In this document: piece after piece, positions 1 through 64,000 of the stretch
How the letters are laid out: each line of letters starts with the position of its first letter
Numbering within the stretch: the first letter of the stretch is position 1
Assembly: GCA_964016885.1 (NCBI GenBank)
Contig: CAXHJY010000826.1
Coordinates: 1 to 64,000, forward strand
Source of the DNA: Eledone cirrhosa
Taxonomy: Eukaryota
Length of the DNA: 64,000 nt
Direction of reading: 5' to 3'
Translations under genes and position numbers: made by a program
The notes under the pieces: generated by a model
Told to the model about the DNA's origin: nothing
What the model saw: only the letters and a program-made list of their open reading frames with translations
The model's database searches: none

Positions 1-8
1 TATACATA

Positions 9-40
<32 letters not shown>

Positions 41-403
41 TGTGTATGTTCGTGGGTATGTGTATATTTATGTGTATATGCGCGTGAGTATGTGAATGTA
101 TGTATATGTTGTGTGTATATATGAATGTGTATATATGTTTATATACGTATGTGTATTTTATCTGTAGATTATAAACATACAGAGACATTAGCCCTGAATT
201 TTTGTATTTACATACAATTTTTCGACATGCGTATGCATGTGAACATATATTTTTATGCATATCTGTGAACGAAGTTACTTACATATATACACACACCTAA
301 CTGTATTTTCTTGATATATTTTTGTGTATTTCATTGGTCAATTTGAACTCTGTTCCCAAACAGACCTGTAATTTTGAATTGTTGTTATTATCAATAAATA
401 TAT

Positions 404-555
404 TTCATTATTCTGAAGACGGCATATGTATGTGATGGTATGTATATTAGATTTGATAGTTTGTATAATTTTGTATAATTTTGTACATAGATCTGTTGAA
501 TATGCATGCCAATTCTAACACATATATGTCCTAGAAACGATCGTTAAATAATGAA
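404..555 (+). ncRNA. Type I hammerhead ribozyme, family A (very long stem II)
   Basis: ttcattatt-CTGAAGA(413-419)-long stem II (ggcatatgtatgtg...cacatatatgtcc)-GAAA-cgatcg palindromic stem III-TT(A)-aataatgaa. Helix I arms are complementary. A second copy lies at 56779-56925. Confidence 0.7.
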
Positions 556-749
556 CTTTTTTTGTTTAATATAAGGAACTGTTTCATTGTTTTATTCATT
601 ATTTTTTTAATACTTTATCTTGACTCTGTATTCCGTTTATCTTTCACCGAAAGTGATTTTTGAATGCATCTCTTCTTTCCATGATATCCGGATTACATTG
701 AGTTCTTCATACGGATTGGACACTACCGTAAACTTTTGGTAGATTTATC

Positions 750-750
<1 letters not shown>

Positions 751-813
<63 letters not shown>

Positions 814-815
814 CA
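751..815. repeat. (TA)n microsatellite
   Basis: Direct reading. Confidence 0.95.
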
Positions 816-1118
816 TCTAGAATAAAGAGCAGGTATTGCAATAGCCTGGGATTCAAGGGCCCTCAACTCTTCAACAGGCTGCCGAGGGATCTGAGAGATT
901 TGCATGACGTGGAGATGGATGTCTTCAAGAAACATCTCGACACCTTGTTATCAAGGATCCCACAGCAAGACACGAGGGAAACCTAAGGGCAGCAGCAACA
1001 AACTCCCTCTTACACCAGTGGCCAACCTATACAGGCTGGAGATAAAATGTGTAGCAACAAGGGCGGTGCCCCAGCATGGCCTCAGCCGGGTGGCTGAAAC
1101 AGGTAAGAGTGTAAAAGA
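816..1118 (+). mobile_element. 3' remnant of a CR1/L2-group LINE
   Basis: One frame reads [48 protein letters not shown], resembling the GPxLFNxLP...FKxxLD C-terminus of CR1-group ORF2. The tail ggtgccccagcatggc...ggctgaaaca recurs at ~34408-34450. Confidence 0.6.
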
Positions 1119-3115
<1,997 letters not shown>

Positions 3116-3319
3116 GTACAAGATGTCTGGTAAGACCTACACATCTGCTTATGGGCTTCACAAGAAACTGCAGTGGAATCATTTAAAGAGGTCGAACCCA
3201 GATGTCACCTCAGACAGGATGTGACCCCACAGACAGGAAGTGACCCCGCTTACCACAGAAGGGTGTAGACATCTTACGATGATAGGCACTGTTTTGTTCA
3301 CTTAATAGTAGTAAATATC

Positions 3320-3320
<1 letters not shown>

Positions 3321-3352
<32 letters not shown>

Positions 3353-3918
3353 GGTGGTGGTGGTGGTGGTGGTGTTGGTGGTGGTGGTGGTGGTGGTGGT
3401 GGTATTGGTGGTGGTGGTGGTGGTGGTGGTGGTATTGGTGGTGGTGGTGTTGCTGGTGGTGGTGGTGGTGGTGTTGGTAGTGGTGGTGGTGTTATTGGTG
3501 GTGGTGGTGGTGGTGGTGGTGGTGGTATTGGTGGTGGTGGTGTTGGTGGTAGTGGTGGTGTTGGTGGTAGTGGTGGTGTTGTTGTTGGCGGTGGTGTTGT
3601 CGTGGTTGTCGGTGGTTGTGGTGGTGGTGTTGTTTTTGGTGTTGTTGTTGTCGGTGGTGGTGATGTTGTTGGTGGTGGTGGTGTTGTTGCTGTTGCTGGT
3701 GGAATTGTTGTTGTTGATGGTGGTGTTTTTGTTTGTGTTGTTCTTGTAGATGGTGGTGGTGGTGTGGGTGTTGTTGCTCGTGGTGGTGGTTGTGATGGTG
3801 ACGGTGGTGTTGGTGTTGTTGTTGTTTGTGGTGCTGGTGGTGGTGGTGGTGGTGGTGGTGGCGTTGCTACTCTTGTTGTTGTTGTTGCTGTAGTAGTAGG
3901 CGTCGTTGTTGCTGTTGT
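3321..3918. repeat. (GGT/GTT)n trinucleotide low-complexity tract
   Basis: Direct reading. Confidence 0.95.
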
Positions 3919-4040
3919 CAAAACACTGGGTGTAAGACTAATTTTTTTGTTTTTCTGGCGTCTCTTTACGTTTTCTCCTGCCGAGATCACCTTCCAGGAT
4001 CGATAAAATGATGTGGATAGATCGATGGATGGGATTGATT

Positions 4041-7000
4041 GGAGTTGTGTTGGTAAAGACAGAAACAAGACAACGTACGTTAGTAAGTAAAAACCAGGAG
4101 TTGTGTTGGTAAAGACAGAAACAAGACAACGTACGTTAGTAAGTTAAAACCAGGAGTTGTGTTGGTAAAGACAGAAATAAGACAACGTACGTTAGTAAGT
4201 TAAAACCAGGAGTTGTGTTGGTAAAGACAGAAACAAGACAACGTACGTTAGTAAGTAAAAACCAGGAGTTGTGTTGGTAAAGACAGAAATAAGACAACGT
4301 ACGTTAGTATGTTAAAACCAGGAGTTGTGTTGGTAAAGACAGAAATAAGACACCGTACGTTAGTAAGTTAAAACCAGGAGTTGTGTTGGTAAAGACAGAA
4401 ATAAGACACCGTACGTTAGTAAGTAAAAACCAGGAGTTGTGTTGGTAAAGACAGAAATAAGACAACGTACGTTAGTAAGTTAAAACCAGGAGTTGTGTTG
4501 GTAAAGACAGAAACAAGACAACGTACGTTAGTAAGTTAAAACCAGGAGTTGTGTTGGTAAAGACAGAAACAAGACAACGTACGTTACTAAGTTAAAACCA
4601 GGAGTTGTGTTGGTAAAGACAGAAATAAGACAACGTACGTTAGTAAGTTAAAACCAGGAGTTGTGTTGGTAAAGACAGAAACAAGACAACGTACGTTAGT
4701 AAGTTAAAACCAGGAGTTGTGTTGGTAAAGACAGAAATAAGACAACGTACGTTAGTAAGTTAAAACCAGGAGTTGTGTTGGTAAAGACAGAAACAAGACA
4801 ACGTACGTTAGTAAGTTAAAACCAGGAGTTGTGTTGGTAAAGACAGAAACAAGACAACGTACGTTAGTAAGTTAAAACCAGGAGTTGTGTTGGTAAAGAC
4901 AGAAACAAGACAACGTACGTTAGTAATATAAACCAGGAGTTGTGTTGGTAAAGACAGAAACAAGACAACGTACGTTAGTATGTTAAAACCTGGAGTTGTG
5001 TTGGTAAAGCCAGAAATAAGACAACGTACGTTAGTAAGTTAAAACCAGGAGTTGGGTTGGTAAAGACTGAAACCAGACAACGTACGTTAGTAAGTAAAAA
5101 CCAGGAGTTGTGTTGGTAAAGACAGAAATAAGACAACGTACGTTAGTAAGTTAAAACCAGGAGTTGTGTTGGTAAAGACAGAAATAAGACAACGTACGTT
5201 ACTAAGTTAAAACCAGGAGTTGTGTTGGTAAAGACAGAAATAAGACAACGTACGTTACTAAGTTAAAACCAGGAGTTGTGTTGGTAAAGACAGAAACAAG
5301 ACAACGTACGTTAGTAAGTTAAAACCAGGAGTTGTGTTGGTAAAGACAGGAATAAGACACCGTACGTTAGTAAGTTAAAACCAGGAGTTGTGTTGGTAAA
5401 GACAGAAATAAGACAACGTACGTTAGTAAGTTAAAACCAGGAGTTGTGTTGGTAAAGACATAAATAAGACAACGTACGTTAGTAAGTTAAAACCAGCAGA
5501 TGTGTTGGTAAAGACAGAAACAAGACAACGTACGTTAGTAAGTTAAAACCAGGAGTTGTGTTGGTAAAGACAGAAATAAGATAACGTACGTTACTAAGTT
5601 AAAACCAGGAGTTGTGCTGGTAAAGACAGAAATAAGACAACGTACGTTAGTAAGTTAAAACCAGGAGTTGTGTTGGTAAAGACAGAAATAAGACAACGTA
5701 CGTTAGTAAGTTAAAACCAGGAGTTGTGTTGGTAAAGACAGAAATATGACAACGTACGTTAGTAAGTAAAAACCAGGAGTTGTGTTGGTAGAGACAGAAA
5801 TAAGACAACGTACGTTAGTAAGTTAAAACCAGGAGTTGTGTTGGTAAAGACAGAAATAAGATAACGTACGTTAGTAAGTAAAAACAAGGAATTGTGTTGG
5901 TAAAGACAGAAATAAGACAACGTACGTTAGTAAGTAAAAACAAGGAATTGTTTTGGTAAAGACAGAAATAAGACAACGTACGTTAGTAAGTTAAAACCAG
6001 GAGTTGTGTTGGTAAAGACAGAAATAAGACAACATACGTTAGTAAGTAAAAACCAGGAGTTGTGTTGGTAAAGACAGAAACAAGACAACGTACGTTAGTA
6101 AGTTAAAACCAGGAGTTGTGTTGGTAAAGACAGAAATAAGACAACGTACGTTAGTAAGTTAAAACCAGGAGTTGTGTTGGTAAAGACAGAAATAAGACAA
6201 CGTACGTTAGTAATTTAAAACCAGGAGTTGTGTTGGTAAAGACAGAAACAAGACAACGTACGTTAGTAAGTTAAAACCAGGAGTTGTGTTGGTAAAGACA
6301 GAAATAAGATAACGTACGTTACTAAGTTAAAACCAGGAGTTGTGTTGGTAAAGACAGAAATAAGATAACGTACGTTACTAAGTTAAAACCAGGAGTTGCG
6401 TTGGTAAAGACAGAAACAAGACAACGTATGTTAGTAAGTTAAAACCAGGAGTTGTGTTGGTAAAGACAGAAATAAGACAACATACGTTAGTAAGTTAAAA
6501 CCAGGAGTTGTGTTGGTAGAGACAGAAATAAGACAACGTACGTTAGTAAGTTAAAATCAGGAGTTGTGTTGTAAAAGACAGAAATAAGATAACGTACGTT
6601 AGTAAGTTAAAACCAGGACTTGTGTTGGTAAAGACAGAAATAAGACAACGTACGTTAGTAAGTTAAAACCAGGAGTTGTGTTGGTAGAGACAGAAATAAG
6701 ACAACGTACGTTAGTAAGTTAAAATCAGGAGTTGTGTTGGTAAAGACAGAAATAAGATAACGTACGTTACTAAGTTAAAACCAGGAGTTGTGTTGGTAGA
6801 GACAGAAATAAGACAACATATGTTAGTAAGTTAAAACCAGGACTTGTGTTGGTAAAGACAGAAATAAGACAACGTACGTTAGTAAGTTAAAACCAGGAGT
6901 TGTGTTGGTAAAGACAGAAATAAGATAACGTACGTTACTAAGTTAAAACCAGGAGTTGTGTTGGTAAAGACAGAAATAAGACAACGTACGTTACTAAGTT

Positions 7001-9053
7001 AAAACCAGGAGTTGTGTTGGTAGAGACAGAAATAAGACAACGTACGTTACTAAGTTAAAACCAGGAGTTGTGTTGGTAAAGACAGAAATAAGACAACGTA
7101 CGTTACTAAGTTAAAACCAGGAGTTGTGTTGGTAAAGACAGAAACAAGACAACGTACGTTAGTAAGTTAAAACCAGGAGTTGTGTTGGTAAAGACAGGAA
7201 TAAGACACCGTACGTTAGTAAGTTAAAACCAGGAGTTGTGTTGGTAAAGACAGAAATAAGACAACGTACGTTAGTAAGTTAAAACCAGGAGTTGTGTTGG
7301 TAAAGACATAAATAAGACAACGTACGTTAGTAAGTTAAAACCAGCAGATGTGTTGGTAAAGACAGAAACAAGACAACGTACGTTAGTAAGTTAAAACCAG
7401 GAGTTGTGTTGGTAAAGACAGAAATAAGATAACGTACGTTACTAAGTTAAAACCAGGAGTTGTGCTGGTAAAGACAGAAATAAGACAACGTACGTTAGTA
7501 AGTTAAAACCAGGAGTTGTGTTGGTAAAGACAGAAATAAGACAACGTACGTTAGTAAGTTAAAACCAGGAGTTGTGTTGGTAAAGACAGAAATATGACAA
7601 CGTACGTTAGTAAGTAAAAACCAGGAGTTGTGTTGGTAGAGACAGAAATAAGACAACGTACGTTAGTAAGTTAAAACCAGGAGTTGTGTTGGTAAAGACA
7701 GAAATAAGATAACGTACGTTAGTAAGTAAAAACAAGGAATTGTGTTGGTAAAGACAGAAATAAGACAACGTACGTTAGTAAGTAAAAACAAGGAATTGTT
7801 TTGGTAAAGACAGAAATAAGACAACGTACGTTAGTAAGTTAAAACCAGGAGTTGTGTTGGTAAAGACAGAAATAAGACAACATACGTTAGTAAGTAAAAA
7901 CCAGGAGTTGTGTTGGTAAAGACAGAAACAAGACAACGTACGTTAGTAAGTTAAAACCAGTTGTGTTGGTAAAGACAGAAATAAGACAACGTACGTTAGT
8001 AAGTTAAAACCAGGAGTTGTGTTGGTAAAGACAGAAATAAGACAACGTACGTTAGTAAGTTAAAACCAGGAGTTGTGTTGGTAAAGACAGAAACAAGACA
8101 ACGTACGTTAGTAAGTTAAAACCAGGAGTTGTGTTGGTAAAGACAGAAATAAGATAACGTACGTTACTAAGTTAAAACCAGGAGTTGTGTTGGTAAAGAC
8201 AGAAATAAGATAACGTACGTTACTAAGTTAAAACCAGGAGTTGTGTTGGTAAAGACAGAAACAAGACAACGTATGTTAGTAAGTTAAAACCAGGAGTTGT
8301 GTTGGTAAAGACAGAAATAAGACAACATACGTTAGTAAGTTAAAACCAGGAGTTGTGTTGGTAGAGACAGAAATAAGACAACGTACGTTAGTAAGTTAAA
8401 ATCAGGAGTTGTGTTGGTAAAGACAGAAATAAGATAACGTACGTTAGTAAGTTAAAACCAGGACTTGTGTTGGTAAAGACAGAAATAAGACAACGTACGT
8501 TAGTAAGTTAAAACCAGGAGTTGTGTTGGTAGAGACAGAAATAAGACAACGTACGTTAGTAAGTTAAAATCAGGAGTTGTGTTGGTAAAGACAGAAATAA
8601 GATAACGTACGTTACTAAGTTAAAACCAGGAGTTGTGTTGGTAGAGACAGAAATAAGACAACATATGTTAGTAAGTTAAAACCAGGACTTGTGTTGGTAA
8701 AGACAGAAATAAGACAACGTACGTTAGTAAGTTAAAACCAGGAGTTGTGTTGGTAAAGACAGAAATAAGATAACGTACGTTACTAAGTTAAAACCAGGAG
8801 TTGTGTTGGTAAAGACAGAAATAAGACAACGTACGTTACTAAGTTAAAACCAGGAGTTGTGTTGGTAGAGACAGAAATAAGACAACGTACGTTACTAAGT
8901 TAAAATCAGGAGTTGTGTTGGTAAAGACAGAAATAAGACAACATATGTTAGTAAGTTAAAACCAGGACTTGTGTTGGTAAAGACAGAAATAAGACAACGT
9001 ACGTTAGTAAGTTAAAACCAGGAGTTGTGTTGGTAGAGACTGGAATAAGACAA
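4041..9053. repeat. 56-bp tandem satellite, ~89 copies
   Basis: Unit ggagttgtgttggtaaagacagaaataagacaacgtacgttagtaagttaaaacca, with starts at 4041, 4097 and onward. It contains the palindrome aacgtacgtt. Confidence 0.97.
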
Positions 9054-9189
9054 GTCCAGTATTTTTGGTAAACCATTTGCAAAGAGCGTGAAATGAATTT
9101 ATAACTGTCAGAGGTGAGAATATGAAACAAAGATTTTTGGCACTTTAGAAATAAACAAAGTTGCTAATCTCCGATTACTTACTCCTTGA

Positions 9190-9527
9190 TTGTTGTTGTT
9201 GTTGTTGTTTAGCCCTAGGTCGGTTGTGAACGAGCAGGTCTGTGATCAAAAACCTACTCATTGATTAAAGACAAAGCGGAGTTGTTGTCATTGTTGTTGT
9301 TGCTGTCGCTGTTGTTGGTGGTGGCGGTGATGGTGGTGTGGTTGTTGTTGTTGTTGTTGGTGGTGGTGTGGTTGTGTTTGTTGCTGTTGTTGGTGGTGAT
9401 GGTGGTAGTGCTGGTGATGGTGGTTTTGTTGTTGTTGGTGGTGGTGGTGATGGTGGTGTTGTTGTTCGTGGTGGTGTTGGTGTGGTTGTTGTTGTTGTTG
9501 GTGGTGGTGGTGGTGGTGGTGGTGTGG

Positions 9528-9561
<34 letters not shown>

Positions 9562-9706
9562 TGTAGTTGTTATTTGTGGTGGTGTCGTAGTTGTTGTTTT
9601 TGTTAATGGTGGTGGTGGTGGTAGTGGTGGTGGTGGTGGTGTAGTTGTTGCTGTTGTTGTTGTTAGTGGTGGTAGTGGTGGTTGTGTTGTAGTACTAGTC
9701 GTTGTT
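9190..9706. repeat. (GGT/GTT)n tract
   Basis: Direct reading. Confidence 0.9.
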
Positions 9707-9849
9707 TAGCCACGGGTCCCGCTCTAAACGACAGATCTACCATCAAATATATATTTCAGTTGCGACCATTCCTCCTTTTTGTATCTGTAGAAATACTTGT
9801 GTGGTTGTTCTTTATTGAGGTTTCTTCGTGGGTTGTTGACATTATTGTT

Positions 9850-10220
9850 CAGTATCGGTACAAGGTCAGACGCTATGCTTTGCAGCACAGTGTTAGCACC
9901 ATTTACGGTCTGAGTGCAAATCTCACCGATAAGGTAAAGTACCAGTAATGTACTACGGTAAATGCTGGCCTTGTGCCAAAAAGTAAAAACAATTATTGTT
10001 AGGTGGTGAATTGGCAGTCATCGTTAGAGTCTCGGACAACATGCTTTATGGCATAGAGTTATGACCCTTTACGTTCTGAGTTCAAATCCCGATGAGGTTA
10101 GCTTTGCCTTTAATCTTTACGGGAACCGATAAAATAAAGTACCAGTCACGCACTGGGGTCGATTTACACGACCTTCTCCCCACCCTAAAATTGCTGGCCC
10201 TGTGTCTAGACACCATTATT
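9850..10220 (+). mobile_element. Two adjacent tRNA-derived SINE copies (family S1)
   Basis: tggcagt..cggtagag head, B-box-like gagttcaaatccc, core gcctttcatccttacggggtcgataaaataaagtaccag, tail gctggccttgtgcc..agaaacaattatt. Confidence 0.75.
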
Positions 10221-10390
10221 GTTTTCTGAGGAAAACTCTGAAAGGTCAGAAAGAGGAAGTTGTTATTCCTCCACCGGAAGGGTTAAAGGAAAGTCTTGAC
10301 GATAGAGGGCACTGTGTGTAATATATTTATATGGGACAGTCATATTTATTACTTCTGTTCATTGATGTCAATGGTTGATGCTACAGAAGG

Positions 10391-11057
10391 ATACATGTGG
10401 TATTACACCATAGTCGGTGTCACACATGTGGTATTACATCACAGTCAGCGTCACACATGTGGTATTACACCATAGCCGATGTCACACATGTGGTATTATA
10501 TCATAGTGTCATACATGTGGTATCACACCATAGTCAGTATCATACATGTGGTATTTTACCATAGTCAGTGTCATATATGTGGTATTACACCATAGTCGGT
10601 GTCATACATGTCGTATTATACCATAGTCAGTATCATACATGTGATATTATACCATAGTGTCATACATGTGGAATTACAGCATGGTTGGTGTCATACAAGT
10701 GGTATAACACCATAGTCAATATCATACATAATACATGTGGTATTATAACATAGTCGGTGTCATACATAATACATGAGCTATTACAACATAGTCGGTTTCG
10801 TACATGAGGTATTGCACCATAGTGTCATGCATGTGGTATTATACCATAGTCAATACCATATATAATACATGTGGTATGCCATAGTCAGAATCAAACATGT
10901 GGTATTACTCCATAGTCAGCATCATACATATGGTATTACATCATAGCGTCATACATGTGGTATTACACCATAGTCAGCATCATACATGTGGTATTACATC
11001 ATAGTGTCATACATGTGGTATTACACCATAGTCAGTGTCATACATAATACATGTGGT
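10391..11057. repeat. Diverged ~31-bp minisatellite
   Basis: Unit ~catacatgtggtattacaccatagtcagtgt, about 20 copies. Confidence 0.9.
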
Positions 11058-11097
11058 TGAACTAACAAAGTAATGAGAAAATGGAGTAAAGAAGGTT

Positions 11098-11255
11098 AGA
11101 TCTCGCTGTATTGGACTGAAAAGGGACGGGGTAACGAGGGGGAGATCTGGCTGTATTGGACTGAAAAGGGAAGGGGTAACGAGGGGGAGATCTGGCTGTA
11201 TGGGACAGAAGAGGAAGGGGTAACGACGGGGAGATCTGGCTGTATGGGACAGTAA
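11098..11255. repeat. ~44-45-bp tandem repeat, ~3.5 copies
   Basis: agatctggctgtat.ggac.gaa.ag..aggggtaacga.ggg. Confidence 0.85.
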
Positions 11256-11339
11256 GGGAAAGGCGAGTTCATAATTGGTTTTCGAATTTGAAAATGAAGC
11301 CAAAAAAAAACACAAAAAAATTGGTTGCTGCCCCACGTT

Positions 11340-12227
11340 TGTCTGTTGTGTAGGGTCGTAATACATGGAATAAGGTGGTATCTGTTGTATAGGGTCGTAA
11401 TACTTGGAATAAGGTGGTGTCTGTTGTATAGGGTCGTAATACTTGGAATAAGGTGGTGTCTGTTGTGTACGGTCATAATACATGGAATAAGGTGGGGTCT
11501 GTTATGTAGGGTCTAATACATGGAATAAGGTGGTGTCTGTTGTGTAGGGTCGTAATACTTGGAATAAGGTGGTTCTGTTGTGTAGGGTCGTAATACATGG
11601 AATAAGGTGGTGTATGTTGTGTAGGGTCGTAATACATGGAATAAGGTGGGGTCTGTTAGTAGGGTCTAATACATGGAATAAGGTGGTGTCTGTTGTGTAG
11701 GGTCGTAATACTTGGAATAAGGTGGTGTCTGTTGTGTAGGGTCGTAATACATGGAATAAGGTGGTGTATGTTGTGTAGGGTCGTAATACATGGAATAAGG
11801 TGGTGTATGTTGTGTAGGGTCGTAATACATGGAATAAGGTGGGGTCTGTTATGTAGGGTCTAATACATGGAATAAGGTGGTGTCTGTTGCGTAGGGTCGT
11901 AATATATGGAATAAGGTGGGGTCTGTTATGTAGGGTCGTAATACATGGAATAAGGTGATGTCTGTTGTGTAGGGTCGTAATACATGGAATAAGGTTGTGT
12001 CTGTTATGTAGGGTCGTAATACATGGAATAAGGTGGTGTCTGTTGTGTAGGGTCGTAATACATGGAATAAGGTGGTGTCTGTTATGTAGGGTCGTAATAC
12101 ATGGAATAAGGTGGTGTCTGTTGTGTAGGGTCGTAATACATGGAATAAGGTGGTGTCTGTTGTGTAGGGTCGTAATATATGGAATAAGGTGGGGTCTGTT
12201 ATGTAGGGTCGTAATACATGGAATAAT
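11340..12227. repeat. 39-bp minisatellite, ~23 copies
   Basis: Unit gtctgttgtgtagggtcgtaatacatggaataaggtggt. Confidence 0.95.
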
Positions 12228-12257
12228 GTTGCATGAGGATTACAGCAAAAGAGATTG

Positions 12258-12582
12258 GTGGGTTTAACATCATGTTTGAGACACAGTGCTGACGGCCGAC
12301 CCGTGGTTTAATATCATGTTTGAGACACGGTGGTGACGGCTGATCTGGGGTTTAACTTCATGTTTGAGACACGGTGGTGACGGGTGATCCGTGGTTTAAT
12401 ATCATGTTTGAGACACGGCGGCGACGGCTGATCCGTGGTTTAACATCATGTTTCAGACGCGGTGGTGACGGGTGATCCGTGGTTTAACATCATGTTAGAG
12501 ACACGGTGGTCACGGCTGATCAGTGGTTTAACATCATGTTTGAGACACTGTATAGACCGGTATAGAACGCAGGGGTTAACAT
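12258..12582. repeat. 44-bp minisatellite, ~7 copies
   Basis: Unit gtggtttaacatcatgtttgagacacggtggtgacggctgatcc. Confidence 0.9.
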
Positions 12583-12756
12583 GGAAGAGTAAGCTGTTGG
12601 GTGTGGTCTGCAAGTACATGCAGGTCTTGTTGATTCACCTCTCCCACCCCATCAACAACAACTAAGTAGTGTATACTATTGTCGATGCAGAGATAAATGT
12701 GTGTATCTATTAATTGTGTATTTCTTTTCATAAAGTACTTCATATGTCCCAGAATG

Positions 12757-13170
12757 ATAACAGCAGCAGCTACAACAGCAACAACAACAGCTACAGCAGC
12801 AACACTAGCAGCAGCTTCAACAGCAGCAGCATCTACAACAGCAGCAACAACAGCAACAGCAGCAATACCAGCAACAACAGCTACAACAACAACAACAGCT
12901 ACACCAACAATAGCTACAACAGCATCTACAGCAGCAGCTACAACAACAACAACAGCAGCTACAACAACAGCAATTACAGCAGCAACAGCTTCAACAGCAG
13001 CAGCAACAGCAACAACACCAGCAGCTACAACAACAACTACAACAGCAACAACACCAGCAACTACAACAACAACTACAACAGCAACTACAACAACAACTAC
13101 AACAGCACCAACACCAACACCAGCAGCAACAACAGCAGCAACAACAGCACCGAATATCACAACAACAAGA
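12757..13170. repeat. (CAA/CAG)n tract
   Basis: Direct reading. Confidence 0.9.
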
Positions 13171-14324
13171 AAATAAACAAGGTTAATATTAGGAAATTAC
13201 AGGAAATATTTGGAAAAGATAGTTGGAAGGTGGAGTGAGGGAGGGTGGGTGTGGAGAGGATCTGGGTGTGGGGAAAGGGGTGGGTAGATGGTGGGGGTGA
13301 GGGTGTGGAGAGGATATGTGGGTGGGGAGAGGATCTGGGGTGGGGAGAGGGGATGAGGATGCGAGGGAGGGTGGGGAGAGGATCTGGAGGTGGGGATATG
13401 GCGGGGAGAGGATATGTGGGTGGGGAGAGGGTGGGGAGAGGATCGGGGGGTCTGGAGGAGGGGGGTCTGAGTGGGAGTAGAGGATGTGTGGTGGATGAGG
13501 GCGGTACAGTTTGAACAAACAGAAGATGTTCAGACGACACACGCAGATTAAATCTGAAAGTTTATGTTTTAAACTGTTTTTGATAGATGCATGGGATATT
13601 CCTATTGTACCCCGGGTGTAGAATAAACGAAGACGGGAAGCGTTCTTTGCTGCTGCAGTCGTAGATATTCTATTGATGTTTGGATAAATATGAAAACATT
13701 CTTCTTTAGCTCCCCTACTGATATCACAAAAACTTTGCATTTGTATAAATGTAATTTATACACTTCTGTGGACGTATGTATGTATGTATGTATGTATGTA
13801 TGTATGTATGTATGTATACGTTCGCACATTACATACACATATACATATATATGTATATATATGAATGTGTGTGTGTGGAGGGTGGGGGGTGCGTGTGTGT
13901 GTGTATCACTTTTTGAAATAACTAATATATATAATATATATATATATATATATGACTTTTAGAAATAACTGTGTGTATATATATAAGGGTGTATACATGT
14001 TTACTTAGCTCTATACATGTGGCTTTATATATTTATGTGCTGTATGTGTCTAGGTGTATATTTACATTAAGATTAAATTGGGTATCTACTGTTCTTTCAT
14101 GTTGCTTCTTCCATTCTAATGTCAGAGAGAGAAATGGACCTCCGTCAGCGTCGACGATGTTGCCTCTACTTGTTCAATCAACGGAACAGCTTGCTCTCAA
14201 AAATCAACGTTTGTATGGCTGAGTATTTTACAGACACGTGTACTCTTAAGTATCAGGGAGATGCAGCTAAATTAAGTGTGTGACAAGGCTGCCCCTCTGA
14301 GTTACAGACACAATTCATTAGTGA

Positions 14325-14820
14325 AGGGGCATGGCTTGGTGGTTAGACCATTGCGCCTGCAATCGTAAGGTTGAGAGTTTGATTCTCGGACCGGGTGATG
14401 TCTTCAGCAAGACACTTTATTTCACGTTGCTCCAGTTTACTCAGCTGTAGAAATGAGTTGCGACGTCACTGGTGCCAAGCTGTATCGGTCATAGCCTTTC
14501 CCTTGAACATCATCATATATAGTGTATATATAGGGTATAGAGTGTATATATTGAGTATAGAGGGTGTATATTTAGTATAGAGGGTGTATATTTAGTATAG
14601 AGGGTGTATATATAGAGTAACTTATGACATCACTGGCGCCAATCTGTATCAGCCATTGCCTTTCCCTTGAACATCAGTGGCATGGAGAGGGGAGACTGGT
14701 ATGCATGGGTGACTGCTAGCCTTCTATAAACAACCTTGCCCGGACTTGTGCCTCGGAGGGAAACTTTCTAGATGCAAATCCCATGGTCATTCGTGACCGA
14801 AAGGGGTCTTTACTTTACTA
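14325..14820 (+). mobile_element. tRNA-derived SINE (family S2)
   Basis: tggcttggtggttag A-box-like, gagtttgattct B-box-like, core gcaagacactttatttcacgttgctccagtttactcagctg. Related minus-strand sequence lies at ~14150-14320 and ~21135-21360. Confidence 0.65.
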
Positions 14821-14929
14821 TCATTTGATTGGGCTTCCAAACAGTTTCCGTCTACCCAATTTCATTCACAAAGCAATGGTAGACATGAGGCTGTAGTAAA
14901 TAATACTTGCCCGAGATGCCGAGTTCATA

Positions 14930-15540
14930 GATGTTGTTCAACCAGCTTGCTTGTGTGGTCTTCCCTTGGGTCTCTTGTCGATTGGTTTTTACCCTAAAAA
15001 TCTGTCCAGCGATTCTTTCCTGAGATATTCTGATCACACGCCAGAGTATCGGAACTATGATATGTCAATATATTTTGTATATTTTATTGTCTTTACCAGT
15101 CCTATCTCTATAGACATTATGTACTGCCTTCCTATAAACTGACTCTAAAGACGGTATATATTTACATGTATTATGTTAAATGTCATAACTTCTTCTTCTT
15201 GAAAGAGTCGTGGGGTCAGAGTCCTCAAACACTCCCTCCAGCAGGTCCTGTCAGAAGCACAACTGTCTCCAATCAATCTGGCTGGATCCCTAGGCGTGAC
15301 CAGCGAAGCTTTTGAATGTTATCCAACCATCTTGCTCAAGGTTTACATCTGGGTCTCCTGCCAGAAGCAACCGTTTCCAACTTATCCTGCTGGGTCCCCA
15401 AGCGATACTAGCCAAGCCGATGGATGCTATCGAACTCTCAGCTCCGGGTCTACCCCTGGGTCTCCTGCCGGTTGTTTTTTTTTCTCATAAAATCTGTCCG
15501 GCCATTCTTTCCTGTGACATTCTAACCATACATATGAACT
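14930..15540 (-). mobile_element. Two degraded RTE-clade LINE 3' fragments
   Basis: Minus strand gives SQERIAGQIF...RQETQGKT...WLNNIYEL and RPRGRP...ASDRTCWRECLRTLTPR, followed by a (GAA)n tail. These resemble the RTE ORF C-terminus. Confidence 0.5.
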
Positions 15541-15784
15541 GACTCTAAAGACAATATCTATTTACATGTACCATGTTACATATTAGATCTTGTATATTTA
15601 TACAGTGGCCACCTCTTCTGGAATGTATAATATGATATTACAGTCTTGTCTATGTCTCCGGATGTTTGGCACAGCAACTGAAGAATTCAGACAAAAAAAC
15701 AATCACACGAATAACGATAACAGTGAACTCACTAGTACAGCCGCCGCTCGTAATCGTGTACGACTTGGTAGTATATACCAGTCA

Positions 15785-15910
15785 TGTTTCCATTTCTTTG
15801 AGAGACAAGGTGTCATCCGTGGGGACAGATACGTCGAGCAAAAGACATTTCTTTTCTTGTTATCTGTAACTAAAGTATCTCGACAATTAACCTTAATCTA
15901 CCTGTCTCTG
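15785..15910 (-). mobile_element. Small remnant of a restriction-like endonuclease domain (R2/R4/NeSL-type LINE)
   Basis: Minus frame QEKKCLLLDVSVPTDDTLSLKEME resembles the PD..D...C.LIDV.VP.D.N...KE RLE motif. Confidence 0.5.
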
Positions 15911-15938
15911 TTTACTGTTGTTGCTAATTAGTCTGTCT

Positions 15939-16017
<79 letters not shown>

Positions 16018-16170
16018 GCAGAGGTTATATTTAATTTGTTGGGATTCAACAAGCTTAAAAATGTCAACAAGCTTAAACATTTTTATAACTGATATAAAGC
16101 ACTCAACAATTTAGTGGAGTAAATACACAATATATTAATAAATGGAAACTATATTTATAAAACCATATTT

Positions 16171-16234
16171 ATTTTATTATATATATTTCAAAGGCAACCA
16201 AGGCAAATTATGGTGCGCTTTCATCAGATAAAAT
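16171..16234 (-). ncRNA. Type I hammerhead ribozyme, family B
   Basis: RC: attttat-CTGATGA-stem II-GAAA-tatata-TA-ataaaat, with a perfect 7-bp helix I. Flanks are homologous to 52751-52900. Confidence 0.7.
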
Positions 16235-16303
16235 ACAGATTTGTTTTATAAATAAATATTGACATACCCGGAAAAAAGACAACCTTAACGGTTGGAGCTT
16301 CCT

Positions 16304-16420
<117 letters not shown>

Positions 16421-16485
16421 TAAAATAAAACATTCTGTTATTTTACAGGTGTGCTACTATTGCTGTAAGACACATCCATATAATT

Positions 16486-16511
16486 AGTGAAAGAGAGAGA
16501 GAGAGATGTGA

Positions 16512-16606
<95 letters not shown>

Positions 16607-16740
16607 CGATAGAGGCAGGCAGAGAGAGATGGAGAGAGAAGGAATGAGGGAGGGAGAAATATGGATGGGGAGGGAGAGAGAGAGAGGAAGAGAGAGAGGG
16701 AGAGAGAGAAAGAGAGGGAGAGAAAGAGAGAGGGAGTGAG
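16486..16740. repeat. (GA)n / purine tract
   Basis: Direct reading. Confidence 0.9.
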
Positions 16741-16749
16741 TAATTGGAA

Positions 16750-17557
16750 GATTGGCAGAATCGGTAGAGCGTTGGTAAATGTGTTTTATGGCATTTAATC
16801 CCGCCGAAGATTAACTTTCACTTTCATCTCTTCGAAATCGATAAAATAAGATACCAGTAAGATACTGGGGTTGGTGTAATCGATTTTCCCCATTTCCACC
16901 AATTGCAGGCCTTGTGCCTAAATTGAAAATCAATATTTGAAAATAGAATTACAACCCCTAATATTTCTGACCTGAAAATAGAATTAGAACCCCTAATATT
17001 TCTGACTTTCTGCCTAATCTTAGATTTAATCGATTGGTACCTCCCCAAAATTGTTGGCCTTGTATTTAAACCAGAAACCATTATTATTATGGGGGGGGGA
17101 CTGTGGATTGCCAGTATCGGTAGAGCCTCGGGCACCCTGCTTTGTGGTATAGTTACGTCCCTTTACGTTCTGAGTTCAAATCCTGCCAAGGTTAGCTTTA
17201 CCTTTCATCCTTACGGGATTGATAAAATAAAGTACCAGTAATGCACTGGTGCGATTTAATCAACTCACCCCCACCACCACCACCACCACCACCACGACCA
17301 CCACCACCACCAAAATTATTGGCCTTGTGCCTAAATCAGAAGTCATTATTATTATTAGCAGGGCGGTGGATTGGCAGTATCGGTAGAGAGTCGGACACCA
17401 TGCTTTGAAGCATAGAGTTACCTCTCTTTATGATCTGAATTCAAATCCCGCCGAGGTTAACTTTGCCTTTCATTCTTACGGAGTCGATAAAATAAAGTAC
17501 CAGTAATGTACTGGGTAATTGCTGGCCTTGTGCCTAAAATAGAAACAATTATTATTA
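16750..17557 (+). mobile_element. Cluster of ~3-4 S1 SINE copies
   Basis: Repeated attggcagtatcggtagag...gttcaaatcc...gataaaataaagtaccag...ggccttgtgcc. Confidence 0.8.
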
Positions 17558-18271
17558 TTAGCAGAAAAACTACCCTTAGGGTGGTTTTCTGCTAGCATGT
17601 GTAGTGTGTATATTGATATTATACGCAAGTATATATACATGTAGATATGATACATCAAATACAATCGTAATTGACAATATACACAGAAATTGAACGAAGA
17701 CTGTGTTACACTGTCTTATGTAATCAGTAAAGTAATCCATGAGACATTAAAAAAGACCATATTATATATAAACCGCATATATAATAAACTAAAATGTTAT
17801 GAAAACGAAAATGTAGAAAATTAGCGACGGAAATATAAACATTATATAACGATGTAAATATATAAACGTTTTTATAAGCGATGGGATAAGTGTTATAATA
17901 TAACGGACGCTAACCGGAAGTGTTTACATTTGAATATTTTAAAAGAAGTGAATCTTAAAATAAGCAATCATTATATATAAGAATATTTATGTTTAATCAA
18001 CAGCTACGAAATTTAGTAGATAAATTATGTAATATTCATTCACTGGGGATTGGCAGTATCGGTAGAGGGTCGGACGCCATGCTTTTCAGCATAGTTACGT
18101 CCCTTTACGATCTGAGTTCAAATCCCGCCGAGGTTCACTTTGCCTTTCATCCTTACGGTGTAGATAAAATAAAGTACCAGTAATGCACTGGGTGTTTGCT
18201 GGCCTTGTGCCAAAAGTAGAAACAATTATTCAGGACACAATGCCGCACTCCTCCCTTTATTATATTATAGA
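17558..18271 (-). mobile_element. Non-autonomous Helitron-like element, copy 1 (S1 SINE at ~18047-18229 inside)
   Basis: On the minus strand it starts A|TCtataatataataaag and ends with a GC-rich hairpin plus CTAR. Homologous to 21403-22135 and 30389-31307. Confidence 0.65.
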
Positions 18272-18434
18272 TTATTATTTTCGGGTTGGCAGTGTCTGTG
18301 GGGCGTCGGACACCATGCTTTGCGGCATGGAGTTGCAGCCGTTTACGTTCTCAGTTGAAATCTCTCTCTCTCTCTTCCAGTCTAGACAGGCGTTGCATTA
18401 TTCCAGGTGTTACACACATCAACGACAGTCACAA

Positions 18435-18745
18435 CTCACACCACCATCACCACCACTACCTCACCACCACTACCTCACCACCACTACCTTATCACCAGCA
18501 TCGCCATCTACAACAACACCACTAGTTCACCACCACGACCACTAGATCACCACCATCTCCAGCATCATCATCACCACCACCAGCATAACCACCACCACTA
18601 GCACCACGACACCACCACAACGCCACCACCACCACCACGCCACCACCACCACGCAACCACCACCACCTCTAGCACCACAAGGCCTCTACCACCACCACCA
18701 CTACCATTAGCACAACAACGCCACTACCACCACCAGCACCACGCC

Positions 18746-18776
<31 letters not shown>

Positions 18777-19210
18777 CGACACCACCACCACCACCACTAC
18801 CACTAGCACCACCACCATCACCACTTGCACCACGACACCACCACTACCATCACCACCACCACCACTACCACCACCACGACACCACCACCACCACGACACC
18901 ACCCCCACCACCACGACACCAGCACCAGCACCACCACCACCACCACCACGACACCACCACCACGACAACGCCACCACCACCACCACGACACCACCAACAC
19001 CACTAGCACCACAACGCTACCACCACCTCCACCACGACAACCCCACCACCACCACCACCATACCACCATCACCTCCACCACCAAACCACCTCCACCATAC
19101 CATCACCACCAGCGCACCATCACCACCACCACCACACCACCTCCACCATACCATCACCGCCACCACCACCACCTCCAGCATACCACCACCACCACCACCA
19201 CCACCACCGT
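18435..19210. repeat. (CAC)n tract
   Basis: Direct reading. Confidence 0.93.
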
Positions 19211-19394
19211 CACATCCGATGTACATTAACTAAACACATAAAACCTGGTCTGGTGTAAGCTAATAAAACCAGTAATAAACACAAGAGAAGACGGACGAGA
19301 TGTGAGAATAGTATTTTCAACGATGGCTGCCTGGGGTGATATCTCGTCTCAATATAGAAATATAACCTTGTTGGATTACTGCAGTCATATTGGC

Positions 19395-20848
<1,454 letters not shown>

Positions 20849-21402
20849 GCCACACAAAGCTATGCAAACAAGAGATATAAGAATATATTATACTCAAATG
20901 TAGTTTTTCTACTGCCGATTAAGTTTGGCTGAGTAACTGCACATACTGAAGGAGCCGAGTTATATCCCTCAGCAGGAAATTCGAAATGATTTCTTCCTTT
21001 CGTCAGTGGCAAAAATATTTCCTTGATATATCAGCATCTGTTGTGAGTGTGTATGTGTGTGTGGGGGGGTATGTGTGGGTGTGTGTGTGTGTCTGTGTGT
21101 TTGACTTCCGTCAATTCCAGAGACAAATGTTTGATGACTGCAACAGCCTGTTTGTGAAATTACCGTGGAAATGGCCGAGGATTCTACAGACACATGCACT
21201 CTTAATGAATATCTCAGGGAGATTCAGATTGACACAAGGCGGAACAAGGCTGACCCTTTGAAACAAAGGTAAAAAATCATTTTTGCCAGCCGAATGGATT
21301 GAAGCAACGTGAAAAACATGTTTTGTTCATAGAGACAATGTGCCCTAACCACTAAGCTACGTGTTTACATAGAACATCAGTTGTAAATGTGCATTATAAT
21401 TG

Positions 21403-22135
21403 CTAGCAGAAAAACCACCCGAAGGGTAGTTTGTCTGCTAGCATGTGTAGTGTGCATATTGATAGTATTTGCAAATATACGTAATTGACAATATACACAG
21501 AAATTGAAGAGAGACCGTGTTACACTCTCTTCTGTAATCAGTAAAGTAATCCATGATATATTTTTAAAAATACGATGTTATACAGGGTGGGCCAGAATTC
21601 CTGACTCGCTTGTTAGTTATATTTCTTAACGAAATGTTCTCTGATCGTTGGATTTAACTAAGTACCGCATTAATTAAATGTGTACATTTCTGTGCTTGCC
21701 GTATCTTGTTCATGAACTTATGCCTGTATATGGTATTATATTCCTTAAATTTATATATATATGCAGAGGTTATATAAATTTTGTTTTAATAGATCTATTT
21801 ATAATCAAGTGAGTCTTGAATTCTGGCGCACCCTGTATATAAACTCCATTACGGTGAAATGTAATGGAAACGAAAAAGGAGAAAATTAGCGACGGAAATA
21901 TAAACCGATGTGATATAGCGTCCATTATATCATAACCGGAAATAAAATTTTAAAGAAGTGAATCTTGAAATAAGCAATAAATTATTTATATTTAATCAAG
22001 AGCTACGAAATTTAATACATAAATTATGTAATATTCGTTCATTATTTATTCAAATTAATCCAACTTATTTTACTAAGGGGATAAAAAAATATATTCAGGA
22101 CACAGTGCCGCACTTCTTACTTTAATATATTATGA
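21403..22135 (-). mobile_element. Non-autonomous Helitron-like element, copy 2
   Basis: 5' A|TCataatatattaaag, and 3' hairpin agcagacaaactaccc-ttc-gggtggtttttctg plus CTAG. Confidence 0.65.
21583..21835. mobile_element. Tc1/mariner-type MITE nested in Helitron copy 2
   Basis: TIRs cagggtgggccagaattcctgactcgcttg / caagtgagtcttgaattctggcgcaccctg with TA on both sides. It is absent from the two sister Helitron copies. Confidence 0.85.
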
Positions 22136-22974
22136 TGTGTGTTTGTGTGTTTGTATGGGGTGATGATATATGTGTGTATATGTTTGTATGTGTATGCATG
22201 CTTGTGTCTATGTGTATACACTTGTGTGTTTGTGGTGTATGAGTGTTCGTGTGTGTCTGTGTGCGTCCAAGCGTGTGCGTCAGTACGTGTGCGTCAGTGT
22301 GTATATGTGTGTGTGTATGTGCATGCGTCGGTGCATGTGCATCAGTGTGTGTATGTGTGTGTGTATGCATCCGTCCGTGCATGTGTGTCAGTGTGTGTAT
22401 GCATGCGTCCGTTCATGTGCGTCAGTGTGTGTATGTATGTGTGTGTGTATGCATGCGTCTGTACATGTGCGTCAGTGTCTGTATGTGTGTGTATATATGC
22501 GTCCATGCATGTGTGTCAGTGTGTGTATGTGTGTGTTTAAAGAAGCTAGTCTAAACACACAGAGGAGACCTATCAATGATGAAACACTCAATATATCTTA
22601 TTACCTCCCGTTGTTCACGAAACAAAATGGCCGCCGTTTACAGTGATCTCTCGGGCTACATAAACGACATATAGGCAGAGAGTGAGATATTTTCAGTATC
22701 ACATAAATGACATATTATGAGAAAGTGAGGTATTTTCAGTATTACATAAATGACATATAGTGAGATATTTTCAGTATTACATAAATGACATATAGTGAGA
22801 TATTTTCAGTATTACATAGTGAGAAAGTGAGATATGTTAAGTATTACATAGTGAGAAAGTAAGATATTCTTAGTATTTCGTGGCTGGGAATACTTAACAA
22901 AAAATGTACAATTTTCGGGGAAGAAATGACAACAAAAAAAAGAGAAAAGCTAGGAAGATGCAAGAAAAAATAGA

Positions 22975-23632
22975 GACAACAACAACAACAACAACAACAA
23001 TAATAAAAAAAACAATAACAGCAACAGCAACAATACTAATAACACCAACAGCAACAACAATAAAAACAACGACAGCAACAACAACAGCAACAACAATAAA
23101 AACAACGACAGCAACAACAACAACAACAACGTTAACAGCAATAACAAAACAATAACAGTAACATCAATGACAACAACAATTACAATAACAACAGCAATAA
23201 CAACAATAATAACAACAACAGCAACAATAACAATGATAACAACAACAGCAACAACAGTAACAGTAACAACAACAGCAGCAGCAGCAGCAGCAGCAGCCAT
23301 AACAACAATAACAACAATAACAACAATTATAAACAAAGAATTGAGATATAAACAGATAAATACAAGTTGTGCTTACATAAACAGAGTTTATTTCGGCAAA
23401 TTGACGTTTTCCCCCGGGGTGAAGTCTCATATCTGTGAGTGGGGGAGTGGGGAATGGGATAATGGTGATAACTTGATGATACCCGTGCTAGTGGTGGTGG
23501 TGGTGGTAGTAGTGGTGGTGATGGTGGTGGTGGTGGTGGTGGTGCTGGTGGTGGTGGTGTTGGTAGTAGTGGTGGTGGTGGTGATGGTGGTGGTAATGTT
23601 AGTGGTGGTGGTGGTAATGTTTGTGGTGGTAC
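22975..23632. repeat. (CAA)n and (GGT)n tracts
   Basis: Direct reading. Confidence 0.9.
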
Positions 23633-23812
23633 TAACATTAAAAAGAGTTGTTACCATTTACACTGAAGAGGTAGTTACATGCTCAGATTCCTGCAGCGAA
23701 CAAAAGTGTTAAAAAAAACCGTATCAATCCATGCATTATGAAAGATGTGTTCCTTAGTAACTTTGGTCAATTTCATCCATTATTAACCCAAAATCATGCT
23801 TAGAAATGCGAA

Positions 23813-23852
<40 letters not shown>

Positions 23853-23928
23853 CAAATGAATTGTGGTAAGGTACTATATGGACCATAACGCACCAGAGTA
23901 CTCAATACTTAGGGTACTAGAGTGGGAA

Positions 23929-23985
23929 ATAGGAAAAAGTATGACCCCCGACGGCAAAGCTCAAGCCGTCGGGGTCATACTTTTT

Positions 23986-23990
<5 letters not shown>
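23929..23990. repeat. Near-perfect ~26-bp-stem fold-back hairpin
   Basis: ataggaaaaagtatgaccc(c)cgacggc-aaagctcaa-gccgtcggggtcatactttttcctat. Confidence 0.9.
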
Positions 23991-24050
<60 letters not shown>

Positions 24051-24218
24051 TAGGATTGGTGCTCTGAAATAGCGATGTATACATGAATGTATGTATCGTA
24101 TATTTGGCAATATACTGTATGTTTAATTAAAAACATTTTGAAGAACTTGCGCTATTTAAAGTAGTGACTATGTCATTTACTTTTTTTTTTGGGGGGGGGG
24201 GCAAATGAAGTGAGTGAA

Positions 24219-24259
24219 GCTGACAGATTCTGGTTCACACTGTTGGTGATCCTCAGAGC
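24219..24259 (-). ncRNA. Degenerate hammerhead-like motif in a ~311-bp partial-tandem element
   Basis: RC: gct-CTGAGGA-tcac caaca gtgt-GAAC-cag aat ctg-TC-agc, with GAAA changed to GAAC. Confidence 0.4.
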
Positions 24260-24443
24260 AATGTACTCCCCGCCTCTGCCGAAAATTATAGAGGTTGGAT
24301 TCCATTAATAATCAGGAACTGATTATACAGAGCGATTGCTGGTCCAGCAAAAAGTAAAAATTAGGATTGGTGTTCTGACATAGCGATGTATATTAAGTAG
24401 TTTCTCAGCCCTTGTAATTCTAAACACATATTTTTTTCTATAT

Positions 24444-24507
<64 letters not shown>

Positions 24508-24654
24508 TTGTGTATGAATATCCTGTTGACTCAAGAAACATTAAGAAAATTTGAATTTGAAAATGTAGTCGTTCCAACGTAAATGAGTCTAACATCAGTC
24601 GATCGTTATAAATAATCGTATCCAATGGTTCACTACCCGACATTTTCAATTATT

Positions 24655-24847
24655 ATGCGGTAGATTGGCAGTAGCGGTAGAGGGTCGGACCCCATGCTTT
24701 GCAACAAAGAGTTACGGCCCTTGCCATTGTGAATTCAAATCCTGCTGAGGTTAACTTTTCCTTTCATCCTGACGGGGTCGATAAAATAAAGTACCAGTAA
24801 TGTACTGGATAATTGCTGGCCTTGTGCCTAAAGTAGAAACAATTATT
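24655..24847 (+). mobile_element. S1 SINE
   Basis: Full head/core/tail match to other copies. Confidence 0.8.
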
Positions 24848-24924
24848 TATAGTGATCGACTATTTTATAGTCATTTAAGTTGGGACGACTATATCTTCAT
24901 ATATATATGTGTGTATATGTGTGC

Positions 24925-24991
<67 letters not shown>

Positions 24992-25066
24992 CAGAAATAA
25001 CGAAGCAAACGACACAGTACATTGAAGAAATATATTAGTTTAACACTTGAAAAAACAGAAAAAAGA

Positions 25067-25104
25067 ATCTTAACGTTTCGTAAACTAGTCCTTCATCAAA
25101 AGAT
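25067..25104 (-). ncRNA. Degenerate minimal hammerhead-like motif
   Basis: RC: atctt-TTGATGA-aggactagtttac-GAAA-cg-TT-aagat. C3 is changed to U and stem II is weak. Confidence 0.4.
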
Positions 25105-25202
25105 AGAAGTTGAAATAAAAGATGAAATAGAAAGATAAAGAGTGAGACAAAATGAGAAATGCACACACACATACACACATATACATATATATACATACAG
25201 GT

Positions 25203-25239
<37 letters not shown>

Positions 25240-25282
25240 CATACAGATACACACACACACATATATATATATACATACAGAT

Positions 25283-25313
<31 letters not shown>

Positions 25314-25550
25314 CATACAGATACACACACACACATATATATATATATACACACACAGACACACACACATATATATATACACAGCTACACACACACATAT
25401 ATATATACACAGATACACACACACATATATATACACAGATACACACACATATATATCTACACAGATACACACAGACACACATATATATATGTTGATTTAA
25501 AACTGCACTATCCACAAGTGTTTTTTAGCCTTCATATCATGTTCTCCTGT

Positions 25551-25617
25551 TTTTATCTGATGAAAACACAAATATTATTGCATGATGATGTTTGTTTTTG
25601 AAATGCGCATAATAAAA
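25551..25617 (+). ncRNA. Type I hammerhead ribozyme, family C
   Basis: ttttat-CTGATGA-aaacacaaatattatt gcat gatgatgtttgttttt-GAAA-tgcgca-TA-ataaaa. Confidence 0.75.
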
Positions 25618-25803
25618 TACATGGAACTCCTTTAACCATCTTTTGATCTTATATTATGTATACTCCAGTCCTACAAACTGTAGAGTGCTTCTTATCCGAT
25701 ATCTGCATTGCTATATTGTACTACAATAAAACTCACCTCCTACATATATATATATATATATATATACACAGATACACACACACATATATACATATATATA
25801 CAA

Positions 25804-25834
<31 letters not shown>

Positions 25835-25865
25835 CACACACACACATATATACATATATATACAA

Positions 25866-25961
<96 letters not shown>

Positions 25962-25967
25962 TCAGAT

Positions 25968-26016
<49 letters not shown>

Positions 26017-26489
26017 TAAACACACACGCATCTGTATATACACAGATACACACACATACATACATACATACATATATATATATATATGTATGTGTGTGTG
26101 TTTGTATATAAATGTGTGTGTGTGTGTGTGTGTGTGTGTTAGTCAGGATATAATACATATAAATAAAGTCTGTTTGATAAATTATAAGTATATTCATGAA
26201 TGACAATGTATGGAAGAGAGAGATAGGTAGAGAGAGAGATGGGTGAGAGAGAGAGAGTGAGTGAGGTAGAGAGAGGGAGGAAGGGGAGGTAGAGAGAGGG
26301 GGGGAGAGAAAGAAAGAAAGGAAAGAAAGAAAAAAAAGAACGAAAGAAAAAAGTGAGAGAGGATTATATGTACGTGTGTATATATATATATATGTGTGTG
26401 TTTGTCTGTCTGAGTGTATACGTATATATATATAAATGTGTATATATGTGTATTCGTGTGTGTATATAAATGTGTATATATATATATAT

Positions 26490-27082
26490 ACCTGTCTCAT
26501 GGTCGGGTCGTTGGCGACTAAACTGGCAACCCCACCAAGGTTTCTTGGTGAGGAGGGTGACTTTGGACATCCTGCAGGACTAAAAACAAAACCTGTCAAA
26601 GGGCAAAGGAGCTCTTAAGAGTCAATGGCCATCCAAAATCACCGGGAGAGATGACCCCTTTAGCCTTAGTCAAGGCAGAATTCTAGGAGAAGGAAAACTC
26701 TGATATAACACCTGCAACCCTGATGGTATCCAATGATGTTGACTTGTTCTTCTTTTTGGTAAATAGCATCTTGGTTAAGAGAGTGGGACTGGCTTTGTGC
26801 AGTGCCTTTGCTCACTATAAAAGCTTCACGGCACAGGCATTGCTTTATATCTGGAGATCTCTCTGCACTTGTCCTCACATGGGCCCAGCACTATGTGTCA
26901 ATAATTGTCCTACCATGGGCCTAGCACTATGTGTCAATAATTGTCACAGGTGTAGTGTTTGTACCAGAGGTTTCAAGTCGCTGGCTGGACTAAAAAGTCA
27001 CACTCGTTCAGCGCTTCGGTAGGGGTTATCCTACATGGATGTAAAGTAGTGGCCGTACTCGAAAACGAGTTGGCAGCCACCA
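26490..27082 (+). mobile_element. RTE-derived non-autonomous element, copy 1
   Basis: The 3' end encodes a C2H2-like CSVCTRGFKSLAGLKSHTRS and then ggccgtactcgaaaacgagttggcagccaccat(AT)n. A near-identical inverted copy lies at 58982-59588. Confidence 0.6.
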
Positions 27083-27455
27083 TATATATATATATGTGTG
27101 TGTATCTGTGTCTGGGTGTATAAGTGTATATATTTGTATTTGTGTGTATATATAAATGTGTATATATAAATGTGTATAAATTAAATGTATATGAGTCTGA
27201 GTGTATAAGTATATATATATATATGTATATATGTTTATTTGTGTGTATATATAAATATGTATATATAAATGTGTATATATAAATATATATATGAGTCTGA
27301 GTGTATAAGTATATATATGTATATATGTTTATTTCTGTGTATATATAAATATGTATATATGTTTTTTGTGTGTATATATAAATGTGTATATATGTTTATT
27401 TGTGTGTATATATAAATGTGTATATACATGTGTATATCTGTGTCTGAGTGTATAA

Positions 27456-27503
<48 letters not shown>

Positions 27504-28648
27504 ATATATGTGTATTTGTGTGTATATATATATGTGTAGTTGTGTGTATATATAAATATGTATATATATATATATATATATATCTGTATATCTGTGTCTG
27601 GATGTATAAGTATATATATAAATGTGTATATATGTTTATTTGTGTGTATATATAAATATGTATATATATATATATATATATCTGTATATCTGTGTCTGGA
27701 TGTATAAGTATATATATAAATGTGTATATATGTTTATTTGTGTGTATATATAAATATGTATATATGTGTATTTGTGTGTATATATAAATATGTGTATATA
27801 TATATATGTGTATATCATGTCTGGATGTATAAGTATATATATATATATATAAATGTGTATATATACTTATATATAATAAGTATATATATATATAAATGTG
27901 TATATCATGTGTATAAGTATATATATATATATAAATGTGTATATATGTGTATTTGTGTGTATATATAAATATGTGTATATATATATGTGTATATCATGTC
28001 TGGATGTATAAGTATATATATATATATATAAATGTGTATATATGTGTATTTGTGTGTATATATAAATGTGTATATATAAATGTATATATAAATGTGTATG
28101 TATGTCTGGGTGTATAAGTATATATATATGTGTATATATGTTTATTTGTGTGTATATATAAACGTATATATATAAATGTGTATGTATGTCTGGATGAATA
28201 AGTATATATATATATGTGTATATATGTTTATTTGTGTGTATATATAAATGTATATATATATATGTGTATATCTGTGTATTTGTGTATATATATAAATGTG
28301 TATACATAAATATGTATATATATAAATGTGTATGTATGTCTGGGTGTATAAGTATATATATATGTGTATATATGTTTATTTGTGTGTATATATAAATGTA
28401 TATATATATATATGTGCATATCTGTGTATATATATAAATGTGTATACATAAATATGTATATATATAAATGTGTATGTATGTCTGGATGTATAAGTATATA
28501 TATATATATATGTGTATATATGTTTATTTGTGTGTATATATAAATGAATATATATATATATGTGCATATCTGTGTATATATATAAATGTGTATACATAAA
28601 TATGTATATATATAAATGTGTATGTATGTATGGGTGTATAAGTATATT
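27083..28648. repeat. Compound TA/TG-derived minisatellite
   Basis: Recurring tgtctggatgtataag...gtttatttgtgtg...aaatgtg units. Confidence 0.85.
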
Positions 28649-28894
28649 GCTGTTTAAAAGCTATTTAAAAGCTATTTAAACGATATACAAGCTTCATCTT
28701 TATATTGTTGTTGGTGTTTTAATCCTTAAGAAAATATCTCAGTTTTACACAACCATTTGCCTCCATTTTATTAAAGACAAGGTTTAAATATAGAAAAATA
28801 TATATTGTCTGTAGAATAAATTAAACAAGTTTATCAACTACGGTTGGCTGCCATTGGAGATGATAATAGATAGATAGGAAATGTTATCTCATAT

Positions 28895-29248
28895 GGATTG
28901 GCAGTAGCGGTAGAGGGTTGGACGCCATGCTTTGACGCAAGAGTTACGGCCCTTTATGGTCTGAGTTCAAATGTCGCCGAGGTTAACTTTGCCTATCATC
29001 CTTACTGGGTCGATAAAATAAAGTACCAGTAATACACTGGCACAATTGCTGGCCTTGTGCCAAAAGTAGAAACAATTATTATTATTATGTGGATTGGCAA
29101 TATCGGTAGAGGGTCGGACGCCATGCTTTGACGTATAGAGTTTCGGCCCTTGCCATTCTGAGTTCAAATCCCGCCGGGGTCGATAAAAGAAAGTACCAGT
29201 AATACACTGGAATAATTGCTCGCCTTGTGCCAAAAGTAGAAACAGTTA
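28895..29248 (+). mobile_element. Two tandem S1 SINE copies
   Basis: Match to the S1 consensus. Confidence 0.8.
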
Positions 29249-29354
29249 TCTCATATTTGTGACTTGTGAACATTTAAAGTGGGAGGAAGATAGTTGTCCT
29301 CCATTAACGTATTTTACTGTATGTTACAACGTTTGGGGCTGTAAGGGGGGGGGA

Positions 29355-29476
29355 GTGTGTGGGTGTGTGTGTGTGTGTGTGTGAGTGTGTATGTGTGTGT
29401 GTGAGTGTGTGTGTCTGTGTGTGCGGGTGTGTGTGGATGGGTGTGTGTGTGCGTATGTGTGTCTGTCTGTGTGAGT

Positions 29477-29507
<31 letters not shown>

Positions 29508-30100
29508 GATGGGTGTGTGTGTGTGTGTCTGTCTGTGTGAGTGTGTGAGTGTGTGTATGTGTGTATGTCTGTGTGGGTGTGTGTGTCTGTATGGGTGGAT
29601 GTGTGTGTGTATGTGTGTGTGTGTGTCGATGTCTGTGTGTGTGTGTGGGTGGGTGGGTGTGTGTATGTGTGTCTGTCTGTGTGAGTGTGTGAGTGTGTGT
29701 GTGTGTGGATGGGTGTGTGTGTGTCTGTCTGTGTGAGTGTGTGAGTCTGTGTATGTGTGTATGTCTGTGTGGGTGTGTGTGTCTGTATGTGTGGATGTGT
29801 GTGTATGTGTGTGTGGGTGTCGATGTATGTGTGGGTGTGTCGATGTATGTGTGGGTGTGTGGATGGGTGTGAGTGTGTGTGTATGTCTGTCTGTTTGAGT
29901 GCGTGTATGTGTATGGGTGGGTGGGTGGGTGAGTGTGTGTGTTTGTGTGTGTAAGGGTGGGTGTGAGTGGGTGTGTGAGTGTGCGTGTGAGTGTGTGTGT
30001 GTGTGTGTGTCTATAAGGGTGTATGTGCGAGTGTGTGTGTTTGTGTGTGTATGTCTGTGTGGGTGTGTGTGGGGGATAGATGTCTGTGTGGGTGTGTGGG
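29355..30100. repeat. Degenerate (TG)n
   Basis: Direct reading. Confidence 0.9.
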
Positions 30101-30296
30101 GGATAGAGACAATAATAAAAAAAGAGGTGAGCAAGATATATAGAGGATGAATTGGCCCAGTATTTAACTGGAACTTTTTCTTATCTATCAACCTGGATGA
30201 AAGCAGAAGTTGACGTTAGCAAGATTTGAACTCAGAAAACAAAGACCCGTATATTAGGTTATATTAAGATGATGATGATGATGACGATGGCTATAG

Positions 30297-30361
<65 letters not shown>

Positions 30362-30388
30362 ACTCACTGGGTGATATTAAGATGGATA

Positions 30389-31307
30389 TCATAATATAAT
30401 AAAGGGAGATATAATAAAGTGTCCTGAATATATTTTTTTTTATCCTGTTAGTATAAGTTAGATTACTTTGAATAAATAATTGTTTCTACTTTTTGGATAA
30501 GGCCAGCAATTATCCCAGTGTATTACTGGTACTTTATTTTATCGACCCTGCAAGGATGAAAGGCAAAGTTAACCTCGGCGGGATTTGAACTCAGATCATA
30601 AAGGGAGGTAACTCTATGCTTCAAAGCATGGCGTTCGACTCTCTACCGATACCGCCAATCCACCGCCCTTACTTTGAATAAATAATTGTTTTTACTTTTG
30701 GCACAAGGCCAGCAATTATCCCAGTGTATTACTGGTACTTTATTTTATCGACCCCGTAAGGATGAATGGCAAAGTTAACCTCGGCGGAATTTGAATAAAT
30801 TTACTAAACAATTTACTTTGAATAAATAATGAATGAATATTACATAATTTATCTACTAAATTTCGTAGCTGTTGATTAACCATAAATATTCTTATATATA
30901 ATGATTGCTTATTTTAAGATTCACTTCTTTTAAAATGTTCAAATGTCAACACTTCCGGTTAGTGTCCGTTATATTATAACACTTATTACATCGCTTATAA
31001 AAACATCCATATATTTGCATCGTTATATAAGTTTTATATTCCTGTCGCTAATTTTCTCCTTTTTCGTTCTCATTACATTTCACTGTAATGCAGTTTATAT
31101 ATAATATCGTCTGTTTTTTAATGTATCATGGATTACTTTACTGATTACAGAAGACAGTGTAGCACAGTCTCTCTTCAATTTCTGTGAATATTCTCAATAA
31201 CGATTTTATTTGACGTATCATATCTACATGCATATTTGCATATAATATCAATATGCACACTACTCATGCTAGCAGAAAGACCACCCGATGGGTGGTCTTT
31301 CTGGTAG
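30389..31307 (+). mobile_element. Non-autonomous Helitron-like element, copy 3 (S1 SINEs at ~30478-30795, minus strand)
   Basis: A|TCataatataataaag ... cagaaagaccaccc-gat-gggtggtctttctg-GTAG|T. Confidence 0.65.
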
Positions 31308-31636
31308 TTAATATAATTCAGATGATGATGATAATGATGTATGTTGTGATAGTTTCGATTAAATTTTGGGCATTAATTTTAATTAATAATAAATTAAAAA
31401 GTCTAAGTATTAATAGAATCCAATATAGGCAGTCATTAAAACGTTGGATAGAATGATTTACAGCATTCGGTCCGGCTCCTTGCGCTCTGGGTTCAAATCT
31501 CGCCGCAGTCAACTTTGCCTTTCATCATTACGAGGTTGATAGATCAGAAAAAGTACCAGTTAAGTGCTGGAGTCAATTCATCCTATATATATATATTTTT
31601 TCTCACTTCTTTTCCATTATTTTGTCTATCACACAG

Positions 31637-31702
<66 letters not shown>

Positions 31703-31787
31703 TCTCTCTCTCTTCTTTTCGAGAAGAAATCGGGTGTTTAGATCTGAAGAGGAGATGGTCTCAGCCAGGTTTTAAAATTGTGAGGTG

Positions 31788-31821
<34 letters not shown>

Positions 31822-31864
31822 CACACACACACACACAAATATATACATTATATATTTCGATATT

Positions 31865-34213
31865 AAGAACTACTACGCCTCTATTACCCAACCACTGCTT
31901 ACAGCCGCTTTGGATTACGCCAAAACTATTCCACCAATTACAGACGAGGAAATTGAAATGATATTCCACTCTAGGAAGATTGTTTTACTCTTCGAAAACT
32001 TCCCTTTGATAAAAAGAGCTCGAGACTCTCCTTTCAACGTCTGTATGGGTTCGACTGTCGGCTGAGATGACGGACCTTATAATCCAAAAATTCGTTGAAA
32101 AGGTTCCTGCGTTCGCTGGTGGTCTGTACCGAGATGACGGGTTTGTTACCCTCACACGGTATAACCCCAGTAGCATGGACAGGGTCCGTAAACACCTCAT
32201 CAAATTCTTCCGGGATTTGGGTTTCTAAATCCCCCTACAGACGTCCCTTACCCGTATCAACTTTCTGGATGTAACACTCAATCTGGAGAATAATTTGTTC
32301 TACCCCTACAGGAAACCTAACGAGAATTTACACTATATCCACCGCTATTCCAACCATCCAAGGTACATTACCAATAACTTAGTAAACCATATCTCCCTCC
32401 GCATATCACGCTTGTCGGCAAATGAGCAGATCTTCAATGAGCACGCGCCATATTACAACTAGGCCCCCAAAAGAAGCGGCTTCAGAGAAGACATTTCATA
32501 TTATCCAGGCCCTTCAGCGAATCCAGCAGGCGACGCCGCCGCTCACGCCACATAACATGGTTCAACAACATATGCCGAGAACGAAACGTGGTCTACCAGT
32601 GCAACGTGAGGACGTAACACTCCAACAAAGCCTACATTGGATTAACCGCCTGCGAGTTTATGAGCCGGTATTACCAACATTCATTTAGAAACCCGCCCCG
32701 GCGACACGCTACAACACTTTCTGGCCATATTTGGAACCTCCAAGACAATAACATTACCTATCATCTAACAAGTTGCTTACTTTCCAAGGCAAAATCCTAC
32801 TCGGGAGGACGACATCCGTGTAATTTATGCTCGGAGGAAACAATCCAGATGCTATTAGCAAGGACTAATTGTTAAACAAAAAGGATGAACTCGTTACCTC
32901 GTGTAAACACAGAATATATAGGACACATCTTACCTTTAAACCCCCTCCCGACTCAGGTGGGTAGATCTTGGTTTTATATCCTTCTCAATTACATTCTAAG
33001 ATAGAGGAAACCCCAAGCTTCCTTGAGTAGAAATAGAATTTTTTCTTTGTTATTAACACTTTCTAAATACACTTAGGTGGATCTTTGCATACTTACACTA
33101 TTATAAACAGTTCCTAATCTTCCTTAGGTAACCCGGAATATTTTCATTCTTGCGAAAATATACATACAACCCTTTGGAACCGGCCCAACAGATAGCTATG
33201 ACACTTTACTAGACCTATTAATCATAGTTTAAGCATGATGCACACACTTACTCGTAGGCATTACCGGACCGCTGCTATGGATGGTACGGTATACACAGTT
33301 AACGTGTACTGGCATATAAACTTATATGACACTAGCGCTTAAGCACCACCACTAACTATAGCGTCAGACTCGTTGAAGAAACCTATTAGCCAACAATCAA
33401 TATTTTTTCCTTTTGCTAATGTTTGCTGATAGCTCTGACATACGTGTTAAATTGACATTTTCAGGCTTTTTGAGGAATTTACTTTGCTATAGAACCTTGG
33501 CTAATTTACAACAGTACTAGAGAAGAGATGATTAATAATAACTTTAAGACTAAGGGTGGATTTGGGGGGCTGTTTGAAAATAAAGGAAAAATAAGTAAAT
33601 TAGTGTATGAGTTGCTCTTCCCGGACTATAGAGCAATTAATTGACAACTAGATTTCTCTGAGGAGCTGAATTAGAAATAAATTATAAATGCTTAGCTTTT
33701 TAGCAACGTGTTAGATAAGTCAAATTTAAGATAAATACACTACACTACCCCCTTTGACTTATATATGCTGAAAATATTTTTTCTCTCGTCCCCCCCCCCC
33801 CCTTTGAATTGAAGTTCAGCACAATACCGTTTCTACAGGTTAAAAATAGTTGTTTAGGATAAAATCTCTCTTAATGCCGTGCGTGCGCACCTGACCGGCC
33901 TAGCATTTTCAGGTCAGTTCGTCTAGTGACCCCTTCCCCCTTGTATTTCGGTATGTCTAGCCCCCCCCCCCCCCCCCCCCATCCGCCAAGAAGGTAATAA
34001 ATGATATACATCACTGACCACTCCCGGTGAAAGACAAGAAAAACAACAAAGTTTTTGCTTAGATTTTTTGTTTTTTTTGCTTTGACTGCATGCCCATATA
34101 TGGACTGTACTCCTTGATAAGTTCAGCTAGATTCCCGCTGTTCTAATACTGGTGGCTTAGTTCGGATCTAGCTGTGGATACGGCCGGAGCTCAGGTGTCG
34201 GGATCCTGAATCT

Positions 34214-34218
<5 letters not shown>
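31865..34218 (+). mobile_element. Degraded Penelope-like retroelement (Naiad-like RT + C-terminal endonuclease region + 3' pLTR)
   Basis: Frameshifted motifs FNVCMGS..AEMTDL, GLYRDDG (32121), NFLDVTLNL...YPYRKPN..LHYIHRYSNHP, TTLSGHIWNLQD...CNLCSEE...LNKKDELVTSCKH. Confidence 0.75.
34110..34203 (+). ncRNA. Degenerate hammerhead, family D (U3-A8 core)
   Basis: tcc-TTGATAA-..cagctagat...atctagctg..-GATA-cggcc..ggtg-TC-ggg. It is homologous to 55314-55407. Confidence 0.45.
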
Positions 34219-34296
<78 letters not shown>

Positions 34297-34467
34297 GATA
34301 TATACATAGAGAGAGAGAGAGAGAGAGAGAGTGAGAGTGAGAGAGAGAGAGGGGACAGAGAGAAAGAGTCATATGGAGGTTATATGGTCGACTAAAACCA
34401 GATGAAGGTGGTGCCCTAACATGGCCATAGTCTAATGGCTGAAACAACTAATAAAATCATTGTTTGT

Positions 34468-35392
34468 TTGTTTCTACTTTCGACACAAGGTCAGCCATTA
34501 CTGGTACTTTATGTTATTGACCCCGTAAAAATGAAAGACAAAATTAATCTCGGCGGGATTTGAAATCAGAACGTAAAGGCCCGTAACTCTATTCCACAAA
34601 GCATGGCGTCTGACGCTCTACCGATTCTACCAATCCACCACTTTAATAACAATAGTTTCTGATTTAGGCACAAGGCTAACAAATTTGGGGGAGGGCAAAG
34701 TCGATGGCATTTACCCCAGTGCATTACTGGTACTTTATTTTATCAATCCAGTATGGATGAAAGACAAAAACTAACCTCGGCTGGATTTGAACTCAGAACG
34801 AAAGGGGCTGTGCTGTAACTAGGGGCTGTGCTGTAACTAGGGGCTGTGCTGTAACTAGGGGCTGTGCTGTAACTTAACCGACGCGCCACCGATTACAGCC
34901 AATCCACCTTCCTTAATAAAAATAATAATAACGGTTTCTTATATAGGCAGAAGGCCAGCAATTTTTTTTGGGGGGAAGTCGATTAAATCGACCCCTTTAT
35001 TTTATCGACCCCGTAAGGATGAAAGGCAAAGTTAACCTCGGCGGGATTTGAACTCAGAACGTAAAGGGACGTAACTATGCTGGAAAGGACGGCGTCCGAC
35101 CTTCCACAGACACTGTCAATCCACCGCTTTTAATAGCATTAATAATAATTGTTTCTACTTTTGGCACAAGGCCAGCAATTACCCAGTGTATTACTGGTAC
35201 TTTATTTTATCGACCCCGTAAGGATGAAAGGCAAAGTTAACCTCGGCGGGATTTGAACTCAGAATGGCAAGGGCCGTAACTCAATGCCTCAAGGCATGGC
35301 GTCCGACCCTCTACTGATACTGGCAATCCAAATAATAATAATAATAATAATAATTGTTTCTACGTTAGGCACAAGGCCAGCAATTATCCAGT
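34468..35392 (-). mobile_element. Cluster of ~5 S1 SINE copies
   Basis: Reverse-complement S1 matches. One copy carries an internal 18-bp ggggctgtgctgtaacta x4. Confidence 0.8.
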
Positions 35393-35395
35393 GCT

Positions 35396-35518
35396 AGAAG
35401 AAGAAGAAGAAAAAGAAGAAAAAGAAAAAGAAAAAGAAAAAGAAAAAGAAAAAGAAAAAGAAAAAGAAAAAGAAAAAGAAAAAGAAAGAAAAAGAAAAAG
35501 AAGAAGAAGAAGAAGAAA
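35396..35518. repeat. (GAAAAA/GAA)n
   Basis: Direct reading. Confidence 0.9.
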
Positions 35519-36004
35519 TATAATCCTGCTAGGTGAATTGTGAATGAAAGCAATATGGAAGTTTCTAATAAGTATTTCAATACGTTAAAGTCGGAAGTTG
35601 GCTGAGAACAATCTAGAATGCCATATAGACATAAAGTTAATACTTTACTAAACAAGGAAATAAATAGTTACATTAATTCCCTTTATAACAACACTGCATG
35701 CCAGCCAGCCAGCACCCGAAACCGCGCGTCTCTGCCTGTTTACATTCTTACGTATGTATATTTATATATCCTACATACAAACAGGCATATATAGACACAT
35801 ATATATACGTACGTATAAACACACATCCATACACATGTACATACAAACATATGCAGCACACATACACATGCATAAACATATATATACACACATATACATA
35901 CACACACATATACATTATCGCAATCACAAACGCATGTGTACATACTTGCATTCATAAATACAAGCATATAATACTTAATGTGCTGGAGATTGTATGTGTA
36001 TTGC

Positions 36005-36006
<2 letters not shown>

Positions 36007-36085
<79 letters not shown>

Positions 36086-36296
36086 TATATACATACATAT
36101 ATATGTATATATATATATGTATATATATATACGTATATATATATATATATACATATATATACATATATTATAAGCGTATATATATATACATATGTATATA
36201 TATATACATATATATATATACATATGTATGTATATATATATATATATATACGTATATATATATATACATATATATATATACGTATATATATATATG

Positions 36297-36332
<36 letters not shown>

Positions 36333-36380
36333 GTATGTACATACATTATATATATATATATATATAATGTATGTACATAC

Positions 36381-36434
<54 letters not shown>

Positions 36435-36450
36435 CATATATATAAACATA

Positions 36451-36489
<39 letters not shown>

Positions 36490-36540
36490 TGTATATATAT
36501 ATATATATAATATATATGTATGTATATATACACACACATA
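36007..36540. repeat. (TA)n-rich tract
   Basis: Direct reading. Confidence 0.93.
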
Positions 36541-36691
36541 TAGACATGCTTGTACAATCTAGTCGCTGTTTATATCCGGAGCCGGTCAATTTCTCGATTT
36601 GAAATTTCAAAATAAACACTTGCTGAACTACTTGGGTGGGCGAAATAATTGTTGGTGATGTTTTATAAACAGTTTTACCGTTGTTGTTTCT

Positions 36692-39118
36692 CATAGCTCT
36701 ACCGCCGCCATTACTACAACAACAGTAACAACAACAGTAACACCACCACAGTAACTCTACCGCCGCCATTACTACAACAACAGTAACAACAACAGTAAAA
36801 ACACCACCACCACAGTAGCTCTACCGCCGCCATTACTACAACAACAGTAACAACAACAGTAACAACAACAGTAACACAACCACCATCACCACCACCACAG
36901 TAGCTCTACCGCCGCCATTACTACAACAACAGTAACAACAACAGTAACACAACCACCACCACAGTAGCTCTACCGCCACCATTACTACAACAATAGTAAC
37001 AACAACAGTAACAACACCACCACCACAGTAGCTCTACCATCGCCATTACTACAACAACATTAACAACACCATCACCACCACCACAGTAGCTCTACCGCCG
37101 CCATTACTACCACAACAGTAACAACAACAGTAACAACACCACCACCACAGTAGCTCTACCGCCGCCATTACTACAACAACAGTAACAACACCACCACCAC
37201 CACCACAGTAGCTCTACCGCCGCCATTACTACAACAACAGTAACAACAACAGTAACACAACCACCACCACCACCACCACCACAGTAGCTCTACCACCGCC
37301 ATTACTACAACAACAGTAACAACAACAGTAACACAACCACCATCACCACCACCACAGTAGCTCTACCGCCGCCATTACTACAACAACAGTAACAACAACA
37401 GTAACACAACCACCATCACCACCACCACAGTAGCTCTAGCACCACCATTACTACAACAAAAGTAACAACAACAGTAACACAACCACCACCACCACCACCA
37501 CCACCACAGTAGCTCTACCACCGCCATTACTACAACAACAGTAACAACAACAGTAACACAACCACCATCACCACCACCACAGTAGCTCTACCGCCGCCAT
37601 TACTACAACAACAGTAACAACAACAGTAACACAACCACCATCACCACCACCACAGTAGCTCTACCACCGCCATTACTACAACAACAGTAACAACAACAGT
37701 AACACAACCACCACCACCACCACCACAGTAGCTCTACCACCACCATTACTACAACAACAGTAACAACAACAGTAACACAACCACCACCACCACCACCACC
37801 ACAGTAGCTCTACCACCGCCATTACTACAACAACAGTAACAACAACAGTAACACAACCACCATCACCACCACCACAGTAGCTCTACCGCCGCCATTACTA
37901 CAACAACAGTAACAACAACAGTAACACAACCACCATCACCACCACCACAGTAGCTCTACCGCCGCCATTACTACAACAACAGTAACAACAACAGTAACAC
38001 AACCACCATCACCACCACCACAGTAGCTCTACCACCGCCATTACTACAACAACAGTAACAACACCACCACCACCACCACAGTAACTCTACCGCCGCCATT
38101 ACTACAACAACAGTAACAACAACAACAACAGTAACACCATCACCACCACCACAGTAGCTCTACCGCCGCCATTACTACAACAACAGTAACAACAACAGTA
38201 ACAACACCACCACCACCACCACAGAAGCTCTTCCGCCGCCATTACTTCAACAACAGTAACAACAACAGTAACACAACCACCATAACCACCACCACAGTAG
38301 CTCTACCGCCGCCATTACGACAACAACAGTAACAACAACAGTAACAACACCACCACCACCACCACAGTAGCTCTACCGCCGCCATCTCTACAACAACAGT
38401 AACAACAACAGTAACACAACCACCATAACCACCACCACAGTAGCTCCACCGCCGCCATTACTACATCAACAGTAACAACAACAGTAACACCACCACCACC
38501 ACGACCACCACAGTAGCTCTACCGCCGCCATTACGACAACAACAGTAACAACAACAGTAACAACACCACCACTACCACCAGAGTAGCTCTACCGCCGCCA
38601 TCTCTACAACAACAGTAACAACAACAGTAACACAACCACCATCACCACCACCACAGTAGCTCTACCACCGCCATTACTACAACAACAGTAACAACACCAC
38701 CACCACCACCACAGTAACTCTACCGCCGCCATTACTACAACAACAGTAACAACAACAACAACAGTAACACCATCACCACCACCACAGTAGCTCTACCGCC
38801 GCCATTACGACAACAACAGTAACAACAACAGTAACAACACCACCACCACCACCACAGTAGCTCTACCGCCGCCATCTCTACAACAACAGTAACAACAACA
38901 GTAACACAACCACCATAACCACCACCACAGTAGCTCCACCGCCGCCATTACTACATCAACAGTAACAACAACAGTAACACCACCACCACCACGACCACCA
39001 CAGTAGCTCTACCGCCGCCATTACGACAACAACAGTAACAACAACAGTAACAACACCACCACCACCACAGTAGCTCTACCGCCGCCATTACTACAACAAC
39101 AGTAACAACAACAACAAC
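36692..39118. repeat. Compound ~55-65-bp minisatellite
   Basis: Unit cagtagctctaccgccgccattactacaacaacagtaacaacaacagtaacacaaccacca(cca)n. Confidence 0.95.
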
Positions 39119-39315
39119 CTCTAGGGGTTGTATCGATGAACATTACACTCAGGTATTTATTGCTATCATACCATGAGTTTATTCTATTAGCGTTGTTCCT
39201 AGTTCTTTCTATTCTATTCCAAAATTTGCTCCTATACAAGGGGCAGGTCCCATTTATGTCATTATTTACCATTTTTTCCCATTTGGTTCTGGCTCCTCTA
39301 TACACTCTGATTTTA

Positions 39316-39999
39316 TCCAGAACCAAATGGGAAAAAATGGTAAATAATGACATAAATGGGACCTGCCCCTTGTATAGGAGCAAATTTTGGAATAGAATAG
39401 AAAGAACTAGGAACAACGCTAATAGAATAAACTCATGGTATGATAGCAATAAATACCAGAGTGTAATGTTCATCGATACAACCCCTAGAGGTGAATTAGC
39501 TTACAAATTTAGAAGGGCCCTAAATAAACATAAACTCAATATTAAGATAGTAGAAAGACCAGGTACCTCCGTAAAAACACACATTAGCAAGACATACCCT
39601 TTTCAAAGACCCTCATGTATAGATAAGAAATGTATAACCTGTAAAATAAGCCCCCATATTAACTGTAAAACTAGAAATGTAGTGTATAGCATAAGATGAA
39701 CCGAAGGACAATGTAGAGACAAAAATATAGTGTACTTAGGTAAGACAGCTCGTAGTGTAGGGGAACGGATAAATGAACACTGGCGAGACCTTCAAGATAG
39801 TAAAGAATCATATGTACTCTACCAACATGCTAAAATAGAACACAAGGGTAAATTAGAGAACATAGAAATAAAAATAGAATCTACACACAGAAAAGACGCA
39901 ATGTTTAGACAAATTACAGAGGCAATAAACATAAAAGAATTACAACCAAAATTAAATAGAAAATATGAGTGGAACAGCAACATCACAACTTACAATTAA
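39316..39999 (+). pseudogene. PLE ORF C-terminus: linker, Zn-binding Cys motif and GIY-YIG endonuclease
   Basis: ORFs 39136..39699 and 39730..39999 are in the same frame, separated by one TGA. They show VVY...Y.G.T.R...ER..EH and E...I...P.LN motifs. Confidence 0.8.
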
Positions 40000-40200
40000 G
40001 GACAAAATGAAAACACACACACACATAGAACAAACAACCAACCAGTAACATGTAAATAAACAAATAAATAAATGAACATAAACACACACGGACACCCGGA
40101 TGTGGCGCATGCGCAGACTGAGCACACAACACACACACAGAAACAAAATGGCGTAGGACAGAACAAAGGAGAGGCACAGAAACAAAGAAAGGAATCCCCA

Positions 40201-40243
40201 GTCACTGAAGAGGTCACAGAGTGTGTGACGAAAGAACTATGAC
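40201..40243 (+). ncRNA. Minimal type I hammerhead in PLE pLTR, family E
   Basis: gtca-CTGAAGA-ggtcac agagtgt gtgac-GAAA-gaac-TA-tgac. Confidence 0.8.
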
Positions 40244-40392
40244 AATATATAAACAACTATCTGGTTGTGGAACCAACCAACCAACCAGAAATTTATAAAT
40301 TTATAAATTTATTATAAATTTATTATAATAAATTGAAGTGAAAGCAACTGGTGCGTGTGTTTCTTATTGGAAACATGACCCTCCCAAAGTAT

Positions 40393-40451
<59 letters not shown>

Positions 40452-40455
<4 letters not shown>

Positions 40456-41186
40456 AATAAGGGCGCTGCGGAGTTGCAAATGTGTTACATATGAAAAAAG
40501 TTTGTCCTTCATCAGTGATCTTCCAATCATCATAGATATTGCATCGCTTTAAAGACCATATACTTCCGGTTGGTGCGAGCAACGGCTAAAAAAAGTCGTT
40601 GGGACACGTAAATAAAGGGGACGCGATGGTAAACAAACAAAATGGTGAAGCAACAGAAAGTGAGGAAGAAAGAGACAAGTCCCAGATTTCTATGAATTTA
40701 AGTTCGGTGAAATCGTGAACGAGAGAGAATAAAGACCATCAAACCTGGTTGAAATGTGAGCAAGGAAGGAATTTCGCACAGGTCTAACGGGAGGAAGAAG
40801 GGATCTGGTCTGCGAATTCGGTAAACATAAGTTCTGTGAAATCGTAGACGAGAGAGAGAAAAAATTCCGACCAGCTTGGCCGAGAATGCGAGAGAAAAGA
40901 ATTACTCACAGGTCAAACGGGAAGAAAGAGGAGGAGGAGAGGTAGTGACAGAGAATGAGTGAGTGAAGGGTGAGGAAGAGGCTAACAGAAAGAGAGAGAC
41001 TGTTAGAAAGGGTAAAGATACATAGCACGAAAAAGACGTGTAGCAGCAGAGGAAAAAATATGTGTAAATATGATAATAAGGGCGCTGCGGAGTTGCAAAT
41101 GGGTTACATATGAAAAAAGTTTGTCCTTCATCAGTGATCTTCCAACCATCATAGGCATTTCATCGCTTTAAAGACCATATACCTCC

Positions 41187-41189
<3 letters not shown>
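40452..41189. mobile_element. Unclassified element with ~118-bp terminal direct repeats (period 619 bp)
   Basis: tgataataagggcgctgcggag...ccatatac.tccggt at 40452 and 41071, flanked by (TA)n. Confidence 0.6.
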
Positions 41190-41231
<42 letters not shown>

Positions 41232-41658
41232 ATGTATATATATGTATATATATATAAGTATGTATGTATGTTCTTCTGGTTTTATAATTTCACAATTCTT
41301 TCCCATTAGAGAGAGAGTCGGTTTCTAACAGACACAAGACTCTCTCATTGGAATTTACACAACATCAACTAGGTAGATATATATGTATGCATGCATGTGT
41401 AGATATGGATGTTATTGTATGTGTGGATGTGTATGTTTGCGTTGTATGTGTGCATGTGTATATGCTTTGTATCTGTACATGTGTATATGCAGTTATTAGA
41501 TGCAACATTTTTGGAATGTTTTACATATTTTTACTGTTCCATTAATGGATTGCACTTGTAGTTTCCTAACATGTGTATGTATGTATGTGTGTGAGTATGT
41601 ATATGTATATAAGTGTGTGTATATAAGTGTATTTCTATTCTTCTGGTTTCATTATTTT

Positions 41659-41842
41659 TTGGCAGTATTGGTAGAGGGTCGGATGCCATGCTTTGCGACA
41701 TAGAGTTATGCCCCTTTAGGGTCTGAGTTCAAATCCCGCCGAGGTTCACTTTGCCTTTCACCCTTGCGGGGTCGATAAAATAAAGTACCAGTAATGTACT
41801 GGGATAATTGCTGGCCTTGTGCCAAAAAGTAGAAACAATTAT
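41659..41842 (+). mobile_element. S1 SINE
   Basis: Full match. Confidence 0.8.
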
Positions 41843-42611
41843 TTTATGAATTAGAGGGAGAGCCGGTTTCTAACATAGATACAAGACTGTTTCATTGAAA
41901 TTTAGGTAAATATGTATGTCTGCATGCTTGTGTGTATGTGCTGGTGTGTATGTATGTGTGTATGTCTACCTGCATGTGTGTGTGTGTGTGTGTGTGTGTC
42001 TGAGTGTGTGCGAGTGTGTGCGAGTGTGTGCGTGTGTGTGTGTGCAAGTATTGATGTTATTGTCTGTGTGTAGCTGTATGTTTTGAGTTATATATGTACA
42101 TGTGCATATAATTTGTATCGATACATGTGTGTATTCAGTTATTACATGTATGTATCCCTAAATCGTCCCCTTTTCTGGCGGTGAGGAGGAAGTGTATGTT
42201 TTCGATATAATCTTGGCAATTCGAAGGATCACTAATGTCCACGTGTGAGAAAAGAAAAGCCTCTTCCCCCAGCAGCCACCGAAAATCTCCACCACCATCC
42301 TACCTCTCACATCACAAAATATGGGGTTTACAAGTTGCTCAGCGTATCCCTAAACTATCCCTCTCAATTGGCTGTTAATGTCTGACGATATATTGCAGAC
42401 TCAGTCAATATGGCCGCACAGTTTCAGACGGTCAGTCTATTTTATACATTATCTCATCTGTTGTAATTGACCGACAGTTCTTCGCCATAGTAATCGCTTG
42501 GTTTCTTTTATATCAAGTTATTTGTAGTTAATACTAAACAGTTTGGTATATTTATATCTTAATGGAGAACTTATAGTTACAACTCAACACGATAGCGCCG
42601 AAAATACATTA

Positions 42612-43170
42612 GTGTGTGTGTGTGTGTATGTGTGTGTGTGTGGCTGTATGACTGCGTGTGTGTGTGTGTGTGTGTGTGTGTCTGTGTGTGCGTGTGTGTA
42701 TCTGTGTATGTCTGTGTGACTCTGTGTGTGTGTGTCTGTGTGTGTGTGTGTGTGTGACTGTGTGTTGTGTGTCTGTGTGTCTGTGTCTGTGTGACTGTGT
42801 GTGTATGTGTGGGTGTGCATCTGTATGTGTGTGTGTGTGTGTCTGTGTGTGTGTATGTGTGTGTGTCTGTGTAACTGTGTGTATGTGTGGGTGTGCATCT
42901 GTATGTGTGTGTGTGTGTGAGTGCGTGCCTGTGTGTCTGTGTCTGTGTGTGTGTGTGTATGTGTGTGTGTGTGTGTGTTTGTGTAACTGTGTGTGTATAT
43001 GTGAGTGTGCATCTGTGTGTGTCTGTGTGTGTGAGTGCGCGTGTTTGTCTGTGTGCCCGTGTGTGTGTGTGTGTGAGTGTGTGTCTGTGTGTGTGAGTGT
43101 GTCTGTGTGTGTGAGTGTGCATGTGTGTGTGTGTCTGTGTGTGTGTCTGTGTGCCTGTGTGTGTGAGTGT
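42612..43170. repeat. Degenerate (TG)n
   Basis: Direct reading. Confidence 0.9.
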
Positions 43171-43204
43171 AAGGTAGGAGTGGGATGAGGAGGTAATGAC
43201 TTGT

Positions 43205-46200
43205 CTACACTAGACTACACTAAACTACACTACACTACACTACACTACACTACACTACACTACACTAAACTACACTACACTACACTACACTACACTACAT
43301 TACACTACACTACACTACACTACACTAAACTACACTACACTACACTACACTATACTACACTAAACTACACTTCACTACACTACACTATACTACACTAAAC
43401 TACACTACACTACACTAAACTACACTACACTACACTATACTACACTACAATACACTAAACTACACTTCACTACACTACACTATACTACACTAAACTACAC
43501 TACACTAAACTACACTACACTACACTAAACTACACTACACTACATTACACTACACTACACTACACTACACTAAACTACACTACACTACACTACACTACAC
43601 TACACTACACTACACTACACTACACTACACTATACTACACTACACTACACTACACTACACTACATTACACTACACTACACTAAACTACACTATACTACAC
43701 TACACTACACTACACTACACTACACTACATTACACTACACTACACTAAACTACACTATACTACACTACACTACACTACACTACACTACACTACATTACAC
43801 TACACTACATTACACTAGACTACACTAAACTACACTACACTACACTACACTACACTACACTACACTACACTACACTACACTATACTACACTACACTACAC
43901 TAAACTACACTACACTACACTAGACTACACTAAACTACACTACACTACACTACACTACACTACACTACACTAGACTACACTAAACTACACTACACTACAC
44001 TAAACTACACTACACTACACTAGACTACACTAAACTACACTACACTACACTACACTACACTACACTAAACTACACTATACTACACTACACTACACTACAC
44101 TACACTACACTACATTACACTACACTAAACTACACTACACTACAATACACTACACTACACTGCACTACACTACACTACACTAGACTACACTAAACTACAC
44201 TACACTACACTACACTACACTACACTATACTACACTACACTACACTAAACTACACTACACTACACTACACTACACTACACTACACTAGACTACACTAAAC
44301 TACACTACACTACACTACACTACACTACACTACACTACACTACACTACACTATACTACACTACACTACACTAAACTACACTACACTACACTAGACTACAC
44401 TAAACTACACTACACTACACTACACTACACTACACTACACTACACTACACTAGACTACACTAAACTACACTACACTACACTACACTACACTACACTACAC
44501 TACACTATACTACACTACACTACACTAAACTACACTACACTACACTAGACTACACTAAACTACACTACACTACACTACACTACACTACACTACACTACAC
44601 TACACTATACTACACTAAACTACACTGCACTACACTACACTACACTACACTAAACTACACTACACTACACTACACTACACTACACTACACTATACTACAC
44701 TACACTACACTAAACTACACTACACTACACTACACTACAATACACTACACTACACTGCACTACACTACACTACACTACATTACACTACACTACACTAAAC
44801 TACACTATACTACACTACACTACACTACACTACAATACACTACACTACACTGCACTACACTACACTACACTACACTACACTAAACTACACTACACTACAC
44901 TACACTACAATACACTACACTACACTGCACTACACTACACTACACTACACTACATTACACTACACTACACTAAACTACACTACACTACACTACACTACAC
45001 TACATTACACTACACTACACTAAACTACACTATACTACACTACACTACACTACACTACAATACACTACACTACACTGCACTACACTACACTACACTACAC
45101 TACACTAAACTACACTACACTACACTACACTACAATACACTACACTACACTGCACTACACTACACTACACTACACTACACTAAACTACACTACAATACAC
45201 TACACTATACTACACTACAATACACTAAACTACACTTCACTACACTACAATACACTACACTACAATACACTACACTACAATACACTACACTACACTTCAT
45301 TACACTAAACTGCACTACACTACACTACACTACACTACACTAAACTACACTACACTACACTGCACTACACTACACTACACTACACTACACTAAACTACAC
45401 TACACTACACTACACTACACTACACTACACTACACTAAACTACACTACACTACACTGCACTACACTACACTACACTACACTACACTAAACTACACTACAC
45501 TACACTACACTACACTACACTACACTACATTACACTACACTACACTAAACTACACTATACTACACTACACTACACTACACTACAATACACTACACTATAC
45601 TACACTACAATACACTAAACTACACTACACTACACTACAATACACTACACTACAATACACTACACTACAATACACTACACTACACTTCATTACACTAAAC
45701 TGCACTACACTACACTACACTACACTAAACTACACTACACTACACTACACTACACTACATTACACTACACTACACTAACTACACTATACTACACTACACT
45801 ACACTACACTACAATACACTACACTACAATACACTACACTACAATACACTACACTACACTTCATTACACTAAACTGCACTACACTACACTACCTACACTA
45901 CACTACACCTAAACACTCATTACAATACACTACACTACATACACTACACTACACTTCATTACACTAAACTGCACTACACTACACTACACTACACTACACT
46001 ATACTACACTACAATACACTACACTACAATACACTACACTACCACTTCATTACACTAAACTGCACTACACTACACTACACTACACTACACTAAACTACAC
46101 TACAATACACTACACTACAATACACTACACTACACTTCATTACACTAAACTGCACTACACTACACTACACTACACTACACTATACTACACTACAATACAC

Positions 46201-47200
46201 TACACTACAATACACTACACTACACTTCATTACACTAAACTGCACTACACTACACTACACTACACTACACTAACACTACACTACACTACACTATACTACA
46301 CTACAATACACTAAACTACACTTCACTACACTATACTATACTAAACTACACTACACTAAACTACACTACACTACACTAAACTACACTACATTACACTACA
46401 CTACACTAAACTACACTATACTACACTACACTACACTAAACTGCACTACACTACACTACACATATACTACACTAAACTACACTACACTACACTACATTAC
46501 ACTACACTAAACTACACTAGACTTCACTACACTATACTACACTAACACTATACTACACTACACTACACTACAATACACTACACTACACTTCATTACACTA
46601 ACTGCACTACACTACACTACACTACACTATACTGCACTACACTACACTACACTACAATAAACTACACTACACTAAACTACACTACACTACACTACACTAC
46701 ACTTAACTACACTACACTTAACTACACTACACTAAACTAAACTACACTACACCACACTACACTACACTTAACTACACTACAATACACTACACTACACTAA
46801 ACTAAACTACACTACACTAAACTACACTACACTATACTACACTTAACTACACTTCATTACACTAAACTGCACTACACTACACTACAATAAACTACACTAC
46901 ACTTAACCACACTACACTACACTACACTATACTACACTACACTACAATAAACTACAATAAACTACACTAAACTAAACTACACTACACTACACTTAACTAC
47001 ACTACAATACACTACACTAAACTAAACTACACTACACCACACTACACTACACTTAACTACACTACAATACACTACACTACACTAAACTAAACTACACTAA
47101 ACTACACTACACTAAACTACACTTAACTACACTACACTACACTACACTACACTACACTACACTACACTACACTACACAACACTACACTATGACTACACTA
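43205..47200. repeat. (TACAC)n pentanucleotide array, ~4 kb
   Basis: Direct reading, with variants taaac, tagac, tatac, tgcac. Confidence 0.97.
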
Positions 47201-47981
47201 TGGGTGATGGCGGCGCTGGGGGTTAAACTCCCCTCAATAAGTCAGTATCTTCCCTATAAAGAGCCACGGTGGTGACAATTTCTTGATATTCTCTTTATCT
47301 CTGTCTAGACCTCACATTGATTTCAACCGAGCTTTTTCTTATTATTTTTCTTCCGGCTTCTCTCTTCTCATGACACTGGAGAGAAGCTTTACTTATTTGT
47401 TTGTATGTTGATAACTATCTCCACATAACTCTTCATTTCATTTCTTTCATTTCCCTTTCTACTCTCTTCTTTCTTTTCTTTCCTTGTCCTTTCCTCCTCT
47501 AAATACACGACGACATTTTAAAATAGTTTTGCCTTTGTTTTACTTATCTAGCATCCTTCAAGATATTGCTTAACAGTTACAGAGAGAGTTTATTATAATC
47601 CGACATTTATTTGCCAGTTGGAGGAAATATTGCTCGGCTCTGGTGTAAATATGATCCTCCCACACCGCACCCTATGCACTACCCCTCACGCACCCTCGAT
47701 GGTGTAGGTCCTCGTGGTAGGCCCTGAAAACTGATCACTGATATCTGATCTCAATGCAAAAGAAGAAGAAGGAGAGAAGAAAGAAAAAGAAAAAGAAAAA
47801 GAAAGAAAGAAAAAGAAAAAGAAAAGAAAAAGAAAGAAAAAGAAAGAGAAAAAAGAAAAAGAAAAAAGAAAGAAAAAGAAGAAAAAGAAGAAAAGAAGAA
47901 GAAGAAGAAGAAGAAGAAGAAGAAGAAGAGACTTAACGAGTGCTTTATTGATGTATTCACAGTTGTTATATAAATTACAGC

Positions 47982-51322
<3,341 letters not shown>

Positions 51323-52750
51323 TAGACATGTGACCTCTGTGCGGAGGAGATATTCTTTATACTAAAATCTAAAATTCCCTTAATCTACGGACAAATTTAT
51401 TCAGTTGCTGCAGACATAGATTGAACTCAACGTTTAAATATAAATTTAAATTTAAAATGTAATTATGTTTGTTTTGATTTGATTTGTAATTATTTATGAA
51501 ACTAGCCGATAAATCTTTCGATTTCTTCTTTTTATTAAAACATTCTTTTTATTAAAACATTCTTCATGAATAATTAAACTACCCTAAAAGCTGATGCTCC
51601 AAATATATCGAATTAAAGTTTAAACTAGATAAACTTCTATATTATATATAAGAACATATGTAGACCAAATGGGTATCCTAAACTTTTGGAATGATTTCTG
51701 CTAGACAGGATTTGGTAAACAATTTTTGTTTTATCTGTTTCGACTCTGATGCTTATGATGATCTTGGCAATATATTGTCAATTAACTTTGAAAGGCTGAT
51801 CTCTGTGTTTTATTTGTATTATTTTTTAATATCTTTTAATATTTTGTAATATATTTTTATTTTTTAATATTAAATGTTTTAGTTTTCTGTTTATTTATTT
51901 ATTTATTTTCTTGTCTCTGATATTTTTATTTTTATTTTTATTTCTATTTTTATTTTTATTAATATATTGAAATCTGTTCTCTATTTCTGCTTGATCGACA
52001 ATCAGGTAGAATAAAGACAAGAATAGTATTGTTAAAATTAATATAGACTCTATATATATATGTGTATATATACACACATATATGTATACTTGAATTTTTA
52101 TAGCACAATGAGAATGTTTTCGTGTGAATTGGGGAGTTTGTTTATAATTATGATATAAACATATGAATTTTAAAAACTAGACATAAGATCATTACTTTTC
52201 ACACATTATAGATACATGTCTCATTCATGAATACTGGTACTTACATTATAATGCCTGTTTTATACGAACTAATATTTTCTACGGATAAAACATAGCGGTT
52301 TTAAATTCTGCATCGTTTATGTCTGGTTATGTTTCATTTTCTCTTTTTCATTTTCTCTTTTTTCTCTCTATATAACGGCTATTTTCTCTCTTAACTACAT
52401 ACATCTCTCTTTACATTAATACTAGAGCTAAATAAATAATAAATAAATGTATCAACCGATACTCAACTTCCTAATTTCTCTATCTATCTCTATCTATCTC
52501 TTTCTTTTTCCTCTCTCTATATATATTTCTCTCTGTTTCTTTACATGAAGTTCTTCTCTTTATCTATCTTTCTATATCCCTCTATTTAGTCACATGCATT
52601 TCTTCTTTTTCTTCGTTTCTCTTTCTTTCTCTCTTTATCTCTTTCTTTTACAACTGTCCACAATATTTTTTACTACCAAATCAACCTCCCAAATGCAAGG
52701 TGATTGAAAGGTATGTCATATCTATTTATTTATAAGACTGTTTATATTGT

Positions 52751-52813
52751 ATTTTGTCTGAAGATGGCATAACATATTGTTAATATGATATCCTGAAATA
52801 TATATAACGAAAT
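52751..52813 (+). ncRNA. Type I hammerhead ribozyme, family B
   Basis: attttgt-CTGAAGA-stem II-GAAA-tatata-TA-acgaaat. Confidence 0.65.
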
Positions 52814-52943
52814 AAATATGGTTTTATAAATATAGTTTCCATTATTTAATATCATAAATATACTCCAAATACTTGTTGAGTGCTTTTATATCAGTTATAA
52901 ATATTTACTCGTTGTTAACCCAACAATTTAAATATAACTTTCC

Positions 52944-54462
<1,519 letters not shown>

Positions 54463-55313
54463 TGCTAACTCTAAAAGATCTAAAACAAGCTACATGAAAG
54501 TTCGTACGAAGTAAAGGTAGAATACGGAAAAATAAATTCAGAATCCACCCCGCCCAAAAGAAAAGCGAAGAAAGAAATACTGAAACGAAAAAATAAGGCA
54601 TAAGTGCCACTAAGAAATATAGAGGGCACAGAGAATAGTGGGAGCGGTCGGAAAAAGGGGACCAGTATCCAGGGTCTAAACCAATCTATATTTTTCTCGG
54701 GACTCAGAATTATTATCTCGTACAAGTTCACTTTGCTGCACTGGGTGGTTGCTGGCATTGTGCCCGGGATGGAAACCTTTATTGTTTATTTCGTGGTAGT
54801 CTCTTTAGTATTTTGGCCCCTTTTGTTGACCCGTCACCGTATCATTTACGTACTTATACCTCTTATAAGGGTCCTTGCCTATCCCGTCCCACCTAGTTCT
54901 TTTACTTATTTCGTTATTTCTTTATTTCTTTCTTTACTTCTTTCTTTCTTTCTTTATTTATTTATTCTAGCCTAACAATAGCTAGAGACCTAGGTCGTAG
55001 AATTTAATTTACTTTACTTTTTTCTTTACACTTATTTGCTTTTCTTCACTCTCAGTATTTTTTCTTTCCTATATATTTCTACCCCCCCCCCCCTTGTTCT
55101 ACCTACCGTTCCAACTTCCTCCCCCTCCCCCTCCCCTGTATCTTCTTTGACCTCATGCCCAGCTGTAGCTGGCACTACCAACGCTTGATTGGGTCTACTC
55201 CACCCCCTCCCCTCTTTCTCCTACTGGCAGGTTTAGCCACCATCTCCCCTACTAATTTGCAACCACAGAATTACTACTGATTTTTGACAATCACTTTGAC
55301 CATATATGGAATT

Positions 55314-55407
55314 ACCCCTTGAGAAGATCGGCTATTTAAATACCAGGATAAGTTTTCATTTAGTCCAGAATTAGCCGTCGAAACGGCTTGAGCTCAGCTG
55401 TCGGGGT
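55314..55407 (+). ncRNA. Type I hammerhead ribozyme, family D, with U3-A8 variant core
   Basis: acccc-TTGAGAA-ga(t)cggcta...tagccgtc-GAAA-cggc ttgagctca gctg-TC-ggggt. All three helices pair and the cleavage triplet is GUC. Confidence 0.75.
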
Positions 55408-55503
55408 CTTACTGGTTCCTATATATATATATATATATACACATATATACACATACACACATATACACACATACATATATATATATATACACAAAATATA
55501 TAA

Positions 55504-55540
<37 letters not shown>

Positions 55541-55748
55541 TATACGTAAACACACATATACATTACATACATAGCTAAACAATTATACACATGCAAATAC
55601 GTATATATCAAAAACACGCACAACCAAAAACAAATACACACACACACATACACACACACACACAACCACACACACACACATATATATACATAAAAGAATA
55701 ATAAAATAAAATAAAATAATAAAAACACACACATATACATACATACAT

Positions 55749-55801
<53 letters not shown>

Positions 55802-55971
55802 CATACATACACACACATATACACACATACGTACATATACACAGGTGCATACACATACACACACACACATATACATGTGTGTATGTGTAAAACTCAGTAT
55901 TAGCAAAGACAAATGAACCTTACATAAACGTATATATAGTAGTAAGGTAATAAAGCAACATAAGGCAATTA

Positions 55972-56030
55972 TTCCATTCACCAGAGGTTTCTTAAAAGCC
56001 AAAAATGTTTCCTTCAGTCTTCAGAATGAA
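55972..56030 (-). ncRNA. Hammerhead family F, probably inactive (GUG site)
   Basis: RC: ttcatt-CTGAAGA-ctgaagg...cttttaa-GAAA-cctctgg-TG-aatggaa. Confidence 0.55.
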
Positions 56031-56110
56031 AAAAAAGTGAAAAAAACCTGGTTTATTCACATATACAAACATATACATACACAAATATACATATATATAC
56101 ACATACACAA

Positions 56111-56175
<65 letters not shown>

Positions 56176-56538
56176 TGTCTGTCCTGTTAGCTGGGTCATG
56201 TATCGCTGTCAAAAATTAAAAAATATATATATATATATTTTTTTTTTTTTCCTTATTTTTATTTGCGTTTTCGAATATGTAGAGGAGTGCATTCATGTAT
56301 GTGTATGTATGTACGTTTTGTATGTTTGTGTGAATGTATGTATGTGTGTATATATATGTGTGTGTGTATGGCTATGTTTGTGTATGTGTATGCTTGTACA
56401 CACACATGTGTATGTGTGTGTATGTGTGTGTGTGTGTATATGTATATATATGTATATATATATATATATGTACACATATATATATATATGTGTGGATATG
56501 TGCGTGTGTGTGTGTGCGTGTGTGTGTGCGTGTGTGCG

Positions 56539-56583
<45 letters not shown>

Positions 56584-56696
56584 GCGTGTGTGTATATGTA
56601 TTATTGTATGTATGTGTATATGTGTGTATATATGTGCTTGTGTAGGTAAGTGTACGTTTTTTATATATATGTGTGTATGTGTATGTGTGTATGCGT

Positions 56697-56743
<47 letters not shown>

Positions 56744-56778
56744 GATAAATCTACCAAGAGTTTACGGTAGTGTCCAAT

Positions 56779-56925
56779 TTATTTCTGAAGACGGCGTATA
56801 TATGTGTTAGGTATGTATATTTAATCTTGATAATTTGTATAATTTTGTATAATTTTGTACATAGATCTGTTGAATATGCATACCAATTATAACACATATA
56901 TACCCTAGAAACGATCGTTAAATAA
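56779..56925 (+). ncRNA. Type I hammerhead, family A copy 2
   Basis: ttattt-CTGAAGA-long stem II-GAAA-cgatcg-TT-aaataa. Confidence 0.7.
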
Positions 56926-56974
56926 TGAACTTTTTTTGTTTAATATAAGGAATTGTTTATTCATTATTTCTTTA

Positions 56975-57051
<77 letters not shown>

Positions 57052-57222
57052 GTGTGTAAGTATGCTTTTGTTTTTTTTTTTGTTTTTTTTTGTGTGTGTG
57101 TTTGCATGCGTCGTTTTATTTTATTTTATTTTTCCTTTCCTTCTCCCTTCTCCAGCCTCACTTTCATATAGATTGTATTTTTTGGTTTGTAATCCAAATT
57201 CAATAAACAAACCAGCTTTTTC

Positions 57223-57278
57223 CCGTTCTGAGGATTGAAAGCAAAACCTTTTGCTTTTAAGAAACCACTGGTAAATGG
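57223..57278 (+). ncRNA. Type I hammerhead ribozyme, family F
   Basis: ccgtt-CTGAGGA-ttgaaagcaaaa cc ttttgcttttaa-GAAA-ccactgg-TA-aatgg. Confidence 0.75.
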
Positions 57279-57379
57279 AATAATTGCCTTATGTTGTTTA
57301 TTACATAATAATAATAATTAAGCTCTGTTGCATACATAGAGCACTCTTTTTTCCTGGACTTTTCCGATGGAATTACTTC

Positions 57380-57420
<41 letters not shown>

Positions 57421-57422
57421 CA

Positions 57423-57465
<43 letters not shown>

Positions 57466-57479
57466 GCGTAAATATATAT

Positions 57480-57512
<33 letters not shown>

Positions 57513-57586
57513 CATGCATATATATATGTATATATATATATGCATATATATATATATATATACATATATATATGTATATATATATA

Positions 57587-57644
<58 letters not shown>

Positions 57645-57712
57645 CCTATATATATGTATAGATATATATGTGTGTGTGTGTATATATATATGTATATATA
57701 GAGAGAGAGAGT

Positions 57713-57808
<96 letters not shown>

Positions 57809-57944
57809 TTTATATTGAGCAAATAGATCTATGATGAAAGACGTTCTCGCCGTGAATATCTATTATTACTTTCTCAGGGTAACTAATACACCCAGAAACA
57901 CATTCTCTAAAGTATCGATTTCCCTTCAACCACCACCACCACCC

Positions 57945-58190
57945 CACAAATTGCAGGACTTATGCCTATAGTGGAAATTATTATTATTATTATTATGCCG
58001 AGGTTAACTTTGCCTTTCATCCTAACGGGGTCGTTAAAATAAAGTACCAGTAATGTACTGGGTAATTGCTGGCCTTGTGCCTAACGTAGAAACAATTATA
58101 TATTACTAACGGGGTCGATAAAATAAAGTACCAGTAATGCACTGGGGTAATTGCTGGCCTTGTGTGAAAAAGTAGAAACAATTATTATTT
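57945..58190 (+). mobile_element. Truncated S1 SINE fragments
   Basis: Core and tail matches. Confidence 0.7.
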
Positions 58191-58349
58191 GTTTGACGTA
58201 AGCAGACGTGCGACTTATCGCTTCACAGAGATTGGATAGTTACCAAACAAAGGATTAAAGAATTGTTTATTTTAAAAAAAATGTCTTCGTGGAGCTCTTG
58301 AAGAATTCTTGGACGTCCCGCACTCCCTCGCTGTCTCTCTCCTCCCGCC

Positions 58350-58405
<56 letters not shown>

Positions 58406-58981
58406 ATACTCTCTCTCTCTCTCATACACACTCTCTCTCTCTTTATCTCTCTCTCTCAATCTCTGTCTCTCTGTCTCTCAATCTCTCAATCCCTCTCTCA
58501 CTCACTCTCTCTCACTTACTTTCTCTCTCTCAATCTCTCTCAATTTTTCCATTCTGTTTCTCTTACTCTCTCTCTCCCCCTCTGTCTCTCTTGCCAGGTT
58601 AAAAACATGGTTTATCATATCGGGGGCGTTTAAATATTGTTATGTTTGTGTTTCTATTGAAGCCAAGATGGCGACGAGCCATACAGACACTGCTCCGGTG
58701 CCCGAGCACCTCAACTAAATGTAACAAACAGAATAAAACAAATAAAAAAGAGATAACAAATTTAAATAAAGAGAAGAACGTAAAACAAGGAAGAAATGAC
58801 ATTTTTTCTTATTTTGGCAGAAAAAGGGAATAAAAGATCAAATATTCAAACATCAGCAGCAACAATACATACGTACATACATACACACATACACACATAC
58901 GTACATACATACATACATACACACATACACACATACACACATATGTACATACATATATACATATATACATATATACATATA

Positions 58982-59588
58982 TGGCGGCTGCCAACTCGTT
59001 TTCGAGTACGGCCACTACTTTATATCCATGTAGGAGAAACCCTACCGATGCGCTGAACGAGTGTGACTTTTTAATCCAGCCAGCGACTTGAAAACTCTGG
59101 TACAAACACTACACCTGTGACAATTATTGTCACATAGTGCTGGGCCCATGGTACCATGTGACGACAAGTGCAGAGAGATCTCCAGATATAAAGCAATGAC
59201 TGTGCCGTGAAGCTTTTATAGTGAGCAAAGGCACTGCACAAAGCCAGTCCCACTCTCTTAACCAAGATGATATTTACCAAAAAGAACAAGTCAACATCAT
59301 TGGATACCATCAGAGTTGCAGGTGTTATATCAGAGTTTTCCTTCTCCTAGAATTCTGCCTTGACAAAGGCTAAGGGGTCATCTCTCCCGGTGATTTTGGA
59401 TGGCCATTGACTTTTAAGAGCTCCTTTGCCCTTTGACGGGATTTGTTTTTAGTCCTGCAGGATGTCCAAAGTCACCCTCCTCACCAAGAAACCTTGGTAG
59501 GGTTGCCAGTTTAGTCGCCAACGACCCGACCATGAGACAGGTTGTACTGTGATACATGTTACCAGTAGCACCAACTGGTGACCTGACA
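58982..59588 (-). mobile_element. RTE-derived non-autonomous element, copy 2
   Basis: Reverse complement of 26490-27082 with a slightly longer 5' end. Confidence 0.6.
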
Positions 59589-59704
59589 TATATATATATA
59601 TATACATATATACATACATATATACATAGATACATGCACACATATATACATACATATATACACATACATATATACATATATACATATATACACATATACA
59701 TACA

Positions 59705-60522
59705 TCATTTATGTTTATTGCCTCTGTGATTTGTCTAAACATTGCGTCTTTTCTGTGTGTAGATTCTATTTTTATTTCTATGTTCTCTAATTTACCCTTG
59801 TGTTCTATTTTAGCATGTTGGTAGAGTACAATGATTCTTTACTATCTTGAAGATCTCGCCAGTGTTCATTTATCCGTTCCCCTATACTACGAGCTGTCTC
59901 ACCTATGTACACTATATTCTTATCTCTACATTGTCCTTCAGTACATCTTATGCTATATACTACATTTCTTGTTTTACAGTTAATATGGGGGCTTAATTTA
60001 CAGATTATACATTTCTTATCTAGACAAATCACAGAGGCAATAAACATAAATGAACTCCAACCAAAATTAAATAGAAAACATGAATGGAACAGCAACATCA
60101 CAACTTACAATTAAGGACAAAATGAAAACACACACGCACATAGAACAAACAACCAACCAGTAACATGTAAATAAACAAATAAATAAACAAATATAAACAC
60201 ACACAGACACCCGGATGTAACACATGCGCAAACTAAGCACACAACACACACAAAAACAAGATGGCGTAGGACAGAACAAAGGAGAGGCACAAAAACAAAG
60301 AAAAGAATCCCCAGTCACTGAAGAGGTCACAGAATGTGAGACGAAAGAACTTTAACAATATATATATTCCTAAATTTATAAATTTATTATAATAAATTGA
60401 AGTGAAAGCGCAACTGGTGTGTGTATTTCTTATTGGCAACATGACCCTCCCAAAGTATAACAATATCGGTTTCAACACACGTTTTCAGATAAAGAATCTT
60501 GCTAAACAAATTCAGAAACGAA
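59705..60522 (+). mobile_element. Neptune-like PLE fragment with inverted 5' part and pLTR (degenerate HHR ~60314-60356)
   Basis: 59705-~60022 is the minus-strand GIY-YIG region (RNVVYSIRCTEGQC..YIGETARSIGERINEH). From ~60020 it matches 39905-40398 on the plus strand. Confidence 0.85.
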
Positions 60523-60806
60523 ATATATATATATATATATATAAATTGGATATATAATTGGATATATATACATATTTGGAAACTCTGCTTCGTAAAATCG
60601 AGAAATGTCCGAGGTCCTCGCGATTTCAGAGTGAGGTTTGATCACTGCATCGATCGTGCCTCGAGCTGGTCGGCAGAGAAACGATTGTAATATGTCTAAT
60701 AAATTTTATTCGTCACTCCACTGATTCTCCGTTTCTTATGTGATATATATATATATATTTACCAAAGAGAATGACACAATAAAGTTCGTAGTTCATTTAT
60801 TGCTTT

Positions 60807-60852
<46 letters not shown>

Positions 60853-61310
60853 TATGTATGTATGTATACGTACATACATATATGTATACAGACGTACAGT
60901 AGTATGTATATATATACATACATGCACACATATATATATGCACGTATCGGTTTACCGAACATTTATTATAATGCTCGGTTTGTAAACAAACAAACAGCCC
61001 GAATTACGCCGTAGAGTGTGTAGGCAACCACGTCACATTTTTGTTCAACACTGACACTGGAAAGATGTACTAGTTTCAAGCTTATTAGCTATCGTCAGCA
61101 TCGTACACCTTCCGGCCAGATGGTTGAACGTCTGAAAGTATATACGTTCCTTATGCATATTAACGGCTGAGCAATATATATATATATATATAGATATATA
61201 TATATATATATATATTATATATGTATATTATATATATATATATTATATATGTATATTATATATGTATATTATATATGTATATTATATATGTATATTATAT
61301 ATGTATATTA

Positions 61311-61361
<51 letters not shown>

Positions 61362-61582
61362 AATTAAGTTAAAAATGTACATCTATATATGTATACTGAA
61401 ATACTAGTATGCATATGAATACACACACGTATACATATGTAGATGTACCAAGTCTTTCACTGGTTACTTTACTGTGAGTATCCAGCTATTCTGTATGTAA
61501 ACACACAGACAAACCGGTTTTTAGAGTCATACTGGTTTTTGAGGAAACACCTTTCCTCTATTCTCCAGAAAGCCAGACAAGG

Positions 61583-61627
61583 AACATTGAACTAGTTTCG
61601 TTGTTGTTACAACTCATCAGCAATATT
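61583..61627 (-). ncRNA. Type I hammerhead, family G
   Basis: Reverse complement of 62090-62134. Confidence 0.75.
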
Positions 61628-62089
61628 TACCTATCTACCGGCCTTTCTGGAGAATCGTAAAAGCACATATCGTTATATGCTTTTTCTATGAAAATTAGTA
61701 GTGGGCAGACTAATTTGCATAGTGTGTGAGTACGTACCGGTTCAACGGAGACGATAAAAACAAATAACGAAACGAAATTAAATTTCGTTTCGTTTGTAAC
61801 TCACTTTTGTATGACTGACGCTTAAAACAATTAAGTTAAAAATGAAATACTAGTATGCATATGAATACACACACGTATACATATGTAGATGTACCAAGTC
61901 TTTCACTGGTTACTTTACTGTGAGTATCCAGCTATTCTGTATCGTTTCGTTATTTGTTTTTATCGTCTCCGTTGAACCGGTACGTACTCACACTCTATGC
62001 AAATTAGTCTGCCCACTACTAATTTTCATAGAAAAAGCATATAACGATATGTGCTTTTACGATTCTCCAGAAAGGCCGGTAGATAGGTA

Positions 62090-62134
62090 AATATTGCTGA
62101 TGAGTTGTAACAACAACGAAACTAGTTCAATGTT
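62090..62134 (+). ncRNA. Type I hammerhead, family G
   Basis: aatattg-CTGATGA-gttg taacaa caac-GAAA-ctag-TT-caatgtt. Confidence 0.75.
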
Positions 62135-62513
62135 CCTTGTCTGGCTTTCTGGAGAATAGAGGAAAGGTGTTTCCTCAAAAACCAGTATGACTCTAAAAAC
62201 CGGTTTGTCTGTGTGTTTACATACAGAATAGCTGGATACTCACAGTAAAGTAACCAGTGAAAGACTTGGTACATCTACATATGTATACGTGTGTGTATTT
62301 CATATGCATACTAGTATTTCAGTATACATATATAGATGTACATTTTTAACTTAATTGTTTAAGCGTCAGTCATACAAAAGTGAGTTACAAACGAAACGAA
62401 ATTTAATTTCGTTTCGTTATTTGTTTTTATATATATATATGTATATTATATATGTATATTATATATGTATATTATATATATATTATATATGTATATATAT
62501 ATATATATATATA

Positions 62514-63176
62514 TTGTTATACTTTGGGAGGGTCATGTTGCCAATAAGAAACACACGCACCAGTTGCTTTCACTTCAATTTATTATATATTTATAAATTT
62601 ATAAATTTACAAATCTACAAACTTATAAATTTCTGGTTGGTTGGTTGGTTCCACAACCAGATAGTTGTTTATATATAGTCATAGTCCTTTCGTCACACAC
62701 TCTGTGACCTCTTCAGTGACACACACATAGAACAAACAACCAACCAACAATAAATAAATAAATAAATAAATAAACAAATAGATAAATGAACACAAACACA
62801 CACAGACACCTGGATGTGGCGCATGCGCAAACTGAGCTCACAACACAAACACAGAAACAAAATGGCGTAGGATAGAAGAAAGGAAAGGCACAGAAACAAA
62901 GAAAGGAATCCCCAGTCACTGAAGAGATCACAGAGTGTGTGACGAAAGGACTATAACTATATATAAACAACTATCTGGTTGTGGAACCAACCAACCAACC
63001 AGAAATTTATAAGTTTGTAGATTTGTAAATTTATAAATTTATAAATATATAATAAATTGAAGTGAAAGCAACTGGTGCGTGTGTTTCTTATTGGCAACAT
63101 GACCCTTCCAAAGTATAACAATATCGGTTTCAACACACAATTTTAGATAAAGATTCTTGCTAAACAAATTCAGAAA

Positions 63177-63179
<3 letters not shown>
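62514..63179. mobile_element. Inverted pair of Neptune-like pLTRs
   Basis: 62514-62720 is the minus-strand and 62720-63179 the plus-strand match to 40015-40398. Confidence 0.8.
62678..62720 (-). ncRNA. Minimal hammerhead, family E (intact)
   Basis: RC gtca-CTGAAGA-ggtcacagagtgtgtgac-GAAA-ggac-TA-tgac. A mutated plus-strand copy lies at 62915-62957. Confidence 0.75.
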
Positions 63180-63246
<67 letters not shown>

Positions 63247-63373
63247 TATATATGTATATTATATATATATATTATATATATATATTATATATATATTATA
63301 TATATATATATTATATATATATATATTATATATATATATTATATATATATATATTATATATATATATTATATA

Positions 63374-63404
<31 letters not shown>

Positions 63405-63405
63405 C

Positions 63406-63458
<53 letters not shown>

Positions 63459-63520
63459 TATATATGTATATTATATAAGTATATTATATATATATATTAT
63501 ATATATATACTATATATATA

Positions 63521-63573
<53 letters not shown>

Positions 63574-63650
63574 TATATATATACATATTATATATGTATA
63601 TTATATAAGTATATTATATATATATATTATATATATATACTATATATATA

Positions 63651-63703
<53 letters not shown>

Positions 63704-63709
63704 TATATA

Positions 63710-63753
<44 letters not shown>

Positions 63754-63870
63754 TATATATGTATATTATATAAGTATATTATATATATATATTATATGTA
63801 TATATTATATATATATATTAAATATATATATTATATATATATATTATATATATATATTATATATATATAC

Positions 63871-63905
<35 letters not shown>

Positions 63906-63916
63906 CTATATATATA

Positions 63917-63947
<31 letters not shown>

Positions 63948-64000
63948 ATATATGTATTATATATATATATATATATATTATTATATATATATATATATAT
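63180..64000. repeat. (TA)n-rich tract to window end
   Basis: Direct reading. Confidence 0.95.

What the first reader, a model, noticed from the sequence alone, without database searches (positions are those of the whole stretch)
61358..62430. Retrozyme/circRNA-like ~467-bp monomer with HHR, junction read through in both orientations
Seen: monomer 61358-61823 restarts at 61824 with a small deletion. At 61943 it flips, and the inverted copy runs through the monomer start into the monomer end (62361-62430), crossing the same head-to-tail junction on both strands. There is no ORF. The HHR helix I extends into a long rod (ttctccagaaaggccgg ... ctggctttctggagaa, ~62063-62157). Known: metazoan non-LTR retrozymes are tandem HHR monomers of a few hundred nt that give circular RNAs. 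Inference: this was reverse-transcribed from a circular or multimeric RNA, probably by a PLE RT, with template switching.
Basis: partly seen in the sequence, partly recalled or inferred. Interest (0 to 1): 0.8.

Follow-up and report, generated by a model that had tools for sequence, protein, structure and literature searches.

The report
Back-to-back hammerhead retrozyme insertion
A 467-base non-coding unit carrying a predicted self-cutting hammerhead RNA sits as two back-to-back copies in a TA microsatellite; it is likely a retrozyme, a known small parasitic element of animals, and small scars one unit-length from each copy's outer end suggest it was copied from a circular RNA, probably by a borrowed Penelope-type reverse transcriptase.

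Summary
Observation confirmed. 61358-62430 holds two divergent arms of one 467-nt unit with no ORF: left 1.30 units (minus strand), right 1.05 units (plus), joined at 61942, both outer ends in (TA)n. Each arm has a type I hammerhead (predicted cut after 62127 / 61590, GUU) whose helix III is one pair plus a palindromic loop, the dimer-dependent form. A diverged relative next door shows 5 compensatory pairs of 14. In public run X1 the unit is very abundant, is read through head to tail, and has recurrent ends joined to (TA)n at 62356-62361; no PLE-ORF junction was shown. All three Penelope-like insertions mapped in the window have the same inverted layout. So: a new member of the animal non-LTR retrozymes, likely moved by a PLE reverse transcriptase priming from both target strands. 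New detail: both arms stumble about 0-22 nt after one full lap from their own, different starts, which favours a circular template (about 55%); a linear multimer is not excluded. Cleavage, expression and circularity are untested. Interest 0.38.

The parts
61358..61823 (-). Left arm, first pass: one full unit (466 nt, 1-nt deletion variant); RNA-sense 3' end at 61358 abuts (TA)n = inferred RT start 1
   Evidence: recurrent (TA)n-joined ends at the equivalent 62356-62361 in run X1
61824..61942 (-).
61942..62430 (+). Right arm: one 467-nt unit plus 22 nt; 3' end at 62430 abuts (TA)n = inferred RT start 2, about 69 nt downstream of start 1 ('tail')
61942..61943 (.). Inversion junction, 1-nt microhomology; both inner ends lie at hairpin loops of the unit
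   Evidence: not seen as a strand-change joint in the 4 runs laid
62062..62158 (+). Type I hammerhead with extended helix I; core from 62097, stem II 62104-62117, helix III one A-U pair plus palindromic tetraloop, GUU, predicted cut after 62127
61559..61655 (-). Identical hammerhead in the left arm; core from 61620, predicted cut after 61590
62390..62418 (+). Near-perfect 13-14 bp hairpin between the two inferred RT starts (also 61766-61794); the right arm's 5' end falls in its repeat
61175..61357 (.). Left flank: (TA)n with a 13-nt TA-rich repeat
   Evidence: family D8
62431..62510 (.). Right flank: (TA)n with the same 13-nt repeat; a target-site duplication cannot be delimited
60850..61174 (-). 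Diverged relative (family B), partial unit with the same hammerhead type (core 61098, GUA), ending in (TA)n just after the long AU hairpin as family A does
   Evidence: local alignment score 107.5 vs maximum 42 in 100 shuffles; no Rfam hammerhead hit
59705..60525 (.). Context: Penelope-like insertion (family C), inverted 59705-60026 plus forward 60021-60525 with tail
62511..63180 (.). Context: Penelope-like pLTR pair (family C), inverted 62511-62720 plus forward 62719-63180 with tail; hammerheads at 62716 (-) and 62919 (+)
39117..40400 (.). Context: Penelope-like 3' fragment (CX4CxxC finger, GIY-YIG-like core broken by a stop, pLTR C with hammerhead at 40205) with its own 5' inversion
   Evidence: motif reading against PMC8557442 passages; no Pfam hit above cut-off

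Best explanation
This is a 467-nt, protein-free, hammerhead-bearing repeat present as two divergent arms in a (TA)n tract; it is likely a non-LTR retrozyme (non-autonomous Penelope-like element), likely inserted by a borrowed PLE protein that primed reverse transcription from both target strands on two likely circular RNA copies. Steps: (1, inferred) head-to-tail arrays elsewhere are transcribed; (2, predicted) two hammerheads pair through their palindromic helix III and cut after GUU, and the monomer is ligated to a circle in which the lone ribozyme is weak; (3, inferred) a PLE GIY-YIG/RT nicks both strands of (TA)n and starts internally at two U-rich sites about 69 nt apart that flank a perfect hairpin; (4, shown as sequence, inferred as mechanism) each cDNA runs one full lap, through the cut site, and falters on meeting its own start: the right one stops 22 nt later, the left one adds 1 nt at the start site, skips 21 nt about 19 nt later and goes on to 1.30 laps; (5, inferred) the two cDNA ends are joined by 1-nt microhomology, giving the inverted pair. 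About 85% for retrozyme moved by a PLE, about 55% for circular templates in this event.
For: Hammerhead: descriptor hits vs 0 in 30 shuffles; Rfam HH9 E 2e-7; 5 of 14 pairs changed on both sides between family A and B, covariation 0.71 vs at most 0.29 when slid, 11 of 500 shuffles as high, only 2 distinct sequences; position 62132 is A in 99.8% of X1 depth, keeping the stem I pair. Helix III matches the dimer-type metazoan motif (PMC4209133 passages; axolotl HHR_Amex1 in PMC7229834). Head-to-tail continuity: a single 496-nt contig that goes back 467 in X4, the same joint in X6, one in X1; X1 laid 1065 contigs, summed depth 1.8-6.0e5 with no drop across 62361, share running on into unlike sequence 0. 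Recurrent end: 7 contigs join (TA)n behind 62356/62361 (2 of the 6 X1 loose-end rows shown). PLE signature: 3 of 3 family-C PLE insertions mapped in the window have a 5' inversion with 3' ends outward, 2 of 3 with a tail; partial tandem + inverted copy + tail + (TA)n bias are PLE hallmarks; a PLE protein cuts and extends both strands and starts internally at two adjacent sites (PMC11167929). Circle: lesions at template distance 468 and 486 (left) and end at 489 (right) from different starts; crude post-hoc null 0.002-0.004; both left passes share a 1-nt deletion allele that the right arm lacks and that is polymorphic in X1 (30% of depth), so two templates, one read twice.
Against: The go-back joint in contigs arises equally from tandem DNA; in X6 2 of 6 loose ends shown look like Hi-C restriction ligation joints (one exactly at the HinfI site 62061), so there the joined form is probably DNA. 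A linear RNA of about 1.45 units with one hammerhead would serve as template for both arms. The lap test is post hoc with a window chosen after seeing the data; the extra A lies in a homopolymer and may be a slip or assembly error; the deletion and both inner ends sit in hairpins, which can stall RT by themselves. The active hammerhead fold is 7.6 kcal/mol above the free fold, and GUU is a weak triplet (triplet ranking recalled); only 1 of 9 Xenopus retrozyme dimers cleaved in vitro; ribozyme cleavage was not needed for PLE insertion in vitro. No autonomous partner was found: family C pLTR is not similar to the unit (scores 27-47, near the shuffle level of 42). The inversion junction is not confirmed by any laid run. 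36 loose ends and 1079 pieces were not displayed.
Confidence: 0.6

Rival explanations
1. Same retrozyme and same PLE two-strand priming, but the templates were linear, uncleaved read-through transcripts of a tandem array; no circle is involved in this insertion.
For: About 1.45 units with one dimer-dependent hammerhead cover both arms; PLE RT uses unprocessed RNA in vitro; head-to-tail form probably exists as DNA in X6; lesions lie in hairpins and a homopolymer.
Confidence: 0.25
2. Ordinary inverted pLTR remnant of an autonomous PLE whose ORF was lost by 5' truncation.
For: Preferred ends exist (62356-62361); layout equals that of PLE family C; retrozymes and pLTRs are related.
Against: Upstream of each unit lies the same unit, not an ORF end; no ORF; X1 depth runs on round the unit and share running into unlike sequence is 0; X4 closes on itself.
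Confidence: 0.06
3. DNA-level rearrangement (fold-back or template switch at hairpins) of one older insertion, or a long-read/assembly chimera.
For: Arms are 99.5% identical and share alleles that are minor in X1 (62132G 0.2%, 62237T about 6%); inner ends lie in hairpins; junction not seen in laid runs.
Against: The arms are not mirror images about the junction; the right arm contains an undeleted read-through of 62321-62408 that the left arm does not hold in one piece; arms differ at a site polymorphic in X1, X4 and X6; three PLE copies nearby have the same layout.
Confidence: 0.06
4. A viroid-like circular RNA that replicates as RNA and occurs in several hosts, here captured in the genome.
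For: X4 (another organism label) holds one closed 496-nt contig with no flanks at depth 4.5; X6 (a third label) also holds the unit; highly structured, one hammerhead.
Against: Every X4 and X6 substitution listed also occurs in the X1 pool; depth is 4-5 orders lower than X1, as carry-over between libraries would give; X6 joints look like DNA ligation; no ribozyme on the opposite strand; a diverged genomic relative (B) shows long residence.
Confidence: 0.03

Closest known systems
Metazoan non-LTR retrozymes (Cervera and de la Pena 2020, PMC7229834; parts 2-4 of 6 read, supplement not readable)
   Same: Non-coding, GC 35%, highly self-paired unit repeated head to tail, one type I hammerhead per unit, no LTR/PBS/PPT, PLEs in the same genome; helix III as in axolotl HHR_Amex1 (single pair, palindromic tetraloop).
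   Different: Unit 467 nt, above the 150-450 bp / 170-400 nt given there; GUU triplet (GUC in 7.6% of X1 depth); this locus has under two direct units and an inverted second arm; circles and cleavage not tested here.
Non-LTR retrozymes as non-autonomous PLE derivatives (Li, Clavereau, Pollet, bioRxiv 10.64898/2026.07.22.740005; parts 1-3 of 5 read, supplements not seen)
   Same: Co-occurrence with PLEs; unit length inside their 51-972 bp range; dispersed monomer-like copies.
   Different: They show pLTR homology for 24 of 57 Xenopus families; here no similar pLTR was found in the window. This locus fails their 'active' criterion (two consecutive direct units with a hammerhead). They give no insertion-junction evidence.
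EN+ Penelope-like elements: complex insertions (Craig et al. 2021, PMC8557442, passages) and PAc biochemistry (Frangieh et al. 2024, PMC11167929, parts 1-2 of 4)
   Same: Partial tandem, inverted 5'-truncated copy, tail at one end, (TA)n / AT-rich target, two internal RT start sites, both strands cut and extended; non-autonomous head-to-tail elements (MRC1) are described.
   Different: No ORF; tail about 69 nt rather than 30-40; canonical rather than minimal hammerhead; starts are U-rich, not in an AC-rich stem-loop, though they flank a hairpin with an AC-rich arm.
Rfam Hammerhead_HH9 (RF02275)
   Same: Core, 4-bp stem II with 6-nt loop, bulged helix I.
   Different: 35 bits vs gathering 52; helix III truncated; repeated mobile context. 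Not a member.

Membership tests
Non-LTR retrozyme | Type I hammerhead in the unit | tested here: met
   (structure and covariation; activity not tested)
Non-LTR retrozyme | Short non-coding unit of a few hundred nt, GC under 50%, self-paired | tested here: met
   467 nt, GC 0.35, longest ATG ORF 50 aa, circular fold -150.6 vs -92.2 +/- 6.3 in 40 shuffles
Non-LTR retrozyme | Head-to-tail tandem organisation | tested here: met
   1.30 and 1.05 units here; go-back-467 joints in X4, X6 and X1. Array length elsewhere unknown
Non-LTR retrozyme | Two consecutive direct units each with a hammerhead (Li et al. 'active' criterion) at this locus | tested here: not met
   one hammerhead per arm, opposite strands; this copy is a product, not a source of monomers; family-level status unknown
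Non-LTR retrozyme | Self-cleavage (monomer or dimer) | not testable with these tools
   prediction only: helix III needs a dimer; constrained fold -27.2 vs free -34.8 kcal/mol
Non-LTR retrozyme | Expressed as monomeric circular RNA | not testable with these tools
   contigs cannot tell circle from tandem DNA
Non-LTR retrozyme | Co-occurrence with PLEs | tested here: met
   PLE-like ORF fragment and pLTRs in the window by motif reading; no profile or homologue hit
Non-autonomous PLE derivative | PLE-type insertion anatomy (partial tandem, inverted copy, tail, microsatellite target) | tested here: met
Non-autonomous PLE derivative | Sequence similarity to the pLTR of an autonomous PLE | tested here: inconclusive
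   no similarity to the one pLTR family compared (C); no genome held to search
Autonomous PLE pLTR | Unit preceded by an RT/GIY-YIG ORF end | tested here: not met
   unit precedes unit; X1 share running into unlike sequence 0; 36 loose ends not displayed
Plant-type LTR retrozyme | Type III hammerhead in LTRs, 4-bp TSD | tested here: not met
   type I topology, no LTR pair; family features
Hammerhead viroid-like RNA | Ribozymes in both polarities, no DNA form (criteria recalled) | tested here: not met
   one polarity only; genomic with a diverged relative
Rfam Hammerhead_HH9 | Gathering score 52 bits | tested here: not met
   35 bits

The most novel reading that the evidence does not exclude
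This locus is a direct footprint of rolling-circle, two-strand target-primed reverse transcription: a PLE enzyme copied two circular retrozyme RNAs from opposite strands of a (TA)n break, and each copy faltered when it lapped its own start. If 'one unit plus about 20 nt' recurs among the copies of this very abundant family, genomes alone would prove that animal circular RNAs are the retrotransposition template, a step so far only proposed.
Probability: 0.4. Interest if true: 0.62.

Novelty: new member of a known kind. Interest (0 to 1): 0.38.

Why it matters
The class is known, so the element itself is a modest find: a new, very abundant retrozyme family with a long unit and a dimer-type GUU hammerhead, apparently from a lineage where my searches found none described. 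What could matter is the scar pattern. The retrozyme life cycle (circle to PLE RT to tandem cDNA) is a hypothesis in PMC7229834, and the 2026 preprint says the mechanism remains to be worked out. Lesions phase-locked to one lap from each copy's own start give a cheap, genome-only test that separates circular from linear templates, and the two start sites point to the RNA element that the PLE protein binds.

Tried and rejected
No whole genome is held, so permutation of copies and a partner PLE could not be searched. Sequencing runs: 20 rows hold part of the unit, 16 studies, no RNA holder listed; this says nothing on expression. Only 4 of 24 runs were laid; the 16 or so other small and middle shares under many organism labels are not used as evidence. 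X22 (raw Hi-C reads, about 1% of the run) laid 0 reads: no test. Summed contig depth is not a copy number, and whether X1 is DNA or RNA is not on record. A>G excess (6 of 10 substitutions in X4, 5 of 11 in X6, 6 of 18 in X1) was considered as A-to-I editing and dropped: polarity is unclear and no matched DNA exists. Viral contigs: 19 pattern matches, none similar to the unit (scores 27-45.5) and none with hammerhead stems by eye. Metagenome contigs: 0 exact matches to the core. Rfam microRNA and snoRNA matches are TA-repeat noise. PLE-C protein: no Pfam family above cut-off, no homologue among longer proteins; its clade (Neptune/Nematis-like by the CX4CxxC finger) rests on motif reading only. 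A heptamer helix shared by the A hairpin and the C tail is within chance and was not used as evidence for C as partner. Twin priming on one linear RNA (left arm, 48-nt gap, right arm) was considered; it needs an uncut RNA of at least 2.4 units with two hammerheads and does not explain the lap-phased lesions. Earlier scan notes: nothing by sequence, genome or relatives. Literature searches: octopus + hammerhead ribozyme (4 of 5 listed), cephalopod + hammerhead + ribozyme (4 of 7 listed), twin priming + Penelope (3 of 3), retrozyme + reverse transcription + circular template + tandem (15 of 109 listed): by titles and abstract starts none describes this family or this scar pattern. The supplement of PMC7229834 (its invertebrate retrozyme and life-cycle figures) could not be read and the preprint's tables were not seen; either may list a relative.

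Full report
Setting. The window is AT-rich, microsatellite-laden animal-type DNA. An abundant short repeat in it looks, from memory only, like an octopus SINE; no call names the organism and no whole genome is held.

Observation. Exact matching and alignment against the repeated unit give this map. Left arm, minus strand: 61358-61823 is one unit; it restarts at 61824 with one extra A, skips 21 nt after 61842 and ends at 61942, having read 608 nt of template (1.30 units). Right arm, plus strand: 61942-62430, 489 nt, one 467-nt unit plus 22 nt. The arms meet at their 5' ends with 1 nt shared and both 3' ends run into (TA)n with 2-3 nt of possible microhomology. Over a unit they differ by one mismatch and one 1-nt indel. 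There is no ORF above 50 aa even when the unit is read as a circle. The unit folds as a branched set of hairpins (z -9.56; circular fold -150.6 against -92.2 +/- 6.3 in 40 shuffles).

The ribozyme. Each arm has a type I hammerhead (core at 62097 and 61620; stem I 7 bp extended to a long helix, z -4.65; stem II 4-5 bp; GUU; predicted cut after 62127 and 61590). A strict descriptor gave 4 hits in the window and 0 in each of 30 shuffles, a broader one 8 and 0 of 30. Rfam HH9 matches at E 2e-7 but below its gathering score. A diverged relative (B) lies at about 60850-61174 (score 107.5 against a maximum of 42 in 100 shuffles); between A and B the core is kept and 5 of 14 pairs change on both sides, 3 are broken in B, and slid structures score far lower (two distinct sequences only). 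Helix III is one A-U pair closed by a palindromic tetraloop; two copies could form a 6-bp helix (-4.8 kcal/mol). This is the dimer-dependent form described for metazoan hammerheads (PMC4209133, passages) and axolotl HHR_Amex1 (PMC7229834). The catalytic fold is 7.6 kcal/mol above the free fold. Activity is predicted, not shown.

Public runs. Four of 24 listed runs were laid on 61942-62430. X1 gave 1065 contigs (485 at 99% or more) with summed depth 1.8-6.0e5 in all bins; this is no copy number and the library type is not on record. Depth does not fall across 62361, 63 contigs run over the ends, one carries a go-back joint, and the share running on into unlike sequence is 0. Two of the six X1 loose-end rows shown are (TA)n behind 62356 (2 contigs) and 62361 (5 contigs), the place where the left arm meets its flank; 36 loose ends were not displayed. 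X4 holds one 496-nt contig that goes back 467 (depth 4.5); X6 has the same joint (depth 17), and 2 of its 6 displayed loose ends look like Hi-C ligation joints, so the head-to-tail form there is probably DNA. All substitutions listed for X4 and X6 also occur in X1, which fits carry-over or close kin. X22 laid no reads (no test). No strand-change joint for 61942 appeared. Both arms carry alleles that are minor in X1 at all 7 positions checked, so they come from close templates; the 1-nt deletion at 62298 (30% of X1 depth) is in both passes of the left arm and not in the right arm.

PLE context. A PLE-like ORF end lies at about 39300-39996: a CX4CxxC finger, then a GIY-YIG-like core broken by a stop, as described for Neptune/Nematis-type elements (PMC8557442, passages); no profile or homologue search confirmed it. 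Its pLTR (family C, with its own hammerhead) occurs in three insertions, and 3 of 3 have a 5' inversion with 3' ends outward; 2 carry a tail. Family C is not similar to the unit, so the partner is not identified. Partial tandems, an inverted 5'-truncated copy, a tail and (TA)n bias are PLE hallmarks, and non-autonomous head-to-tail elements are known. A purified PLE protein cuts and extends both strands at AT-rich DNA and starts internally at two adjacent sites that define the tail; ribozyme cleavage is not needed (PMC11167929, parts 1-2 of 4). The two arms here, with starts at 62360 and 62430, fit that picture.

Circle or multimer. A ribozyme-made circle would be sealed at 62127/62128; both arms cross that point unchanged, but a linear RNA of about 1.45 units with one weak hammerhead would allow this too. 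What favours a circle is phase: counted from its own start, the left arm gains 1 nt at 468 and skips 21 nt at 486, and the right arm ends at 489, although the starts are about 69 nt apart. An RT without RNase H (recalled for PLEs) that laps a circle must displace its own anchored cDNA just there. A crude uniform null gives 0.002-0.004 for one lesion plus one end in that 25-nt window, but the window was chosen afterwards, the extra A is in a homopolymer, and the deletion and both inner ends sit in hairpins. I put circular templates at about 55%.

Comparison. It meets the testable marks of animal non-LTR retrozymes (PMC7229834, parts 2-4 of 6) and fits the view that they are non-autonomous PLE derivatives (bioRxiv 10.64898/2026.07.22.740005, parts 1-3 of 5). 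This locus itself lacks two direct hammerheads and is a product rather than a source. It is not an LTR retrozyme, not an ORF-linked pLTR, not HH9, and not viroid-like by polarity. Searches (listings and abstract starts) showed no description of this family or of lap-phased scars; unread supplements may bear on the first point. Other agents' notes on retrozyme-like repeats in other genomes agree on the kind, were not checked and are not counted as support.

Verdict. Real feature; new member of a known kind; interest 0.38. The boldest open reading, a direct footprint of rolling-circle two-strand priming on circular RNA, has about 40% and would deserve about 0.62.

Noticed in passing
window 60850-61174 (-): Second, diverged retrozyme-like family (B) with the same palindromic helix III, GUA triplet and a U-U mismatch at the base of stem II; missed by Rfam.
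   Followed up: partly
window 39117-40400, 59705-60525, 62511-63180: Three insertions of one PLE family (C), each with a 5' inversion: fold-back of about 190 nt, twin-priming-like with 33-nt overlap, and inverted pLTR; two alternative 3' ends about 55-60 nt apart.
   Followed up: partly
window 16227 (-), 25557 (+), 57228 (+), 56024 (-): Further type I hammerhead-like motifs with long stem II; 16227 and 25557 have palindromic helix III; 57217-57537 matches 55733-56035 inverted at 70%.
   Followed up: no
window 413, 52758, 56785 (+); 40515, 41134 (-): Repeated CUGANGA motifs in similar contexts, possibly more pLTR hammerhead families not caught by the descriptor.
   Followed up: no
window 59705-63180: Four hammerhead-bearing insertions (C, B, A, C) stacked in about 3.5 kb, each separated by (TA)n with a shared 13-nt repeat: an insertion hotspot.
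   Followed up: partly
run X1 at 62127 and 62116: Minority variants: GUC instead of GUU (7.6% of depth, 8 contigs) and a stem II change (22%), suggesting subfamilies with different ribozyme strength.
   Followed up: no
window 48267-48690: Fragment that reads like a mariner/Tc1 transposase (recalled motif).
   Followed up: no
window 57984-58192 and more than ten other places: Abundant ~110-nt SINE-like repeat, here with an internal duplication.
   Followed up: no
window 58889-59672 and 26365-27177: Another dispersed repeat, two copies at 85% in opposite orientation.
   Followed up: no
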